From positions 12,338,001 to 12,402,000 of the forward strand of contig NC_073389.1 of NCBI RefSeq assembly GCF_028641065.1: a stretch of 64,000 bases of DNA, in the 5' to 3' direction. The position numbers were made by a program, and so were the translations under genes. Shown one piece after another: positions 1 to 64,000 of the stretch (positions are counted from its first letter, which is position 1; every line of letters begins with the position of its first letter). The DNA comes from Leucoraja erinacea. Taxonomy: Eukaryota. The notes below the pieces were generated by a model, which was given only the letters and a program-made list of their open reading frames with translations, was not told the origin of the DNA and searched no databases.

Positions 1-174
1 GTTTTCCACCACATTCACGGGTCTAAACATTCACATTCCATTATGTTGCATTTTAACTCTCTGCAAACAGTTAATGAAGGCCCCCAGTCAATATGCTGCC
101 TCTGAAGCTGTCAGAAATTTAACTCATTAAGGGTGTGGGGAAAGGTATCACACAAATGTATCCAGAGGAGCAGG

Positions 175-797
175 ATTTGAGTATAGGAGCAGGGAGGTTC
201 TACTGAAGTTGTACAGGGTCTTGGTGAGACCACAGCTGGAGTATTGCGTACAGTTTTGGTCTCCTAATCTGAGGAAAGACATTCTTGCCATAGAGGGAGT
301 ACAGAGAAGGTTCACCAGACTGATTCCTGGGATGTCAGGACTTCCATGTGAAGAAAGACTGGATAGACTTGGTTTGTACTCGCTAGAATTTAGAAGATTG
401 AGGGGGGATCTTATAGAAACTTACAAAATTCTTAAGGGGTTGGACAGGCTAGATGCAGGAAGATTGTTCCCGATGTTAGGGAAGTCCAGAACAAGGGGTC
501 ACAGTTTAAGGATAAGGGGGAAATCGTTTAGGACCGAGATGAGGAAAAAAAAATTCACACAGAGAGTGGTGAATCTCTGGAATTCTCTGCCACAGAAGGT
601 AGTTGAGGCCAGTTCATTGGCTATATTTAAGAGGGAGTTAGATGTGGCCCTTGTGGCTAAAGGGATCAGGGGGTATGGAGAGAAGGCTGGTACAGGATAC
701 TGAGTTGGATGATCAGCCATGATCATATTGAATGGCGGTGCAGGCTCGAAGGGCCGAATGGCCTACTCCTGCACCTATTTTCTATGTTTCTATGTTT
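175..797 (+). mobile_element. CR1 LINE 3' fragment
   Basis: ORF YRVLVRPQLEYCVQFWSP...RTRGHSLRI, CR1 3'UTR and (TTCTATGT)n tail. Confidence 0.93.
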
Positions 798-1384
798 TCC
801 ATCAGCTTTGTGTGACAAATTCATCAACTTGTCACAAAGAAGAAACCTCAAATCTTCCACTTGAGAAATATATTCCACAAAGTGACTTTAAGGACAAATT
901 ATTCTCCTGGAGCAATAGCATCCTGTAATATTAAGCATTTTTGTCAACAATTAATTGGATCCAATTCAAAGTTACATTGACTCCAAAAGCAATGGGTTGA
1001 AGTTGATGCCAAGAACATTTTCTTACTCAAACTGTACATGAAGAGGAGAAACAAATTCAAACACTAGTTAAGTATTTTGGTTAGTAGCTGGCATGATTTT
1101 TATCTGCTTTCCAAACCATAATGGCTCAGGACAGCTTTGATCCTTCATTTTGTTTTAAACTTGCACTGCTAATAACTGATTAAATTCAGTAGTTACTTTA
1201 CCTCTTGCAAAATGTACAAGCAAAAGAGAATGGATGCAGGTGCCAAAGGAAAAAATGAAAAGTTGTGTACTTAATGTACTTACAAGCCGTGAATATATGG
1301 GTCGTGATCATTTTGTGCTCATTAAAAGTGGGAGGGGTAGGATCTTGGTTCAACAACATGCAGCCTTCTTTTAGTAAAACAGTC

Positions 1385-2746
1385 GACAATAGACAATAGG
1401 TGCAGGAGTAGGCTATTCGGCCCTTCGAGCCAACATCGCCATTCAATGTGATCATTGCTGATCATCCCCAATCAGTACCCCGTTCCTGCCTTCTCCCCAT
1501 ATCCCCAGACTCCGCTATCTTTAAGAGCCCTATCTAGCTCTCTCTTGAAAGTATCCAGAGAACCGGCCTCCACCGCCCTCTGAGGCAGAGAATTCCACAC
1601 ACTCACAGCTCTCTGTTGGAAAAAGTGTTTCCTCGTCTCCGTTCTAAATGGCTTACCCCTTATTCTTAAACTGTGGCCCCTGGTTCTCGACTCCCCCAAC
1701 ATCAGGAACATGTTTCCTGCCTCTGTCTAAACCCTTAATAATCTTATATGTTTCAACAAGATGCCCTCTCATCCTTCTAAACTCCAGAGTATACAAGCCC
1801 AACTGCTCCATTCTCTCCACATATGACAGTCCCTCCATCCCGGGAATTAAACTTGTAAGCCTACGCTGCACTCCCTCAATAGCACAAATGTCCTTCCTCA
1901 AATTAGGGGACCAAAACTGCACACAATACTCCAGGTGTGGTCTCACTAAGGCCCTATACAACTGCAGAAGGATCTCTTTGCTCCTATACTCAACTCCTCT
2001 TGATATAAAGGGCAACATGCCATTTGCTTTCTTCACTACCTGCTGTACCTGCATGCTTACTTTCATTGACTGATGAACAAGGACCCCTGGATCCCGTTGC
2101 ATTTCCCCTTTTCCCAACTTAACACCATTTAGATAGTAATCTGCCTTCCTGTTTTTGCTACCAAAGTGGATAACCTCAGATTTATCCACATTAAACTGCA
2201 TCTGCCATGCATCTGCCCACTCACCCAACCTGTCCAAGTCACCCTGCATTCTCATAGCATCCTCCTCACCGTTCACACTGCCACCCAGCTTTGTGTCATC
2301 TGCAAATTTGCTAATGTTACTTTGAATCCCTTCATCTAAATCATCGATGTATATTGTAAATAGCTGTGGTCCCAGCACCGAGCCTTGCTGTACCCCACTA
2401 GTCACTGCCTGCCATTCTGAAAGAGACCCATTAATCCCTACTCTTTGTTTCCTGTCTGCCAACCAATTTTCTATCCATGTCAGCACTCTACCCCCAATAC
2501 CATGTGCCCTAATTTTGCCCACTAATCTCCTATGTGGGACCTTATCAAATGCTTTTTGAAAGTCCAGGTACACTACATCCACTGTCTCTCTTTTGTCCAT
2601 TTTCCCAGTTACATCCTCAAAAAATTCCAGAAGATTAGTCAAGCATGATTTCCACTTCGTAAATCCTTGCTGACTCGGACCGATCCTGTTCCTGCTATCC
2701 AAATGTGCCGCTATTTCATCTTTTATAATTGACTCCAGCATCTTCC
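1385..2746 (-). mobile_element. 5'-truncated CR1 LINE (RT domain and 3' end)
   Basis: 370-aa ORF with YLDFQKAFDKVPH, QGSVLGP and FADD; (CTATTGT)n tail. Confidence 0.95.
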
Positions 2747-3202
2747 GCACCATTTCCTTCCACATGCAGGAATTTGCAGTACCTGTACTTCATCCAATGG
2801 AAGAACGTCATTCCAAACCTGATTTTTACATATTTTGTGGTGCTGCCGACCAAGTTTACAGTCTTTATCATCAATCACCTGTCCCTGGCAACACTCCCAG
2901 AGCCCCCTGATTTGAGCCTGGGCACTTTTCCAACTGGCTTATGATCTCAATTAGACTATTAGGTAGATTATTAAATAAATGTCATCTAAAAACAAAATCT
3001 TTAGATGGCATGATATCCCTTAAAGTCACATTTTTAGAACGCTGACAAAATCATAGGCAACGTTTCAATAATATAAGCAAGTGGAAAGACGGTGGAGTCA
3101 ATAGTGCCTTGGGGCAGATCATCCAGGTGATTATTGAAGCAAAAAACTGCAGGTGATGAACATTAGAAACAGAATGGAATCCAGGGCGAGCTAACTAACT
3201 GT

Positions 3203-3501
3203 ATTCTTAAGGATAAAGGGGAAATCCTTTAAAACCGAGATGAGAAGAACTTTTTTCACGCAGAGAGTGGTGAATCTCTGGAACTCTCTGCCACAGAGGG
3301 TAGTTGAGGCCAGTTCATTGGCTATATTTAAGAGGGAGTTAGATGTGGCCCTTGTGGCTAAGGGGATCAGGGGGTATGGAGAGAAGGCAGGTGCGGGATA
3401 CTGAGTTGGATGATCAGCCATGATCATATTGAATGGCGGTGCAGGCTCGAAGGGCCGAATGGTCTACTCCTGCACCTAATTTCTATGTTTCTATGTTTCT
3501 A
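3203..3501 (+). mobile_element. CR1 LINE 3' fragment
   Basis: Near-identical to 505-797, with a TTCTATGT tail. Confidence 0.9.
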
Positions 3502-3504
3502 TAA

Positions 3505-4175
3505 AGAATTGGCTTCTTGGTAGAAAGCAGAGGATGGCGGTGAAAGGTTGTTATTCGGACTCCAGGCCCGCGACTAGTGATGTGCCTTAGTGATCGGTGC
3601 TGGTGTTTGTCAATGATTTGGATGGGAATGTACACACCATAGTAAATTTGCAGATAACACTAAAATAGCTGGTAATGTAGAGAGTGAACATGGTTATCAA
3701 GAATTACAACAGGATCTTGATCAACTGGACAAGTGGGCTTAGGAATGGTTAATGGAGTTTAATGATGATAAGTGCAAGTCTTTGCATCAAAACCAGGGCA
3801 GGGCCTTCACAGTAAATGGTAGGGCCCTGGGCAGAGATGCAGATCAGAGACATCTTGGGGTACAACTGTACAGTTCCGTGAATGTAGCATCATAGGTTGA
3901 TAGGGTGGTGAAGAAGGCTTTTGGCGTGCTGGCATTGCTCAGTTAGGGAATTGTAAATAGAATTAGAGGCATTGTGTTACACATGTAGAAGACGTCGGAG
4001 ATGCCTCAACTTGCGAGCATTGTGTTATGTCATACCATTAAAAGTAAACAGTGCAGAGAAGCTTTACGAGGATGGAGCTAGGATTCGAGGCCTCGAACTG
4101 TCAGGAGAGATTGGGCAAATTCCTTCAAGCGCAGGAGGCTGAGGGGTGATCTTATACAGATGTAAAAAATCAAGC
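3505..4175 (+). mobile_element. Older degraded CR1 RT fragment
   Basis: Degenerate VTSGVP.GSVL and KFADDTK coding motifs. Confidence 0.75.
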
Positions 4176-4207
4176 GGGTGGCGCAGCCCGACAGCACCAG
4201 AGACCAT

Positions 4208-5825
4208 TGATTTATGAAGGGAAATCATGCTTGACTAATCTTCTGGAATTTTTTGAGGATGTAACAAGGAGGAGGAAGAAGGTATACGCTTTGCCTTCCA
4301 TCACAGAGAATGTGAGGTCGCCGAAAAACAAGATGGACGTGCTGCCTGCACTGGTGAGGACTCGGAGGGATTGCCGTGAATGCAGTGATCTCAGTGTTTG
4401 TGGGGACATCGCTCCATGAGTGCGAGTGTGGGCGGCTTTCTGACTGTTCGGGCGGACAGGGACTGCAGAGAGTGACAGCGGTCGTCGGTACAACTCTGGT
4501 CACATCACTGTGAAGGAGTGTGTACTGTATCTGATCTAGACACTGAACTGATGGCTGTGGGTCTCTGCTTATGCTGTGTGCCCTAGGAATTCTGTGGTGG
4601 CTGTTAATGTTTAATCTTTATTTTTGTATCTTGTTGTTTTGTATCTTGTTGCTTTTTTGGCATGACTGTATGGTAAATCAAGTTTCACTGTACCATGGTA
4701 CATGCGATAATAAAGGACCATTGAACCATTTAAGTAGAATGGGTAAGAGAGAGCCAGTGGATGTGGTGTAACTGGACTATCAAAAAGCCTTTGACAAGGT
4801 CCCACACAAGAGATTAGTGTGCAAATTTAGAGCACATGGTATTGTAACACCATGCTTCCAATACTCTTTGCTTCCTGGTTGACAGACAGGAAGCAAAGAG
4901 TAGGAATTAACGGGTCCTTTTGCTGGGACCCCAGTTATTTACAATGTGTATTAATGAGTTAGACGAGGAAATTAAATGTGATGACACAAAACTGGGTGGC
5001 AGTGTGAGCTGCAATGAGGATGCTATGAGGTTGCAGGGTAACTTGGATAGGTTGCGTGAGTGGGTAGATGCAATATAATCTGGATAAAAGTGAGATTATC
5101 CCCTTTGGTGCCAAGAACAGGAAAGCAGATTATTATCTGAAAGGTGTCAGATTAGGAAAAGGGGAGGTACAAGAGACCTGGGTGTGCTTGTCCATCAATC
5201 ATTGAAAGAAAGCATGCAGGTACAGCAGGCAGTGAAGAAAGTTGTACAGGGCCCTGGTGAGACCACACCTTTGAGTATTGTGTGCAATTTTGGTCTCCTA
5301 ATTTGAGGAAGGACATTATTGCTATTGAGGGAATGCAGCATAGTTCACCAGGTTAATTCCCGGGATGGCGGGACTGACATCTGATGAAAGAGTGGGTCAA
5401 CTGGTCTTGTATTCATTAAAATTTAGAATGAGAGGGCATCTTATAGAAACATATAAAATTCTTAAAGGATTGGACAGGCCAGATGCAGGAAAAAATGTTC
5501 TCGATATTGGGGGAGTGCAGAACCAGGGGTCACAGTTTAAGAATAAGGGGTAGGCCATTAGGACTGAAAAGAGGAAAAACCTTTTCACCCAGAGAGTTGT
5601 GATTCTGTAGAACTCTCTGCCCACAGAAGGCAGTGGAGGCAAATTCATTAGATCTTTCCAAGAGAGTTAGATTTAGCTCTCAGGGCTAAAGAAATCAAGG
5701 GATAGGGAGCAAAAATAGGAACGTACTGATTTTAGATGATCAGCCACGATCATATTGATGAATGGCGGTGCTGGCTTGAAGGGCCGAATGGCCTACTGCT
5801 GCACCTATTTTTTTATGTTTCTATG
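4208..5825 (+). mobile_element. Degraded CR1 LINE interrupted by an insertion at 4269-4734
   Basis: KSCLTNLLEFFEDVT / RMGKREPVDVV continues across the insertion; CR1 3' tail at about 5810-5825. Confidence 0.88.
4269..4734 (+). mobile_element. Short non-autonomous Rex-Babar derivative (endonuclease N-terminus joined to a LINE 3' tail)
   Basis: LPSITENVRS.KNKMDVL.ALVRT.R..REC and GFLTVRADRD motifs, then AATAAA and a CCATTGAA tail. AAG is duplicated at both ends. Confidence 0.7.
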
Positions 5826-5874
5826 ACCCAGGTTCGATCCTGACTATGGGTGCTGTCTGTACAGAGTTTTTATT

Positions 5875-7208
5875 GTCAAGTCAAGTCAAGTCAAGTTTAT
5901 TTGTCACATACACATACGAGATGTGCAGTGAAATGAAAGTGGCAATGCTCGCGGACTTTTGTGCAAAAAGACAAACAACCTATAAACACAATCATAACAC
6001 ACATATACCTTTACATAATAAATAATGGAAGGAAAAACGTTCAGTAGAGTTAGTCCCTGGTGAGATAGGCATTTACAGTCTGAATGGCCTCTGGGAAGAA
6101 ACTCCTTCTCAACCTCTCTGTTCTCACCGCATGGCAACGGAGGCGTTTGCTCTGACTGTAGCAGCTGGAACAGTCCATTGCAGGGGTGGAAGGGGTCTCT
6201 CATGATATTGTTGGCTCTGGAGTTGCACCTCCTGATGTATAGTTCCTGCAGGGGGGCAAGTGAAGTTCCCATAGTGCGTTCGGCCGAACGCACTACTCTC
6301 TGTAGAGCCTTCTTGTCCTTGGCAGAGCAATTCCCAAACCAGATGGTAATGTTCCCGGACAAGATGCTTTCCACCGCCGCTGCGTAGAAGCACTGGAGGA
6401 TCCTCGGAGACACTCTGAATTTCCTCAATTGCCTGAGGTGGTAAAGGCGCTGCCTTGCCTTACTCACGAGTGCTGAGGCTTGTGATGACCATGTCATATC
6501 CTCGGAGATGTGGACTCCCAGATATTTAAAACAGTTCACCCTATCCACAGGATCCCCATTTATCCTCAATGGAGTGTACGTCCTCGGATGATGTGCCCTC
6601 CTAAAGTCCATGATCAGCTCCTTCATTTTTTTGATGTTCAAGAGGAGGCTGTTATCCTGGCACCAGAGTGCTAGATCAGCCACCTCCTCCCGGTAGGCCT
6701 TCTCGTCGTTGTCTGAGATCAGGCCCACCACCACAGTGTCATCAGCAAACTTAATTATTGAGTTGGAGCTGAACCTAGCCACACAGTCATGTGTGTACAG
6801 GGAGTACAATAGGGGGCTGAGGACGCAACCCTGGAGCGATCCTGTGCTCAGGGTGAGGGACTTCGATGTATTCCCTCCCATCTTGACTACCTGGGGCCTG
6901 GCGGTGAGAAAGTCCAGGACCCAGGCACACAGGGAGGTGTTGAGCCCCAATTCCATTAGCTTCCCGGCCAGTCTGGTGGGGACTATCGTGTTGAACGCTG
7001 AACTGTAGTCAATGAACAGCATCCTCACATAGCCCCCCTTCTGCCTGTCCAGATGGGAGAGAGCGGTGTGCAAGACCTGGGAGACCGCATCGTCCGTGGA
7101 TCTGTTCGGACGGTATGCGAACTGCAACGGTTCCATGTTCTGAGGGAGGAAGGCGCAGATGTGTTTCTTCACCAGCCTCTCAAAGCATTTCATGACTACC
7201 GAGGTAAG
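5875..7208 (-). mobile_element. Rex1/Babar LINE, RT domain to 3' end
   Basis: 429-aa ORF with [28 protein letters not shown] and FADD; (TTGAC)n tail. Adjoins a SINE fragment at 5826-5868. Confidence 0.93.
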
Positions 7209-8599
7209 GACCGCCGGTCAACCCAGCGGGACAGGCAGAGCCGAGCCGGAGCGAGTGCCCACTCTCCACGCAGGTTGCAACCTGGGCCGCCATTGCAACC
7301 GGCAGGTGCCCCACCAGCCCATCGCCACCCCGGACATCTCCGGCTGCCCCCAGACAGAGACGGGACACCCCGGAGGGGGCGGGGATGGCCCAGCAGCAAA
7401 TCAACAGCGCTGGAGACCGGGGCCCGACCCTGACCACGGACGAAACACAGGTCTGCACGCATGCAGCAGTACAGTCGTCGAGAATGTTTATCGCCAGTGA
7501 CCCCTGACAAATCCTATGATTCCTTGCATTTTTCTGAATACCAAACTCACTTATTGCAGAGAGGGGAAGATGTGAAGAGACAGTGGGAATGTCTATAAGA
7601 GGCTAAGTGGCCAAATAGCTCCCCAGAACAAGGAGCTGGATATCAAGGTTGGTCAAGCTGACTTTAGACAAGAGGAAGACATAAATGCAGAAAACTAGGT
7701 TGGCCAGACTTTCAGTCTGAGTTTAGTAACACTATGACATGAATAGGTATTACTCACCACATGCAGGTAAATTACCTAGTGATTAATTATTGAAGGTAAG
7801 TTTTGATCCAGGAAGATAGAAACAACAGAACCAGACACAATGGAGCCTCTGTGTCCTGTATCTTCCTTATTTAGAGGTTAGCATTCAAAGCATCCCTTAT
7901 TATCTTTTGAAATGATTCCCAAAGTATCTGGAAGGCAACAGCAGGGGTATAACTAACTCCTATCAGTAAGCCAAGGCAGCAATAACTTTGCCCTGGTGGT
8001 CAACAGTGAACAACCCATGTTTGTTTGGATGGAAAGTTAACTGGACCATTCTGATTAAAATCTGATATTACTTTGATGACTTTGAAAAGGGTCTGAAGAA
8101 GGGTCGGGTCCCAAAACATCACCTGACCATGTTCCCCAGCGATGCTGCTTGACCCAGCAATTTATGTTTTTTTCTCTGTGGCTGGCGCTTGCGTTAATGT
8201 CATCCAGTGGTCCAAGTGACCCAGAACCACATTTTGCCAGATACATTGACTGTTGGGTATTCCTGGTATAACCTGGTCTATCCAGTAAAGACTGGATTGG
8301 GAAAATTTGTTAGGCATGTCATACCTTATCCTTTATCCTTCAGGGCTTCTGACTGCTTGGCAGGAACCTCACATACACACCTACAGTCAAGAAGCCCGTC
8401 CCCCACCATCATAATCTCTTGATTCCCAGTCACTGACCCTCTGATTTGCTGTGCCCATTTCCCCATTCTCTCAATCTGCCTCTCCACTGCCAGCTTATGT
8501 GAGTATCTCTGATTGCTATCCTCCACTATCAGCCGAACCTCTCAGTACGGAGAAGAGTTGGTGGGGTTGGTGGCATAAGGTACTTATCTTCAATCTCTC

Positions 8600-10000
8600 T
8601 CTACTCCAGTCCAAGGTTGCCAATCACTTTAAAAAGACCACTATCATTCCAGAGTCAAAGGTAGCGTGCCTTAATATTACCTTCCAATGGTTCTAACATT
8701 TACTGTCATGAAGTACTTTGAGAGGGTAGTCATGGTGTACATCAACCCTGCAGATAGTTTGGATTCACTGCAATCAGCTCCTGTTGCAACATGTCCACAG
8801 CAGACGCCATCTCCCTGGCCCTACACTCATCCCTGTAACATTTGGATAACAAGGACACCTACATCAGTTTCCTATTTATTGACTATAGCTCTGCATCATT
8901 TCCAAAATGTGTAGGAAGGAATCTACAGATGCTGGTTTACACCAAAGATAAACACAAAATGCTGGAGTAACTCAGTTGGTCAGGCAGCATCTCTGGAGAA
9001 AAGGAATAGATGATATTTTGGGGAAGGGTCTCAACTGAGTTACTCCAGTATCTAATTTCCAAAATCCTGGATTTCGGTCTCGATAACCCCCCCGCTAAAA
9101 CTGGATGCTCAACTTTTGTGACCCTAGGACCGCATTTAGTGAGCATGGGGACTAAACAACCTATCCGATAATTCTTAACCCTGGTACAGTGCAAGGATGT
9201 GTTCTCATTCACTTACTTTACTTCCTATGACCGTGCAACTAGATGTTGCTCTTCTTCCATTTGCAAGTTAGCAGACGACACTTTACTGGGCTAGATCTCA
9301 AACCATGACATGACGGAGTACAGGATGACATTTGGTGCTTAGAGCATGGTGACAAGACAAATACCCTCTCCCTTAATGTCACTGACTTCAGAAAGCAGAG
9401 TGGAGTACATGCCCCAGTCTCCATCAATGATGCTGAAAGGGAGATGGTTGAGAGCTTCAAGTTTCTAAATGTCACCAACAATTTATCCTGCTCCAAATAC
9501 AATGGTTCTATGGGCAAGAAAACACACCAACACCTCTACTTTCTCAGATGGTCAAGGAAATTTAGCATATCTTCACTGACCCTTGTCAATTCCCACAGAT
9601 GCACCATATGAGATGGCAACTCATACCAAGCTGTGATGCTTGTTCACAAGCAAAGGCTCAAGATCACAAGCAATTGTAGAGAGTTATGAACGCAGCACAA
9701 TCCATCACACAAACTAACCTTCTCGCCATCGACTCCACCTACACTCCACGCTGCCCCAGGAAAGCAACCAAGGACCACTCACCCCACAGTCCCTTCCTCC
9801 CTTTCTTGTCGGGTAGAAGACACAAAAGCTTGAAAGCAAGTGCCACAGATTCAAGAAAGTTATCAGACTTTTTAAACAGACCTCTCATATGCTGAGGATG
9901 ATGATCTTCCAATCTACCTCATTGTGGCCCTTACACATTTTTTTATCTGCATCCGTCACCCTATCTTCAGCATTCTTATACCCGTGTGCAGCATGATTGG
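8600..10000 (+). mobile_element. Old degraded Rex1/Babar copy split by a Penelope-derived mini-element (about 8910-9055)
   Basis: Degenerate TVMKYFERVV, DSLQ and FLD--PAKTG motifs, plus a 3' region similar to other Rex copies. Confidence 0.65.
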
Positions 10001-10339
10001 CCTGGATAACACATAAAATAAAATTATTCACCGTATCTTGAGGCTAACGGCAATAATAAACCAAGACACAAAATGCTGCAGGATCTCAGCAGGTCAGACA
10101 GCGTGTGTGGAGGGAATAGACAGATGACGTTTCAGGCATTTGGGGTCTTAGCACTATTACAAGGTTCAGATTTATATATCAGTGTGTTGAATGAGTTGGA
10201 TGTGTCCTTTCTCCAGGACATTCCTGAGCTATGGTCATGACATGTGTAAGTGAAGTGTGTGCCATTATCTGGCCCCAATTTCCTCATTTATTTTGGGTAT
10301 CACAAGGTTAAAAACTATATACAAGTCTGTTTGAGAAAC

Positions 10340-13300
10340 TGAAATTGAGAATGAATATTGAACTGAAGTTAATGAAAAGTCAATTTTTTTCCCATTTCTT
10401 AATGTGCCTGTCACAACTCATTAAGTTGTCTGTGGATAGGAAGCACCATCAGGTCTTAAAGGTAAGACCTGGTGGTGCTTCCTATCCACAGACAACTTCA
10501 TGAATTGTGACAGGCACATTATCCAGTTTCTTGAAACATTTAATCTAGGATTGAGCAAAACTCAATTCTGGGTAAAGTACTTTATAGACTCGTTATTGTA
10601 ATTTACTGAGAAAATACATTTCCATCTTAATTTAATTTCCAATGAGGAACAAATTATCTCTTTGTTTCCGTTGCTAAGTGTGTGCCTGAGTTTCAGCTGT
10701 TAATTCTACAAACCTCTCTAGATTCAATTGCGTAAAAGTCAAAGGAATTGACCGCGTGGGGGTGAGTACAACTAATAGCTGATGATTCATGGATAATTTC
10801 TCCAAATTATCCTGCTTCTTTTGAGTGACAGAGAAAAATATATACTATTGTTCTCCTTTGCCCAGAACAAAACCTGTCCTTTCATTTGCATTATTTATCA
10901 TTACAAAGAACTTAGGATGCATAGTGACAAACAGGAACCGGACCATAATTATGAGGGATTTAAATATAGGGACAGCAAAACATAAAATATCAGATTTATA
11001 TGAAATATGACATGGATAAATGTAATAAATTCAACAAAATGTCAAATACTTAATGCATCAAAAAATTGCAGAAGAATATAAAACTGGGTCAAATTTTTAA
11101 TTCAAAGTATACATGTTTTTCAGCAATGTAGACTGCGTGCAACTATTTTGCAAAATAAATCAGTAAATTTGATGCATTTTAAATGTATGTCAAAGGAAGG
11201 TCATTCGGACAATTGACAAAAAATGCTCCATGTTTTTTTTATTATTGTAGTTGGATAGGCTACATTACCCATGTTAAATTAAGTATAATGAAAGCGCAAT
11301 TTACTTTGTTACAGTTTGTACACTCTACGTGGGACAAAGAGCCCTGAATCTAACCACAATACACATCCCATTGCTGGTAGACAAAAATGCTGGAGAAACT
11401 CAGCGAATGAGGTAGCATCTATGGAGCGAAGGAAGTAGGCAACGTTTTGGGTCGAAACCCTTCTTCAGACTGTTGTGAGGGTGGAGTGAGGGGGGGGGGG
11501 GGGGGGGGGAGAAGAAAGAAAGAAAGGAAGAGGTGGAGCCAGTGGGCTGAGGGAGAGCTGAGAAGGGGAGGAGAAAGTAGGGACTACCTGAAATTAGATA
11601 AGTCAATGTTCATACCGCTGGGGTGCAAACTGCCCAAGCGAAATATGAGGTGCTGCTCCTCCAATTTACAGTGGTCCTCATTCTTTGCCCATGGAGGAGG
11701 TCCAGGACAGAGAGGTCGGATTTGGAATGGGAGGGGGAGTTGAAGTGCTGAGCCACCGGGTGATCAGGTTGGTTATTGCAAACCAAGCGGAGGTGTTCGG
11801 CGAAGCGATCGCCAAGCCTACGCTTGGTCTCACCGATGTAGAGCAGCTGACATCTAGAGCAGCGAATGCAATAGATGAGGTTGGAGGAGGTGCAGGTGAA
11901 CCTCTGCCGCACCTGGAACGACTGCTTGGGTCCTTGAATGGAGTCAAGGGGAGAGGTAAAGAGACAAGTGTAGCATTTCCTGCGGTTGCAAGGGAAAGTG
12001 CCCAGAGAGGGGGTGGTTCGGGTGGGAAGGGAAGAATTGACCAGGGAGGGAGTGGTCTCTGCGGAAAGCAGACAGGGGAGGTGATGGGAAGATGTGGCAA
12101 GTGGTGGGATCACGTTGGAGGTGGCGAAAATGTCGGAGGATTATTTGTTGTATGTGACGGCTGGTAGGGTGGAAGGTGAGGACAAGGGGGACTCTGCCCT
12201 TATTACGAGTGGGGGGGATGGGGCGTGAGAGCAGACTTACGGGGTATGGGAGAGACCCTGGTGAGAGCCTCATCTATAGTGGAAGAGGGGAACTCCCGTT
12301 CCCTGATGAATGAGGACATCTCCGATGCCCTGGTGTGGAACACCTCATCCTGGGTGCAGATGCGGCGTAGACGGAGGAATTGGGAATAGAGGATGGAGTC
12401 CTTACAGGAAGCAGGGTGGGAAGAAATGTAGTCCAGTTAGCCATGGGAGTCAGTGGGTTTATAGTGGATGTCGGTCAATAGTCTATCACCTGCGATGGAG
12501 ATAGTAAGGTCAAGAAATGGTAGGGAAATGTCGGAAATGGCCCAGGTGTATTTGAATGCCGGATGGAAGTTAGTGGTGAAATGGATGAAGTCAGTGAGTT
12601 GTGTGTGAGTGCAGGAGGTAGCACCAATGCAGTCGTCGATGTAGCGGAGGTAGAGTTCAGGGATAGGGCCCATGGTACACCTCGAACAAGGATTGTTCGA
12701 CGTACCCTACAAAGAGGCAGGCATAGCTAGGGCCCATACGCGTGCCCATAGCTACGCCTTGTATTTGGAGGAAATGAGAGGAGTCAAACAAAAAGTTATT
12801 AAGGATAAGGACCAGCTCTGCTAGGCGGAGGAGAGTATCAGTAGACGGGGATTGGTTGGTTTTGTGGTCGAGGAAGAAACGGCGGGCTTTGAGACCCTCC
12901 TGGTGAGGGATGGAGGTGTAGAGTGACTGGATATCCATGGTGAAGATGAGGGAATGGGGGCTTAGAAAACGGAAGTCCTGGAGTAGATGAAGAGCATGTG
13001 AGGTGTCTTGAACATAGGTAGGGAGGGATTTAACCAAGGGGGATAGGATGGGGTCGAGGTATGTGGAAATATGTTTGGTAGAACACTAACAGGCAGAAAC
13101 AATGGGTCTGCCAGGACAGTCAGGTTTGTGGATTTTGGGGAGAAGATAAAATCGGGCCGTGCGGGGCTGGGGAACGATGACGGAAGCTTGGGAGGGCAGG
13201 GAGCCGGAGTTGATGAAGTCGGTGATGGTGCTAGAGATAGTGGCCTGGTGCTCGTCTGTGGGGTCATGGTCCAAAGGGCATTAAATACTAATAGCAATAT

Positions 13301-13835
13301 ACCATTGCTATGTATTAGCAAGGGGCAAACATTGAGCCAGTTCCGAGAATTTGAACAATTTTTCAAATGTACATTTAATATCTATCCAATTTCAAACATT
13401 TACACCATAAATTTAGAGAAATTATCCATGAGTCATCAGCTATTAGTTGTACTCACCTCCACACAGTCAATTCCTTTGACTTTTACGTAACTGAATCTAG
13501 AGAGGTTTGTAGAATTATCAGCTGAAACTCAGGCTCACAATTCGCAATGTAAATAACTAAATAATTTGTTCCGCATTTGAAATAATTCCAAATTAAGATG
13601 GAAGTGTATTTTTCTCAGTAAATTACAGTTATGAGTCTATAAAGTACTTTATCGAAGAGAATTTTGCTCAATCTTAGATTAAATGTTTTAAGAAACTGGA
13701 TAATGTGCCTGTCACATCTCATGAAGTTTTTCTGTGGATAGGAAGCACCACCAGGTCTTTTCTCTTTTAGCTCTAAGTAATGGGACCATTCTTTTAGACT
13801 TTTCATTATCTTCAGTTCAATATTAATTCTCAATA
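10340..13835. repeat. Long inverted repeat (arms about 10340-10810 and 13410-13835) enclosing a Penelope insertion
   Basis: aagacctggtggtgcttcctatccacag...ggataatttctc at 10464-10802 is reverse-complemented at about 13415-13760. attgagaatgaatattgaactgaag (10344) is mirrored at about 13810-13834. Confidence 0.85.
11376..13273 (-). mobile_element. 5'-truncated Penelope-like retroelement (RT, GIY-YIG endonuclease, 3' pLTR)
   Basis: GVAMGTRMGPSYACLF, YLRYIDD, LPFLDL and NLIYCIRCSRCQLLYIGETKRRLGDRFAEH; frameshifted. Confidence 0.95.
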
Positions 13836-13912
13836 TATAAATAAACTGATGTTGGATCAGTTTAGAATTTATTGCTTGCTCCACAGAACTTTGCTAAAGT
13901 TTATGAACCAGA

Positions 13913-14460
13913 GATTGCCAGCATCTCCACTTCGATGTAAAGACCGAGCTGCCAAGACAAGCCTGAGGCCCTCTTCGTTATCAAGACCGAGTTGCTTAGG
14001 CAGCCAGTACCTCCTTTAAGCCCAAGAGTGAATGGCCGGGGCAACCCCGAGACTGCCAGTGTCTCCTCACCTGCCGACAGGCAACGAGGGACTGCGCCTG
14101 CACACAATGTGCAAAGAGTGAGCCGCCAGGATGAGCCAGGGGCTGCCAGCACTTCCTCTTTGAGACAAAGAATGAACCTCCAGGATAAACCTTAGATTGC
14201 AAGCATCTCCTTTTGGAGCCAAAGACTGAACCGCCAGGACCACCAGCGTCTCCTTCGAGACTGAGCTGTTGGAACAAGCCCGAGGACATCCTCTCGAGGC
14301 ATGAGTGAACTGCACTGACAAGCCAAAGATTGTCGTGCCCCCTCCTTCGAGCTCAGGACTGAGCCGCCTGGCCAAGCTCTAGACCACCAGTTCCATCTCC
14401 TTGAGGTCAAAACTAAGGTGCCAGGGCAAGCCCAAGATCGGCAGAGCCTCCTCACATACA
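13913..14460 (+). repeat. Degenerate tandem array, unit about 54 bp, about 11-12 units
   Basis: Recurring gaYtgccagcatctcc.cttcgag...aagactgagccgccaggacaagcc; several full units are exactly 54 nt. Confidence 0.75.
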
Positions 14461-15295
14461 CACCGGTGACAAGGGACTCCGCTCCAACACGGTCCCAGAC
14501 CTTCTCATCATTATTGTCCTTCACTATAAATAAACAATATCACGCGAGTTCACTCTACGGCGAGTGTCGATGCAGTCATTATCGATCCGGGATCATTCCT
14601 GATGCCACACTGTAAGGAATTATTTCTGCTCTTTTTTAAAGATTTTTACAACCCTGCATGATTGTAGTAACATTCCTATCTCCAAGTCAAAAATATGTGG
14701 GCTCAAAGTTCAGTTTCGAAAGTTTGAGCAAGGGACAAATGCAGAATTGTGTGTTTGAGCTAAATTGATATAAGTTCCCCAAAAAAACATCTGGAACTTT
14801 ATCAAATTGGAATATGCTGATTAAACCTCAGCAGGTTATTGTCTCATTTTGGACTGCAGATAGACACAAGATGCTGGAGTAACTCAGTGGGACAGGCGGC
14901 ATCTCTGGAGATAAAGAATGGGTGACGTTTCAAGTCAAGACCCTTCTTCAGGCTTTGGACACTACACTTTGGAAAGGACATGAAGACTTTGGAGGGCGCC
15001 GAGATGATTTACTAGAATGGTACCTGGATTATGAGATTTTGGTTATCTGAGAATTCTGATTGGCTAAGATTCTAAAGATGGTGAGTGAGATGTTTATATG
15101 GCGTTTAGATGGAGGAGAAGGGGTAAATTGTTTCCATTAGGGGGAGGAGAGGGGGCAATATTATGCCTTGGACACAGACTGAAAATAATTAGGCATATGG
15201 CGCGGGAGAGAATTTATTTTACTTACTGTTTTGATCTGGCATGCATTGGCTATAGGAAGGTGAAATGACAACTAATGAGGCAGAATTGGATTCCA

Positions 15296-15487
15296 ATTTA
15301 GAAATAACAAATTTTCAGGATTATGGGGAAGACCAAGGCAATGGGATGAATTAATCATTTTTCAGAGGATCGACACTTGCACAATCAATGGATTTAGAAA
15401 TAACAAATTTTCAGGATTATGGGGAAGACCAAGGCAATGGGATGAATTAATCATTTTTCAGAGGATCGACACTTGCACAATCAATGG
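15296..15487 (+). repeat. Perfect 96-bp tandem duplication inside an old CR1 3' remnant
   Basis: 15296-15391 is identical to 15392-15487. Confidence 0.93.
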
Positions 15488-15810
15488 AACAGCATCCTTC
15501 TCTAGTGGATGATTTTCAAATTCAAGCTGACAAATTGGTGGATGTTGAGCTGTCAAGAATGCTGTCCGTCTAATGTTGTCAAAGGACTGTTGCCCTCCCA
15601 GATCCCATCGAGCTGTTTGAAGCAGCACATGGGAGTCTCCTTGCCGTTATTTATCCCTCAACCATCTGTACTACAACAGATTATCTAAGTGGATTGATAA
15701 ACCCTGCTGTGTTAAATTGTTCCTGTGATTTGTGAATGTATTACAACAGTGAGTTTTTGAAATAGTACTTGTTTGGCAGTAAATTGCTTTGAATAACAAG
15801 ACAAAATAGT

Positions 15811-16499
15811 TTTAAGTTCCTGGGAATCATCATCTCCAAGGACCTTAAAAGGGGGGCCACCATCGACTCCACGGTCAAAAAGGTACAACAGAGGATGTAC
15901 TTCCTGCCGCAGCTGAGGAAGCACAATCTGCCACAGGCAATGATTGACCAATTCTATACGGCCATCGTAGAGTCTGTCCTCGCCTTCTCCATCATGGTCT
16001 GGATTGGCTCAGCCACCAAGCACAACATCCGGAGGCTGCAGCAAATCGTCCGATCAGCTGAGAAAGTTATTGTCTGCAACCTTCCCTCCATTGACGAACT
16101 GTACACTGCATGGGCCAGGAAGCATGCGGGTAAGATCATCTCTGACCCCTCTCACCCTGGCCACACACTCTTTGAATCACTTCCCTCGGGAAGGCGACTC
16201 TGGACTGTCAAAGCTGCCACAGCCAAACATAAGGACAGCTTTTTTCCACGAGTGGTAGCTCTACTCAATAACCGGAAATCTGTTGCCTCCTTTTGCTCCG
16301 ATATTTTATGTAATTCACATGTTTAATCAATAATGTTTTATTATTAATGTTTAATGTTTTATGTGTCATTCCTAACTGTCACTGTATGTCATGTTGTCAC
16401 TTGCGGGCGGAGCACCAAGGCAAATTCCTTGTATGTGAATACTTGGCCAATAAACTTATTCAATTCATTCAGTCATACATTCATACATTCATTCATTCA
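15811..16499 (+). mobile_element. Rex1/Babar 3' fragment (second subfamily)
   Basis: FKFLG, QRMYFL.QLRK and FYTAIVESVL motifs; AATAAA and (ATTC)n tail. Confidence 0.88.
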
Positions 16500-17060
16500 A
16501 ATATAAATGTAAATATTTCTTTGTGGGATCAATGCTGATGGACGGATAATAAACAAGATTGGCACTTCATATGCAATATTGATCCGCAAAAAAATTATTT
16601 GAAGATCTTTTGTAAGAAACTCTGTGCTGCATTGCACTTTTTCTTAAAATGGAAAGGTATCAGACCAAAGTCCAGATATGTGCAAAACCCCTTATGTGTT
16701 CCCACAGTCCTAAAGTGGTCTTATTATTAAACCAAAACTTCACAGCTTGCATAGAAAAGCACATTGTTAGGTACTTTTTAAATCCTTAAATCAAGAAGAA
16801 AATAAAATCGCCAAGTTTTTACAACACTGTTAATGGAGTTCCTTAGTTACTATTAAACAAGAAGTATTATTCTCAACCCGAAACATCACCCATTCCTTCT
16901 TTCCAGAGATGATGCCTGTCCCACGGAGTTACTCCAGCATTTTGTGTCTATCTTTGGTTTAAACCAGAATCTGCAGTTACTTCCTACACAAGTATTATTT
17001 CCTTCTGTATTTGTGAGGACCTTAATGTACCATTAGATTTGATTCCCATTCCATTGCAAA

Positions 17061-17079
17061 GGTTGCCATCTACTGGCAG
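17061..17079 (-). promoter_or_regulatory. Candidate CTCF site
   Basis: ctgCCAGTAGATGGCAacc fits the CCASYAGRKGGCR core and lies in unique DNA. Confidence 0.5.
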
Positions 17080-18325
17080 ATTCAGATACAATTACAACAA
17101 AGCAGTGACTGAACTAATGCAGTGGAGCCTGTTTACATGGCACAGGTAAAGGTCAGAATTACAGACGAACTATATATTTTGGCCTAGATTTATTATGAGA
17201 GGGCAATGCTTAAGTGGTTAAGACTGTCACAGAGCCAAACAGTGTGTTCTTAAGCAATGGAATGGTAGTCGCAACCCTTACGCACAACTTTTCTCTGGAA
17301 GCCTTTACCACTTGGTATGCCTTACCTTCAGCATTGCCAATTCATAAGGCTCACAGAAGCATTAAACATGATGGCAATTGATGTAGCTGACAGTCAAAAA
17401 TAAAGCAAGATCGGCTTTTAAGTAAACAAAATGTGAATAATTAAAAAAGATTTAACATCCAATTTTTCATTTTCTTCGCTAGAGTACTCCAAATCTCATT
17501 CTAATGGATGTGCTGATGGAGCCATTTATCACACACCACAGGGAGCAGAGGGGGTGGGGTATAAGCAAATGTCTGCTCCTCCACTGGACCAAACGTTAAA
17601 TCTATCATTAGGTGCAACTGGGAAAATTTCCAGAAATAGGTCTGAGTATTTTGCTTTTGTGCAAGAAACTGACTTGTCCTGACCTTGTGATGTGCAGGCA
17701 TTTCACGTGGAACTGTTGGCAAACCCAGTAGAAGCCAGACAAATATGATTTAACAGTGCAACTTTTATCAACGTAGAAATCAGCCAAGAACATATTGTGA
17801 GGAATTGTGATTCGTCACAGGATGCAAGTCTGTCCTTTATGCCCAAATCATCAGTGGTTTTTGAAGATTTTTGGCGTCCGCACATTAACTGTCTATTAAA
17901 CTTACCATCAAAAGTTGTGTTAGAAAAGGGTCATATTTGATTTAACTGTAATGATACAGTAATTGTTAATTACTGCCTATCAGATTCTTTCCTACAAAGT
18001 GAACATCAGGCCTTCAGGTTGTGAATTATTTCAGATAATGCAATAAATACAATTTAAAAATACACATTTCTCCTTTTAGCTATTTTTCCAAATTTAAATT
18101 GGCATTGAGTTCACTGAGATAATTTCATTCCCTTTTTCAATCCTTATAGAGCTTATTATTTATTATTTAAGTTTCAGTAAGGATTGATGCATAATGCACT
18201 GATTAAGTTCCCTGATGCCAATGTTCCTCACTCCAATGCCAGCATGCTGCTGAGGCATTCTGTACCCTAATACTTTTAAAACATAAATGTGCATAAATAT
18301 GCCCAACAAGGAATATTTGGATGCC

Positions 18326-18758
18326 ATAACCATATAACCATATAACAATTACAGCACGGAAACAGGCCATCTCGACCCTTCTAGTCCGGCCGAACACATA
18401 ATCTCCCCTAGTCCCATATACCTGCGCTCAGACCATAACCCTCCATTCCCTTCCCATCCATATAACTATCCAATTTATTTTTAAATGATAAAAACGAACC
18501 TGCCTCCACCACCTTCACTGGAAGCTCATTCCACACAGCTACCACTCTCTGAGTAAAGAAGTTCCCCCTCATGTTACCCCTAAACTTGTCCCTTAATTCT
18601 CATGTCATGTCCCCTTGTTTGAATCTTCCCTACTCTCAGTGGGAAAAGCTTTTCCACGTCAACTCTGTCTATCCCTCTCATCATTTTAAAAACCTCTATC
18701 AAGTCCCCCCTTAACCTTCTGCGCTCCAAAGAATAAAGCCCTAACTTGTTCAACCTTT
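18326..18758 (-). mobile_element. CR1 3' fragment (distinct subfamily)
   Basis: ERLNKLGLYSLERRRLRGDLIEVFK; (TTATATGG)n tail. Confidence 0.9.
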
Positions 18759-18954
18759 CAAACCTAAATAAAAAATAGCTTCTATTATCATTGACTTCTA
18801 AAAGATCCAATTGCTGATGGTTAAATTACAGAATGATAGCTCCATATCCAATGTTCAACTTAAATGTCTTCTTTCATCACAAAATGTTAAGCTTTTAATA
18901 ACACGTTTCCCCTGAAACTGTGCTATTTAGAGAGTAACACACAACTTACATTAT

Positions 18955-21320
18955 TTGTGTAGGAAGGAGCTGCAGATGCTGGTTTAAAGTGAAGATAGAC
19001 ACAAAAAGCTGGAGTAACTCAGCGGGACCGGCAGCATCTCTGGAGAGACGGAATGGGTGACGTTTCGGGTCGACACCCCAGACTGGTTAGGGATAAGGAA
19101 AACGAAAAATTTAGATGATGATGTAGAGATATAAAGAACAATGAATGAAAGATATGCAAAAAAGTAACGATGATAAAGGAAACAGGCCCCAGGTGGTCAA
19201 GATGGGGAGACATACATCTAACCCCCTCAACCTGAACACAGGATCCCCCCAGGTTTGCTTCATTAGCTCCCTACTGTACTACCTGTACACACATGACTGT
19301 GTGGCCAGGTTCAGCTCCAACTCCATCATCATGTTTGCTGATGACACTGTGGTGGTGGGCCCGATCTCCGATAACGATGAGAAGGCCTATCGGGAGGAGG
19401 TGGCTGATCTGGCACTCTGGTGTCAGAACACCAGCCTCCTCTTGAATGTCACAAAAACTAAGGAGCTGATTGTGAACTTTAGAAGGGCATAACATCCGAG
19501 GACGTACACGCCACTGGAGATAAATGGGACTACTGTGGATAGGGTGAGTTGCTTTAATCAAAGGATCTGACATGGACAACACACACACACTGATGAATAA
19601 GGCAAGGCAGCGCCTTTACCACCTCAGGCAGCTGAGGAAATTCAGAGTCTCTCTGAGGATCCTTCAGTGCTTCTACTCTGGAGCTGTAGAAAGCATCTTG
19701 TCCGGCAACATCACAAACTGGTTTGGGAACTGCTCTGCCCAGGACAGGAAGGCTCTGCAGAGTAGTGCGCTCGGCCGAACGCACTATGGGAACTACACTC
19801 GCCTCCCTGCAGGACCTATACACCAGGAGGTGCATATCCAGAGCCAGCAACATTATGGGGGACCCCTACCACCCCAGCAACGGACTGTTCCAGCTGCTAG
19901 GTCAGGCAAACGCCTCCGCTGTCATGCTGTGAAAACAGAGAAGATTAGACGGAATTTCTTCCCACAGGCCATCAGGACTGTAAACTCTTATCTCACCAGG
20001 GACTAATTTACTGTACTAATTTACTGTTGTATTATGTCTTTTGTAAAAAAATATTTTCTAACATGTAAATACTGATTCTGTTCTATTCTGTTCTGTAGTT
20101 TTGCACAATCCGCAGGCATTGCCACTTTCATTTCACTGCACATCTTGTATGTGTATGTGACAAATAAAATTGACGTTGGTGCGGCTTGGGTGGGGGCGGG
20201 ATAGAGAGAGGGAATGCCAGGGTTACTTGAAGTTAGAGAAATCAATAGCTGCCCAAGCAAAATATAAGATCCTGTTCCTCCAATTTACATTTAGCCTCAC
20301 TCTGACAATGGAGGAAACCCAGGAATTAAAGGTCTGTGTGGGAATGGGAAGGAGAATTAAAGTGTTTAGCAACCGGGAGGTCAGGTAGGTTCAGGCGGAC
20401 TGAACGAAGGAGTTCAGTGAAACGATCGCCCAGTGTACGTTTGGCATCGCTGATGTATAAGAGCCCACATCTTGAACAACGGATTCAATAGATGAGGTTG
20501 GAGGAGGTGTAAGTGAACCTCTACCTAACTTGAAAGGACAGTCGGGGTCCCTGGACAGTCGAAGGAGGAGGTATAAGGACAGGTGTTGCATCTTCTGAGT
20601 TTGCTGGGGAAAGTACTTGGGAAGGGGGTGGTTTGGGATGACTTAACCAGGGAGTTGCGGAGGGAATGGTCTCTGTGGAAGGTGGAAAGGGGTGGAGATG
20701 GGAAGATGTGGCTAGTAGTGGGATCCTCTTGGAGGCAGCAAAAATTTCGTTAAAATTTGTGTAGTATGCGACGGCTAATGGGGTGAAAGGTAAGGACTCG
20801 GGGGAGGGGAGCAAAGACGGAGCTGCGGGGTTCCGAGGAGACAGGAGTGAGGGCCTCATCTAGGGGGAGATGGGATCCCACATTCCCTAAAGAATTAGGA
20901 CATCTTGGATGTCTTGGTATGGAACACCTCATCTTGGTCACAGATGTGGCGTAGACAGAGGAATTGGGCGTAGGGGACAGAGTCTTTGCAGGAAGCAGGG
21001 TGGGAAGAAGTGTAGTCAAGATAGTTGTGGGAGTCAGAGGTTTTGTAATAGACATCAGTAAATAGTCTATTTCCTGTGTTGCAGACTGTGAGATCAAGAA
21101 AGGTTAGGGAGGTGTCAGAGATGGTACAAGTAAATTTGAGTGCAGGATGGAAATTGGTTGTGAAGTTAAAGTCCATGAGTTCTGCATGGATGCAGGAGGT
21201 AGCACCGATGCAGTCGTCAATGTAACGGAGATTGAGTTTGTGGATAGGGCCAGTGTACACTTGGAACAGGGATTGTTCAACGTATCAAACAAAGAAGCAG
21301 GCATAGTTGGGGCCCGTGCG
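18955..21320 (-). mobile_element. Older Penelope-like element interrupted by Rex1
   Basis: LRYIDDCIG, LTFLDL and YYKTSDSHNYL at 20895-21260; GIY-YIG remnant at about 20400-20520; 3' pLTR at 18955-19187. Confidence 0.88.
19188..20174 (+). mobile_element. Rex1/Babar 5'-truncated copy nested in Penelope
   Basis: [16 protein letters not shown] and [15 protein letters not shown]; ends gtgacaaataaaattgac. Confidence 0.92.
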
Positions 21321-21479
21321 GATATAACATTCTGGTCTCATTCCTTGTTACCCACTGCTCACACTTAAGACAAAACCTATCTTGCATCATCAACTAATTT
21401 CCTGCAACAAAGACCAATATCCCAGAGCACCTTTTCTGCTGGATGGTGTGCAGATGCTTCATGGATGCCACAGGAACCA

Positions 21480-22020
21480 TGTGGGAAGAGACATAGAAAG
21501 GCTCATCGCCTGTAAAAATATCCAGCTTTGGATGCTAATACTTAGCTTTCACTGAGCAGCAAAGTCTATGAAGCCTAGAGTTCTCCAAGACTGTCCTACT
21601 TGTGTCTCTGACCTCCTGCAACCTCATATTCAGGCTCACACATGTCCTTGAGTAACATTGCTCATGGAGGTTGAAGTCATGATCAGTTTTAACTTCATAG
21701 CTTCAGAACAAGTCCAGGCTGCTGCTGCAGTTCTGTCATATCAGTTTGCTGCACATTTCTGTATTAGGGAGGTCATCTAAGCTCCATACTTCATCTACTT
21801 TTCCTTTACCCAAACGAATAGGGCAAATAATTTGCAAGCATTGCCAACTTAGACTGGTCTCATGTGGTATATTTTTCTGAAAACAGTTCTCTCTGATAAT
21901 CTTCTGCCAGAAATGATGCCATGTAGACAAAGTACATGGAGGGTCCATGCCGCCACTTTGCACAAAAAAACGTGCCACCTGCAAGTACTACTCTGCCAGC
22001 CTGTCTAGATTCCCCTGTGT
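21480..22020 (+). pseudogene. Fossil PIF/Harbinger (HARBI1-like) transposase
   Basis: Hand translation across stops and frameshifts gives YLAFTEQQSL*SLEFSK, DLLQPHIQ, LLMEVEVMISFNFIASEQVQAAAA, QFAAHFCIREVI*APY and DWSHV (compare IDCTHV). Confidence 0.65.
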
Positions 22021-23399
22021 CCTTGGGAACACTCCCTAGCTTTTTCCATCATTGCAGTTTCCATTCTTGAGACTGCACTACTCCACTGGGCGAGTGCAGT
22101 TGGTTGCCTTTGAGAACCGGCTGCTGAGGTTGCAATTGCCAGGCAATTAGTCAATAACATGGACGTGGGCAAGAAGTTACATAGTGCACTGTTACCCAAG
22201 AGAATCTGACAGCCAAAGATCAAAATGTTTATGGGACTTTAAAAATAGTGAGGATGATGCACAAGATTGTTTTGACATTATTGAAAGGCAGGACAGAAAA
22301 CTAAATATTTAACTCAGTTTCTGTCTCCATGGGGGATATTCGATTTGGTGATTATATTCAGCATTTGTATATTTAGCACATCCACAATATTTCATCTTTG
22401 CTTTTTGCAACGATACAATTGAGGTTTTGATGACCAATTATTTACTTCTCATTAAAAAAGGGCAATTTGCAATTACATATAAAAACGTTCATTACCACAG
22501 GGTAGCCCAGGTCTCTTGCAAACACATTTTGGAAATGTAATTACTGTTATAATATGGGAATTGTAGAATTTGCATGAGTGGGTTAACAAATAGGTTATCA
22601 ATCTTAAATTCTCTTCTTCTATTCTCCTTGCGCGTCATTTTCCAACATCTGTCTTGTGGCTTCAAACTTTCATCTCTGAACCTCACCAATTCCACTCTGA
22701 CAAAGTGAGCGTTGACCATGCTATCAATGTTCTATTCTGTGTTGGAGCAACATGCTGTAGACTTTCTAGAAAGTAGAATTTATTGCTGTTTATCCATTGA
22801 TGATGACCTCCAGTTGATTTTGTGGAAATGAGAAACAAGCTCAAAAGCCAGGAATGGTTTTAGTGCTTCAAACAAGCACTGGCAATGAGACGACTGCAAA
22901 TTGTAGGATGGCGTGTTCTGTTTGAATGTGTTACATATTGATTTGGCAGAGGCTTATCAAATTTCATAAAGCAGCCACATTTTAATATTTGTTGGTAGTA
23001 AGTTAAATATTGTCATCGAGAGCAGACCCAACCAGGATGACCAGCTGACTACCTGGCACTCACTGGCACACGGAACGCTCTGATTTAGGTAGAAAATGAA
23101 AGACCCATGGGATAGTTGCTGTATATCAATGAACCGTAGTCACATTTCTTGAAGATTGTTTCTGTATATCGATTGTAGCTGCATATCTGTTGATCCTTGG
23201 TAGATTCCTTCAAGAAATGCACAAGGGCATCCTGCAGTTGAAATAACAGTATCTCTAATGCAAACAAGATAACAGAGGCTCTGGTTATAATGTTCACATG
23301 TGTTAGAAGAAAAGCATACTTACATGTACAGAAATGAATAAGATAGTACATTTAAACACCAGTATACATTTTAAAAATCTTTTATTTACGTGCCCTTGA

Positions 23400-24300
23400 G
23401 AGATACTTTCCACAGGCGCTCTTGAAATGAAGACGTGATATTCCTAGTAGAATTCTTCTTGGATCTCAGGTTTACAGCATAGAAGGAGATTATTTGTCCC
23501 ATCGTGCTCACTACATCCTTCTACTAGACCAAACCTAGTTTCGACTACCAGCCCCATCTCTGAAGCCTTGTAATTTTTTCTCCCAATATTGATTTTCTCT
23601 TTGAAGGACACAATGGAACCTACTCCCCACCACATCCCGAGCTTTTGAGATTCTAACCATATGCTGTGTAATTACATTGCCCTCTTTATTTTATACCTGT
23701 TACATCTAATCCTCCAGTCAGAGGAAGACACCTTGACCATCCAATCTGTTAAGACTCTTCATCATTTTACATATCTCTATCAAATCTTGCTTCAACTTCT
23801 CATCTCCAAAGAAAACAATGCCAGCCAGTCTTTTCATGGAACTGGTCCTCATTTCGAGAACCATTTTCACACATCGTCATGCCTTCATGTACCCCTTATG
23901 TTGCAATAGAGCAAATTGAGCTTGTACAATTGTTTATATTGATAAAGCCAAGAATCGTCTAGGTGCTATTAACCACTCTCTCAACCGACCATGCCGCTTT
24001 TATTACTTCGGTATACATTCTTCATGTCCCTCCTCTCCTGCACTCCATTTAGAAGTATCCTTCACTCTATTTTGTTCTCCTCAATCTTACAACAGAAATA
24101 ATCACCTCACATTTCCCAGATTCAACTGGATTTGCCAGGCATCTGCCCATTCTACCAGCCTATTACCACTATCTACTCATTAAAAAAAAATGTCACAATG
24201 TGTTTTTGTCTATTGCCTGTTACTCAACAAACTTTGTATGCATACTATCAACCTTTAGTGCCATTTGGCTGATAAAGCTTTATCAAAAGCTTTCTGAAAG
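23400..24300 (-). mobile_element. Very old CR1 remnants
   Basis: Degenerate CR1 3' and RT motifs such as tatcaaaagctttctgaaagtc (= DFQKAFD). Confidence 0.55.
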
Positions 24301-24359
24301 TCTATATACATATGTATGACTACATAACTCTATCGATGACCTTATCAAATAGGTACATA

Positions 24360-25700
24360 AACAATAGGTGCAGAAGTAGGCAAATTCGGCCCTTCGAGCC
24401 AGCACCGCCATTCAATGTGATGATGGTTGATCATCCACTTTCCTTCCTTCTCCCCATACCCCTTTATTCCGCTAGCCTTAAGAGCTCTATCTAACTCTCT
24501 TCTGAATACATCCAGTAAACCACTGCCTTCTGAGGCAGAGAATTCCACAAATTTACAACTCTCTGTGTGAAAAAGTTTTTCCTCATCTCAGTTCTAAATG
24601 GCCTACCCCTTATTCTTAAACTGTGTCCCCTGGTTCTGGACTCCCCCAACATCGGGAACATGTTTCCTGCATCTAGCGTGTCCAATCCCTTAATAATTTG
24701 ATATGTTTCTACAAGATTTCCTTTCATCCTTCTAAATTCCAGTGAGTACAAGCCCAGTCGCTCTATTCTTTCATCATATCACAGTCCCGCCATCCCGGGA
24801 ATTAACCTTTTGAACCTACGCTGCACTCCCTCAATAGCACGAATGTCCTTCCTCAAATTAGGAGACCAAAACTGCACACAATACTCCAGATGTGGTCTCA
24901 CCAGAGCCCTGTACAACTGCAGAAGGACCTCTTTGCTCCAACACTCAACTTGTTGCATGCTAATTTTAACTCCTGATGCAACTTGCACCGTATCTCTATG
25001 CTACTGTTTGGGGGACCATAGACAACTCCTATCAGGGTCTTTTTGCCCGTACAATTTCTCAGTTCTATCCACAATGACTCTACATCTTCTGATTCTATGT
25101 CACCCCTCGCAAGGGACTGAATTTCATTCCTTACCAACAGAGCCACCCCGCCCCCTCTACCCACCAGTCTGTCTTTTCGATAGGACATATAGTCCTGAAT
25201 ATTCAGTTCCCAGCTCCGATCCTCTTGCAGCCATGTCTCTGTAATTCCCACAACATCATACTTAACAATTTCTATCTGAGCCTCAAGCTCATCCACTTTA
25301 TTTCTTATTCTTCACGCATTCACATCTAACACTTAATTCGGTATTCATCTCCCCTCTCACACCAGTTCCTATTTCACCTGACCTTACTCTCTTATCCCTT
25401 CTTGAACTTTCCATCACATTAATTCGGGTGTCCTTTGTAACTTTTCCTGTACTCTCTTCCCCTTTAACTCCATCCTTATACTCCCAATTTGTCAACTCCT
25501 TCCCCCCCCCCCCCCCCCCCTCCCGCCCCCCTATTTAGTTTAAACCCACCTGTGTAACACGAGCAAACCTGCCTGCCAGAATGTTGTTCCCCCTCCAGTT
25601 AACATGTAACCCGTCCCTTTTGTACGGGTCACCCCTACCCCAGAAGAGACTCCAGTGGTCTATAAATATAAATCCCTGCTCCCTGCACCAGCCCCTCAAA
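24360..25700 (-). mobile_element. CR1 with a large internal deletion (ORF1 esterase end and EN start fused to the RT C-terminus)
   Basis: FIDHWSLFWGRGDPYKRDGLHVNWRG (ORF1), then YDVVGITETWLQ (EN), then directly SKEVLLQLYRALVRPHLEYC and the 3' tail. Confidence 0.88.
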
Positions 25701-26299
25701 TGACCTATGTCGTTTGACCAAGTGGTTACACAATCTGTCCCGAACAAAACCATACTGGTTTGATCAGTTAACCCACTTCCTTTCAGATGACTAACAATCC
25801 TGAGTTTTAAAAAGGTGGCCCACTGACTAGCCTGAACTTGCTGGGCTTATACTTATTTGTATTACTTTTCAGTCCTCTGGCACCACCTATGCAGCCAAAG
25901 AACAGTACAAGATTCTGGTCAGTACTGGACAATAGGTCATTTGAGGGGCTGGTGCAGGGAGCAGGGATTTATATTTATAGTCAGTATGGTCAGTGATTTC
26001 CTCCCAAATTTGCTTGCCATGTGCCATCTTCAGTATCCTATGTGTTTAGTGTGGGGTTGTAGCAAACCTAAATATCTAGTACCTAGTTATCATAGAGTTG
26101 TGCTGCAGAGAAACAGGCCCAATGTCCTATTATGTCTTTTTTGCCCATCTCCCCAAATTTGTTTGAAGAAAGAACTGCAGATGCTGGTTCATACAAAAGA
26201 TAGAAGGGCCCGAACCCAAACTGTCACCTATCCTTTTTCTCCAGAGATGCTGCCTGACCGGCTGAGTTACACCAGCACTTTGTGTCTTTCCGCCAAACT

Positions 26300-27930
26300 T
26301 GTTTGTATGTATGGGTTCATATCCTTCAATGCCTTTTCCATTAAGTGCCTAAATGGCTCTTAAACATAGTGATGGTACCTGACTCTGGCAGAACATTCTA
26401 AATATCGACCACTCCGTGTAAAAACAAAAGTTGCCTCTCAAAGCTCCTTTAAAACTTTCACCTTAAACCCACATCTCTTGTTTTTGATATCACTACCATT
26501 AAAAATATCAAGAGTATCCATATATCTGGCATTTTTGTATACCTCCATTAAATCACCCCTCAGCATCCTTCAGTTCAGGGAACGCAAACCCAGGCCAAAC
26601 AATCGCTTCCCATAAGTTATGTCCACTAATTGAGGAAACATCGGGGATAGTCTTTTCTGCTCTCTCTTCAGAATAATCACATGCTTCATATAGTGTGTTG
26701 ACCAGAACAGCATACCTCCAAGTGGGAGCTAACCAAAGCTTCATAAAGTTACAAAATAATGTCCCAACATTTATATTCTGTGCTGCAATCTATAAAGAAA
26801 TGCACGCCATATGCTTTATTCGTCACCCTATCTATCCTAGTTGCCACTTTCAAGTCATAATGGACTTGAATCTCAAAGTTCCTTGGTACATCCTTGGTAC
26901 ACGGACATTCCTTAGTACTCTACAATTTACTGTATATGTCCTATCTCTATTTGACTTCCCAAAATGCATCACCTCGCACTTGTAGGGATTAAATTCCAAA
27001 GTTCAGCCCAACTTTCCATCTGATCTATATTCTGCTCCAGACTTAGACAACCTACCTCACTGTCCACAACTCCAGCAACCTTCAGCAAACTAGTTATGCC
27101 TCCTACATTCACATCCCGTTTGTTAATATAAAATCACAAAAATAAGGGTCCCAGTGCGGTAAACCACTGCTCACAGATTTTTAGTCAACCTTTGCCTCCT
27201 ATCACCAAGCCACTTTGGATCCAATTAGCCAGCTTCCTTTGGATTTCACGTGCCTTCACCTCCTTAACCAAAACACCAAAGACCTTGTCAAATGCCTTAT
27301 TAAAGCCTGTAAAGACAATGCCTCCCACTCTTCCTTCATCAATCTTCGCAGTTACCTCTTCAAAAAACTCAATCAAATGAATCAGGCCAGATTTCTCCCC
27401 TACAAAGCCATGTTGACTATCCACTAATCAACTACTGCCTTAGCAAATATATGTCTTATTTGTTAGGATCTTTACAAATAAATTTCCGATCACCAGCCAT
27501 CTGGATTATCTCTACTGCCCTTCGTAAATAAAGGAATAACATTTGTTATCTGTAGATTAGTGTCACTCATACTGTGGCTCAGCCCACAGGTTTATTAGAG
27601 AGCTCTCTGTCTTTCTCTCTCAGTTAGACTAGTTTTGCATGCTGAGATGAAAGCTCTTTGAGTTACCCCTGCAGAGTTGCTAATAAAAGACTATGGATTC
27701 TAATCACTTTGTGGGAGCTTGATCTTTATTCAACTATCCTCAAGTCTTCTGACACATCCCCTACAAATATGAAAAAATGACCCTCAGGGCTCTAGCTATC
27801 CCCATCCTTGCTTTCCATAGCAACCTGGGATAGATCTAATTTAGCCCTGAGGCTTCATTAACTCTGAGACAGCCTATGGCTTCTCACACTCCTCCTTCTC
27901 AATACTGACCTGCTTCAGATTATTTATGTA
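26300..27930 (-). mobile_element. Old CR1 copy, fragmented
   Basis: DSQHGFVGEKSGLIHLIEFFEEVT...FNKAFDKV, plus degenerate 3' sequence. Confidence 0.75.
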
Positions 27931-28097
27931 CCCATGCCGGAACTCACTATCTTCCGTCCCTCTCCTTGGCGAATACAGATGAGAAATATTAATGTAGGAT
28001 GCCACCACATCGCCGGTCTTCACTATAGATTAACTGCTTATTCCCTAATGGGATCCACTCTTTCCATGGCTATCCTCTTGCTCCTGATACACTGTTA

Positions 28098-28287
28098 TGC
28101 CACTGTCCCACTTAAGAAACCTGAACGGAAACCTCTGGAGAATTTGCGCCCCACCCAAGGTTTCCGTGCAGTTCCCTGAGGTTGCAGGTAGTACTGACAA
28201 AAACCTCTGGGAACCGCACGGAAACCTTGGGTGGGGCACAAAGTCTCTAGAGGTTTCCGTTCAGGTTTCCTAAGTGGGGCAGGGGCA
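28098..28287. mobile_element. Harbinger-type palindromic MITE
   Basis: About 80-bp TIR tgccactgtcccactta.../...taagtggggcaggggca, flanked by TTA/TAA. Confidence 0.85.
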
Positions 28288-28394
28288 TAAGAATCTCTTG
28301 GCATTCTCAATATTTTTAATAATGTCTTGGCATTCTCCGCAAAGGGAACTGATGGTCAATTCGCTAAAAAAAAAACACAATTCATGTATTTAGC

Positions 28395-28908
28395 AATGTT
28401 ACAAAATTTTGAGATTTTAAAAATTGTCTGCAATTTATCCCATCAGATAAAGCATAAAAATAAATTTAATTTGACACCTAATTCACTTTCATATCTTCAG
28501 TATTAAAAAGTCATGGCCATTTTCATACTCGGAAATTAGCATCTTGTTCCCTATTGATTTTCCATTGACTTAACACAAAAGCTGTGATCAAGAAATGTAA
28601 AAATAAACAACCTACCTTGCCTTGTCCCCTACATGAGATCCGTCCCGTTGTCGGCGTTCGCGACTTTAGAGGATGATTTTTAATCTACTATAACAATTAA
28701 ATCACCCAATTTAGTTTAAAAATAGTTGCAGCGAACGAACCTCGCAGCGATTTTTCATCAGCAACTAAGCAGGCTGAACAACTTTGATTTCAAAACCCTC
28801 GAGAAAATCGCGTTTTAAACCTGCCCCCCTCTCAAAGGCGCCAAAGTCGCGCACACGTGCAGCGGCAGAACTGCAGCACCGCTGAGGGTAAGTTTTGCAA
28901 CATACCTA
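28395..28908. mobile_element. Probable DNA-transposon remnant
   Basis: atgttacaaaa...ttttgcaacat inverted motif and a CpG-rich interior unlike the flanks. Superfamily not determined. Confidence 0.45.
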
Positions 28909-29019
28909 ATGTATTCATTACATACATTACACATCATACTAAAATCAATAAAACAATTATTCAGAATACATTCAAATAGATTTATCTGCAAACCTAGTTC
29001 AGTAAACACTCAAAATGGC

Positions 29020-29779
29020 ATAAGGAATTCCTAGTTTCATGTGTTTTATTATGTTTGAGGAGCATTTACAATTCATAAAGTCAATGAACCTAAAAACATA
29101 AAAATAGAATTTCTTCCAGCTTACAAAAGAAATATATTAGGCAACTTCTGATGTGCATTAAAGCCTGAAAATATGTACAAATATGAATACAGCAATAATA
29201 TAAGTACCATTGGACATATTGGTAGTAGAATGATTCTCTATGGTAGTTTGTAAAAGTTAATTATTCGAAGCCTGCTGCTCTTCATTTGTTCATATAAACA
29301 CCTGATTCACACCAATGTGGAAGCTGCATGATTACAAATTGGTAACCATATTTTGCCATATTCTGCACAGATAATATTTCCCAAAGAGATAGATGAAATC
29401 CACAGTTTTCTGTAAAAGGTACAAAGTAATTTTGTAACAGATATAGTAGCTTTGTTGAGTGAAACACCCATAATATAAACTAAAAATGAAATTATATTTT
29501 TGCACTGCCACGATAATAAATATCATACATTAAAGCCCTTTGTACAGGAAATTGTAGGAGTGTAGAATGAAGTCAAAAAATTGTTCATCATTTTGTCTGT
29601 TCAATCATATAATTCTTAATACAGGTGGATGGAAGTCTGGCTTCTGAATTATTCCAACTACCTCCATGTGTATATCCATCGAAATATTCAAAGGAATCAT
29701 CTCCATGGTAATTAATATGTCATGATGAATCAGCACTAAATGTGCCTGATGGGCATACGTGAAGAAACATGTCTGCATC
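29020..29779 (-). other. TIAM1: Probable TIAM1 3'UTR
   Basis: AT-rich, repeat-free sequence after the stop codon, ending near an AATAAA with a downstream GT-rich tract. The end point is inferred. Confidence 0.6.
29045..29050 (-). terminator. Candidate polyadenylation signal AATAAA
   Basis: tttatt on the + strand. On the minus strand it is followed about 27 nt later by TTTTGAGTGTTT, which resembles a downstream element. Confidence 0.55.
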
Positions 29780-30267
29780 TTAGTTTTCATCATTTTCTTT
29801 TTTTATTGAATTGAAGTCTTCACGTTTTACCCAGATTACTTCTGCTACATTGTTTTCCACAATGCCATTAGCTCCAGCTGCAGGTCTTTGCTTCATAGCA
29901 AATCTCATCTTTGATGGTGAGCTGTCTGGTGTCCTATTCGTGGATAGTTTGCCATTCTCGTTATGTCCATCTTTTGTGAAGCTGATTGCTTTTAGCTGCT
30001 CTTGTAAATCTTTTGACAATGACAAACTTTTCACCGACTGGCAATACTCATCATCGTCACTTAGAATATCGGTCTCTTTAACGTCTCCCTGTTCCTCATA
30101 CTTGGCAAGGTCAAACTGCTCCTCCACCCAGCGATCAGTGTCGTTGCTGGTCACCGATGACTGCAAAGTCGCATTATTTTGGCTGCGTCCAAACAGGTCA
30201 TCTGCATCAATTGTGAATCTGTTCCTGGATAGTCTTTTTTTACCAAGGCTTCTGCAAGGTACTGAAA
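29780..30267 (-). CDS. TIAM1: TIAM1 last coding exon (VSVPCRSLGKKRLSRNRFTID...DTDRWVEEQFDL...KETDILSDDDEYC...EVIWVKREDFNSIKKENDEN*)
   Basis: 488 nt from ttttaag|TT (phase 1) to TAA. Carries the TIAM1 C-terminal motifs RNRFTID, WVEEQFDL, DILSDDDE and VIWV.REDF. Confidence 0.94.
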
Positions 30268-31691
30268 CTTAAAAAGGGATAAGAATGCTTAGAATTAGAT
30301 GCTGCAATTATCAGAAGCAGAACTGAAAATACGCTGTTTGTCCTAAACGTTAGTTGTCCTTAGAATTGAACAAAGCAAGGGTTTTCTCTTGACTATAATG
30401 CTGATGATCATTTTGTGTATTCAGACATCATTGTACATGTAGGACAATGTTAACTCATGTAAAATATATGGAGCAATGATGTCAATAAAAAAGTACTAGA
30501 GGTAATGACTAAGTGTTCATCCAAATGTCATTTCAGCACAACAGATTTTGTAAAGATCAGATATTGGCCTGAATCATGCTGTCTGGCAGATGGTACTTCT
30601 GTTGGGATCCAGCAGCTATCAAGTGTTTGAGCCTCAGTGCTTCTCCAACCTTTGTGGATATTTACTGAAAGGGAGAAGTTGAACATGAGCACTACCTGCA
30701 TCTGACACCTGCCACACCACTGGCTTCACCAATGACTCCAGCGGCAGAGTAGGGATGTAACTAACAGAGAGGTAAGATGCATTGTCCATCCTGCCCTCAG
30801 CCTTGTGCTGAAAAGGTGCAAAATCAGTGGTGACCCATTCAGGTTAGGGGTCATCACCCTAAGGACAAACTGAAGTGCGAGAATTTAAAAAGCCAAGTGC
30901 TGGAGGAACTCAGCGGGTCAGGCAGCATCTGTGGAAGGAAATGGACCTACTATGTTTTGGGTTGGGTCTCCTCTTCAGATTGAACATTTTAACCCAATAC
31001 ATTGTCTGCCCATTTCCCAAATACAGCTGCAGCCTGACCCTCTGAGAACCTCTAACAGTTTGTTTTTTGCTCAAAATTTCAGCATCTGCAGTTTCTTCTT
31101 CATGAGTTTGAATGACTTTATTAGTTCATTTCAACATTTTAATCATGTTAATATTGTAATATATTTTCACTATATTTTTAATCCTTTATCTCTAGAGTCT
31201 AAATATTTAAAAAAAAGTTACAAATATCAGGTGCAGAGGGATAGCTTGTCAGCCCTCTTAATCTGAACAAAGTATGTGCAGGCACAGATAATGTCTGGCC
31301 TGCTGAGCAGTTCCAGCATTTAAATTCAGATTATCAGTATTTGTAGTATTTTGCTTTTGAATGCAGTTTCATTAAACACATTTTCATCATGTTCTTTTGC
31401 AAATTAATTGAACTGTTTCACAATCACCTTTGAGTTTAGGCATTTGATCCTGGTGTCAAATGCTACAATTTGTGTTTTATCTACGTGTTTTTAAGGTATA
31501 TGTCACAATATAAAATATCTAAGAAAGACAAACCGTGAGAAAAGTATCATAAGTTTGTGACAGGATGTACATAGTTAAGGAATAAAGATACATTCCAAAG
31601 TAATTTCATAAATACAGAATAATGCACCAACACCTGTGCCATGTGGCATTACTAATAATGTTTATCTTGCTAGATACCCTGGAATGCTTAC

Positions 31692-31864
31692 CAGCTCGGT
31701 CCACAACTGGTCTTGCTCCCTTTAGTGCACATAGTCGTTTTCCTCCAAAAGGCATGTATTGCTGAGATTGAGGCAAGCTTTCAGTTTTGAGAAGCTGCCT
31801 TCGCTGTTTATCACGAAGAATAGACTGAACCGCTTTGGTAAAATCCCGCTTGTTCTCAGGAGTA
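31692..31864 (-). CDS. TIAM1: TIAM1 coding exon (STPENKRDFTKAVQSILRDKQRRQLLKTESLPQSQQYMPFGGKRLCALKGARPVVDRA)
   Basis: 173 nt, tttcag|T...GCTG|gtaag, phase 2-1. A 100-bp intron lies upstream. Confidence 0.96.
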
Positions 31865-31964
31865 CTGAAAATTTCCAGAACAGCGTAAATTTCATGAAGA
31901 CAATTAAAAATCAAATCTATATTCTTGGCACACACTGCAAATCGGGTGTTAGGTAAATAGCTAC

Positions 31965-32052
31965 CTGCTGCAGAAGTGAAAGGTTGTCTCTGGTCTTCCT
32001 TCTGATTCAGATTTAGTGTGAACAACTTCGAAGACACAGTCAGTCTCTGCAT
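31965..32052 (-). CDS. TIAM1: TIAM1 coding exon (PH; DAETDCVFEVVHTKSESEGRPETTFHFCS)
   Basis: 88 nt, ttgtag|AT...GCAG|gtagc, phase 1-2. Contains the KSESEGRPE motif. Confidence 0.95.
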
Positions 32053-34222
32053 CTACAAATAAAAACACATCAAGGCACAGGATAATGAATTATACATATG
32101 AAGGAGGTACTCAGCTTTAAACAATTTCACAGACATAGAGGACAATACAAAATAAAGTTTAAACCACAATGACGATGGGATTTAATCATTTTAAATCTTG
32201 TTCACATAATTACACATTAGCAAAAATTCTCAAGCTTGCTTCTGTGTGCCTGTGCAATGTCAGCATCCAATAACCATCTGAGTGTTTAAACCTCTTTGTT
32301 CATGTATTCCTGCTGCAAGTAAGAATTTCATTCTGTTTTCTGAGGATATAACAATTAAATTCTCCTGATTCTCTGAAACATGGCAATTTGTTCAGGAAAA
32401 TCAATGATTTGCTATCAACCTACTTGGTTTTAATCCTTTTAAGTTCAGCATCATCATTCAGTGAAATATTACTCATTACCCTATTGTATGAGGCACAGGA
32501 TGTGGTAGAATTTCCAGCGGATCAGATCGAGTTAATCCTTTCCCACCTACTTTATGAATGCAGCCTTACTCAGTGGCTTGTCATCGAGTTCATTTCTTGT
32601 GAAAAACTAGATGAAAACGATAGCAATTTGCATTTGTAGATCTTTCAGTGTGGTATTCCATCGAAGAAGTTTCACAAAGAAGACAATCTGAAAAGTGAAG
32701 ACCCTGTGTCCCAGTTTGAGTCGCAGAAACTAGTTTAAAGGGGACCTTTTAAGCTGGAGTCAAGTGTTAAGGAATTCCGAATCGTAAACAAACACATCTG
32801 AGAGAATCTGTCATGAATGATGGAGCAGCATGAGGCTGCAAGCATGGACAACAAGGATCAGAGGCTTAGTTGGGATGCAAGCCTAGAAGAAGCTCAAGAA
32901 TGAAAAATCCTTAAGGGATTTGAATACAATAACAAATTTGCCGTAACGAATTGTTAGGTAATAATCTACTCACAAAAAATAATGATTAAATCAAACAGTG
33001 TTTTCCAACTCATTTCAACCACACCTACCTATTCTCAATATGGTGTCATGTTGGCCACAGATTTGGTAGATTTTTATGAAATGAAATGTCACATCTACAA
33101 CTGAGCTTTCTTCCTTCATCCATTAATTTTAATGTCTGTAGGAGATCCAGACAATATTCACACTATATTTGTAAACGACTGAAGTATGAGTAAGTGGTAT
33201 CTATCCTGTGTTGGAAGGAAATTTGCACCGAAGATATGGGTACAGGATGTAGTAGAAATGTTTCCTGTTGTTGTAGAAGGAATGGGTGATGTTTCGGGTC
33301 GAGACCCTTCTTCAAAGTCTTCAGAAGCTGTCACCCATTCCTTCTATCTAGAGATGCAGCCTGTCCTGCTGAGTTACTCCAGCGTTTTGTGACTATCGTT
33401 GGTATCTATCCTGGCTGGAGAGTTTAGAACTTGGGTGTATAGTCTCAGTATTAGGTTTAGGCCTCTTAGGAATTCTACACCAGAGTTTTCTATCCTTATG
33501 CTCTGTGAGTGCACAATACAGTAACATTCTGATAATCCACTATCCGTTTCTTCGGAAATATTGATGTTTGGCAGCTGGCTCACGGGGTGTTTATTCCCTC
33601 TTCCCTTTAGTAAAATGAGCTCCAGTTCCCACTCTTAATTTAGCACACGAGGGGCCACAGTTCCTATACTCCCTTTGATACATTGTGGCTTCAGTTCCTG
33701 CATTCTGTATAAACCCATGGGGTCCAATTTGCACATTCTGGTTAACCATATCAGGCTCACTGGAAAAGGTATTAATCTACTATGTAACATCTGAAATTAA
33801 ATATATTAATATTCATTAATCTGTAAGATTTTCCTAACAACCAATGCACTAGGAAATTTGACAATCCAGCATCACCATAGTCCGAAGTGTGCTGGATGAA
33901 TGCAGTTTTACTGTATATTCATCTGTATATTTGAGGTTCATTTCAATAGAGCTTTGATCAATGGATTTTAGAAATCTATAAGAATTCACAAATAGGATTC
34001 AGTCAAAAAAAGTGGTCAAACATTACACATGGGCGCATGAGTACATAACCAAGTGCTTAGGATGCATTTTGTAACAAGTTCATTATAGATGAGAAAGTAT
34101 ATTAAACCAGTTCGGATCTTGAAATAATTAATGTTCTATACTATTATATAGGTAAAGAATATAGTTAACAAATAAGTATTTATTCTACCAAAGTTACAAA
34201 AGTATTAATTATTTCCTTACAT

Positions 34223-34240
34223 TGCCACCAGAGGGTGTGC
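34223..34240 (+). promoter_or_regulatory. Candidate CTCF site (intronic)
   Basis: tgCCACCAGAGGGTGtgc, the core motif with a CpG-to-TG change. Confidence 0.4.
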
Positions 34241-34414
34241 AATTTAATTATCAGTTTTCTCCATCCAATCAGCCGTAGTTGATACAATTATTGGAACAGA
34301 GTTCAAAACAATCACTTCAATTCTATTCTTCTGCTATTCAGTCTTCCTACAGGCCATTAAATCCTGTTGCAAAATTTTCTTGATGGGAGGAGGCTCAGGT
34401 TGGGAGTGGAGAAT

Positions 34415-34870
34415 TATTTTTCAGATCGAGGCCTCTGAGCAGTGGTGTGCCACAGGGATCGGTGCTGGGTTCTCTTTGTTTTTTATATACATCAATGATT
34501 TATATGGCATGGTTGGTAAATTTGCAGATGACACTAAACTACTAATCTGGTGGATTTAGAAGAAGGTTTACAGTAGGATATAGATCAACGGGGGAAGTAG
34601 GCAACAAAATGGCAGATGGAATTTAACTTGGACAAGTGCAAAGTGATGTATTTTTGGAACTTAAACAAGGCCAGGACAAAACAGTGAATGGCAGGATCCT
34701 GGGGAATGTTATTGAACAGAGAAACAACGGCGGTACAAGCACTTAGTTCCCTGAAAACTGGGGCACAAGTAGACAGAGTAGTGAAGAAGGCACACGGTAT
34801 GCGTGCCTTCATTAGCCAGAATGCTGAGTATAAGTGATGGGCTACCATGCTACAGCTGTACAAAACGCTG
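34415..34870 (+). mobile_element. Old CR1 RT fragment
   Basis: SGVPQGSVLG, KFADDTK and WQMEFNLDKCKVM coding motifs. Confidence 0.8.
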
Positions 34871-35825
34871 TATATCTTTGATTTAAACCAGCATCTGCAG
34901 TTCCTTCTGCCAAATAAAACTAATCCCATATTAATCCCATTTCATAACCCCACATTCTCATCAACTCCTGCTAGATTCCACCATTTACCTACATACTAGG
35001 AGCAATTTGGAATGGCAAATTAACCTACCAATAGGCATGTTGCAAGAACTTTTGAGGCAACTGCTATACAAGCTGTGCCGTTCCGCTGTCCTAAAACAGT
35101 GCAAGAGTTGAACAACATATTTTGATCATAACAGCTGCTATAACATTGGGACATTTGAAAAAGTTTAGCTGAAATACTTGTCAAGGTTCACTGCTTATTA
35201 AAAAAAGGTTTTACTTTAATACCAACCAAAGCAGGTGGAACACTTGTAAGAATATGGAGAGTCAGAATTCCTGCATGTGAAAATTAAGTTAGAGTGAGCA
35301 AAAATAATCCCTACAATATAACATGATTAAGAGGAACATGGAGAGAATGGAGGGATTTGGATCATGTGCAGGCAGATGAGATGAGTTTAACTTGACATTA
35401 TGTTCAGCACAGACAATGTGGACTGAAGAGCTTGTTCACATGCTGTGCGTTCTATGTTCTATAAGATGATCTTAAGATTTAATAATTAATTGTTTCCACT
35501 TTATCTCTGTAATGGAAACATACCTCTACAAATACGTTCTACAATGTCAATAAAAGATAAACTCTGCAGGGACGAATATGTTTTCTCAAAGTTTTCCTTG
35601 TAAATTTAATTATTATCAATTAGTGGAAACTTAAGAGACCTGGCGATACAATCTAAATTAACAAACGCAAATGGCATCCACAATAAATGTTTGCACAATA
35701 ATCCAGCACTCTACCACAGGATATTAAAGGCTAAACTGGTTTTGTGGAAGCTCATTTCCCAACATGGAGACCCATTTCAACTATCTTATTAAATGTGGAT
35801 TAAGATAAAAATTAAACATTTGTAC

Positions 35826-35931
35826 CTGTAGAGGTTACTGATCGAATTTGCAAAGCTTGTGTGGGAATCATATGGCGAAATCGGAAAGGATCACGATCAT
35901 CGGAAACAGTCACCCTCTGGGAAATGTTTCC
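35826..35931 (-). CDS. TIAM1: TIAM1 coding exon (PH; GNISQRVTVSDDRDPFRFRHMIPTQALQIRSVTST)
   Basis: 106 nt, aatag|GGA...ACAG|gtaca, phase 0-1. Contains the DPFRFRHMIPT motif. Confidence 0.93.
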
Positions 35932-37273
35932 CTATTGCATGTGGAATAAATTACGTCATTTATAGCAATTTTACAAGGAGCAAATGAAGATTTATACAAC
36001 AGATGTTCAAGTAGTTAATGACCAGCTGTAATTAAATAAAATTATCTTAAAGAGATACAGACGTGTGGTAACACTTTCATAACTAAAGTTATAACTTAGT
36101 TTTTTAATATATTTTATTAGAACCCAAACAAGTATGGCAGTACCGATAGAATTTCTCAATGCCCACATAAAATAATGGCAAGTCTATGACATTTTGATCT
36201 CATTTTATCTTTGGTTCAAAATTTGTTACATTTTTCATTACAAAGTGTCATCAAATGTCAGACTTTGTGCCACCCTAATGCAGGTATACCTCCCTAGATT
36301 TGCATCAATTCAGACTTTGTTCCAGCAATATAATAACTGATGGGAAAATATTCTTCTCAAGTTAATGACTCTCCCTCCCAACCCATCGATTGACATTTAG
36401 AAGATGGGATCACTAATTGAGGGTCTATAATCCAAGTGGCTGTGTGGGTAGGTCAGGATATGGAGTGGTGCAGATTGTGAGCTGTGGGTAGTATTGGTTG
36501 CTCCCATGGTTCGGAGGGAGGTTAGGGGTAAGTGGTTGGCCTGAGGGAGAGCTGAGAATTAAAGCCTCTGACCAAAGTAAGGCCCAAGCTCCACATGGGA
36601 TCTGCTTAGAGAGGTGTCCTCTGCAAGTTAAATGAAAAGCAGTTAACTAAAATGAGTGAACCTGGAAACCTAAAATAAAAGCATACTATGCAGGAAACAC
36701 TCTGCAGATTAGACAGCATCTGGAAGGTAGAAATAGAGTTTATGTTTAAGGCTGACTTGAAATCCAATGATGCTGCGAGATCTGCTTTGCAATTTCAGTA
36801 CTTTCTCTTTCGATTCCTTCTACATAATGCTGAAAACAGGTGAAAAGGCGTTAGGAGTGGTCTGTGGGCTGGGTGAGCCTCGAAATTATGGAAATAGCTT
36901 CCAGATATATTCTGGGTTCTTGGTGAATTGGTGCATGAGGTCACAAGTAGGATTTGGATCAAAAGTCCCAAACTTTTGATGGACGTAAAATGAATCAAAC
37001 CATGGCACTAAAATGTGGCATTAACAAATGTGTGAAACAAACCAAACCCATCATTTATCTAATGGGTCTATATTGTTCTTTAACCTAGTGATACCAGTAT
37101 ATTGTCTTGCAACACTATTGTGAGAAATTTCTAAACCGAGTTTTTAAAATCAAAAACAAAAGTGTTGCTATTTAAATTATTTTAATTTTATAGTTAATTG
37201 TTCAAAATAATGTATCTAAAGTAAAATGTTGTCTCTCGTAAAACATTTACTGTATTCATGATAGAAATCTTAC

Positions 37274-37332
37274 CAGTTTCCTTTTCTGTTTAAAACCATC
37301 TTTATAGATAAGAACAACTGCAGCTTTGAACA
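37274..37332 (-). CDS. TIAM1: TIAM1 coding exon (PH; VFKAAVVLIYKDGFKQKRKL)
   Basis: 59 nt, ttctag|TG...CTG|gtaag, phase 1-0. Matches TIAM1 VFKTAVVLVYKDGSKQKKKL. Confidence 0.94.
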
Positions 37333-37592
37333 CTAGAAACAATGAACATGAAATAACATTTAAAGAAAATATGCTGTGCTTTAAACATATAACTGCGTAT
37401 CTGCAACCATTGTGACTTATTAATCAATGCAAACTGGCTCTGAATGTACATAAATGTAAAACAGTTTTTTTTTAGCACTCCGGAGCCCAAGTTGTTATCT
37501 GCTGCTTTCAATTTCCCCCAAATATTATACAAATATAGCACCAATGGTTATCACACTCATTTACATTTCTAAAGCTTGAATAAACACCGTAC

Positions 37593-37701
37593 CAAAAGCT
37601 GCCAATTCGGGGTCTTTTTTGCACTTTCCAAAGTATGATGGTGGATTGAGCCAACTAATTGTCGAATGAAGAAGAAGATCTCCCATTGATAGGTCCCCAA
37701 C
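37593..37701 (-). CDS. TIAM1: TIAM1 coding exon (C-terminal PH; VGDLSMGDLLLHSTISWLNPPSYFGKCKKDPELAAF)
   Basis: 109 nt, tttacag|GTT...TTTG|gtacg, phase 0-1. Confidence 0.95.
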
Positions 37702-37963
37702 CTGTAAAAATCAGAGACATCTGAATAACACCCACACATAAGACAATGATTCATTATTTTGGAGTCTGAAATAGGGTCTCAAAACAAAACGTTACCTATA
37801 CATTTTTTTTTTCCGGGGATGCTGCCTGATCCGCTCTTTGTATTCTTTAGTGCATTAAACTGGATTTGCACTATTTTCTAGTTCTTTATTTCTACACTAT
37901 TTTGGAATATCTTTGCAACCTCATTAGCTTAGTTCAAATTTGAATGAGAAAATGCATTTAAGT

Positions 37964-38240
37964 AGACAACAGACAATAGACAACAGGTGCAGGAGTAGGT
38001 CATTTGGCCCTTCGAGCCATTCAATGTGATCATGGTTGATCATCCCCAATCAGTACCCCGTTCCTGCCTTTTCCCCATATCCCCTGACTGCGCTATCTGT
38101 AAGAGCCCTATCTAGCTCTCTTTTGAAAGTATCCAGAGAACCGGCCTCCACTGCCCTCTGAGGCAGAGAATTCCACAGACAAGTCTGTGAGAAAAAGTGT
38201 TTCCTTGTCTCCATTCTAAATGGCTTACCCCTTATTCTTA
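37964..38240 (-). mobile_element. CR1 3' fragment
   Basis: Same 3'UTR and tail as 1385-1670. Confidence 0.88.
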
Positions 38241-39169
38241 GACCACTTGCAAAGTGTGGTAAATAAATCCAAGGCTGTTATTGAAGATGCCTTACCTTTT
38301 ATTTTATGACTTAACCTTGAAAGGAGCGATGTTAAACACTAATCTGTCTGAAAATGGTATGCACACATTAAAAATGATGCATGCCATTGATGTGCAAAAT
38401 TGACCAACAATTAATTACCAGCCAGCAAGGGATACTAGATTGTGAACATTGTGTTAGCCAGTTTGTACTCTATTGTTAGGTTTGTAGAAATTGCATGTAA
38501 TCCTTAAACTGCAAATTGTTTTTATTAAGTTGCTACATTTGAACATTAATTACCAGTCAAGTTTACCCAGCCATGGAAAGTTAAGACTAGTACGGAAACA
38601 AAATCAATATGGTTTACTTGAACAATATGATAACAGTGAATATCTACCAAACTGCTTGTTTTGACAGAAAGGTGAAAAATAAAATGTTAACTCATTGGAG
38701 AGTGAATTGTTGCTTAAGATATTAAGGTTTGAAAATTCTAATATTTGGAAAGTATTTACCATTGCCTTATCTATTCCCTCTCACAAACCAATCTCCATAT
38801 CTCTTTTTATTATTTGTTTCTATATTGTGTATGATATTAAATACAAACACTCTAATTGAACTCCTTCTCAGTCATTCAGTTGCTTATTTTCAGACAATAA
38901 AACTTATTGGTTAATGGGATGAACTTTATCCTAAGATAATGTTGTAGAATGGTTTTATTGGCCTGGGCCCAACACCTGCACAATTAGAAACAAGGAAATG
39001 CAGATGCTCTTTATAGAATTTTTTTAAATCGCACAAAGTGCTGGAGTTAATCAGCGGGTTTGGATAACATGCATAGATGAGGTTTCGGGTTGGGACAATT
39101 CTATTAGTTGTTGCTCAATTTGCCTATTGATGGCATGCGTTATTTTTATCATGTGTTTACATTTTCAGA

Positions 39170-39360
39170 AAAATTTCTAAACGCATCTCCTACTTCAAGT
39201 ATTCCCGATGCGGTCTCCGGTACATCGGCAAGACTATGCTTAGACTGGATGCCCATTTCGCCAAACATGGGTGCTCGGTCCACAAAGGCCAACTGGAACT
39301 CCCGGTTGCTAACCATTTACCTCCTCTTCCCATTCCCATATCGACCTTTCTGTCATCTGT
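39170..39360 (+). mobile_element. Penelope GIY-YIG fragment
   Basis: GLRYIGKT..RL...FAKH motif. Confidence 0.65.
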
Positions 39361-40129
39361 CATGATGTCTTTAATCTCATTCAACTAGTTTCACTTTATA
39401 CTAAAAATATTTTTAAACTATCGTTAACGTGAACAGTGTAATTAGTTGTTTGATATGATTACACTTCCTTTTCATGTATTGGGGAATCATCCTGGAAATG
39501 TTCCTTTATTCGTGCCTTGGTTAACATAACATTGTAAATACACCAATGTTAGACAGTTAGGCAGAATATATTGGTGCAAATATTGTTCTGTAATTTTTCC
39601 AATCAGCCTTAATCACATGGATCATCTTCTAATCAACATCAAGAAAATAAATCAGAATTCTTAGGAACTTGTAACAAACAAAACCAAATCAATTAAAAAA
39701 ATCTTCGCCATATAGTTGATTATAAAACATAGTAAATAAAAAAGGTAGACCAGTGCATCCATTTACATCACATAATAAGAATTGTTCTTTGAATCATTCT
39801 AATTCAGAAAGGAATAAATTCATTGTTCATTTGCTTTGTAGAAAAGCATCAAAAGAAAGGTTAGTACATTAAGATATCATTAAAGTAGTTCTTGAATTCA
39901 GGAATAGAACTATCTTAGTTGACAATGGCATAAAATGTAAGAGAAGCTAAGAAAGGAGAATCGGATGAAAACATCTTTGCAAATGTTAGTATTACCATGT
40001 CTCTACAATGTCATTTGTGGAGAAATTACTTAATCTAGGTGAGTAAAGGCAGCTTGGAAGGAAGCTTAGCTTATGCCACTTGGAAAATTAAAAATAAACA
40101 TAATGTATATCAAAATTATATTCCCTTAC

Positions 40130-40248
40130 CGCTTTCCTCTCTCCCGTTTGCTCAGCTATAAGCTGGTCAAATACAGCACCATATTCTTCATGTAATTTCT
40201 GCATCTCATTTATGTGACTTGCTACTTTGTTCATAGCTTTCATTGCCA
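40130..40248 (-). CDS. TIAM1: TIAM1 coding exon (end of DH; [40 protein letters not shown])
   Basis: 119 nt, ttgcag|TG...GCG|gtaag, phase 1-0. Confidence 0.96.
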
Positions 40249-40489
40249 CTGCAAGTTTGAAAGATAAATAAAATAAACGTTGGTCCATTTCACAATATGA
40301 TCTGCATACCTATTATACCTACTGCTCAACACATACTGCACTTGGAAAAAGTTTCTTGGTTGACGATTATTACCAAATAACTATTAAGGTGGTGCGACCC
40401 AGAGGCGGACACATGATACACATAATCATACAATACATAACCAATGAAGATTGTGATTTCCACTCCATTCCATTCCTAGTAAAGCACAT

Positions 40490-40800
40490 AAACCAATCCC
40501 GCCTTTGATTATCCAAACGATATATGAGATGCTATTCCTCCAATTTGTGTGTGGCTTCACTCTGGCAATTGGGGACAGAAAGGTCAGTATGGGAATGAGA
40601 AGAGACCTTTGCAGTGTAGATCATGAGTCTACGTGTTAAGCAAAATGATCGCTGAGTCTATGCTTGGTCTCGCCGATGTTCAAGAGACCACATCGGGACA
40701 TCGGATGCAGTGGATGAGGTAGAGGAGGTGCATATGAATTTCTGTCTCACCTGGAAGGACTGACAGGGTCCCGGGATGAAGTCGAGGGAGAATGAATGGT
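40490..40800 (-). mobile_element. Penelope GIY-YIG fragment
   Basis: Degenerate LIHCIRCP..CGL.NIGETK motif. Confidence 0.7.
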
Positions 40801-41486
40801 GTTAATAATATTCTCCTTCCAATTACATACCATTCTTTCTTCCACCATTGTTCGTTCAATGTTCTGGACACCCTAAACGAGCACAACCCTTACAAGTAGG
40901 AACTCTCAATCAGTTCCCCAAAGTTGCCAGGAGAAGGCAGTAAATGCATTCCTTGTTGGCATCTGGCCTTTGAGCAAATAAAGCCCGATTCAATAGCCAT
41001 TACTTGTCCGGTGAAAAACACTCCAGTGAATAATCCAGATTCACTGCCCTAGGCTGCCCTAGGCTTAAATATGAAGCATGACATTTGAGAAGGTTTCCGG
41101 ATGCTTACTGCAGAAATATTTAATTCTACCCCATCAAGTGCCACAATCTTTGCAGAGAACACTGGTTGATCTTCTAACATATTCCACATTTGACTGGTCA
41201 CTCTCCAGTCACAAATGAGAATAGACTACAGAATAGAAAGATTTATTGGGGAAATCTATAATTTGTCATTCTTTAATCATGCAAATTATGGTGGAAAACA
41301 TACATGGTAACATGAAATTGTAAAATGAACATGAAGTGAAATATACATATTTGAGCATTAAAGATATACAACTGCAAATACTGTTACTTCTTGAAATTAG
41401 ATTCTGTACTGTTAAAATGCCACGCAAACGTCTTTTCTGAATTAAATATTCACAACTTTTGGTTTCACATGAAAATCTATGACACT

Positions 41487-42760
41487 CAGAGAATGGTGGC
41501 CACATGGATTGTACCCGAGATGGTAGTAGAGGCAGCTACAATAGCGACATTTAAAAATCACTTGGATGGGAAAGTTTAGAGGGATATGAGCCAAACATGG
41601 GGAAATGGGACAAGCTGCAATGGGGCATCTTGGTCGGCCTGGACAAATTGGGGTGAAGGCCCTGTTTCCATGCTGTACGACTCTATGATACTAAATACCT
41701 GTGATTTACATTAAAAATTCCCCAAACTGTAAAATTATTTGGTAATACATGGCAATAGACAATAGGTGCAGGAGTAGGCCATTCGGCCCTTCGAGACAGC
41801 ACCGCCATTCAATGTGATAGTTGTTTGACAGTTGTATGTGAAATGTAACATATCAAAGGACAGCATAGGAAAAGGCCATTCGGCCCATTATGCAGTGCTG
41901 ACCATGAAGCCAAATTAATCTCATCCCACCTGCATGTATGTACCCATCCATCCCTACCTGGTAACAACTCTGTTTAAGTACCTCTTAAATGTTTCTATCA
42001 TATCTGCCACCATCAACATTGCTGGCAGCTTATTCTAGACACCTATTGTTCTCTAAACCTGTCTCAAAATAATTTCATTTCCCTCTCTCAACTTAAACCT
42101 ACGTCCTCTAATATTTGACACTTCCATCCTGGGAAAAAAGGATCTGGCTATCTACCCTGTCTATGCCTCTCAAAATGTTATATACTTCTATGAGCTTGCC
42201 CCTCACCCTCAGATGTTCCAGAGAAAACAGTCCAAGTCTTCCAACCTATCCTTACAGCTAATGCACTCCAATCCAGGCAACACCCTGGTGAACCTTTTCA
42301 GCAGTCTCTCCAAAGCCTCTGCATACTTTCCATAGTGTGGTGACCAAAACTGTACACAATACTCCAAATGTAACTTAACCAAAGTTTTATACAGCTGCAA
42401 TGTGACTTCCCAACTCTCATACTCAATACATCGACCAATAAACGTAAGTACGTTGTATGCCTTTTTTTACCTCTTAACCCTTCTTTGCTACTTTCAGCTA
42501 ACTTTCAGGGATTTTCACCCCAAAATCCCTCTGTACATCAATGCTGTAATGCATCTTGCTATTTATTGATTGCTCTCCACTTGCATTTGATCTCTCAAAA
42601 TCCAACAGCTCACACGTATCTAATTACACTCCAACCAATCTATATCCTGGTGATTCCTTTGACAATCTTCCTTGCTATTCACAACTGCACCATCCTTTGC
42701 ATCATCTGCAAACTTACAAATCAAATCACATATATTTTCATCAAAATCATAAATATATGA
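41487..42760. mobile_element. Cluster of CR1 fragments (41487-41690 +; 41753-41818 -; 41860-42760 -)
   Basis: QLYKTLVKLHLEYCVQFWSP and CR1 3'UTR motifs. Confidence 0.8.
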
Positions 42761-43529
42761 TACCCTTCGGTGACAAGATTAAAAACCTGCACCATACTTC
42801 CCGTTCAGCAGCTTGTAGTCTTTTCACAGCATTGCCTTCATTCGCAGAGAGGGGCTACAGGGCGGCTTCACAGAGCTCTTTCTGCTTAAGCTTAATGCAA
42901 CTGGCAGCAACACATCTATTTTGACAAAATACTTTTTATAGTTTGTAATTACTATGTAACTACTGAGATAATATAACAAGGTCATGGGAACACTATTGTC
43001 AACATAAGCCAAAAATAAGAGTGTGGGAGTTTCTTATCATCTCAGTGCTTCCATAAAACTGTTAACAAATGCCTTTAGGATTTCAGATATTACAGGAGAT
43101 ACTGGCTACAGCATTGGCTCCTCCTGACCCCTCTCCCAGGCCCCACCAGCTGTTGGCCCAATGTTCTTTTCTCTATGTTCTCACTCACTGCTCCCATTCA
43201 CTCATTGACCTGATGACCTTGTTTACAGCTTATCCCCTTGGTCACTTCAGCTTTAATATATTAGAGACAAACTCCACTCTTTCCTCCGTGGTTTAACAAG
43301 CTTCTTTTGTCTCCTTCCCAGTTCTGACCAAGGATCTTTGACCTGAAACTTTAACCATTTCTCTTCTCACGCATACACTTGGCCTGCTCAGTATTCCAGC
43401 CGAGTCTGTTTTTTATTTTAGATGTCCAGCATCAGCTTCTTCCTTGACTTTTGTTTGGTTGCCAACAGTGCAAACAATATCAAAATTACAACTGTCAAAC
43501 TAACTGCAGTGGATTGGGAGGACAGACAG

Positions 43530-44960
43530 AGAGTCAAAGAAATACACGGCATGAAATTTGGCCCTTCAGCCTACCTTGTCCATATCAATCAAGTTGGCAT
43601 TATGGGCTTATCCCATTTGCCTGCTCCTGGCCCATACCCCTCTAAATTGTTTCCACTTCCTTAGCTTTCTCAGCTATGATCAGGGATCATAGATCTTTCG
43701 GTTCTCCCAACAGCACTCTCCAGGGCTCTACCATTTTCCTGCCCTAGTTTGACACACCAAAGTACAACACCTCACACTTGACAGAGTAAAATTCTAATCC
43801 CTTGGGCACACCTTCCAAGTGTTCTAGATCCTGTTGTAAACTTAGAAATACTTCCTCACTTTTCACAATATTAACAATTTTGTGGTCATATGCAAATTTA
43901 CAAACAATGTTAACTATATCACCATCCAAATCATTAATGTACATAACAAACAATAATCGATGAATCAGCGACTCTTTCTGCACACGACTGGTCATAGGCC
44001 TCCAATCAAAAAAAACATCTCTCCACTACAACCCTTTCACTCCTTCCTCCAAGCCAATTCAGAATACAATTGGTTAGCTCAGTTTGGATTCTATGCAATC
44101 TAACCTTCCAGACAAGCCTTTGTTGTCAGCCTTGCTAAAGTCAATAAAGACAACGCCCACTGCCTTTCCCTCTTCAATCCTCTTGGAGATCTTTTGAAAA
44201 ACTCATCAGATTTGTGAGATACAATTTATCACATACAAAACCATGCTGACTATCTTTAATCCGTGCTTATCCAAATGATGGTAAATTTTGTGCTTAAGAA
44301 TCCCAACTACTTTCTCACCATTGACGTCAGACTCACTGGCTTGTAGCTCCATGGATTATCCTTGAAGCCCTTCTTAAATAATTAAATACAACATAGGTAC
44401 CCTCCAGTCTTCTCGAATATCATCTGTAGCTAAAGATGATGCAAATATCTTTGCAAAGGCTTCTGTAATTTCCACCCTAGCTTCTTCCAGGGTCCGAATC
44501 TTTGGTAAATCGTATATGGTCTAAGACCACTACTATGATTAAATTCCTTAGCTTTCATGGGGAAAAAATATGAGAAATATTCATTTAATATCTCCCCCAT
44601 CTCTTGTGGCTCAACACAAAGATGGCCATGCAGATCTTTAAGGGGACCTAATCTCTCCCTGGTCACCCTTTTACTGAATATACATAAAATATCTTCCTTT
44701 CCATTGGTTGTTAGGTCTATTTCCTATCTTCTTTTAGTCCTCCTGATTGCCTTAAGTGTCCTAAACATTTTACACGAGGGAATCACGTGATTTTGACTGT
44801 CTAAATTTGATGTGTGTCTCCTTTTTTTCCTGACCAAAGCCTCAACATCTCTCATCAACCAGTGAAAAAGAATTTCACTGTGCGTTAGTACACGTGACAA
44901 TAAAAGCACTATTGAACCATTGTTTCCCAAACTTGCCAGTCTTGCCCTTCACCCTACAGG
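43530..44960 (-). mobile_element. Old CR1 ORF2 fragments
   Basis: RERLGPLKD..GHLCVEPQEMGEILNEYF and YINDLD...KFAYD. Confidence 0.8.
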
Positions 44961-46017
44961 AACATGCTGCCCCTGTACTTTTGCTATCTCACATTTGAAA
45001 GTGTGATAGCAATATGCAACATACTTTCTTACAAGGTTGCAATTATGCCGTCACATACGTTCATTTTGCACGTTAGGCTCATTGAGACCCACAATTGTAT
45101 AAATATCTTGCTCTTTGGGAACAATGTGGCATTTCATGTACGGAAATTCATGCCTAATACATGCAGAGAGGAACCAAGGACCTCCGCAATTAACCTTTAT
45201 AAACAAGCTCTGAAGGAAATCTAAACAAGCTGAAAAAGTAGTAACTTTGATTCCACCAAGACTGTATAATCCCAAAAAGTCTTTGGTAATATTAATGCTC
45301 AGATAACTGCCCAAATGAAACCATTCATGAGCTCTTGAAAATGTTGATAAGGCCAGAACTTTCCCCATCAATGCTCTTTTATGCAAAGACGGACAAACAT
45401 AAAACAGAATGATATTTGAAATGGCTTACACAAGGATAAAGATAGTAATGCGGTAGTGGCGGTGAGTGGCCATGTTGGGTGTGAGCGGAAAGAATCACAG
45501 AGGCTTATGATGTACTTTACAACATAACATGTAACATAATGGTTAATCTGTCATCTATTGTAATTGCACTAAGGTAAACATGAAACAGATGAAAGGTAGA
45601 GAGAGATAACACCGTTCAAGTTAAACTCTTGTGCGGTCACAGGCTGGTGGCCTGGAGATCTGACAAGCAAGATATGCAACCGGTGGTGAAAGCGATCATG
45701 GAATTATCAGGCAGAGAGGAAGTTGGGTTGACAGGTGATAACAGCCCGCAAAGTTTGGTCACTGAACGATAACTTTTCAGACATTAAGTCAGAAACGAGT
45801 GCCCTGGTCACATAATAGGTATGTGGGATTGACCACTGAGACACAGGCTGCATTCATGGTGGGGTGGTCTAGTCAATGTTAGGAGGATGTAAATTATAAT
45901 AATCAATTAAAAGAACCACCGGCTGTGAGTATTTGAGACTAAGCTCATAACTTCTATTTAAGTATTTGAATCAACCATTACATTAGGTTCTTGGAATCGC
46001 TCAATCTAAGTTATGGC

Positions 46018-46392
46018 AGATAATAATAATAATAACTATAATAACTTTATTTATAAAGCACTTTAAACAACTGCAGTTGCCACAAAGTGCTGTACATGAG
46101 AACTCATGGACAAGAAGTTATTACAAACCATTAAAAAAATCGTAAAACAAAGGACTATAAAACAGTAAAAATTAAAAGACATTAAAAGCACTAAAAACAG
46201 GAGCAATGTCTCAGCCAGTGTCGAAAGCCAGAGAATAAAAATGAGTTTTTAGGGTGGATTTGAAGATGGACAGTGAGGGGGCCTGTCTGATGTGCAACGG
46301 CAGGGTGTTCCAGAGTGCCGGAGCAGCAACAGAAAAGGCTCTATCCCCTCTGAGCTTCCGCTTAGACCTTGGTACCTCAAGGAGCAGCTGAT
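46018..46392 (-). mobile_element. L2-type LINE 3' fragment
   Basis: Minus strand ends tgtacagcactttgtgg...aaagtgctttataaataaagtt plus (ATT)n, a typical L2 stem-loop tail. Confidence 0.75.
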
Positions 46393-46780
46393 CACAGAGT
46401 AAGAAGACTCAATCTGTTGTCATTTATCAGATCCCCAGCTGAGACTTTGTATAGTTGGCTTATGCTGAAATAGTGCTTTTAGGAGTAAAAGGAAAATAAT
46501 TTTGCATGGCATAAATAATTATAATTGACAATATTCATTGTCTGTGACATTGCACATTAGAAATCAGATCGTTCAAGGTTGTTAGAAATGGAAGGTGGGA
46601 GGGAGGGGGCGAATGAGCTACACCATGGCAGGGGATGAGACAGAAATAGATAAAGGGAAGGGCAGACAGAGAGGGACCAGATAAGAATGGTGAATCAGGA
46701 AGTGGGGAAAGGAGAGATTAGAAGAGGAAAAAGACAAACATGTCGATGGATAAGAAAAGGGATAGGAAAAGGGATGGAGC

Positions 46781-47028
46781 CCGACCAGCCATCCCAGGAG
46801 ACTAGCACTATCCTACACACTAGGGACAAATTACAATTCTTACCAAAGCCAATTAACCTACAAATCTGTATGTCTTTGGAATGTGTGACGAAACCGGAGC
46901 TCCCGGAGAAAAATCAACGCGGTCACGGTGGGTACTAGCTCCGTACATACACCAACTGTAGTCAGAATCGATCCCGGGTCTCTGGCACTGTAAGGTATCA
47001 TCTTTACCGCTGCGCCACCGTGCCACCC
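46781..47028 (-). mobile_element. HE1/V-SINE-like tRNA-derived SINE
   Basis: A box TGGCGCAGCGG, B-box-like GGATCGATTC, and central ccggtttcgtcacacattccaaagac. Confidence 0.85.
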
Positions 47029-48238
47029 TCTGCTTGTAAACCTTACTTAAGCAGAAACCCATATACAGGTATCATAAACAAAGTAGAGAAGTGAAGACTT
47101 CACTTACAAGGCTGAGTTTCATACATAGTCTAACACTGTTAAATAACAACCTTCTTTATTTAGAAGAAAGGAGGAAAGCTATTGTAACAATTATCAATAG
47201 TTTCATACACAATATTGACAAAATATCCAGCCCAAAATGTATCAGCAATCCACTAAATACATTGTTCATATATAACAAGCACCATGTTCTGCAAGAGAAA
47301 TAGATACCGTAAACGCTACTGAAATTGGAGTTCCTATGTAAAGGAATTCTTCATTAATAAAACAAAAAAAGTACAGCATAGAGTTACATGACTTTCACGC
47401 AACTACTAACAATGTGCAATGCAATTTATCTTTTCCATACAAAAGATTGGGATAAAGTATATTGAGGTTACAGTATCATTTGAAAATTTTATTGTCAATA
47501 GTGCCTTCACACAACACTTACTCGCCAATAAACCAATTCCTACCAATGGTCATATTTGGTTTAACCAGAATTATTCAGTCTCTCATTATTCAATCAATTA
47601 TTCCAGACTTTTTACACATCTCATTACAACCTTGGTCCAAACATGGACAAAATACAAAACTGCAGCGCAGAGACAAACTGTCCCTGACACTGCATATGAA
47701 CAGGCCTGGTCTTGCTAGAGATATTTGAGGGAATCAAGGAAAATGTTAATAAAATAGGAGTGCAATCTCTACAGTTCCTCCTTGATTCACATTGACCAGC
47801 TTTAGCAAGACCCAGCCTGTTTGTATGTAAGCATTTCCCTTGATTCCCTCAAATATTTGTTAATCCCCACCTTGAATATATTTGATGACTCCATCTGCAA
47901 GATTTGCAGTTTTACAGAAAGTGAAGCAGTTTATTTATGAATGCAGCACAAGATGGACAATATCCAGTATGTGGCAAATATCACTACTGTCGCCCAAGTG
48001 CACGGCTCACGACCAAGAAGTGAAAGTTCAATAAGTTTATAATTGAGCAGCACTAAATTTCCTAATTTCCTGAAGCAGCGAGTTTCCTAAAATGGATTTT
48101 TGAATAGATTATTTGGCAGACCCAGTGTAATGTAAGGGTTAAAACATACCTGTGACTGAAATGGCCAGCTAACAGCACCCAGGCTGAGCAAGCAAGCAAC
48201 AAACTTGTTGAGGATAAACACAAAATGCTGGAGTAACT

Positions 48239-49734
48239 CAGGCACGTGCCATCAGGGTTGGCAAAGTAGGCAGTGTGCCTACCCCGACTAAAATTATAAA
48301 ATGGTAATTATTAAATATAAATAGTAAAAGCATGGGAGAATTATGCCTACCTAAGAGATCGATGTCTTAGGTAGGCATAATTCTCCCGTGCCTTTCATCC
48401 ACAGTACATGTAATACGCGAAAGTATGTGCAGCTTACGTGCCGCGATGCCGCTTCAAGCCTTCATTGACAAGGGGTGCTGAAGGCAGCTGAAATTCTGCC
48501 TTTGCACCGTGGAGTACGTGCATGCGCTGCGCAGCAGTTTACTGCGCATGCGCAGCACAAGTTTCTTTGGCGGGTTTTTCAAACATGGATTGTCATTGTC
48601 TTAAGAGTATCTTAAGAAACAAAGAGAGAAGAATGGAGTTTGTGTACAAATAATGTAGTAAGTAAATTTCTTTGTTTAAATATGTTTTTAAATACCGTAT
48701 TTCCCGGCAATGAAGACGCTTTTTTTTAAACCCCAAAATAAGGCACGAATATTTACCTGTGTCTTGGAGGCCGAAGGTTAGGTTGTTAACCAAGTTAGGT
48801 TGTTAACTGTTGGAGCTTACCGTTGTGTCAGCGCGAGTAACCTCAATTGGTCCCTTGATCGCGCTGACACAGGAGTAAGCTCCACCGCCCGCTGACCTGT
48901 TATCCATCACCCGCTGATCCGCTCTTGAGCTGGTCCCCTCACTGTCCGGTCTACATTCAAAGACACGGATGGGGCAGTAAATGCCATGTAGTGTCACCCA
49001 GCGCAGCAAGTGAGGCCATGTCCTGCTCCCAGCGGCAGTCGGAATTTAAGGATTTGCGGGAAGCGGCTGACATGAGTGAGGCCAGCGAGCGGCAGGAGTA
49101 AGGTGCTCAGACGGAGAGCACTGCCAGGGGTGAGCGGGCCGGCAGAAGGCGTTGAGGTCATGGCGGCCGCTCGCAGCCACCCGAGCTACTTCCCTCCCCG
49201 GCCACAATGCGGTGAGTTGCTGGCATGATCCCCGACCCCCTCCTTCTCAACGCTCCTGCCCGCGCTGACCCGGGCCTGAAGTGGTCCCTTGAACTAATAT
49301 TGTCATTCAATAGGATCACAACTGATTCAACGTGTCCCAGTGTGCTCCCGTTTTCCTCACCATCTCTCCACCTGCCATAACCCTCCACCCATTCAGTCAT
49401 TCAGAAGGAGGAGATTTGTAAGCATTTGACAAATTGAATTGTGACTTTCTTCATTTTTATTTTATTTTTTTTGAGCGTAGTAAATTCTATGCTCCGCCAG
49501 CCTTTTTTCAAAATTTAGCAACTCAAAATGGGGGTGCGTCTTCGACGCAGGTGCTTCTTCATTGCCGGTAAATACGGTACTTTATTAAGAGATATGGCTT
49601 TTGAAGACAAATTACTTTATAAAAGTCGACTGACAGCTTACGGAGAGGAGAACAAACTGCGCATGCGCGGTTTAAGATTTTTTTTAAAGCCGACTTAATG
49701 CCTACCCTGAGTAATTACTCACGGCATGTGCCTG
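48239..49734. mobile_element. Non-autonomous hAT element containing a nested mariner-type element
   Basis: TIR caggcacgtgcc/ggcatgtgcctg; 8-bp TSD gagtaact/gagtaatt. Confidence 0.85.
48695..49577. mobile_element. Non-autonomous Tc1/mariner (pogo/Tc2-like) element with a GC-rich interior
   Basis: TIR ccgtatttcccggcaatgaag/cttcattgccggtaaatacgg; TA on both sides. Confidence 0.88.
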
Positions 49735-50691
49735 GAGTAATTATATGTAAATAATAATGGCTTGGGGCTTACAGCGGTAAAACATGGAGCAAACAAGGGG
49801 ATGAGACTTTTTTATAAAAGATGATTTGGATTAGTCTGAAGAAGGGTCTCGGACCGAAACATCACCTATTCCTTCGCTCCATAGATGCTGCCTCATCCGC
49901 TGAGTTTCTCCAACATTTTTGTCTACCTTCGATTTTTCCAGCATCTGCAGTTCTTTCTTAAACATTTGGATTAGCTTAGTGCCTAGTACAGTAAATACCT
50001 TAGTATCATAAATAACTTTGACAATGTATGAGAGAAGCTGGTATTTTTCCTAAAGAAGCTGATATCAGTTGTTTAGGAAAGAACTGCAGATGCTAGTTTA
50101 AATTGAAGGTAGCCACAAAATGCTGGCGTAACAGAGACTGGGACAAAATGCTGGCGTAACTGGGACATGCAGCATCTCTGGAGAGAAGGAATGGGTGATG
50201 TTTCGGGTCGAGTTTGAAGAAGGGTCTCGACCCAAAACGTCACCCTTTCCATCTCTCCAGAGATGCTGCTGTCCCGCTGAGTTACTCCAGTATTTTGATA
50301 TCTGTTGTTTGTAGATTAGGACAGAAGTGTGGGCTTATTGGTTCTGTAAGTGCATGCTGCGAGTGAGTTCACGGAACCTCTCCATTGACTGGGAGCTGGC
50401 CATGCCATTGTGAAGGAGTTCCCAACATGCAGAAGAAGGGCAAGAGACTCATTGTTTTATTGTTGTTTTACTACTATTTTATTGTTTTAATAAACATAGT
50501 TTTTAAAATTAATATTGTTGATGTTCTTTCTTGAGGCTTACAACGATAAAACGTGGAGCAAAGAATGGGATGAGAGAATGGAAAGAATGGGATTCTCCTT
50601 CCGAAACCTCAAAATCTGTTTGTATCATTACATTCAACCATCTACATATTGTGTCTACAAGAAGTGATCAGAGGCCAGCTATCCCTTGACT

Positions 50692-51578
50692 GGCCTGATC
50701 TCAGACAACGTCGAGAAGGCCTACCGGGAGGAGGTGGCTGATCTAGCACTCTGGTGCCAGGATAACAGCCTCCTCTTGAACATCAAAAAAACAAAGGAGC
50801 TGATCATGGACTTTAGGAGGGCACATCATCCGAGGACGTACACTCCATTGAGGATAAATAGGGATCCTGTGGATAGGGTGAACTGTTTTTTAAATATCTC
50901 TAGTCCAATGCACGAGGGACATATTTACAGAAGCCATCACACCTAGCCTCACCTGCACGTTGTAAGGCAAGGCAGGAAACTTTAGCACCTCAGGCAATTG
51001 AGGAAATTCAGAGTGTCTCCGAGGATCCTCCAGTGCTTCACGCAGCGGCGGTGGAAAGCATCTTATCCGGGAACATTACCATCTGATTTGGGAATTGCTC
51101 TGCCCATGACAAGAAGGCTCAGCAGAGAGTAGTGCGTTCGGCCGAACGCACTATGGGAACTTCACTCGCCCCCCTGCAGGAACTATACAACAGGAGGTGC
51201 AACTCCAGAGCAAATAAAAAATCATGCCAGACCCCTTCCACCCTCTGCAACCAAATGTTGCCAGCAGCTACGAACCACGACAGAACAAAAATTATTCCTG
51301 CCTGCAAAGAAGTAGAGGTGAGAGGGAGGATTCTTCCCCTGTTAATTGGTAATGTTAAACTCCTATCTCACCAGGACGGTAACTCTACTGAACAGCTTTC
51401 CTTCAGATTATTTATTATTCAGGAAAAGAATATGTTTGATCAGATTGTGTTTCCAATTTGTTGAATTGTTTTGTTGTTTGTCTTTTTGCACAAAAGTCCG
51501 CGAGCATTGCCACTTTCATTTCACTGCACATCTCGTATGTGTATGTGACAAATAAACTTGACTTGACTTGACTTGACT
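50692..51578 (+). mobile_element. Rex1/Babar 5'-truncated copy with a partly mosaic sequence
   Basis: [24 protein letters not shown]; (TTGAC)n tail; CTTGACT on both sides. Confidence 0.9.
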
Positions 51579-51715
51579 CTCTTTCCTAACCTTAATGGCT
51601 TTCACCATCTAAAAGGCCATCCAAAAGCATGTGAGACTAAGAGAAACTGCAGCTATTCAAGAAATCTGTTTCCTGACATTTTATTTTTATCAACCATTAA
51701 TCTATCATCTTTAAT

Positions 51716-52014
51716 TTAGTTTAGTTTAGACAGAGCGTTGAAACAGGCCCTTTGACCACAGAGTCAGTGTCGACTAGCGATCACCGTTCACTAGTTCTAT
51801 CCAATGCACTAGGGACAATTTACAGAAGCCAATTAACCTAGAAACCTGCACGTCTTTAGGATGTGAGAGGAAACTGGAGCACTCGGAGAAAACCAACACG
51901 GTCACAGCGAGAATGGACAAACTCTGTACAGACGGCGCTGTATTCAGGATCGAATCCGGGTCTCTGGTGCTGTAAAGCAGCAATTCTACTAGTGTGCCAC
52001 TGTGCAACGCCACC
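51716..52014 (-). mobile_element. HE1/V-SINE-like SINE
   Basis: tRNA-like head with GATTCGATCC and a (CTAAA)n tail. Confidence 0.85.
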
Positions 52015-52180
52015 GTGGTGTTTTCTCCCCTTCCTTACCGTCACAGCTCCATCACTAAAATGTCTGCCAGTATTTTTCTCTCTCTCTGGTTTCCAAATGA
52101 TGCACAGCAGCAACGAACCACGACAGAACTAAAAATTATTCCTACCTGCAAACAAGTAAATGCCAGGGAGGATATCTTAC

Positions 52181-52360
52181 CTGTTAAATGGTAATGTTCC
52201 TCACTCTCCGGATCGGTAAGAGTGATCAGCTCCTTCAGAAGAAGGGGATACTTCAGGACGCGCTGAATAGGTTTGATCAGATAGGACTCCAAAGTTGATG
52301 AATGCTGCTGTTTCGGATTTTGGGCATCCAGGAAGGCCTTAAAAGCTGGATTTATCTTGG
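52181..52360 (-). CDS. TIAM1: TIAM1 coding exon (DH; [60 protein letters not shown])
   Basis: 180 nt, ttaag|CC...ACAG|gtaag, phase 1-1. Contains the DH CR3 motif [15 protein letters not shown]. Confidence 0.96.
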
Positions 52361-52489
52361 CTTAACACAAATGAAATAATAAGTAAGATGTAAAAATAAT
52401 ATACTACATTTAAAAGTCCCAAGAAAACGTCATAAAAGGTGCAACCATTATCTTTAGCTTCCTACCAATGAGCCATTGAGCTTGGAAAT

Positions 52490-53950
52490 CCATGGGACTA
52501 TATTTTGCCAAAAGCCTTACTAAAATACTTATAGACTACATCAAATGCACGGCCCTCATTGCCTCTTCTTGTTGCCTCCTCAAAAAATTCAATAAAGTTA
52601 ATCAGATACAATCTTCTGTTAAAGATGATTGGTTTATCCATTCCTCTGCCATTAAACAACAGTATTATGTCAGCAATCATCTAACTTTTCAGCACCATTC
52701 CGGAAGCCTGAGACAATTAAAAGAATGGAGTGCGATTCTCCACAATTTCCTCCTTCTTAATCTATTACAATAGATCTCTGAATACTTGCTCTTTTATTGT
52801 GTGGATATATTTCAATATTATGCTCATGCTAATATATACACAGGATTTTCTTTGATTTTTTCAGCCAATATATTTTCACCACATCCTCCCCCCCCAACCA
52901 TTTACGTATTTACGTATACACGTCCTATCCACTTCTTGACCTTTTCTTGAACTGAGCTCAGTGTCTTTTTTTTGCCTGATCGTAGGTTAATTTGTGTACC
53001 TCGCCATCAAAGGATTTCTAGATTTTACAGTGTCTCGCTTTGTAGTTTGCAAGAAAGTTTACACCGAACACTCAAATGTTCTTAAATCCCTCATTTTAAT
53101 TCATTGACTTTAAATATCTGAATCTAGCTCACTTTTGCTGGATCGCTATTCAGTCCAGTAAAATTTCCTATTTTAATTTTGTCCTTCTCCATAACTGTGG
53201 TACATCCCACCATATTATGATCTCTATAAAAGTCAACCCACTGGTATGCCTTTCACCTGCCTAGTTAGTTTAATTCCCTTAAATTAAATTTAGAATTGCC
53301 CACCTTATGTGGACTTGCTACCATCTAGCTGTAAATGTCCTTCTGAAAGCATATTAGGAATTCTGTATCATCATTGGTCTTTTGCACTGACTTTTTTTCC
53401 ACTCAATATTAGAGTAATTGAAATCCCTCACTGTTACTCTTTTAATGCTTTTGGAGCAGTCGGAAATGCGGCTACAAATTTGCTCTTCTAAAATTCCCTC
53501 CCAACAACGCCCCCTTTTAATTTCTTCAGCTCAACCCATATAGTTCCTGTTTAGCAATTCCGCTAACGTACCAATCCTTCTTACAGTTGTGATTGCCTCA
53601 TCAACCAATATTGTCACTTTTTTTAAAAATCACTATCTCACCTCATCTGAAACTACTGTGTTCAGGAATTTAAAAAAATCTGCCTCACTCCTCTCTGAGC
53701 ACTGCTTTTGCAACAGCTCTTATACACTCCCTTGTTGCTCTCAAAGTCCTCCACTCATTTGTTTGATTTACATTTCTTTTTACATTTAATATATTTCATC
53801 AAGCGGTTACAGACTGCTCATATGTCTATTCTCTTACTTTTCAAACTGGCTTACTAATTTTCTGATTTCATTTCCAGTTCTGCTTATCTACCTCCTGAAT
53901 CTTTACTCAGCTTCCCATGATCCTATCAAGCTAATTTAACCTCATCCTGT
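52490..53950 (-). mobile_element. Very old CR1 remnants
   Basis: LINFIEFFEEAT...FDVVYKYFSKAFGKI and degenerate EN motifs. Confidence 0.6.
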
Positions 53951-54409
53951 AATTAACTGCATGCCATTTGATTGCACAAACAAACATACCCATGAGAATA
54001 CTGGTCCTTGCATGTGGAGGTGCAACCCTCAGGGGCTGAACAGGACCCACCTCTGCCATTAGTGGTGGTGCCCCCTTGCACCACCTTTCCAGCATCCTCA
54101 GCAACATTCAAGACCTGCTCAGTTGCTTCTTTCAAATTCTGCTTATCTGAATTAACTAGCCTTAAAACTGTTGATAAGGCTGCAACTTGCTCAAGAAAGA
54201 CTCCGGTGGCACCAACTCGTTAATTGACAGTTGCATAAGTTTCTGTTTGTACTGCTTAAGTTAGTATGGGCAGCTCACTCCTGACAATAAATTCTGTTGC
54301 AATTTTTCTGCATCACATTTCTCTTGAGTGTAAGATACATAAGGTTTTCAGATAAAGTACAACGTAGGTATAGAAACTAAACCTTGTAGAAAAAATAAAG
54401 TGTGATTAC

Positions 54410-54518
54410 CTTTAACAAGGACCTTGGGAACTTTTGTATGACTTGCACAGAAAGCACTGTATAACTTGAAGCGGTCAGCATAATACAGGAATGAACCACC
54501 TAATGAGAAAAGTACTTT
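54410..54518 (-). CDS. TIAM1: TIAM1 coding exon (DH; [36 protein letters not shown])
   Basis: 109 nt, tttgcag|AAA...AAAG|gtaat, phase 0-1. Not in the ORF track; translated by hand and matches the TIAM1 DH sequence. Confidence 0.96.
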
Positions 54519-54689
54519 CTGCAAAAAGGAGAAATAAATAATTCATTGGTAGAGTGAACATTTAAAGAATGAGTTCATAAATATATGGTAAGGAAATACT
54601 GTAAATGTAGTCCAACCTTGGCTGACAATACGTGTTAAAGACAGCAGTAGATCAAAGATAAAGGTTTATAAAGCTGACAAAGAACATGA

Positions 54690-56820
54690 TTGGGAACATT
54701 TTAGAATTCAGTAGAGGCCAAAGATAAGGGAAGGGGACAAGAACAATCAAGTGTAAAATGTAAGAAGAGGGTAAAGTCTTCCTGAGAAACAAAAAGCTAT
54801 TTTGGGAAATAAGGAAGAGGCAGAATATGAAGCAAAGATTCTATCAATCTTCACAGACTCAAAACAATTTCATAGAAATAGTGGCGTACAACAGATCTAC
54901 GGTGAATGTGGAGAAGAAAAAGAATGTTAGAGGACAATTAATGGTAATGAATGCTTGGACTTGATCATCTGAATCCATGATATTAAACAAAATAAAATCA
55001 TGGATTTGGGCAGAATCGCGAATTTCTGAAAGGGGAAATCATGCTTTACAATTTTGTCAAGAGTTCTTTCAGGATGCAATGGGCAGAGGAGAAAACTACT
55101 AATGCGGTGTCTTTGGATATTGATTTGGCTTTCAGTGAGTCACACATGCGAGGGTGTTAAACAAAATTAAAGTACATGGGATTGTGCTGCTAAACATGCT
55201 GGTTTGAAGATTGGTTAATAGACAGAAAGAGTAGGGATAATTGGAAATATAGACACAAAATGCTGGAGTAACTCAGTGGGTCAGACAGCAACTTGGGAGA
55301 AAAGGAATAGGTGACGTTTCGGGTTGAGACCCCTCTTGAGCAGGGCTTTTTCAGAATGAATGTTGAAACCAGTGGGTGCTTCAGCGAATGGAGCTGGGAA
55401 TCCAGTCATTTATAAACGATATTAATGATTTGAATGAAGACAACATTTGTGATATATCCAAGTTTGTAGATGATACTTGGTGGGTGATAGTAAGAATTAT
55501 GAGGAGGAAATATGGACTAGCTATGTAAATAGATGAAACCAGGGGTGAAATTGTGAAGTCACCCCCTGTGGTAAAAAAACGTTTTTTTGAATATTGAAGG
55601 ATTAAAAAGTTTAGGTGTTCCAAAGGACTTTGTTGTTCTTGTATACTAATCACCAACAATTAATATGCAGCCAAATGGGGTAGCCTTTAGTGCAAAAGTA
55701 ATTGAATATAACAGAGTAAAGACTACAATTGCATAAGTGCCTGGTGAAACAACAAATGGAACATTGTGTATGATTCGACCCTACGAAGTAAAGATATACA
55801 GCACTTGCAATGAAAATGTTCTGGATTGATTTTTGGGATGGGGATGGGTTGGGAGAGGGATATTTCAAGGTTTCAAGGTTAGTTTATTGTCACATGTACC
55901 AATTAAGGTACTGTGAAATTCGAATTACCATACAGCCATACTAAAGAAAACGCACAAGGCACACAACTACATAAAAGTCCACCACAGCGGATTCCCCACA
56001 TTCCTCACTATGAAGGAAGATAATAAAGTCCAATCCTCTTTTATTGATATTGATGGGTGCACTGTCCTATGAGAGAGATTAATACAGATCCATGCTCTAG
56101 AGTTTAGAAGAAGAAATCATCTTAATAAAATATTTTCAAATTCTTAGATTTTATTTTAAGATGCTTGATTGGAGTAACTAGAACCAGAGGCCACAGTCTC
56201 AAGCTCAATGTTGATATTCAGGATTGAAATGAGAAAATATGTCTTCACCTTCTCAGTGAACCTTTAAAATTCTCTATCTAGGAATAAAGGAATCAAATTC
56301 AAATTCTAATGGGCCTGTCCCACTTAGGTGATTTTTTTAGGCAACTACAGGCGACTACTTTGTTGCCACATGTTCGCTGGTGGTCGCCGGTAGTAGTCTC
56401 CTCAGTTGCGCAAAAAGTTGTAACATCTTTTTGGTCGCCGCTAAATTTTCAACATGCCGAAATTTTTTTGCCGACAGTGGGTTTGGTTTGATGCCAATGA
56501 GCGTAGCTTGACTTCTCCTGACACGGTGCTGTTGTAGGTTGTCGCCAGGATGACATAGGTTGTTGCTGGTTTTTTTGGCGACCTGCCACGATAGTCGCTG
56601 GCAGTTGCCTAAAAAATCGCCAAGTGGGACAGGCCCATAAGGCAGTCTCAAGGCTCAGCTGTTGAATATATTCAAAAAAAATAACTAGATTTTTGATATT
56701 AAGGGAAACAAATATGAGGTTAGTACAGGACAGTGCCACTGAAGTAAAGGTTCAACCACAATGTTATTGAATGATGGAGGAGCGGCAAAGGAATGAATGG
56801 CCTACTTCTGTTTCTGCTAT
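54690..56820 (+). mobile_element. Old CR1 copy carrying younger insertions (Penelope mini-element about 55250-55335, Rex-derived short element about 55866-56025, Harbinger MITE)
   Basis: aaggggaaatcatgctttacaa, tccaagtttgtagatgatac and the CR1 3'UTR at about 56740-56820. Confidence 0.7.
56310..56637. mobile_element. Harbinger MITE
   Basis: TIR tgggcctgtcccactt/aagtgggacaggccca; TAA TSD on both sides. Confidence 0.9.
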
Positions 56821-57114
56821 ACATACCTAGTAGCTTGATTAGTGCAGTTCCAGTTAGTGAAATGTTATAGTATGTTCAAACCTTTCCTATCACTTGTTTT
56901 AGCTCATTGCTACATCCATCGACCTCTGAAAACTTGTGCTACTTCTGCAGCATTCAGATGATTACAAATTTTACCCAGATAGATGACATCTGATCTACTT
57001 TCTTTGCCTGTGTCTTCCTTTCATAAAACTCCATTCTCCGCCACTCACCCGTCAAACATAACGTAAACTGATTTCCTCTACTTTTAACACAGAAACAAAT
57101 TCTTGCAGTCTTAA

Positions 57115-57407
57115 AGGGCTTGTCCCACGATGCGAGTTCACCTAAGAGCTCTCCCGAGTTTAAAAACAAATCAAACTCATGGTAAGTACGTAGAATGTAC
57201 GTAGCGGGTTCGTCAGAGCTCGTGGATGTCTCGTAGTGGGTCGTAATGCTAATGGCAGGTGCTCGGGAAACGCGGAAACTCGTGAATTTTTTTCAACAGC
57301 GTGAAAAATTTCCAAGAGTAAAAATATACTTGTGATGAGGTACCACGAGTGATTTGTTTTTTACCTCGGGAGAGCTCTTGGGTGAACTCGCATCGTGGGA
57401 CGGGGCT
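57115..57407. mobile_element. Harbinger MITE
   Basis: TIR agggcttgtcccacgatgcgagttcacc.aagagctctcccgag mirrored at the right end; TAA TSD. Confidence 0.88.
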
Positions 57408-57744
57408 TAAGGTCTTTATGGCCTCATTCCTGCATAACAGTGAAGCTTCCTGTAGCTTGACACCCACTCCCACATTCAAGGATTATTCTTCCATTGTCTT
57501 GTTCAAAACCTTGCATTCCCCACATTCAGCTTCCCTGCCTGATACATCTTTACTAAATCTCTATTAGGTAGGTTTTAGTGATATTCTTATCAACCATGCT
57601 TTTGGTCAACTTTCCAGCATCCTGGCCTGTGGCTTTCTATCCAAAAGTCTCTTAAATGGCACTATCATATATCAAATGTCGCTTATCGTTGTGAAACATG
57701 AATTCACAATTTGCTCCTCAATCTAAATGATATCTGTGCAAAAT

Positions 57745-57973
57745 GTGCAGGAGAGAACTGCAGATGCTGGTTTAAATCGAAGGTAGACACAAAATGCTGG
57801 AGCAACTCAGTGGGTCAGGCAGCATCTCTGGAGAGAAGGACGTTTCAGGTCGAGACTCTGAAGAGTCTGAAGAAGGGTCTGAAGAAGGGTCTCTACCCGA
57901 AACGCCACCCATTCCTTCTCTCCAGAGATGCTGCCTGATCCGCTGAGTTACTCCAGCATTTTGTGTCTACCTT
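57745..57973. mobile_element. Palindromic Penelope-derived mini-element (similar ones at about 8910-9055, 26160-26290, 30895-31095, 33275-33400, 50075-50300)
   Basis: aaggtagacacaaaatgctggag...gcagcatctctggagagaagga is mirrored after the ctgaagaagggtctctacccgaaac centre. Confidence 0.85.
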
Positions 57974-58115
57974 TGATATCTGTGCAAGTTACTCCTTTAA
58001 TTCATTATTCTTCCCCACTCCATCATCCAAAAAGTTCTAACAATCAGAATAATCACAACTTGACTGTAAATCAGTTATTTTCCTTAAAGTGAAGTAGCAT
58101 TGATAAATCTAACCT

Positions 58116-58578
58116 GACAATAGACAATAGGTGCAGGAGCAGGCCATTCTACCCTTCGAGCCAGCACTGCCATTCAATGTGATCATGGCTGATCATCCAC
58201 CCTGTTCCTGCCTTCTCCCCATATCCCCTGACTCCGCTATCTTTAAGAGCCCTATCTAGCTCTCTTGAAAATATCCAGAGAACCGGCCTCCACTGTCCTC
58301 TGAGGCAGAGAATTCCACAAACCTACAACTCTCTCTGTGAAAAAGTGTTTCCTCATCTCCCTTCTAAATGGCTTACCCCTTATTCCTAAACTGTGCCCCC
58401 TGGATCTGGACACCACCAACATCGGCAACATGTTTCCTGCCTCAACTGTGTCCTAACCCTCAACAATCGTACGTGTCAATAAGATACCCTTTCATCCTTC
58501 TAAACTCCTGAGTATACAAGCCCAGCCGCCCAATTCTCTCAGCATATGACAGTCCCGCCATCCCGGGAATTAACCTTG
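58116..58578 (-). mobile_element. CR1 3' fragment
   Basis: Same family as 1385-1860. Confidence 0.88.
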
Positions 58579-59519
58579 TACACTTATGAATATTTTGAGG
58601 GCCAATTTGGATGGAGATGGAGTTATGTCATGGATGTACTTTGCTGTATTTCAAAAAGGACTTTGAGTAGATCCTATTTAATGTGATTTGAGTAGAAGCT
58701 ATGTAACAGGTAAATAATAATTAAGATCACAGCATACTGAGACAGTGGAATAGACAGGTCATTGCTTTCAAGACAAAACATAAGGTTTGGATGAAGAGTA
58801 GCTACTTAAGATGGCAGAAAGTGGAAAGTGGGGTCTCAAATGTATCAGCACATCATATTTAAGAATTTAGACTTTGAAATCAAAAGTTTAATTTTTAACT
58901 TAGGCATGACACCAAAGTCTGAGTAGAATATAATAAGAAACAAGGAGAGAATCAAGAAATCACAAACCATTAAAAAAATGTCATAAAGGAATCTAACTAG
59001 CAATTACATTTCTACACAGAATATAGCGGGCCATAGAATTTTGCTACAAAGGTTACATTGCTTGGATAATAAGCATTCAAATTAGATACAGATCTCAGAA
59101 TATAAATATAACATTTGCCAGAAATAGTAATACAAGTTAACAAGGACATAAAAAAAACAAGGCAAGCACTTAGGTTCATTTCTTTCAGAGAAAGATGGAG
59201 AAGCATGACGTTATGCAAAACAGATTAATTTTCCATTAGACTACACTTGGAGTATTGTATGCAGATGCAGAGGTGTGGCTACAAAATAGACTTGCAAGGA
59301 TGATACCAGAAATGCATTCCGATAACTTGTTTGCCGATCATATGGGGCTTCCAATGTTGCCGCTTCTCCTCTTTCAACATCTCTTGCTCTCCAGATACCA
59401 GCAAGAGCTACCACATACTCTTTGGTTCCACAGATGCAAGGATGTACAAACTCTTAATTCTGCTGCTATATTTTACAGCTAACAGCATTAGACCCATCTT
59501 TTGATATTTTTTTGTTGTA

Positions 59520-60456
59520 CAGGTGCACAACCTTTTATCCGAAAGCCTTGGGACCAGACACTTGTCGGATTTCGGACATTTTCGGATTTCCGAATGGAAG
59601 ATTTTTAGCGTAGATTAGGTAGGTACGCGGGCGGCTTGAAAAGTCTGGAGCGGCTGCCTCCTCCCTGGAGACCGGGGAATCATTGTAAATCATTGCATAA
59701 ATGTTAGTCAGTTAGTTTGGAGGGATTTTATGTGGTGGTGGTGGGGTGTAAAGGGGGAAACTTTAATTCTTAGTCCCCTACCTGGTCAGCGACTCCCAAC
59801 ATCGCGGAGCTGGGGGCTCCGTCTGACCGCGGGCGGCGCCGGTTGGAGCTCTGACCCCGGCAACTCTACCCCTGGCTGCGAGGCGCTCCAAATCCAGCGC
59901 CGCCCGCAGCCGGACGCCCGCAGCCCCAGCTCCGCGAATGTTGGGAGTCGGCGGCCACAGCGCTCCGGAGCTTACCGCACGGCGACCCGGTATGGCATTG
60001 CCCGCTCCCCGCTGGTATCCCAGCACTGCGACGCCGCCGACTCCCAACATTCGCGGAGCTGGGGTTGCGGGCGTCCGGCCGCGGGCGGCGGCGGTGGATT
60101 TGGAGCGCCTCGCAGCCAGGGGTAGAGTTGCCGGGACGGAGCTACAACCGGCGCTGCCCGCGGCCGGACGCCCGCAGCCCCAGCTGGGAGTTGGCGGCCA
60201 CAGCGCTGCGGAGCTTACTGCACGGCGACCCGGTAAGGCATTGACCGCTCCCCGCCTCTCCGACCAGGTAGGGGACTAAGAATTAAAGTTTAACACTTTA
60301 ATTACAGTAGTACAGACCTGAGTTGACCGTGGGTCGTTTAGGGTCAAGTTTGGCGCCGAACGCGAGCTTTGGTGTGCAGACGACATCCTGGGGAAAAATG
60401 GCCGGTTTTCGGAGTTTTTCGGTTTCCAGAACTCCGGATAAAAGGATGTGCACCTG
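59520..60456. mobile_element. Non-autonomous Tc1/mariner (Tigger-like) element with internal GC-rich inverted repeats
   Basis: TIR caggtgcacaaccttttatccg/cggataaaaggatgtgcacctg; TA TSD. Confidence 0.9.
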
Positions 60457-60753
60457 TATTATCAATCCTGTTTGAAAAACTGCCATCCCTTTTCTCATGT
60501 AATCTCTAACATATCATAGACCCTCACTGCTCGTACCTACTGCTCACTTTCCCAGCCTTTGTATTTGCTTAAACCTGTTATATATCGACCTTTAGATTCA
60601 GATGAAAGGTCATTAAAGCATTGCTTCTTATGTCAAAGACATTGCCCAATATTGCCCACTCAGCAGGGCGGCTCAGTAGCACAACTACTGAGACCAGGGT
60701 TCGATCCGGACTCTACTTCCTCCATTATGGTCCGTTTAAAGTAAACCCTTGTT

Positions 60754-61102
60754 GGGCACAGTGGTAGAGTTGCTGCCTTACAGCGCTTACAGTGCCAGAG
60801 ACACAGGTTCGATCCCGACTACAGGAGCTGTCTGTACGGAGTGTGTATACTCTCCCTGTGACCGTGTGGGTTTTTCCCGAGATCTTCGATTTCCTCTCAC
60901 ACTCCCAAAGACGTCTACAGGTTCTGTAGGTTAAGCGGAGGGAGTGGTTTGTTATATTAGATGTAAATTGTCTTTAGTAATTACGGGTAGGATCTCTGGA
61001 ACACGGATGGGTGACATGTCCTCAGCAGGGATCGTTTCTGGTCGTTGCTGGGCCACTGTTTTGGGGGAAAAGGGGGAGGCGCAGTGTATCTCTAAACTAA
61101 AT
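60754..61102 (+). mobile_element. HE1/V-SINE-like SINE
   Basis: ggcacagtggtagagttgctgcc, B box GGTTCGATCC, and tatctctaaactaaa tail. Confidence 0.82.
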
Positions 61103-61504
61103 TGAAAGAGACAGGAAGTCATATGCAACTTATAGAATGGACATAGAAAATAGAGAATGCAGGAGGAGGTAGATAGGATAGACAATCGGAACCTTTTTCT
61201 CAAGGTGGAAATATCAAATACTAGAGGGCGTATCTTTTGAAGTGAGATGGGCAAGTTTTTTTTACACAGAGGGCAGTGAGTGCCTGGAATGCACTGCCAG
61301 AAACAGCAGGAGATAGATATGATAATGGGGTTTAAGACTTAATCACATGGATATGGAGGGAATGTGAAGGGTATGGATAGGTGTTGGTCATGGTGTCGTG
61401 TTCAGCACAGACATTGTGGGCCAAAGGGCCTGTTCTAGTGCTGGATTGATTATAGAAATCAGAAAATTGATTCCGATCCTACATTTTTTCTGAAACAATC
61501 TTAC

Positions 61505-61630
61505 CTTGAACTGATTAACCGTTTCCAATTTTTCAAGATCTGAAACCAGTCTTACACCATCTTCTAGCGTTTTCAAGAATTCCACTTGGAACTGAACCAT
61601 TTCTCTCAAGTTTCCAAAAAGTACATCAAG
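61505..61630 (-). CDS. TIAM1: TIAM1 coding exon (DH; LDVLFGNLREMVQFQVEFLKTLEDGVRLVSDLEKLETVNQFK)
   Basis: 126 nt, tttcag|CTT...AAG|gtaag, phase 0-0. A 93-bp intron separates it from the previous exon. Confidence 0.96.
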
Positions 61631-61723
61631 CTGAAACACGAGCAGCAAACAAACAATGTTTATAGAGAGATAAATATAAATAACGAGATATTTTAATCAG
61701 AATATTTGCTTGAAATATATTAC

Positions 61724-61792
61724 CTCATCTTGAGTAAGAAAAATTTCTTTCTGCAGTGGTTTTAAATATCTCTCCAAGAGACAATTCAGATC
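61724..61792 (-). CDS. TIAM1: TIAM1 coding exon (DH domain; DLNCLLERYLKPLQKEIFLTQDE); upstream exons lie outside the window
   Basis: 69 nt, cag|GAT...GAG|gtaat, phase 0-0. Peptide matches vertebrate TIAM1 DLNCLMERYLKPLQKETFLTQDE. Confidence 0.95.
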
Positions 61793-62145
61793 CTGTGAAC
61801 AAATCAGATGTTAAGCAGATGTACAAAAAAGCATTTCACATCCTTTCACAGTCAAAACAAAGGTTTAAGAATGGGCGTGATTTGACACATCACCAGATTT
61901 GATCTCTTTACAAATCTATCCCTTGATTCCAACAAAATGAAACCAAAATAATTGCAATTGATTTTACGAGGTTGTAACTGTAATAATTAACAGACCCGGC
62001 ATTCATAGGGAAATCAACATGTTTTTGTAATATAAGCTTCTGCAATATTTCAAATTGCTCTTTCAAAATGGTTTTATACATTCACTACAGCAGAATATAT
62101 TGGCAATTCAGCATGTGCCTGTGAAAAGAGTGACCCCGCTTATAA

Positions 62146-62702
62146 TCATAGAGTTATACAGTGTGGAAACAGGCCCTTCTGCCCCAACATGCCCATGCCG
62201 ACCACATGCCCATCCACACTAGTCCCACCTGTCTGCATTTCCCTCTAAACCTATCTTATCCATGTACCTGTCCAAATGTTTTTTTTTAATATTGAGCTAG
62301 TACCTGCCCCAACTACCTTCTCTGGTAGCTCATTACATATACTTAGCAACGTTAGTGTAAAAAAATTGCCCTGCGAGATCCTATTAAATCATTCCCCCTT
62401 CACCTTAAACCTATGTCCCTTTGTTCTTGATTCCCCTACTCTGGGTAAAAGACTATGCATTTACCCCATCTATTCCTCTCATGATCTTATACACTTCTAT
62501 AAGATGACCCCTCATCCTCTTGCACTTCAAGGAATAAAGTTCTAGCCTGTTCAACCCCTTCCGATAGCTCAGGCCCTCGAGTCCTGGCAACATCCTCGTA
62601 AATCTTCTCTGCACCATTTCCTGCTTAACAACATCTTTCCTATAACAGGGTGACCAAAACTGAACACAATACTGTAAATGTGGCACCACCAATGTCTTGT
62701 AC
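62146..62702 (-). mobile_element. CR1 3' fragment
   Basis: YKTLVVPHLQYCVQFWSPCYRKD...RGHLIEVYKIM. Confidence 0.88.
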
Positions 62703-62888
62703 ATCTATAATGTCTATTAAAGTCTTGTAATGTTTATTAAAATATTTTTTTTTTGCTTAAAGAAAAATCACAAAGTTAATACAAATATACTTGTATGATT
62801 AAAATACCTCAGATGAATTACGCACAGAACATAAAATAATTTTAATTTTATAAATTACTAAGTATCCAATAGATTACACAGTATAGTT

Positions 62889-63441
62889 CAGGGGTCGGCA
62901 ACCTACGATCCCCTGGCCGAATGCGGCCCGTAACCCGAAATCATCCTGCCCGCAGGCGTTTTTTTTCCCATAGTCATCCGGTTCACAGACTTCCTTCATC
63001 TCCAGCACCTCCTGGGCATGGTGACGCAAGGAGGCCTGCGCTGGCGGCCGCAATTGCGGAGCCGCCGAGCACCCGAGCGGGGCCGAGCTCTGGTTGTACC
63101 GCATCCTGCGCAAAGCCTCCGGCATGGCCGCGCACCTTCTGTGCCTGGGCTTCAGTGTCGGGATCAGGGTTTTCAATAGGCCGGGGACGAGTGAGTATGA
63201 GTATTGCAGCCACCTCCTTCAGGACAAAGCCAAGGCAATGGTTCGTAGGTTCACCATGTTCATGGGCGCCCTTAACTAGGGTCCAGTGCTCCGGGTGGCG
63301 TCCTCGAAGGAGCAGGATCTATGTGAACACCTGATTTGATGCCTGCCATCCGGGGCGGGATCTATCTGAACATGTGGTAGGTATGGCCCGTCATTCGCTC
63401 ACAGACATGCCTCCTATGCAGAACAAGGTTGCCGACCCCTG
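62889..63441. mobile_element. Non-autonomous hAT (Charlie-like) element with captured host sequence
   Basis: Perfect 16-bp TIR caggggtcggcaacct/aggttgccgacccctg; 8-bp TSD gtatagtt/gtatagat. Confidence 0.92.
63061..63190 (+). pseudogene. Captured first-coding-exon fragment of a CYB561D1/CYB561D2-like gene
   Basis: ELWLYRILRKASGMAAHLLCLGFSVGIRVFNRPGT followed by an A|gtgagt donor. Compare human CYB561D2 [32 protein letters not shown] and CYB561D1 ...LSRPGTS (recalled sequences). Confidence 0.78.
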
Positions 63442-63482
63442 GTATAGATACAGGACATTATGTCCACTTCATTGTTTAAGAG

Positions 63483-64000
63483 GGAACTGCAGATGCTGGA
63501 GAATCGAAGGTTACACAAAAAAGCTGGAGAAACTCAGCGGGTGCAGCAGCATCTATGGAGCGAAGGAAATAGACAACGTTTCGGGCCGAAACCCTTCTTC
63601 AGACTGATCGGGGGCGGGGGTGGGTGGGGACAAGAAAGGGAAAAGGAGGAGTAGCCAGAAGGCTGGGGGATGGGAGGAGACAGCAGGGGGGCTGAGGAAG
63701 GGGAGGAGACAGCAAGGACTAACAAAATTGGGAGAATTCGATGTTCATAACAAAATTGGGAGAATTGGTTGAACATCGAATTCTCCCAATTTTGTTAGTC
63801 CTTGCTGTCTCCTCCCCTTCCTCAGCCCCCCTGCTGTCTCCTCCCATCCCCCAGCCTTCTGGCTACTCCTTTTCCCTTTCTTGTCCCCACCCACCCCCGC
63901 CCCCGATCAGTCTGAAGAAGGGTTTCGGCCCGAAACGTTGCCTATTTCCTTCGCTCCATAGATGCTGCTGCACCCGCTGAGTTTCTCCAGCTTTTTTATG
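63483..64000. mobile_element. Young inverted Penelope pLTR pair (foldback), running off the window end
   Basis: 63514-63747 is a near-perfect reverse complement of 63770-64000; same family as 11376-11615. Confidence 0.92.
63912..63939 (+). ncRNA. Minimal hammerhead ribozyme motif in the Penelope pLTR (mirror copy at 63575-63602, minus strand)
   Basis: CUGAAGA-A-GGGU-UUCG-GCCC-GAAAC-GUU: conserved core boxes, a 4-bp stem II and a palindromic ACGU stem III. Confidence 0.65.

Follow-up and report, generated by a model that had tools for sequence, protein, structure and literature searches.

The 64-kb stretch of Leucoraja erinacea DNA analysed here (64,000 nucleotides, hereafter the window) contains a 553-bp non-autonomous hAT element with a coding-like, probably host-derived interior, which, for a cartilaginous fish, bears out part of an original prediction made from this DNA. 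The element is probably a Pack-TIR. We infer its parent gene, capture route and order of events as follows. Non-autonomous Buster-type hAT ends of ~120 and ~135 bp would enclose a captured genomic segment of ~290 bp that includes a 5′ coding exon and splice donor of a CYB561D1/D2 gene. The most likely route of capture would be template switching while an ancestral element was being repaired or replicated; the composite would then have moved as a unit with transposase supplied in trans, its ends kept because transposition needs them, and the present copy would have inserted antisense into an intron of TIAM1. The cargo would now be a decaying passenger, its start codon already gone. We place the probability of this explanation, with the events in the order given, at about 0.5. 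The features of the element and its setting are listed below.

29783–30268, minus strand: last TIAM1 coding exon
61716–61795 (ends approximate), minus strand: nearest TIAM1 exon, the element lying in the intron upstream of it
62881–62888, plus strand: left target site duplication (TSD), GTATAGTT, with TA at positions 4–5 (Buster consensus nnnTAnnn, PMC3517528)
62889–63441: the element, 553 bp
62889–62904, plus strand: left terminal inverted repeat (TIR), 16 bp
62905–63010, plus strand: putative left end of the transposon, with a copy of the subterminal motif at 62981; its inner boundary is approximate
62959–62973, plus strand: acceptor-like pyrimidine run ending in AG, from a pattern scan
62974–63024, no strand assigned: second period-3 segment, in a different phase from the main cargo and overlapping the putative left end
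63018–63020, plus strand: ATG in good context, in a frame other than that of the cargo peptide
63082–63190, plus strand: decayed coding fragment of 36 codons plus one base, with GC3 bias and two 54% protein matches
63191–63196, plus strand: phase-1 splice-donor motif GTGAGT, ranking in the top 3.3% of GT sites
63197–63300, plus strand: post-donor sequence, either from a parental intron or a further coding fragment, the frame open to a stop at 63277–63279
63305–63425, plus strand: putative right end of the transposon, with three copies of the subterminal motif at 63315 (minus), 63358 (minus) and 63397 (plus)
63426–63441, minus strand: right TIR, 16 bp
63442–63449, plus strand: right TSD, GTATAGAT, matching the left at 7 of 8 positions

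The two TIR arms (62889–62904 and 63426–63441) are complementary at 16 of 16 positions, and the flanking octamers GTATAGTT and GTATAGAT agree at seven of eight, for which the chance of at least seven matches is ~0.002; both the perfect repeats and the 8-bp duplication had been claimed and both are borne out. Across 100 simulated windows of 64 kb (order-3 Markov), three perfect inverted repeats of at least 16 bp arose, and a 7/8 duplication flanked none of them. Of the 26 such repeats in the real window, two have a duplication of this quality: the element itself and a pair at 10701–13517, which lies within a larger inverted duplication at ~10.4–13.8 kb. A 14-mer subterminal motif is present in four copies (62981, 63315, 63358 and 63397) and was matched by none of 60 shuffles; by analogy with the subterminal repeats present in most hATs (PMC10368747), it may be a transposase-binding site. 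If the motif copies belong to the transposon, its ends measure ~120 and ~135 bp, which leaves ~290 bp for the cargo. A hairpin structure in the element was considered and dropped (z = −1.26, with 14 of 100 shuffles equally good), and there was no Rfam match.

At 553 bp and with 16-bp TIRs, the element fits the definition of a non-autonomous hAT, i.e., TIRs of 5–27 bp, a length below 4 kb and an 8-bp TSD (PMC3517528). Its hAT group is likely Buster, for which the TSD consensus is nnnTAnnn with TA at positions 4–5 (PMC3517528) and elements with 14–16 bp TIRs are known (PMC12637253); the assignment is likely rather than established because a single AT-rich target site is no consensus. Pfam searches of its six frames returned no transposase family, and neither a partner transposase nor a second copy of the element was found within the 64-kb window. 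In AnBuster, 24-bp TIR-only ends are dead, ends of 41–64 bp are weak and 240 + 126 bp is best (PMC12637253), so ends of ~120 and ~135 bp could plausibly be mobilised in trans. The element resembles Buster-family MITEs such as Mar (PMC3517528), and the ends of AnBuster (PMC12637253), in its 8-bp TSD with central TA, 14–16 bp TIRs, non-autonomous state and ends of 120–135 bp. However, Mar is described as an internal deletion of its own transposon, whereas the skate interior looks like host coding DNA.

A coding signal is seen in a peptide encoded on the plus strand at 63082–63189, where G+C by codon position is 20/18/31 of 36. This bias was reached in 11 of 10,000 dinucleotide shuffles (p = 0.002 and 0.008 in other tests), the segment having been picked for testing after the peptide was seen. 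In the background of the window, 209 of 21,078 windows showed the same bias, as did 26 of 1,213 GC-rich windows, and most of those listed lie in or near retroelement-like frames. The minus-strand open frame at 62877–63218 has the GC3 signal in common with the plus frame. A phmmer search with a 40-residue plus-frame peptide against 1.84 billion proteins gave three matches, all unnamed and possibly human: two that cover almost all of the query at 54% identity and fall in the N-terminal part of the matched proteins (E = 4.7e-6 and 6.3e-4), and a third to a 934-residue protein in which no single stretch passes. At the level of sequence comparison, these matches support homology of the peptide to real proteins without giving it a name, and the interior is probably derived from host coding DNA. 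A stop at 63022–63024, which the original prediction did not mention, closes the frame on the 5′ side, and there is no ATG before the peptide, whose best 19-residue stretch has a hydropathy of 1.44.

As to the parent gene, we take the cargo peptide, as the original prediction did, to resemble the first helix of CYB561D1/D2, whose first coding exon presumably ends one base past a Thr/Ser matching 63189 (phase 1), and we assume that LFSWHP begins one Ser past the end of the helix found in the cargo. LFSWHP is a motif of the cytochrome b561 family (PMC11718626). A Ser codon split by the intron would account for the single A that precedes GTGAGT. LFSWHP (motif 1) is itself absent from all six frames of 62800–63520, as are six helices and four heme histidines, and the cargo is a fragment, not a CYB561 family member. 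Its putative likeness to CYB561D1/CYB561D2 (101F6) lies in the first helix and a phase-1 boundary before motif 1; it differs from them in having no start codon, no LFSWHP and no heme-binding core, and is at most a non-coding relic.

No match to a named CYB561D protein was returned by Pfam, the PDB, the Atlas or a word-index protein search. Neither of two cargo peptides had a Pfam family, the six frames of the element gave only a weak P53_C hit below the cut-off (E = 0.038), all four element queries were blank in the PDB, and the Atlas gave no usable match. In the word-index search, none of 24 candidates among longer proteins matched and none of similar length was retrieved; exact look-up of the element's open reading frames in the protein collection gave 0 of 9. 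As a control, the word-index collection contains TIAM1 of 11 named chondrichthyans. Retrieval was estimated at 0.89–0.94 at 90% identity and 0.42–0.52 at 80% for non-overlapping words, and higher if words overlap; the working of the filter was inferred, and since small candidate counts suggest a strict filter, the weaker power estimate was used. The blank result argues against more than ~90% identity to chondrichthyan CYB561D, if those proteins are present. The cargo is thus a decayed fragment, because it has no start codon and is probably not near-identical to an annotated chondrichthyan protein; as a relic, it makes no cytochrome. The accessible portions of PMC10005133, PMC10691727 and PMC7005374 and the supplements searched gave neither the N-terminal sequence of a CYB561D protein nor its exon structure. 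On this evidence the cargo is likely to derive from a CYB561D gene, by whatever route, and we make no choice between D1 and D2.

Comparison with known Pack elements would place the skate element in an existing class. For 100 animals, 370 Pack-TIRs are listed in the accessible parts of the survey by Tan et al. (2021, PMC8277862); 208 of these are hAT, the commonest type, and 115 TcMariner. Their cargo has a median of 224 bp and is 13.4% exonic; examples are an ERP44 coding exon with parts of introns, and the multicopy Pack-hAT-N8_XT with a CAPSL 5′ UTR (PMC8277862). A Pack-TIR is defined there by a non-TE interior of 100–5000 bp, a unique parental copy of at least 90% identity that is not flanked by TEs, and an interior that is not an intronless retrocopy (PMC8277862). 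The skate element likewise has a few hundred putatively non-TE bases between both ends of one hAT: its size and ends fit the 100–5000 bp range, and the codon bias and unnamed matches favour a non-TE origin of the interior. However, whereas parents in that survey are at least 90% identical, the skate cargo looks more decayed, and indirect protein evidence suggests lower identity. Rice Pack-MULEs (PMC5861414) are similar in that GC-rich gene DNA is captured and local GC raised, but they are MULE rather than hAT elements, with thousands of copies and a measured bias against one putative case in the skate.

The same cargo could instead have been copied by gap filling, without transposition, into a resident hAT, making a single-copy Pack-TIR that has never moved. 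Such in-place gap filling accounts for most single-copy Pack-TIRs and is usual in animals, an empty orthologous element having been found in 91 of 97 primate cases (accessible parts of PMC8277862), and it is consistent with the one copy within the window and with the 0 of 9 exact look-ups. However, this route makes the cargo the younger part of the element, whereas it is the cargo that has no start codon and has seemingly diverged from annotated chondrichthyan proteins (a negative of uncertain power), and the ends are intact. We regard in-place capture as possible, though on balance unlikely. The intact ends and a CpG observed/expected ratio (o/e) of 0.75 in the element versus 0.41 in the window contrast with the decay of the cargo and suggest that capture came before the insertion into the TIAM1 intron, in which case other copies would exist. 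Intact ends set against decayed cargo point to the rare multicopy class, of which Tan et al. list only four (1.4%), with GC-rich DNA in four of five multicopy cases (accessible parts of PMC8277862). Several observations weigh against capture followed by transposition as set out above: (i) the single copy in 64 kb and the rarity of multicopy Pack-TIRs in that survey, (ii) codon bias that spans the donor, (iii) the GC3 signal shared with the minus-strand frame, (iv) the modest hydropathy of 1.44 and (v) the blank results of the searches for a named match, although the word-index collection covers TIAM1 of 11 chondrichthyans.

The interior might also be coding-derived and yet come from a source other than CYB561D, be it a different gene, a mosaic or a frame read on the minus strand. 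The lack of a named CYB561D match is in line with this, as are period-3 bias at 62974–63024 and 63190–63279 and the minus-strand frames open at 62877–63218 and 62986–63318. The plus-frame peptide, however, has two full-length matches at 54% and a putative likeness to CYB561D that extends to the position of the donor, whereas 62877–63218 gave nothing above noise in Pfam or the PDB and 62986–63318 nothing in Pfam. We consider a different source doubtful.

Nor do we favour a plain GC-rich hAT MITE in which the peptide and donor arose by chance. CpG richness without visible cargo does occur in other TIR elements (59520–60456, o/e 1.01), and the tested segment was picked post hoc from a setting in which 26 of 1,213 GC-rich windows reach its bias. 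Against this are the phmmer E-values of 4.7e-6 and 6.3e-4, a shuffle p of ~0.001, the location of most of the listed background windows in or near retroelement-like frames and a GTGAGT frequency of only 2.5e-4 per position, which together make coincidence improbable.

Two other TIR elements lie in the window. The first (48695–49577, 883 bp) has TA flanks, TIRs of 25–30 bp at 90–92%, a GC-rich core with an ATG at 49160, an internal 26-bp inverted repeat and, at 49211/49212, a strong donor motif that ranks in the top 0.9% of GT sites by an approximate matrix. Its ATG-to-donor stretch (49160–49213) shows no codon bias (p = 0.98 over 18 codons, which have little power), no Pfam family was found in eight frames and no match in the PDB, and its interior has nothing in common with the hAT cargo. 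The second (59520–60456, 937 bp) is TA-flanked, consists of nested direct and inverted repeats and looks young. Tc1/mariner-type elements are reported to have expanded in skates (PMC12361510). CpG richness was discarded as a proof of capture: the second element, without visible cargo, is more CpG-rich than both others, and CpG richness alone is therefore no mark of captured islands. The original prediction had extended the case to a general system that shuffles CpG-island first exons, and this is unsupported, the 48695 element having neither coding signal nor match; since 18 codons give little power, cargo in that element is unproven rather than disproved.

The donor of the hAT cargo was claimed to have been kept and followed by intron. 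The donor motif is present: A/GTGAGT occurs at 63190/63191, one base 3′ of a Thr codon, and ranks as listed among 6,785 GT sites scored with an approximate matrix. The claim of an intron after it is weakened, because the next 30 codons keep the bias in the same phase (14/10/21 of 30; p = 0.007 for a fixed phase, 0.02 for any phase and 0.055 in a second test; equalled in 9% of background windows). Sequence after the donor (63197–63300) had no PDB match. Upstream, the bias at 62974–63024 (p = 0.003, equalled in 0.9% of background windows) is possibly a further coding fragment or a low-complexity effect, and this segment matched nothing above noise in the PDB or Pfam. With 7 and 17 segments tested in two rounds, both biases are leads; given the bias past the donor and the second biased segment, the cargo may be more complex than a single exon plus intron. 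The acceptor-like run and the donor would together bound a 217-nt unit, 62974–63190 on the plus strand. Judged from its length and orientation, this candidate cassette would shift the frame, and it lies on the strand opposite to TIAM1; the frame 62873–63331 is open through it.

Kept donor and post-donor sequence also bear on an RNA route, in which the hAT received a retrocopy of a transcript that was unspliced or incomplete. The window is rich in retroelement frames, skate repeats are LINE-dominated (PMC10115646), and the sequence after the donor is only a candidate parental intron. However, LFSWHP does not follow the donor position and there is no poly(A) tail 3′ of the cargo, and we consider retroposition very improbable.

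TIAM1 lies on the minus strand, where the exons match TIAM1 in the PDB and Pfam: residues 1054–1595 of Amblyraja radiata TIAM1 map from 61795 down to 29783, and none before 1054 map within the window. The last exon is 99% identical to that of Amblyraja radiata, its nearest named match, 88% to sawfish and 71–83% to sharks and chimaera, as expected of a rajid skate. With its cargo on the plus strand, the element would thus be oriented against TIAM1, as had been proposed, and would sit within an intron 5′ of the most upstream exon identified, provided that earlier TIAM1 exons, and with them the other end of the intron, lie past 64000. It has 60% GC against 21% in the left flank; the right flank is filled with repeats, and 559 bp of the window remain after the element. 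A true first exon of CYB561D in the skate, belonging to a gene that is nested in TIAM1 on the opposite strand and has its later exons beyond those 559 bp, would account for the CpG-island-like composition and the fair donor, but is scarcely credible for a sequence that is bounded by TIRs and a TSD, follows an in-frame stop without an ATG, sits between AT-rich and repeat-filled flanks and has no annotated protein close enough for retrieval.

Capture of gene sequence by such elements is already known in vertebrates, and neither the mechanism nor the class is new. What would be new is the lineage, this probable case being the first we found for cartilaginous fish, and perhaps the multicopy status. 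The element would extend animal Pack-TIRs to cartilaginous fish, elephant shark, the one such genome seen listed, having none in the accessible parts of PMC8277862, and a multicopy class would offer a test of the capture-then-transpose model. CYB561 is absent from the supplementary files of Tan et al. as accessible, whose tables may not name genes (PMC8277862), and neither the literature listings searched nor the accessible parts of PMC10115646 gave a report of a skate Pack-TIR or of the present element. The finding carries little weight for cytochrome b561 biology because the fragment cannot encode the cytochrome. A more elaborate history, which we hold to be a long shot, would make the element one of a multicopy Buster Pack-hAT family recently active in skates, its mosaic cargo (a CYB561D 5′ exon plus coding scraps) forming the 217-nt acceptor–donor cassette, which introns would tolerate in antisense orientation but which would be exonised or purged when in sense. 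Since no annotated chondrichthyan protein closely matches the cargo, capture might even have taken place in another lineage, followed by horizontal transfer; if so, a DNA transposon would have carried a host-gene fragment between animals.

A few further observations concern the element and its surroundings. On the minus strand, 62959–63024 (in frame 62877–63218) is protein-like, with G at the first codon position in 10 of 21 codons and no match above noise in the PDB or Pfam. The sequence at 63514–64000 forms a large fold-back whose arms, 138 and 101 nt long, are nearly perfect (98–100%) and come from a repeat common in the window; this fold-back is either a recent inverted duplication or an assembly artefact. 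An inverted duplication of ~450 bp (10354–10802 and 13431–13824) surrounds a retroelement-like region. Long minus-strand frames occur at 1656–2789, 5907–7217, 11613–13085 and 20524–21284, which resemble remnants of reverse transcriptase or endonuclease.
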